From the NCBI GenBank assembly GCA_039091855.1, contig JAWCLA010000007.1, positions 1,093-15,404 on the forward strand: a stretch of DNA of 14,312 bases, written 5' to 3'. Positions 1 through 14,312 of this stretch are shown in pieces. The stretch is from Candidatus Aenigmatarchaeota archaeon. Its GTDB lineage: Archaea; Aenigmatarchaeota; Aenigmatarchaeia; QMZP01. The notes below the pieces were generated by a model that was not told where the DNA came from, made no database searches, and saw nothing but the letters and a program-made list of their open reading frames with translations. Position 1 is the first letter of the stretch. Every line of letters starts with the position of its first letter. Position numbers and translations under genes: made by a program.

Positions 1-110
1 GGCTTTATTGTCGTGAATGGATAGCTCGCTATCTCCACGTCCGCAAGTGTTAAGGCCTTGAAGAAGGTTGATTTTCCTGAATTCGGGCAGCCTACAATTC
101 CCACGAGCAT
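1..110 (-). CDS. ychF: Obg-family YchF ATPase/GTPase, N-terminal part (runs off the window start)
   Basis: Manual translation from ATG at 110: [36 protein letters not shown]. Has the P-loop GxPNxGKST and the switch-I YPFTT typical of YchF/Obg. Not in the ORF track because it is truncated. Confidence 0.9.
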
Positions 111-153
111 AAGGTTATTTTAAAACAAAGGCATAAATAAAAGGCAGGTTCAA

Positions 154-579
154 ATGGCGAAAATTCCCGTTCAGAAAATCCTTCCCGTCCTTTTCGTTGC
201 AGAAACCGCTTTCCTTTTGTATATGTCCTTCCAGCCAAGTTACGCTGTTCACACTTTTCGCATACCATTTCTCAGGGAAGGTGATATGGAGCATTTTGTT
301 GCATATGCCCTTTACGGTATCCTTAGCTCCGGAACCATATCTGTATTTTCTGGTAGGAATAAGGTTGTGGCCCCTTTGTGGTGCGGGATTTTTGCAGGTA
401 TGACCGAATTCATCCAGTCCTTTGTTCCCACAAGGTTTTCAGACCCGATGGACTGGGTTGTGGATTTCACAGGCTCCGGAATAGGAATAATTCTCTTTGA
501 AGGGGTTTTAAAGAAACAACTCACTTCTTCTTTATCTGCAAATAAAACTCAGTCTGAGCCTTTAAAGAGAAAGCCCTGA
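154..579 (+). CDS. VanZ-like family membrane protein
   Basis: 141 aa, hydrophobic. Motifs EHFVAY, TEFIQSFVPTR and DWVVDFTG match the VanZ-like pattern HxxxY...ExxQxxxPxR...D. Confidence 0.8.
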   Translation: MAKIPVQKILPVLFVAETAFLLYMSFQPSYAVHTFRIPFLREGDMEHFVAYALYGILSSGTISVFSGRNKVVAPLWCGIFAGMTEFIQSFVPTRFSDPMDWVVDFTGSGIGIILFEGVLKKQLTSSLSANKTQSEPLKRKP

Positions 580-1336
580 CTATAGCCAATCCTACGAGAA
601 GAATTGCACCCGAAAGAATGAAAAGGCTGAGCTGGTTCTTAACTGCGATTGCGAGGCTTACGAGGCTTCCAGCGTCTATTGTTTGGAAGCTTCCTCCGTA
701 TATTCCCAAAACATTCCACAAAGTGTTTATTGTGAGAGCCAGCAACGGAAGGGCAAAGACAAGAAGAAGAATTAATGAAAATGCCGATATTATGAGCCAC
801 ATCAAAAACACATGAAATGGTTTTTTCCTGAAGATTTTCCAAGAGTCCCTGATTGCTGAAATAATCCCGCTTTTGCTTATCACAACGCTCTGAAGGGTGA
901 AAAGGAAAACGAGCGAGAAGAGTATCGCGATAATCCAGCCGACATAGGGAATCATGCTAACCGCGAAAGAGATTATTCCTGTAATCATGAGAACTCCTAA
1001 AAGCGAAAGATATCTGCCTGCCGAAACCCCCCAGCTTTTGGCGAACTCTTTCTCCTTGTAACTCTGGTGTATTACAGCTCCTGTAACCCAAAGGGTAACC
1101 AAAACCCATCCTATGAAAAGACCAATAATAGTCAGCAACGTGTTGACAAGGGGCACCAGCATTTCAGGGCTTTCTGCTGCCATTATTATGTAGATAAAAT
1201 ATTCCATATTCTGGAAAATCAGGAAAAGAGCTGCTGAGATAAACGCAAGGTCAATAATGAAGAATGGCAGCCATCTCTTCGGCTCTATGCAAAAGGCAAT
1301 GGCTCTTTTGAACGCCTGCAAAAAATCAACGCTCAT
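521..1336 (-). CDS. Hypothetical polytopic membrane protein (about 6 TM helices)
   Basis: 271-aa ORF with several long hydrophobic segments. TATA-like TTTATAAA lies about 22-29 nt upstream of the ATG. Converges on and overlaps the VanZ-like ORF by 59 bp. Confidence 0.8.
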   Translation of the reverse strand: MSVDFLQAFKRAIAFCIEPKRWLPFFIIDLAFISAALFLIFQNMEYFIYIIMAAESPEMLVPLVNTLLTIIGLFIGWVLVTLWVTGAVIHQSYKEKEFAKSWGVSAGRYLSLLGVLMITGIISFAVSMIPYVGWIIAILFSLVFLFTLQSVVISKSGIISAIRDSWKIFRKKPFHVFLMWLIISAFSLILLLVFALPLLALTINTLWNVLGIYGGSFQTIDAGSLVSLAIAVKNQLSLFILSGAILLVGLAIVRAFSLKAQTEFYLQIKKK

Positions 1337-1357
1337 ACTAAATATTTGGAAGGGTTA

Positions 1358-1365
1358 TTTATAAA
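1358..1365 (-). promoter_or_regulatory. Archaeal TATA box for the 1336 gene (likely leaderless transcript)
   Basis: TTTATAAA at canonical spacing from the start codon at 1336. Confidence 0.55.
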
Positions 1366-1391
1366 CAAAACCCCTTATGAGCCCGGAGGGA

Positions 1392-1480
1392 TTTTCGCAA
1401 AACAATCTTTTATTTGAATCGATTTCATAGCTCAGGTAAAGTTTTTGGCATCCAAAGGCTTTTTTGAAAAAAGCCTTTGT
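1392..1480 (-). other. tRNA intron 3, T-loop position 59/60 (89 nt)
   Basis: Strict BHB: central helix UUCG/CGAA, bulges AA|A and AA|U, inner helix CAAA/UUUG, outer helix is the T-stem GAGGG/CCCUC. Confidence 0.9.
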
Positions 1481-1502
1481 TTCGAACCCTCGACACCCGG
1501 GT

Positions 1503-1553
1503 ATGTTCTGTCACCGGGCATAAAAGCCCTCAGCACGCTTTTAAATATGACAT
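1503..1553 (-). other. tRNA intron 2, canonical position 37/38 (51 nt)
   Basis: Bulges UA|A and AU|A, inner helix UGUCA/UGACA, central helix CUUU/GAAC (3 of 4 pairs, C32:C mismatch). The outer helix is the anticodon stem. Confidence 0.8.
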
Positions 1554-1560
1554 TAAAAGC

Positions 1561-1607
1561 TTCACCCGGAGACTGGATGGATGCTTTTCCATTCCAATCT
1601 TGCTTGA
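1561..1607 (-). other. tRNA intron 1, position 30/31 (47 nt)
   Basis: BHB: central helix CACC/GGUG, bulges GG|U and AA|G, outer helix GAG/CUU. Contains an internal hairpin AGAUUGG...CCAGUCU. Confidence 0.85.
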
Positions 1608-1702
1608 CCGGTGCTCTACCAGGCTGAGCTACGGGCCCGATTAGTAATATTAAGGTAAAGGTGGGTTAAAATGCTTTTATTCCCAAAAACGTCTAATTTT
1701 CT

Positions 1703-2584
1703 ATGGGCAAGATTGATGCCAAAACAATGGGAAAAATCCTCTCCTTCCAGAAAAACGAGATCACGGAGCACATAATATATTCAAGGCTTTCGCGTTCTGC
1801 AAAGGATCCTGAAAACAAGAAGCTCCTTGAAGGGATATCCAGAGACGAGCTTGCTCACTACAATTTTTGGAAGGGCATAACGGGAATGGAGGCAAAACCT
1901 TCAAAAATGAAGATATGGAAATACCTTCTGATTGCAAAGATTTTCGGCCTCACGTTTGGAATGAAGCTTATGGAGGGAGGCGAGGAGGGGGCGCAGGAAG
2001 CCTACGGAAAAATATCAAAGTCTGTCCCAAAGGCTATCAAAATCCTAAGGGACGAGGACAGGCACGAGCAGGAGCTCTTGGGAATGATAAGCGAGGAAAG
2101 GCTCAAGTATGTGGGCTCGATAGTTCTCGGCCTGAATGACGCGCTTGTCGAGCTGACGGGAACTCTTGCCGGCTTGACTTTCGCTTTCCAGAACACGCAG
2201 ATAATCTCTCTTGCAGGTCTCATAACAGGGATTGCGGCATCATTTTCAATGGGCGCGTCAGAGTATCTTTCAACAAAATCTGAGGAAACAGCAGAACTAA
2301 GGAGCCCGAAAAAGGCTTCTGCCTACACGACAATCGCATACATTCTGACCGTGCTGTTCCTGATATCTCCCTTCTTCCTCCTCTCGAACCACTTTCTCGC
2401 CCTTGCATTAACAATAGTAAACGCCCTGATAGTTATTTTCATATTCACCTTCTACATATCTGTCGCTAGAAGCCTTCCGTTCAGAAGAAGGTTCGCCGAG
2501 ATGGCGGCGATAAGCTTGGGAATAGCATCCATCACATTCCTCATAGGAATGCTCATAAGGGTTTTCCTTGGGATTGAGGTTTAG
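1703..2584 (+). CDS. Rubrerythrin/ferritin-like domain fused to VIT1/CCC1 transporter (MbfA-like iron transport protein)
   Basis: N-terminal di-iron ExxH motifs (DELAH, DEDRH). C-terminal VIT1 signatures SIVLGLNDALVE and SFSMGASEYLS, followed by TM helices. Confidence 0.9.
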   Translation: MGKIDAKTMGKILSFQKNEITEHIIYSRLSRSAKDPENKKLLEGISRDELAHYNFWKGITGMEAKPSKMKIWKYLLIAKIFGLTFGMKLMEGGEEGAQEAYGKISKSVPKAIKILRDEDRHEQELLGMISEERLKYVGSIVLGLNDALVELTGTLAGLTFAFQNTQIISLAGLITGIAASFSMGASEYLSTKSEETAELRSPKKASAYTTIAYILTVLFLISPFFLLSNHFLALALTIVNALIVIFIFTFYISVARSLPFRRRFAEMAAISLGIASITFLIGMLIRVFLGIEV

Positions 2585-2753
2585 TCCGTGAGAAATAATC
2601 CTCAATACCGTCCATCAAATCCTCTTTTGATACGTCCGTTTTCATCAGGATGTTGTAAACCCTGTTGAGGGCGGTTTTGTAGCCTTTGGCAAAATCTATA
2701 CTGTTTTGCCCAGCTTCACTTTCCAGAATCTCTGCAATTGTTTTTCTTTTCAT
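2553..2753 (-). CDS. Small hypothetical protein (66 aa)
   Basis: ATG lies 10 nt after the ileS stop on the same strand, and the sequence has a protein-like helical composition. Fills an otherwise empty gap and overlaps the VIT1 3' end by 32 bp. Confidence 0.55.
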   Translation of the reverse strand: MKRKTIAEILESEAGQNSIDFAKGYKTALNRVYNILMKTDVSKEDLMDGIEDYFSRTKPQSQGKPL

Positions 2754-2762
2754 AAACCTTCG

Positions 2763-5708
2763 CTATGCCTTGACGTCAAACCAAATCCTAACTCTTGAGC
2801 CTTCGAATTCCAGAACTCCCTTCTCCCTTTTTAGCTTTTCAAACCTCAACGAATCGGCACCAACGCCTTCAACAATTTCTTCCTTTGATGAATGAAGCTT
2901 TTCCTGCGTTTTAGGGTCAGTTTCCAAAAACAAAGATATTCTTTGAGTTACCTTTAAACCATCTTCCTTTCTCAGCATCTGAACCTTTCGCACAAGCTCC
3001 CTTACCAGAGCCTCGTTCATAAGCACTTCACCAATAACGAATTCCCCATACTCAAACTTCCTGCCGTTCCCAAGCTTTTGGGAAACCCTTACGTTCCTGA
3101 CGTTTCCCATTTTCTGTATGATTTGGGAAAGCCTTTTCACAGCCTCCTCTGTTTTTTTGTCCTTTGGCAAAACATGAATTTCCAACACAGGCCACTTAAG
3201 CTTTATGCCTGCCTCCTGCCTCGCGAAATTCACAGCCTCTATAAGAGAATCCACTATCTTCATCTGCTCCTCAAGCTTGGTGTCAATCATTTTCCTTTCA
3301 GGTTTTGGCCATTTTGAAAGTTGGACTGACTCCTCTTTGAAAAGCCTTGTATGTATCCTTTCAGAAATGAATGGCGTGATTGGAGCCATAAGCCTTACCA
3401 ACCTGTAGAGGACATATCTGCAGGTTATCTGTGCAGGCTTCTTGTCACTCCCTTCATACCAGGGAGATACCCTGTCCCTTATCAACTTTATGTACCACCT
3501 GGAAAAATCGTTCAGAATGAAATCAGCAAGCGAGCGTGAGGCAGAGTTCAGCCTGAAATTCTCTATGTCTTCGGTGACTTTTTCTATAAGACAGTTCACC
3601 CTTGAGACTATCCACCTGTCCTCGAGAGAAAGGTTTTCGGGCAGTTCGCCGTCCTGCTGGCAATAGGTTTCAGTGAAAACGTAAGTGTTCCATAGCACGT
3701 TCAAGACCCTGTGAAGCTCTTTCGCGTTTGACATGTTGAATTTCTGGGTGTCCCAGGGGGCAGTGTCATAACAATAGTAAAGCCTCAAAAGGTCTGAACC
3801 GAGAAGGTTTCTCGCTTCCTTTGCGTCAACCACGTTACCGAGCGACTTGCTCATCTTCTCTCCCCTTTCGTCGAGAGTCCAGCCATTCAGGCAGACTGTC
3901 TCGTAAGGTGCCCTGTCAAAGACAGAGAAGCCGCACATCATAAGGCTGTAAAACCATCCCCTTATCTGGTCCTGGCTCTCGTCTACCAAGTCAACGGGCC
4001 AAAGTTTTTTGAAAAGCTCCCTGTTCCTGAACGGGTATCCTATGGAAGCCCACGGCGATATTCCGGAATCAAACCAGACATCCATTATGTCTTTAACTCT
4101 TTCCATCTTTCCACCGCAAACACATGGGATTGAAATTTTGTCAACACTGTCCTTGTGCAGGTCTGAAACCTTTTTTCCTGAAGCTTTCTCAAGCTCCCTT
4201 TTTGAGCCTATCACTGTTTTTTTCCCGCACTTTTTGCACACCCAAATTGGTATGGGTATCCCCCAATACCTCTGCCTCGTTATTGCCCAGTCAGGCGCTT
4301 CGGCAATAAGGTCCGAGAACCTCTCCCTCCCGAATTCAGGAAGCCACCTGACCTTTTTGTTCTCCCTGAGTATTTTCTCCCTTATCGGGTCAAGCCTCAG
4401 ATACCACTGATTGCTCATTCTATATATCAGGGGAGACTTGCACCTCCAGCAGAGAGGGTAGGAGTGGACTATTTTTTCCGAAACAAGGAGTTTTCCTCTC
4501 CTTTCCAGTTCTTCTATTATCATCGGGTCAGCCCTTTTCACAAAAATCCCCGCAAACCTCCCAGCCTCTTTTGTTAGCTTTCCTGAGTCGTCAACAGGGG
4601 AGGGCTCTGGAAGCCCGTAATGCCTTCCAAGCTTGTTGTCAACATCCCCGTGTCCGGGCGCTATGTGAACAAGCCCTGAGCCTGTTTCCATGTCAACTAC
4701 GTGCCCGAACTCATCTCCTGACTCAACCACCCTTTTTGTCAACGTCTTTGAGGCAACCCTCTTCTTCATTATCGGGATTGACAGTATAACCCTGTGCGCC
4801 TTTGGATTACTTTTCAGCTCCTCCTGAAGCGGGACGTCAAGGGCGGGCTCATATCTCAACCCTTCCAGTTTTTTCCCAGGAAATTTTTCAATAACGGAGT
4901 AACCGATTTCAAGCCTGTGAAGAATTTCCAGTCTTTTCTCTGCAAGAATTAGTATCTCTCCACTTCCTGTCCTGACCCTGACATAGCTTTCTTCAGGGTG
5001 TGCGCATATCGCAACGTTGGCAGGAAGCGTCCACGGGGTCGTTGTCCAGACAAGGAGGTATTCCTTGTCGGAATTTTTGACAGGGAACTTTATGTAGATT
5101 GAAGGGTCTTCTATGTTCTTGTAAGAGTCAGTGACCTCATACCCTGAAAGGACGGTCTCGCAGTGAGGGCACCAGAAGCTCGGTCTCGTTCCTTCTGACA
5201 AAAGAGACTTCTCATACATCCTTTTCACTGTCCACCATCCACTTTCAAGGTAGTAATCCTTGTATGTAAGGTACGGCTCAACCCACCCTCTCCAAGCTCC
5301 CAGTTCCTTGTACAGCTCCATCCATAGATGGAGGTTCTGTTCCGCAAGGCTCTTGCACTCCTTTATGAAGTTCTCTATCCCTATCTTCTCCTCTATGTCC
5401 TTCTTTGACTTTATGCCGAGTTTCTTTTCCACTGCATTCTCTATTGGCAAACCTGAACAGTCAAAGCCGGGCTGGAACCAGACAGAAAATCCCTGCATGT
5501 ACTTGAACTTTCCCCATATGTCCTTGAATGTGGTTGTTTTTATGTGACCCACGTGTGGTATTCCATTAACATAAGGCGGGCCGTCCAGCAGGTAGAATTT
5601 CTTTCCCCCTCTCCGCGAGAAGTCAACAATCCTTTCTGGAATCTTGTTTCTCTTCCAGTAATCTTGGACTTCCTTTTCTATTTTCTTATGATCATATGGC
5701 TCGTTCAT
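2763..5708 (-). CDS. ileS: Isoleucyl-tRNA synthetase
   Basis: 981 aa with DGPPY, HIGH-like PHVGH, editing motifs WTTTPWTLPAN and GSGLVHIAPGHG, DWAITRQRYWG, DQIRGWF and KMSKSLGN. Confidence 0.95.
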   Translation of the reverse strand: MNEPYDHKKIEKEVQDYWKRNKIPERIVDFSRRGGKKFYLLDGPPYVNGIPHVGHIKTTTFKDIWGKFKYMQGFSVWFQPGFDCSGLPIENAVEKKLGIKSKKDIEEKIGIENFIKECKSLAEQNLHLWMELYKELGAWRGWVEPYLTYKDYYLESGWWTVKRMYEKSLLSEGTRPSFWCPHCETVLSGYEVTDSYKNIEDPSIYIKFPVKNSDKEYLLVWTTTPWTLPANVAICAHPEESYVRVRTGSGEILILAEKRLEILHRLEIGYSVIEKFPGKKLEGLRYEPALDVPLQEELKSNPKAHRVILSIPIMKKRVASKTLTKRVVESGDEFGHVVDMETGSGLVHIAPGHGDVDNKLGRHYGLPEPSPVDDSGKLTKEAGRFAGIFVKRADPMIIEELERRGKLLVSEKIVHSYPLCWRCKSPLIYRMSNQWYLRLDPIREKILRENKKVRWLPEFGRERFSDLIAEAPDWAITRQRYWGIPIPIWVCKKCGKKTVIGSKRELEKASGKKVSDLHKDSVDKISIPCVCGGKMERVKDIMDVWFDSGISPWASIGYPFRNRELFKKLWPVDLVDESQDQIRGWFYSLMMCGFSVFDRAPYETVCLNGWTLDERGEKMSKSLGNVVDAKEARNLLGSDLLRLYYCYDTAPWDTQKFNMSNAKELHRVLNVLWNTYVFTETYCQQDGELPENLSLEDRWIVSRVNCLIEKVTEDIENFRLNSASRSLADFILNDFSRWYIKLIRDRVSPWYEGSDKKPAQITCRYVLYRLVRLMAPITPFISERIHTRLFKEESVQLSKWPKPERKMIDTKLEEQMKIVDSLIEAVNFARQEAGIKLKWPVLEIHVLPKDKKTEEAVKRLSQIIQKMGNVRNVRVSQKLGNGRKFEYGEFVIGEVLMNEALVRELVRKVQMLRKEDGLKVTQRISLFLETDPKTQEKLHSSKEEIVEGVGADSLRFEKLKREKGVLEFEGSRVRIWFDVKA

Positions 5709-5824
5709 AAAACCATCTGCAAACAGGAATAGATAATTATGTAGAATTGAAATTAAAAGTCTTTAGGTGAGCCTTGATCGTATTTTTAACTCAAACATAA
5801 AAATCCAGCCATACAATTAATCCT

Positions 5825-7033
5825 ATGAAAACCCCTTGGACAGAAAAGCACAAGCCAGCAAAGGTTTCCGAGATAGTTGGACAGCCAAAGGCTGTTTCGG
5901 AGTTCCTCTCGTTTATCGAATCCTTCACTCCGGGAAAGGCGCTTATGCTAACAGGGCCTTCCGGAACAGGAAAAACCCTTCTTGCAGAAACCATCGCGAA
6001 GGAAAGGAATTTGCTGCTTCTACAACTTAACGCCTCTGACAGCAGGAAAGCGGAAGACATTCTGGGATTTTTTGAGGATTCATCAAGGACAAGGTCGCTC
6101 TTCCACAAGGGAAAGCTCATCCTCATAGATGAGGTGGACGGGATTTCTGGAAACGACAAAGGAGCAGTTTCGGCAATATTAAAGATAATAAGGCAGTCAT
6201 CCTTTCCTGTGATACTGATATCTAACGACCCCTGGTCAGAAAAGCTAAGGCCATTGAGACCCTATGTTAAGACAGTGAAGTTTTCAAAAATCCACCAGGC
6301 ATCTGTTGAGAAAAGGTTGAGGGAGATATGCGAGAGGGAGAAAATATCAGTAAAGGGAAATGTACTAAAAGACCTGGCGAGGTGGTCTCAGGGAGACCTC
6401 CGCTCCGCGATAAACGACCTGCAGACCATTGCCGAAGGAAAGAGTGAAATATCCGAAACTGACTTGGAAATTCTCGGCTACAGGGAAAGGGAATCCTCGA
6501 TATTTGAAATCCTTCCAACGCTTTTCAAGTCAAGGAGCATATCAGCATCAAGGAGGGCTATACAGTCAGCGGACAAGGACATAGACGATATATTCCTGTG
6601 GGTTGAGAACAACATACCCCGGGAGTTTCCCACGGAAAAGCTCGCCGATGCCTATGAACTGGTATCAAAGGCGGACATCTTCCGCAACAGGACAATTGTC
6701 CAGCAGAACTGGAGGTTCAAGGCAATAATGTCAGACCTTGTTGCAGGAATATCTGTTGTAAAGGGGGAGGCGCACGCACCTCACGGCTTTATGATGTACC
6801 AGCCTCCACAGAAGCTTTCAATGATGGGAGAAGCGAGAGGGAAAAGGACAGAAATGGATGCCCTGTGCAAAAAAATAGGAGAATTTACCCACTCGTCCAA
6901 AAGGGTTGTGAGAAGGGACTACCTGCCCTTCCTTAAAATCATCCTGAAAAAAGGTGAAAATCACACAAAATCAGATTTCTCAATAAACTTCACGAAGGAA
7001 GAAGTTGAGATGATAGCAAGTCAAACCTGTTAG
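5825..7033 (+). CDS. rfcL: Replication factor C large subunit
   Basis: PWTEKHKP (RFC box II), Walker A GPSGTGKT, LNASD, Walker B LIDEVDG, GDLRSAINDLQ, and the large-subunit C-terminal region WVENNIP...ADIF. Confidence 0.93.
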   Translation: MKTPWTEKHKPAKVSEIVGQPKAVSEFLSFIESFTPGKALMLTGPSGTGKTLLAETIAKERNLLLLQLNASDSRKAEDILGFFEDSSRTRSLFHKGKLILIDEVDGISGNDKGAVSAILKIIRQSSFPVILISNDPWSEKLRPLRPYVKTVKFSKIHQASVEKRLREICEREKISVKGNVLKDLARWSQGDLRSAINDLQTIAEGKSEISETDLEILGYRERESSIFEILPTLFKSRSISASRRAIQSADKDIDDIFLWVENNIPREFPTEKLADAYELVSKADIFRNRTIVQQNWRFKAIMSDLVAGISVVKGEAHAPHGFMMYQPPQKLSMMGEARGKRTEMDALCKKIGEFTHSSKRVVRRDYLPFLKIILKKGENHTKSDFSINFTKEEVEMIASQTC

Positions 7034-7719
7034 CTTCCTCTGCCCGTGATTTTACCAAAAAACGAACTCAACAGGGTTTGCTGCCTTTTCTCCACAAGAA
7101 CCTCTGATGTTATCCAGCTCTTTCTCGCGCAGTCAGGCAGTTCCTTGTGGGTTTTCATCCATTCCTCAAGCCATTTCTTGGTTACAGGGTCACTTGTGTA
7201 GCCAGAGCCTATCTCTCCATATTGCTTCTTCAGGCTCTCTATCTTCCTGTCCCTCTCCACCTTTGCTATTATCGAGGCAGCCCCGACGACAGGGTATTTC
7301 CTGTCCGCAAAGTGCTCAACCACTATTTCCATTCCTTCGGGGGACATTTTTTTCAGGTATCCGTGGAGTTTTGTCAGGTTTGTGTCAGGCCCGTCTATGA
7401 AAGCCTTGCGCGGCTTGAGCAAATTTAGAATCTCGGCAAATTTTATTGCCTCAAGCCTGTTCAGGCTTATTCCCTGCTTCCTGTAGCTGTCAATCCTGCA
7501 GGCAGCAACCTCAAGAACAACTATTTGCGCGAGCTCCTCTATTTTTTTCGCGAGCTCCTCCCTTTTTGCTGGGGAGAGCATCTTTGAATCCTTAACCCCA
7601 AGTTTCCTGAACTCCTTCTCATTTTCAATGGGAATTGCCACCCCTGCTATCACGAGCGGTCCAAGAATGCATCCCCTTCCAGCCTCGTCAATTCCTGAAA
7701 TTATGAACTCATCCTGCAT
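7030..7719 (-). CDS. rnhB: Ribonuclease HII
   Basis: GIDEAGRGCILGPLV, DSKML, AASIIAKVERD and GSGYTSDP, plus a C-terminal PCNA-binding PIP box QTLLSSFF. ATG at 7719 is preferred over the TTG at 7734. Confidence 0.95.
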   Translation of the reverse strand: MQDEFIISGIDEAGRGCILGPLVIAGVAIPIENEKEFRKLGVKDSKMLSPAKREELAKKIEELAQIVVLEVAACRIDSYRKQGISLNRLEAIKFAEILNLLKPRKAFIDGPDTNLTKLHGYLKKMSPEGMEIVVEHFADRKYPVVGAASIIAKVERDRKIESLKKQYGEIGSGYTSDPVTKKWLEEWMKTHKELPDCARKSWITSEVLVEKRQQTLLSSFFGKITGRGS

Positions 7720-7751
7720 AATGATTATTTCCAAAAGGAGAAATAAATATC

Positions 7752-8708
7752 CTAAGCGTGATTATAGATGGTTTCAGCAACCCTGTCCGTTATATCAACC
7801 TTTGAGTAGTCGTTTTTTATGCTGTTGGATACGTAAATGTCTGAAAAAATCTCCTCTATTCTCTTGTAGCCCTCAGTTAGCCTTAGGTGAGGCACGCACG
7901 CTATGCTTTCTTCCACTTCACATTCCTTGAGTTTTTCGCCTGCCTTGTACATTGTCCCTCCCGTACCTAAAAGATCGTCTATCACGCCCACGCTTTTTCC
8001 CTTGAGGATTTTTTTCAATTCTGCGGGGCAGTCTACTATCGTTTCCCTGCTGTTTAGCCTCGTCTTCTTCATGCTCAGGACATCAATGCCTCTGTGCCTT
8101 GCCCTCCTTGCCATTCCGCTGTCAGGGGCAACCCATATCAAATCCCTGTAACCATCTTCGTATGCCTTGCTTATGAGAAGGTCTATCACACTGGTGTAAA
8201 CTATGTCATAATCCCTTGTCCATTCCTCTCCTTCATAATGCACGTCAAGCGCAAAAAATCTCTTTGCTCCATAGAGCTTGCAGATGTCTAGAACCTGCTT
8301 TGCGGCGTTTATGCTGCCTGTCTTGTCAGGCCAGTCCTGCTTGCATTGTGGGGCATATAGAAAGAAGACCTGTATTGACTTGGGCTTTACTCCAAGAGGT
8401 TTGTAAACCTTTACTTCCTCGCCGTTTATTATTTTCTTTCCCTCAGAGTATTGTGGGTCGCTGAGGCTGCATAACGTGTGATAAAGTCTGAGCGTGCTTG
8501 AGTTCGGTCTTGGGGCAGCGCAGTGCAAAACCAAAACATCCTCTCCGTCTATCTGCTCTATGTTTCTCACGTTTGTATATTGCTCCCTGTCTGCAAACTC
8601 CAGCTTCCCGTCATTGTTAGGCCCGAGGGAGATATACTTGAAGTTCGTGTACTTTCTTTTCATCCTTTCCCCGATGTGCTCCGCCTGGTCAGTAGGAAGT
8701 ATTATCAT
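7752..8708 (-). CDS. Divergent ribose-phosphate pyrophosphokinase (PRPP synthetase)-like protein
   Basis: Ordered Prs-like motifs FADRE, KQD, DVH, APDSG, KKTR, the PRPP loop VIDDLLGTGGT, and SNSI. Confidence 0.8.
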   Translation of the reverse strand: MIILPTDQAEHIGERMKRKYTNFKYISLGPNNDGKLEFADREQYTNVRNIEQIDGEDVLVLHCAAPRPNSSTLRLYHTLCSLSDPQYSEGKKIINGEEVKVYKPLGVKPKSIQVFFLYAPQCKQDWPDKTGSINAAKQVLDICKLYGAKRFFALDVHYEGEEWTRDYDIVYTSVIDLLISKAYEDGYRDLIWVAPDSGMARRARHRGIDVLSMKKTRLNSRETIVDCPAELKKILKGKSVGVIDDLLGTGGTMYKAGEKLKECEVEESIACVPHLRLTEGYKRIEEIFSDIYVSNSIKNDYSKVDITDRVAETIYNHA

Positions 8709-9000
8709 TTTCCCAGCATTTCAGTTTTGTCATAATAATATAAAAATCTATCTAGTTCGTTTGCTGAATCCGTCAAATAAAAGTAACTGGTAGCGATTGA
8801 GATTAACCGAATAGCTCTTAAGCCCAATAAAAAAGTTTCTCTCACTTAAAGAAACATTGATCGGTTATGTGAGTTAGATTAGTTTGCCCAAAAATCCATT
8901 TGAGCGTGGCCCTGCTTATTATTTTGAGAGTTTTAGCAAACTCCCTTAAGTTGTCAGGGCAAAGGCTTAAATAATTTGTGTATAAATTAATAACCATAAA

Positions 9001-10290
9001 GTGATAAAAATGTTAAAATTATCTTCAAACAATGGCGGAAATGGGAACATATTCAAAAGGCTGGCTTGCGGATTTTCAGACATATACAAAGGGGTGTTTG
9101 GAAATTCTTCCAAGCCGAGCCGCAAAGAGCTGAATGAAATACTTGAGGAAATAGGCATGGAGCCGCTTTCTCCGGAGCCAATGCCTTTATACAAGAGCAT
9201 TTTAGGAGCTTTTGGTTTTGGAAAAAACAACGGAAACGGGAAAAGGGATTCTGAACAAATAATTGAATTGGACGAAGAGCTGGTGGATGTTTCTCCTGAA
9301 AGCAGATTGAGAAGAAAATATTCAGACAGGTTTGTTCTAAAAGAGGAAGTGAAAAAAATAATGAGAAGCGATGTGGACGGAGAAAAACTTGCCGCTGAGC
9401 TGATGAAAACAAGGGGCATAGGATACAAGACAGCGTCGAGGCTTCTTAAGGAGGCAGGAAAGGAATTGGACGAGAAAACACTCAAAAGGATATACAGGTC
9501 TTTGGACAAGAGGAAAGAGAGATACGAAACAATTGACGAGTTTTCACAAAAATATCTGGCATCAAAAAATCTTTTTGGGTTATCCAACACTGGGGATTGC
9601 ACAGCAGTTGACATTCCAGAAAGGGGGATAAGCAAAAAACTGAAAGATTACATAATTTCCCAATCCTCAGAGAATATTGCCAAGAGCCTTATGTCAGTAA
9701 GGGATATCGAGTTTAAGGACGTGGAATCCCAATTGAGAGAATTTTACAATGAGGTCGGTAAAAAGGTTGATTTTGACAGTTCAGACATAGGCAGGTGGTA
9801 CAGGGAGGTCAGGAAGGGGGGCCATATAAAATACAACACCCTTGATGAGTGGGCGAAAGACCAGGTTGAATTTGCGGAAGCCAACAAGGAACTTGGTTTA
9901 GTAAAGAAACACAAAAAACCAGCAAAATGGCTTATGGCAGGAGCAGTGTCATCGCTGGCTGCGGCTGCAATAGGGGCATACATGCTGCTTGGCAACACAA
10001 TTAAAGAAAAAGACTATGTTGCACCAAAACAGGTACATATAGAATATGTTGAAAAAGAAAAACCTTATACATCACCAATCGAAGATAAAATTGAATTTTC
10101 TTCTGAAAAAACCTACACGGTCAGGAAAGGGGACTGCCTTTGGAAGATCGCAAAAAACGAGCTCGGACTTTCAGAAAATGAGATAGCTGCAAAGGTAAGC
10201 GCTATTTACGAGAAAAACATTGGAAAATACAAAAAATTTGATTCAAGCAGAGGAAACCACATTGAACCCGGCTGGGTTTTGAAAATTTAG
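9001..10290 (+). CDS. Membrane-anchored protein with C-terminal LysM domain
   Basis: C-terminus YTVRKGDCLWKIA...N...IEPGWVLKI is a LysM signature. Single TM helix at aa ~310-330 preceded by basic KKHKK. Start is GTG 9001 or ATG 9010. Confidence 0.85.
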   Translation: MIKMLKLSSNNGGNGNIFKRLACGFSDIYKGVFGNSSKPSRKELNEILEEIGMEPLSPEPMPLYKSILGAFGFGKNNGNGKRDSEQIIELDEELVDVSPESRLRRKYSDRFVLKEEVKKIMRSDVDGEKLAAELMKTRGIGYKTASRLLKEAGKELDEKTLKRIYRSLDKRKERYETIDEFSQKYLASKNLFGLSNTGDCTAVDIPERGISKKLKDYIISQSSENIAKSLMSVRDIEFKDVESQLREFYNEVGKKVDFDSSDIGRWYREVRKGGHIKYNTLDEWAKDQVEFAEANKELGLVKKHKKPAKWLMAGAVSSLAAAAIGAYMLLGNTIKEKDYVAPKQVHIEYVEKEKPYTSPIEDKIEFSSEKTYTVRKGDCLWKIAKNELGLSENEIAAKVSAIYEKNIGKYKKFDSSRGNHIEPGWVLKI

Positions 10291-10313
10291 GAAATGGTTT
10301 TAAAACCCACATT

Positions 10314-11612
10314 TTACGATTTCTTTCCCAGCATTTTTATTATTTTTTCAAGGGTGAACTCTCCCTGTTTCCTTTTCTTCATGTCCCTCAATACAAATTT
10401 TCCGCTTTTTATCTCCCTTTCTCCCACAAAGATAACATAGGGGATTTTTAGTGAGTCCGCATAGTCAAGCTGTTTTTTTAATGGTCTTCCTGTCAAATCA
10501 ATGTTTGTATTTATCCCGCCTGCCCTTAACGACTGGGCAATTTCCACCGCCTTGTCCCTGAACCTTTCGTCTGCTATTGCAACAAAAACATTGGTCCTTG
10601 TTTCAGGAACCATCATTCCTTCTGAATCCATTATCTCGCATATCCTTTCCACACCAAGAGAAATCCCCACAGCAGGTGTCCACCTGCCCCCATAGGTTTC
10701 TACCAGGTTGTCATATCTCCCCCCTCCGGCTATGCTTCCTATCTCTTTCTTTGTCCTCACGGAAATCTCGAAAATCGGACCTGTATAGTAATCCAAACCC
10801 CTTACAAGCGAAAGGTCTATGATTATCTTTCTTTCAATTCCGTAAGATCTGCATTTCTCAACTATCTGCTCGAGTTCGCTTATGCCTTCGGAAACCAGCG
10901 AATAATTTCCGAATTTCCTGCTTTCCGTCTTGAGAACTGTTGAGGGGCTGCCCCTTTCCTTTACTATTTCCATAAGCTTTCTTATTTTAGTCTCATTCAG
11001 TCCAGCTTTCCTTAACTCGTTTGTAACCGAGCGGGTTCCTATCTTTTCAATCTTGTCAAGAGAGCGAAAAACCTCTTCTCTCGTTTCCTTCGGTATGTCA
11101 AACATCTCCATTATGCCGTTCAGGACCTTCCTGTTGTTGAGCCTTATGGCAAAATCCCTGAAACCAAGAGCCTCTATTATCGTAACAGCAACAGCTAAAC
11201 ACTCTGCCTCGCAGTCCATCTTTTCAGAGCCAATGATATCGGCATCTGCCTGCCAAAACTCACGATAGCGGCCTGCCTGCGGGTTGTCATACCTCCAAAC
11301 AGGACCTATCTGGTATCTCTTGAAGGGCTTTGGAAGCTGCGGGTTGCTGGCAATAACCCTAGCCATAGGAGCAGTAAGGTCAAATCTTAGCCCGATTTCC
11401 CTATCACCCTTGTCTTTGAAATAGTAAATCTCTTTCTTTATGTCCTCGCCGCCACCTCCCTTCCTGGAGAGAAGTTCCCATGACTCTATCGCAGGCGTGT
11501 CCATGGGCTCAAAGCCGAACCTCTCGAAAACCTTTCTTGCTGTATCGACAACCTGCTGCCTTCTTCTCATCTGCTCGGGAAGAAAGTCCCTTGTTCCCTT
11601 TGGGGGTTGCAT
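10314..11612 (-). CDS. hisS: Histidyl-tRNA synthetase
   Basis: PKGTRDF, LRFDLTAP, motif 2 WRYDNPQAGRYREFWQ, RGLDYYTG, GGGRYD and a C-terminal anticodon-binding domain. SD-like GAGGT upstream. Confidence 0.97.
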   Translation of the reverse strand: MQPPKGTRDFLPEQMRRRQQVVDTARKVFERFGFEPMDTPAIESWELLSRKGGGGEDIKKEIYYFKDKGDREIGLRFDLTAPMARVIASNPQLPKPFKRYQIGPVWRYDNPQAGRYREFWQADADIIGSEKMDCEAECLAVAVTIIEALGFRDFAIRLNNRKVLNGIMEMFDIPKETREEVFRSLDKIEKIGTRSVTNELRKAGLNETKIRKLMEIVKERGSPSTVLKTESRKFGNYSLVSEGISELEQIVEKCRSYGIERKIIIDLSLVRGLDYYTGPIFEISVRTKKEIGSIAGGGRYDNLVETYGGRWTPAVGISLGVERICEIMDSEGMMVPETRTNVFVAIADERFRDKAVEIAQSLRAGGINTNIDLTGRPLKKQLDYADSLKIPYVIFVGEREIKSGKFVLRDMKKRKQGEFTLEKIIKMLGKKS

Positions 11613-11777
11613 GGTTAACCTCTCTTATTACTTGTTAAAATTTAGTCAGCTTGCTTATATTGTTGTTTAGAAAATGCCCTCCTGTTTAATTCATCTGAGG
11701 GGAGGCTTGTAAAACCTTACAGCAAAAATATCCGGACTTTCATTTCCGCTCTTTATTGATTTAGCATTAGAAAGGGT

Positions 11778-12086
11778 TCATTCATAAGGAACGAGCTCGT
11801 TCAGAATGTCATCATCCATAAGAACAAAATATTTCGGAAAGCTCATGTCTATTTCGTGTGGTCTTTTTCTTTCCCAGGAATACAGGCCATACTTAAAACT
11901 TCTTATCTCAAGAAACTCAACAGGACGGTTTTCCAAAGTCTTCTCAACAATAAAATTGAAATCTTTCATTAATGGCAATGTGTTAGGAGTTTCGTTATGT
12001 ATTTCTACATAAAAAGGTATTAATCTTATCTTATAATTCCCTTCCTTGCTTTTCCATATTGCCTCAAGTTTTCCCATCCACATCAC
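11778..12086 (-). CDS. Hypothetical protein (102 aa)
   Basis: Start overlaps the stop of the upstream CDP-alcohol phosphatidyltransferase (ATGA/GTGA-type coupling). No recognisable motif. Confidence 0.6.
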   Translation of the reverse strand: MMWMGKLEAIWKSKEGNYKIRLIPFYVEIHNETPNTLPLMKDFNFIVEKTLENRPVEFLEIRSFKYGLYSWERKRPHEIDMSFPKYFVLMDDDILNELVPYE

Positions 12087-12685
12087 TTACCACCACTTTC
12101 TCTTGTCGCAGCTATTATTCTCTGTATGGCTGTTATGTTGCTCAGGACAGCCAGCACGACTATTGTATAACTCAGGAAGAACTTGTCTGTTGAGGCAACC
12201 AAAATACCTATGAATAGTATCAAAAGCCTTTCCGCCCTCTCAAGAAACCCGCCCCTCAGTTCCTTCTCTATAAGCTCCTTTTCCTTTGCTGCTGCCTTAA
12301 CGTATGTGGTCATCATTGCGCCGAAGAAGTAGGCGAAAATCCATACTGATATCGGTAAGTAAAAGTCAGGCAGCCCTGCAAACAAAAGCCCCAAAATAAT
12401 AATGCCTTCCACATACCTGTCCACGACAGTGTCAAGGTATGCCCCCTTCTTTGAGACGGTTCCCGTTACCCTTGCGACAGAGCCGTCTACAAGGTCAATA
12501 AACGCTGACAGAAAGAAAAGCCCTGCTGCTGGAAGGAACTGCTCTTTAATAAGAAACCAGAGCGCGACAAAAACAGGAACCAAGGATAGCAGAGTCCACT
12601 GGTTGGCAGAAAGCGGGATTTTGCTGAAAACTATCCCGACTTTCACAGATAACTTCGCAAACCTCTCACGATTCCTGTAAAGCAT
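12083..12685 (-). CDS. CDP-alcohol phosphatidyltransferase (archaetidylinositol-phosphate synthase-like)
   Basis: Signature DLVDGSVAR-x8-GAYLDTVVDR plus SANQWT, YVKA and GFLERAER, with multiple TM helices. Confidence 0.92.
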   Translation of the reverse strand: MLYRNRERFAKLSVKVGIVFSKIPLSANQWTLLSLVPVFVALWFLIKEQFLPAAGLFFLSAFIDLVDGSVARVTGTVSKKGAYLDTVVDRYVEGIIILGLLFAGLPDFYLPISVWIFAYFFGAMMTTYVKAAAKEKELIEKELRGGFLERAERLLILFIGILVASTDKFFLSYTIVVLAVLSNITAIQRIIAATRESGGK

Positions 12686-13010
12686 ACTCTTTTCTTGGGA
12701 TTTGACTTTTTAAGGATTCTGACATCAAACCTGAGTCTGATTTTGCTTTTCTATGGCCAAAAGAAACCCCTTTAATGTAGTCCCTTTTTATGTCCATAAA
12801 AAGATAACAGCTGCCCAAAAAAGCAATTAAAAACCCTCCCGTGAGCATAATCAATTCGATTTGTGCCTCTTTATAGTTATCTATCATAATCCTGACTGCT
12901 TTATGGGGGCTCTGATACGCAACCATAAATGTTGCCATAAGCACGAGATACATACCGAGAAGCCAAAGCAACGTGAATGTCTTAATCAAACTTCTCAACA
13001 TATTTACCAC
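12666..13010 (-). CDS. Hypothetical membrane protein (2 TM helices)
   Basis: 114 aa with two hydrophobic segments. GTG start with a TATA box 23-30 nt upstream. Overlaps the next gene by 20 bp. Confidence 0.65.
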   Translation of the reverse strand: MVNMLRSLIKTFTLLWLLGMYLVLMATFMVAYQSPHKAVRIMIDNYKEAQIELIMLTGGFLIAFLGSCYLFMDIKRDYIKGVSFGHRKAKSDSGLMSESLKSQIPRKEYALQES

Positions 13011-13032
13011 TTAAAAATAGTTAAATATAACA

Positions 13033-13040
13033 TTTATAAA
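13033..13040 (-). promoter_or_regulatory. TATA box for the operon starting at 13010
   Basis: TTTATAAA at canonical distance from the start at 13010. Confidence 0.55.
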
Positions 13041-13057
13041 TGTTTCCCAGAAACTCC

Positions 13058-13312
13058 CTATTCCTCAATCCTGAAAACCTTGTCCCCTTCCCTTGCCTTC
13101 CCTTCAACCTTAAGCCCAACGGACTGGCCCTTTCCTGCTGACTGAACAGGTTTCCTGTCTATCTGTATTGAAGAGGCTGTCTGCTGGATGTTTGTGACAT
13201 TCCCCTCTATTGATATCCGGTCCCCCTCGTTAAGGGTGTCCGAGAGCTCTATGACGGCGACCCCTATCTTGTCAAAGTAGTGGGTCACCCTTCCTATCAG
13301 TTTCTTTCCCAT
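13058..13312 (-). CDS. Small stand-alone beta-barrel protein (translation elongation factor domain II-like / U32 peptidase C-terminal-like), 84 aa
   Basis: MGKKLIGRVTHYFDKIGVAV...GD.I.I.G...SIQID...AGKGQSVGLKV...REGDKVF. The true start is the ATG at 13312 with SD GGGGGTG just upstream, not the 13450 start in the track. Confidence 0.8.
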   Translation of the reverse strand: MGKKLIGRVTHYFDKIGVAVIELSDTLNEGDRISIEGNVTNIQQTASSIQIDRKPVQSAGKGQSVGLKVEGKAREGDKVFRIEE

Positions 13313-13325
13313 TTCGCACCCCCAT

Positions 13326-13526
13326 ATTTCGCCTTGTGACTTGCATACAAAGCGACAATGACGGAGAAGATGCTTCGCATCTTCCAATTGGTTTCGCCTT
13401 GTGACAGATTTTTGGAAAGACGACTTTGTTATGTTGGTTAAGGCCGTCAAATTACTATTTGGTTAGCTTTGCGACTTGACGGAGAAGTCGGCTTCGCCGA
13501 CTTCCAATTGATTTCGCCTTGTGACA
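13326..13526. repeat. Direct-repeat/hairpin cluster: TTTCGCCTTGTGAC x3 and two ~55-bp units
   Basis: Exact 14-mers at 13327-13340, 13392-13405 and 13512-13525, and a degenerate copy at 13461-13475. Long units at 13352-13406 and 13471-13526 carry hairpins at 13366-13384 and 13484-13504. Confidence 0.9.
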
Positions 13527-13534
13527 ATTTTGTA

Positions 13535-13549
13535 TTTAAGATATATAAA
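13535..13549. promoter_or_regulatory. Divergent TATA region serving fen1 (+) and the repeat leader/beta-barrel gene (-)
   Basis: TTTAAGATATATAAA lies about 22-36 nt upstream of the fen1 ATG and reads TTTATATA on the minus strand. Confidence 0.55.
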
Positions 13550-13570
13550 CTTCGCAACCACCCATAAATT

Positions 13571-14312
13571 ATGGGAGTTAGCCTTTCTGGGCTGGTTTTG
13601 GGAAAGGAGATATCAATAGAGGAGCTGAGGGGAAAGAGGATAGCAATAGACGCCAACAACACGCTTTACCAATTTCTTTCAACAATAAGGGACAGGTTCA
13701 CGGGTGAGCCTCTCAGGGACTCAAATGGCGAGATAACCTCACACCTTTCGGGGCTTTTTTACAGGACCGCAAAGCTTGTTGAAGAGGGCATAGAGCCTGT
13801 TTTCGTGTTTGACGGGGAGCCACCGGAATTCAAGAGGGAAACGATAGAGAACAGGGTACACATAAGGGAAGAGGCAAAGAGAAAGTGGGAAGAGGCGCTG
13901 GAAAAGGGTGAAATAGAAAAGGTAAAGACTTATGCTCAGGGAGCCGCAAGGCTAACTGACGATATGGTTGAGGAATCAAAAAACCTTCTCGAATATATGG
14001 GCGTTCCTTGGGTTCAGGCACCTTCGGAAGGAGAGGCAGAGGCGTCATTTCTGGCTAAAAAAGGAACGGTTTGGGCAGCAGGCTCGCAGGACTGGGATTC
14101 CCTTCTTTTCGGAGCGCCAAGGCTCGTAAGGAACCTCACGATATCGGGCAGGAGAAAAGTCGCGAGAAAGGAGAAGTATGTGGTTGTTAGCCCTGAACTG
14201 GTAGAACTTGACTCTGTCCTCAAGAGCCTTGGGATAACAAACGAACAGCTTATTCTTATAGGCATTCTTGTCGGGACCGACTACAATATGGGTGGGGTTA
14301 AGGGCTTTGGTC
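13571..14312 (+). CDS. fen: Flap endonuclease 1 (runs off the window end)
   Basis: Manual translation: MGVSLSGLV...[17 protein letters not shown]...[11 protein letters not shown]...VFVFDGEPP...[10 protein letters not shown]...[12 protein letters not shown]...ILVGTDYN. Not in the ORF track because there is no stop in the window. Confidence 0.97.

Follow-up and report, generated by a model that had tools for sequence, protein, structure and literature searches.

A tRNA-Lys(UUU) gene broken into four exons by three introns lies on the minus strand of the 14,312-nucleotide stretch of DNA analysed here (hereafter the window), and it is very probably functional, its three introns being excised and its exons joined to supply what is, in this assembly, the sole tRNA-Lys(UUU). 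The host genome (G000) belongs to the Aenigmatarchaeota (DPANN), measures 689 kb and is 84% complete. Three introns at these sites are of a kind already known from Thermoproteales; what is new is a five-intron copy of the same gene in one relative, together with a conserved block in intron 2 that is complementary to the anticodon loop.

Exon and intron organisation of the locus

The first-pass annotation had placed the exons and introns without giving a strand; the gene is read from 1638 down to 1378 (Table 1), and both the coordinates and the proposed 7-nt anticodon micro-exon were borne out, since the exons, joined by a script from their coordinates, are called tRNA-Lys(ttt) by ARAGORN. Removal of 47, 51 and 89 nt at sites 30/31, 37/38 and 59/60 indeed leaves a 74-nt cloverleaf, such that intron (187 nt in total) exceeds exon (74 nt).

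Table 1. Features of the tRNA-Lys(UUU) locus, in window coordinates
Feature	Position	Strand	Basis
Whole tRNA-Lys(UUU) gene, 4 exons and 3 introns	1378..1638	-	ARAGORN tRNA-Lys(ttt) on coordinate-joined exons, 74 nt
Exon 1, 31 nt, positions 1-30: acceptor 5' strand, D arm, anticodon-stem 27-30	1608..1638	-	
Intron 1, 47 nt, site 30/31, relaxed BHB (hBH type)	1561..1607	-	
Exon 2, 7-nt micro-exon GCTTTTA: G31, C32, U33, anticodon UUU, A37 (positions 31-37)	1554..1560	-	
Intron 2, 51 nt, canonical 37/38 site, relaxed BHB	1503..1553	-	
Block TTAAAAGC within intron 2, complement of anticodon-loop G31-A38	1537..1544	-	
K-turn-like (box D'/C'-like) element in intron 2: CTGA, GGGC/GCCC hairpin, GGTGA	1511..1533	-	direct reading
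Exon 3, 22 nt, positions 38-59: anticodon-stem 3' strand, variable loop, T-stem 5' strand, T loop to A59	1481..1502	-	
Intron 3, 89 nt, site 59/60 in T loop, strict hBHBh'	1392..1480	-	
Hairpin repeat at 5' end of intron 3, common to T-loop introns of other tRNA genes	1453..1479	-	
Exon 4, 14 nt: position 60, T-stem 3' strand, acceptor 3' strand, discriminator A73	1378..1391	-	

The spliced product (64.9% G+C) forms acceptor, D, anticodon and T stems of 7, 4, 5 and 5 bp, in which G2-U71 is the sole non-Watson–Crick pair; the anticodon loop has 7 nt with U33 and the T loop reads TTCGAAT. The minimum free energy (MFE) structure of this product in ViennaRNA is the cloverleaf, at -34.3 kcal/mol. 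Exon 4 carries no encoded CCA, and the T runs that we read directly downstream of it (1370-1367 and 1365-1363) may serve as the terminator of the gene.

A chance origin of the match is excluded by comparison with the reversed genome, which was used as the null for spliced aligner scores: with an independent Lys(UUU) template, taken from the related genome G005, the locus reaches 84 of 148 (maximum 34 on the reversed genome), and with its own template it reaches 121 (33 on the reversed genome). The same search for another tRNA-Lys(UUU) returned no second locus in the assembly, the next best being a Lys(CUU) at 62 vs 121. The expectation that standard scanners would overlook the gene was also confirmed: in its unspliced form it was not detected by ARAGORN (run on the window, on the locus in intron mode and on the genome), nor by Rfam at the gathering threshold, and no match to RF00005 appeared even at E<=10.

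In four DNA runs, contigs match the stretch at every base and add a single T, following 1441, although these runs come from one study that may include the assembly sample, and so are not independent support. The runs are labeled as hot springs metagenome. Other contigs of the same runs have exon 1 in common with the locus and diverge from it exactly at 1608|1607, the junction of exon 1 with intron 1.

Splicing motifs and enzymes

Bulge–helix–bulge (BHB) geometry is found precisely where the three junctions must fall to give the mature sequence, cleavage being expected inside the bulges. The first-pass annotation had each intron bounded by a BHB; this holds in the strict sense for intron 3, whereas introns 1 and 2 present relaxed, non-canonical motifs. 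At intron 3, the central helix (H) is complete (4/4, T54-G57 with CGAA) and is flanked by h (the T stem) and h' of 5 bp each, with bulges AA|A and AA|T; of the 2208 candidates with H=4 in the region, 52 are full motifs, and this one is placed second. At intron 1, H is likewise 4/4 (C25-C28 with GGTG near the 3' end of the intron), with two 3-nt bulges (GG|T and AA|G) and an h of 4 bp (positions 21-24 with 32-35), and it is counted as relaxed because its h' has 1 bp only. Intron 2 is so counted because of an imperfect H (3/4, with a terminal C32.C mismatch), flanked by h of 5 bp and h' of 6 bp, with bulges TA|A and AT|A; imposing a strict 4-bp register there would shift the cuts by one nucleotide at either end, with a loop of 9 nt as the result.

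The motifs of introns 1 and 2 make use of shared nucleotides: positions 27-28 belong both to H of intron 1 and to the anticodon stem, and positions 32-35 both to h of intron 1 and to H of intron 2, while h of intron 2 is the anticodon stem, which is complete only after intron 1 has been removed. Because of this overlap, introns 1 and 2 would have to leave successively, with refolding in between. Counting against splicing, the MFE structure predicted for the precursor at 37°C contains none of the three H helices (pair probabilities <=0.27) and has the micro-exon paired with the intron 2 block instead; as folding at 37°C of the precursor and of partly spliced forms yields no BHB helices, no order of splicing is drawn from it, and the hot springs labels of the runs make parameters at this temperature a poor guide.

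The suggestion that the host has an EndA splicing endonuclease of relaxed specificity is supported by the genome, in which classification of the EndA genes identifies one enzyme of epsilon2 type and a second of alpha type. The former (contig C19, 129-1352) is a three-unit single chain of 408 aa, and is a full-length homologue of chain 4FZ2_A (E 1.5e-97, residues 16-408 of the query on 18-387 of 395). The stretches YxDWR, HS(R/K)HVLHV and AHSV(K/R)K are conserved in this alignment, and a lysine-bearing insert occupies the ARMAN-specific loop position; we take these conserved stretches to hold the catalytic Tyr-His-Lys. Structure 4FZ2 is the broad-specificity epsilon2 EndA of ARMAN-2, as given in PMC12397907. 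The alpha-type EndA (198 aa) and the ligase RtcB are also encoded. Across the order, the epsilon type is present in 38 of the 40 genomes searched; it was not found in the remaining two, G012 and G005. The sample offers one clear contrast, G005, where epsilon2 was not found and the tRNA genes are normal, nearly all of them being detectable (45 over the cut-off).

From these elements we infer the following path. The gene would be transcribed as a precursor of ~261 nt, from which an archaeal splicing endonuclease would excise the three introns at their BHB-like structures and RtcB would ligate the four exons, the 7-nt anticodon exon included. The 59/60 intron, sitting on an otherwise normal T arm, could be cut at any time. 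The relaxed motifs would most likely be processed by the encoded epsilon2-type EndA.

Orthologous loci, intron 2 and competing readings

Within the same order, we identified 26 orthologous Lys(UUU) loci that have the same exons and carry 1 to 5 introns each. The intron in the anticodon loop (37/38) is found in 26/26, an intron at 30/31 with H 4/4 in 15/26, and one at 59/60 with H>=3 and h of 5 in 11/26. A tRNA-Lys(UUU) copy with five introns occurs in relative G011 and four-intron copies occur in G032 and G036, the exons of relatives being as short as 6 to 8 nt. The same 7-nt micro-exon recurs in six orthologues (G003, G006, G001, G007, G038 and G032), at a distance of 49-53 nt from exon 3. 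For analysis of stem pairing, 22 of the 26 loci (those with ARAGORN-accepted products) were used, leaving out G012 and G027 (ambiguous ARAGORN call), G031 (no call) and G035 (because the aligner had mis-assembled its 3' end); 460 of 462 stem cells are paired in these spliced products, and compensatory double changes affect 7 of 21 stem pairs, some of which span different exons.

The block in intron 2 admits a further interpretation, namely that it acts as a box C'/D'-like (K-turn) guide carried by the intron, targeting C32 for 2'-O-methylation either ahead of excision or afterwards. This would supplement the splicing of a functional gene rather than exclude it, and is modeled on the pre-tRNA-Trp intron of Euryarchaeota. 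The block pairs with G31-A38, a Watson–Crick complement of 8 nt or longer arising in 1 of 500 shuffles, and its core TAAAAGC is kept in 26/26 orthologues, including those without intron 1; it is present in G005 also, where it is separate from the BHB. In the relatives' Lys(CUU) genes, the introns have the corresponding AAGAGCC or GGAGCC in its place. Under the K-turn and N+5 rules applied here, C32 is the predicted target. The layout in G000 runs from the block through a 3-nt spacer, CTGA and a GC hairpin to GUGA; this hairpin is kept structurally in the orthologues with differing sequences. This layout recurs in G005 in the canonical introns of Trp, Met and Leu(CAA), where C34 pairs with the nucleotide five upstream of the box; PMC7994747 describes C34 as a known C/D-guided site in those tRNAs. 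Fibrillarin is encoded in the host; of 41 genomes from the order, 37 encode Nop5, with none found in G000, an absence that at 84% completeness is counted neither way. Against a guide, the box retains its GA ending in 10/26 orthologues, the K-turn consensus is complete in both halves in 9/26, there is a single box pair with a guide of 8 bp only, and no Rfam C/D family matches at the locus. The same rule, moreover, would select U33 as the target in Arg(UCG) of G005, which is unlikely, and among the 13 canonical introns examined in G000 the complement occurs in that of Lys(UUU) only. We regard a role in guiding methylation as rather unlikely. Intron 2 was rejected as a member of the box C/D guide RNAs on the single box pair, the short complement, the poorly kept GA and the Rfam result.

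Intron 2 also contains a second GGGCTTTTA, which offers another choice of exon 2, with introns of 80 and 18 nt in place of the first two. The aligner does not separate the two parses, as both score 121 and yield an identical 74-nt product. The BHB motifs do: with the alternative exon, H is 2/4 at the first junction, and at the second it is 3/4 with an h' of 0. In the orthologues, the stretch in question is a hairpin of variable sequence that does not resemble an anticodon loop, whereas the micro-exon of Table 1 holds its distance from exon 3 in the six genomes named above. The second copy was thus ruled out as exon 2 by motifs and orthologues only, and we judge this parse very improbable.

The host's remaining tRNA genes have a bearing on whether the locus is alive. 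No tRNA in the G000 genome lies above the Rfam cut-off and ARAGORN makes 4 calls only; by rebuilding, we recovered 20 tRNA genes, of which 0/20 are without introns and 17 have an intron at 59/60. Automatic refinement of junctions by BHB score performed well for T-loop introns and for most anticodon-loop introns but overfitted those of the D arm (whose products came out at 65-72 nt, with the D arm broken, and in one case at 93 nt), such that D-arm junctions and the corresponding intron lengths are approximate; 2 of 22 candidate regions (C11, Met-like, and C1:28170) gave no ARAGORN-valid product, and the call at C12:4477 is inconsistent (GTT anticodon vs Ser(gga)). Heterologous templates misplaced some junctions. 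Comparison of 17 T-loop introns, all against all, revealed that intron 3 matches two tRNA-Pro introns at 59/60, the one on contig C36 with 97.5% identity across 40 nt and the one on C37 with 86% across 50 nt, and has a 15-nt identical core in common with the T-loop intron of tRNA-Arg(UCG) on C10. Alike in sequence and inserted at the same site of tRNA genes of differing identity, these introns constitute a paralogous family; copies of the intron 3 hairpin are also found in G001 and G004.

Such a repeat could have invaded a tRNA gene that is dead and unspliced, the working Lys(UUU) lying in an unassembled part of the genome; that intron 3 carries a hairpin repeated elsewhere in the genome, and that the assembly is 84% complete, would both suit this account. 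Yet the exons show no damage at any base and give a full cloverleaf, the insertions fall at junctions with BHB geometry, and the same exon structure persists with compensatory changes in relatives. Since the 20 rebuilt tRNA genes are all interrupted in like manner, the account would need all of them to be dead, and we consider it highly unlikely.

Least probable of all is a chimeric contig assembled from pieces of different tRNA genes: exon 1 and the intron 3 hairpin are repeated in the community and could mislead assemblers, but one contig of run X1 crosses 1300-1720 and contigs of runs X2, X3 and X4 span overlapping portions, all with 0 differing letters, and the order of the parts recurs in orthologues from other genomes.

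Relation to known systems and wider meaning

A close precedent for this probably functional, multiply interrupted tRNA-Lys(UUU) gene is found in Thermoproteales, whose tRNA genes contain up to three BHB introns (Sugahara 2008; Fujishima 2010; reviewed in PMC4033280 and PMC4090602), at non-canonical sites that include 30/31, 53/54 and 59/60, with intron transposition and a broad-specificity EndA (PMC4033280, PMC4090602). Multiple BHB introns, non-canonical sites, related introns across tRNA genes and the association with a broad-specificity EndA are features of both systems. They differ in that the present host belongs to DPANN Aenigmatarchaeota and has an epsilon2-like enzyme in contrast to the (alpha-beta)2 heterotetramer of Thermoproteales. 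They differ also in extent: none of the host's rebuilt genes is intron-less, as against the extreme of "more than half" disrupted given in the review, and the five introns of the G011 copy compare with a maximum there stated as three.

With ARMAN-2 and other Micrarchaeota, the system has in common a DPANN host, a three-unit EndA with the loop-site insert, and relaxed, non-canonical BHB introns. PMC5829648 gives the epsilon2 type as known only from ARMAN-1/-2 and Mancarchaeum; unlike in ARMAN-2, it occurs here beside an alpha-type EndA, and throughout nearly all searched genomes of an Aenigmatarchaeota order. The split tRNA-Lys(CUU) of Nanoarchaeum equitans and Staphylothermus (PMC4090602) belongs to the same tRNA family and is broken at the same 30/31 site, but is made from separate genes joined in trans, whereas here the break is a cis intron of 47 nt in the UUU isoacceptor. 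The archaeal pre-tRNA-Trp intron is a box C/D guide (D'Orval 2001; Singh 2004; both as described in PMC7994747), and resembles intron 2 in occupying the canonical site and in placing a complement of its own anticodon loop beside box-like elements; intron 2 differs in its one box pair, 8-bp complement, predicted target (C32 vs C34/U39) and a box consensus kept in a minority of orthologues. In the limited set of literature that we searched, there was no description of tRNA introns in Aenigmarchaeota/Aenigmatarchaeota or of any archaeal tRNA with an intron count above three.

Taken jointly, the observations permit a broader reading that we offer tentatively, as possible rather than favored. This Aenigmatarchaeota order may possess the most intron-ridden tRNA system known, in which the 59/60 family has spread to at least 17 tRNA genes and relatives reach five introns and exons of 6-8 nt, above the published maximum of three introns; this state may track the epsilon2-type EndA, reported only from Micrarchaeota in the sources available, and the intron 2 block may act as a guide or chaperone that is released before the BHB forms. 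If true, release of the block would couple modification or folding of the tRNA to ordered splicing.

With standard tools, the genome seems almost free of tRNAs and would fail quality standards that count them, and the missed tRNAs suggest false decoding gaps, including loss of the only reader of AAA codons. For a single tRNA, the clade provides a natural gradation that runs from one intron to five. Together with the contrast between epsilon2-bearing genomes and G005, this gradation makes the spread of introns between tRNA genes testable, and likewise the substrate range of the endonuclease, down to exons of 6-7 nt and to mutually exclusive BHBs.

The predicted spliced product and its orthologues

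Judged from its sequence, the locus has every appearance of a genuine three-intron tRNA-Lys(UUU) gene, a reading we regard as highly probable. The gene lies on the minus strand and runs from 1638 to 1378; the first-pass annotation had drawn its exon/intron boundaries correctly, and the joined pieces give a complete Lys cloverleaf. ARAGORN calls the 74-nt product tRNA-Lys with anticodon TTT (64.9% G+C, all stem positions paired, G2-U71 the sole wobble pair), and the cloverleaf is also its minimum-energy fold in ViennaRNA. The same annotation had predicted that standard scanners would miss the gene, and the unspliced DNA indeed yielded no tRNA from ARAGORN (window, and locus in intron mode) or from Rfam (gathering cut-off, and E<=10 over 1300–1720).

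We wrote a spliced aligner for this analysis (match 2, mismatch −3, gap −5, intron −9, introns up to 400 nt; both strands, whole genome). With the gene's own product as template, the locus scores 121 and the best place elsewhere 62; the latter is a tRNA-Lys(CUU) on contig C1, so that the suggested check for another tRNA-Lys(UUU) found none. The best score on the reversed genome was 33 (3946 local maxima, mean 14.6, sd 5.3). Because a test against the gene's own product is circular, it was repeated with the Lys(UUU) sequence of G005, a relative of the same order, which scored 84/148 at the locus versus 34 on the reversed genome.

Searching 40 relatives at the DNA level, and adding further regions and the spliced aligner, we obtained 26 Lys(UUU) loci. 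The anticodon-loop intron is present in all 26. The 30/31 intron, with a central helix (H) of 4/4 pairs, occurs in 15 (the host and 14 others) and is absent from nine; G016 and G018 have an insertion at 30/31, badly placed by the aligner, and are not among the 15. A 59/60 intron with at least three H pairs and a flanking helix (h) of five was found at 11/26 loci, with a T-loop insertion of uncertain junctions in six more. Intron number ranges from one in G005 through four in G032 and G036 (D-loop junctions poorly placed) to five in G011, whose exons shrink to 8 and 6 nt and whose product is called Lys(ttt). We kept the 22 products that ARAGORN calls Lys(ttt), leaving out G012 and G027 (ambiguous), G031 (no call) and G035 (dropped by hand). 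Among these, 460/462 stem cells are paired and 7 of 21 stem pairs show compensatory double changes, including 7-66, 27-43, 28-42, 29-41 and three T-stem pairs, the two sides of which come from different exons.

The sequencing runs containing this DNA are labeled hot springs metagenome and belong to a single study. Exon 1 is common to other genes in their contigs, with divergence exactly at 1608/1607, the boundary with intron 1, and one of these genes runs straight on into the anticodon loop. Contigs of two runs (X1 and X2) have one additional T after window position 1441, within intron 3, a homopolymer length difference from the assembly.

Coordinates of the gene, its intron 3 repeat, splicing enzymes and related features (C, contig; G, genome; L, single locus cut from a genome)
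Feature	Location	Strand	Details
tRNA-Lys(UUU) segments	window 1378–1638	−	31/47/7/51/22/89/14 nt, sum 261 nt; odd pieces are exons, joined by coordinates to 74 nt
Anticodon-complementary block, intron 2	window 1544–1537	−	TTAAAAGC
Hairpin repeat at intron 3 start	window 1453–1479	−	repeat; stem G/C-swapped between copies
Copies of intron 3 hairpin in host genome (G000)	C36:27104–27178; C37:23735–23792; C33:21703–21760; C1:28233–28288; C10:5097–5155		
Isoleucyl-tRNA synthetase	window 2763–5708	−	
Epsilon2-type three-unit EndA	C19:129–1352 (L002)		408 aa; residues 16–408 aligned with PDB 4FZ2, E 1.5e-97
Second EndA, alpha-type	C12:5287–5883 (L001 1204–1800)		198 aa; best matches 5x89, 1a79
Fibrillarin	C37:9000–12400 (L164; locus 2356–3111)		
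G011 Lys(UUU) introns	G011:C5 (L017, about 1414–1645)	− (of locus)	D loop 15 nt; 30/31 30 nt; 38/39 46 nt; 53/54 31 nt; 59/60 36 nt; central helix 4/4 in each

Splice motifs and probable stepwise removal

Each junction was scored with the other introns removed, the bulge-helix-bulge (BHB) geometry being two 3-nt bulges flanking a 4-bp H; the cut falls after the second bulge nucleotide. The proposal of a BHB at every intron stands in strict form for intron 3, but intron 1 is relaxed and intron 2 has an H of only 3/4. The intron 3 motif (59/60) is a strict hBHBh', in which T54-G57 pair with intron CGAA (H 4/4), the 5-bp T stem serves as h, h' is also 5 bp and the bulges are AA/A and AA/T; in a blind scan of the region, 2208 site pairs had a 4-bp H and 52 of these were full motifs, of which this one ranked second. 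At intron 1 (30/31), C25-C28 pair with GGTG (H 4/4, bulges GG/T and AA/G) and h comprises 4 bp (positions 21–24 with 32–35), the single pair of h' making the motif relaxed. At intron 2 (37/38), h' is 6 bp long and h is provided by the anticodon stem; within H, C32 is opposite C, and a strict 4-bp register would produce a 9-nt loop. Taking a second GGGCTTTTA within intron 2 as the exon gives a parse of equal score but without BHB support, in a hairpin that is variable in relatives, and was rejected.

Introns 1 and 2 draw on the same nucleotides (27–28, 32–35) for their helices, making the two motifs mutually exclusive, from which we infer that these introns must be excised stepwise. The precursor fold predicted at 37 C speaks against a simple model: it forms no H helix (probabilities <=0.27), and the anticodon-bearing micro-exon pairs instead with a block inside intron 2.

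Host tRNA genes and splicing enzymes

The host assembly comprises 689 kb in 38 contigs and is 84% complete; the window corresponds to C36:1093–15404 in it. Rfam RF00005 gives nothing over cut-off across the whole 689 kb (top match 26.1 bits) and ARAGORN finds four tRNA genes; RF00005 matches in the 40 relatives range from 0 to 75, with 9 to 14 in same-genus genomes and 45 over cut-off in G005. Using 48 G005 tRNAs as templates, and peaks of at least 0.29 as candidate regions (null normalized maxima <=0.256, 8 templates), ARAGORN-valid products were rebuilt at 20/22 regions; Gly(UCC) on C19 had an initial score of only 0.23 and, once re-windowed, is supported by ARAGORN and BHB. All 20 rebuilt genes carry introns: a single one in three genes, two in twelve and three in four (Lys UUU, Lys CUU, Ser GCU, Ser CGA), the remaining gene having no settled count; D-arm junctions are approximate. 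In 17/20 there is an intron at 59/60 that uses the T stem as h (H 4/4 in 14, 3/4 in 3).

Over 40 nt, intron 3 shares 97.5% identity with the intron at 59/60 in one tRNA-Pro; with another tRNA-Pro the figure is 86% over 50 nt, and a 15-nt core is common to intron 3 and tRNA-Arg(UCG). This likeness across tRNA genes is the pattern named intron transposition in Thermoproteales in two reviews (PMC4033280, PMC4090602). The hairpin copies on C33 and C1 lie at places without a rebuilt tRNA gene.

The annotation had anticipated a relaxed-specificity EndA splicing endonuclease, and by homology the host would have one: its genome encodes an epsilon2-type three-unit protein, aligned with the apo ARMAN-2 epsilon2 endonuclease structure (as PMC12397907 describes it), and a second, alpha-type EndA. 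The AHSxxK motif reads AHSIRARM in the alpha-type protein versus AHSVKK in the epsilon-type. RtcB is also encoded. Epsilon-type EndA was found in 38/40 relatives searched, and not in G012 (80% complete) or G005; the latter, the one relative with normal tRNA genes (45 detectable), has an alpha-type match only, a single contrast among kin and not a statistical test. The epsilon2 form has been reported only from ARMAN and Mancarchaeum, according to PMC5829648. The host alpha-type gene sits directly downstream of two multi-intron tRNA genes (C12:4477–4664 and tRNA-Phe, 5141–5285). The isoleucyl-tRNA synthetase of the window has Candidatus Aenigmatarchaeota MAGs as its nearest named records (72, 65, 59% identity); after DPANN archaea its best matches are Bacillota, Atribacterota and similar bacteria (32–35% identity), which hints at a bacterial-type enzyme.

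The intron 2 block and comparison with known systems

The intron 2 block is complementary to G31-A38, and a complement as long, outside the last 8 nt, arose in only 1/500 shuffles. Its core is retained in 26/26 orthologues, and Lys(CUU) genes of relatives have a matching block (AAGAGCC or GGAGCC) that fits the C34 anticodon. After the host block come GTG, CTGA, a GGGC/GCCC hairpin and GGTGA, and we take the CTGA–hairpin–GGTGA arrangement to fit a K-turn. It is possible, if rather doubtful, that the block is a box-type, intron-borne guide directed at C32. The G005 Trp, Met and Leu(CAA) introns share the layout, and there the fifth nucleotide before the box pairs with C34, the known C/D-guided site in these tRNAs (PMC7994747); the same N+5 rule gives C32 in Lys(UUU), but U33 in G005 Arg(UCG). 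Against a guide, too, intron 2 has a single box pair, the box GA is retained in only 10/26 orthologues (both halves in 9/26), and Nop5 was not found in the host genome, though present in 37/41 genomes of the order. The canonical introns of G005 Trp, Met, Leu(CAA), Arg(UCG) and Lys(UUU), and window 1503–1553 (minus strand), each combine a complement of their own anticodon loop with an NNGA box, a GC hairpin and RTGA. The host fibrillarin has no adjoining Nop5 gene, and the first 1365 nt of L164, the locus cut around it, hold no ORF of at least 100 aa.

In the reviews, 30/31, 37/38 and 59/60 are all listed intron positions and the stated Thermoproteales maximum is three introns (PMC4033280, PMC4090602), which the five-intron G011 gene exceeds; the split tRNA-Lys(CUU) of Nanoarchaeum and Staphylothermus is broken at 30/31 (PMC4090602). 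PMC5829648 already describes increased disruption of tRNA genes in DPANN lineages, along with incomplete sets of tRNAs. The literature searched contained no paper on Aenigmatarchaeota tRNA introns and nothing on more than three introns in one archaeal tRNA. A three-intron tRNA-Lys(UUU) gene is of a type already known. The wider picture exceeds published cases: one genome with its tRNA genes totally disrupted, an intron family spreading at 59/60, a relative with five introns, an epsilon2-type EndA across an Aenigmatarchaeota order and an anticodon-complementary intron block.
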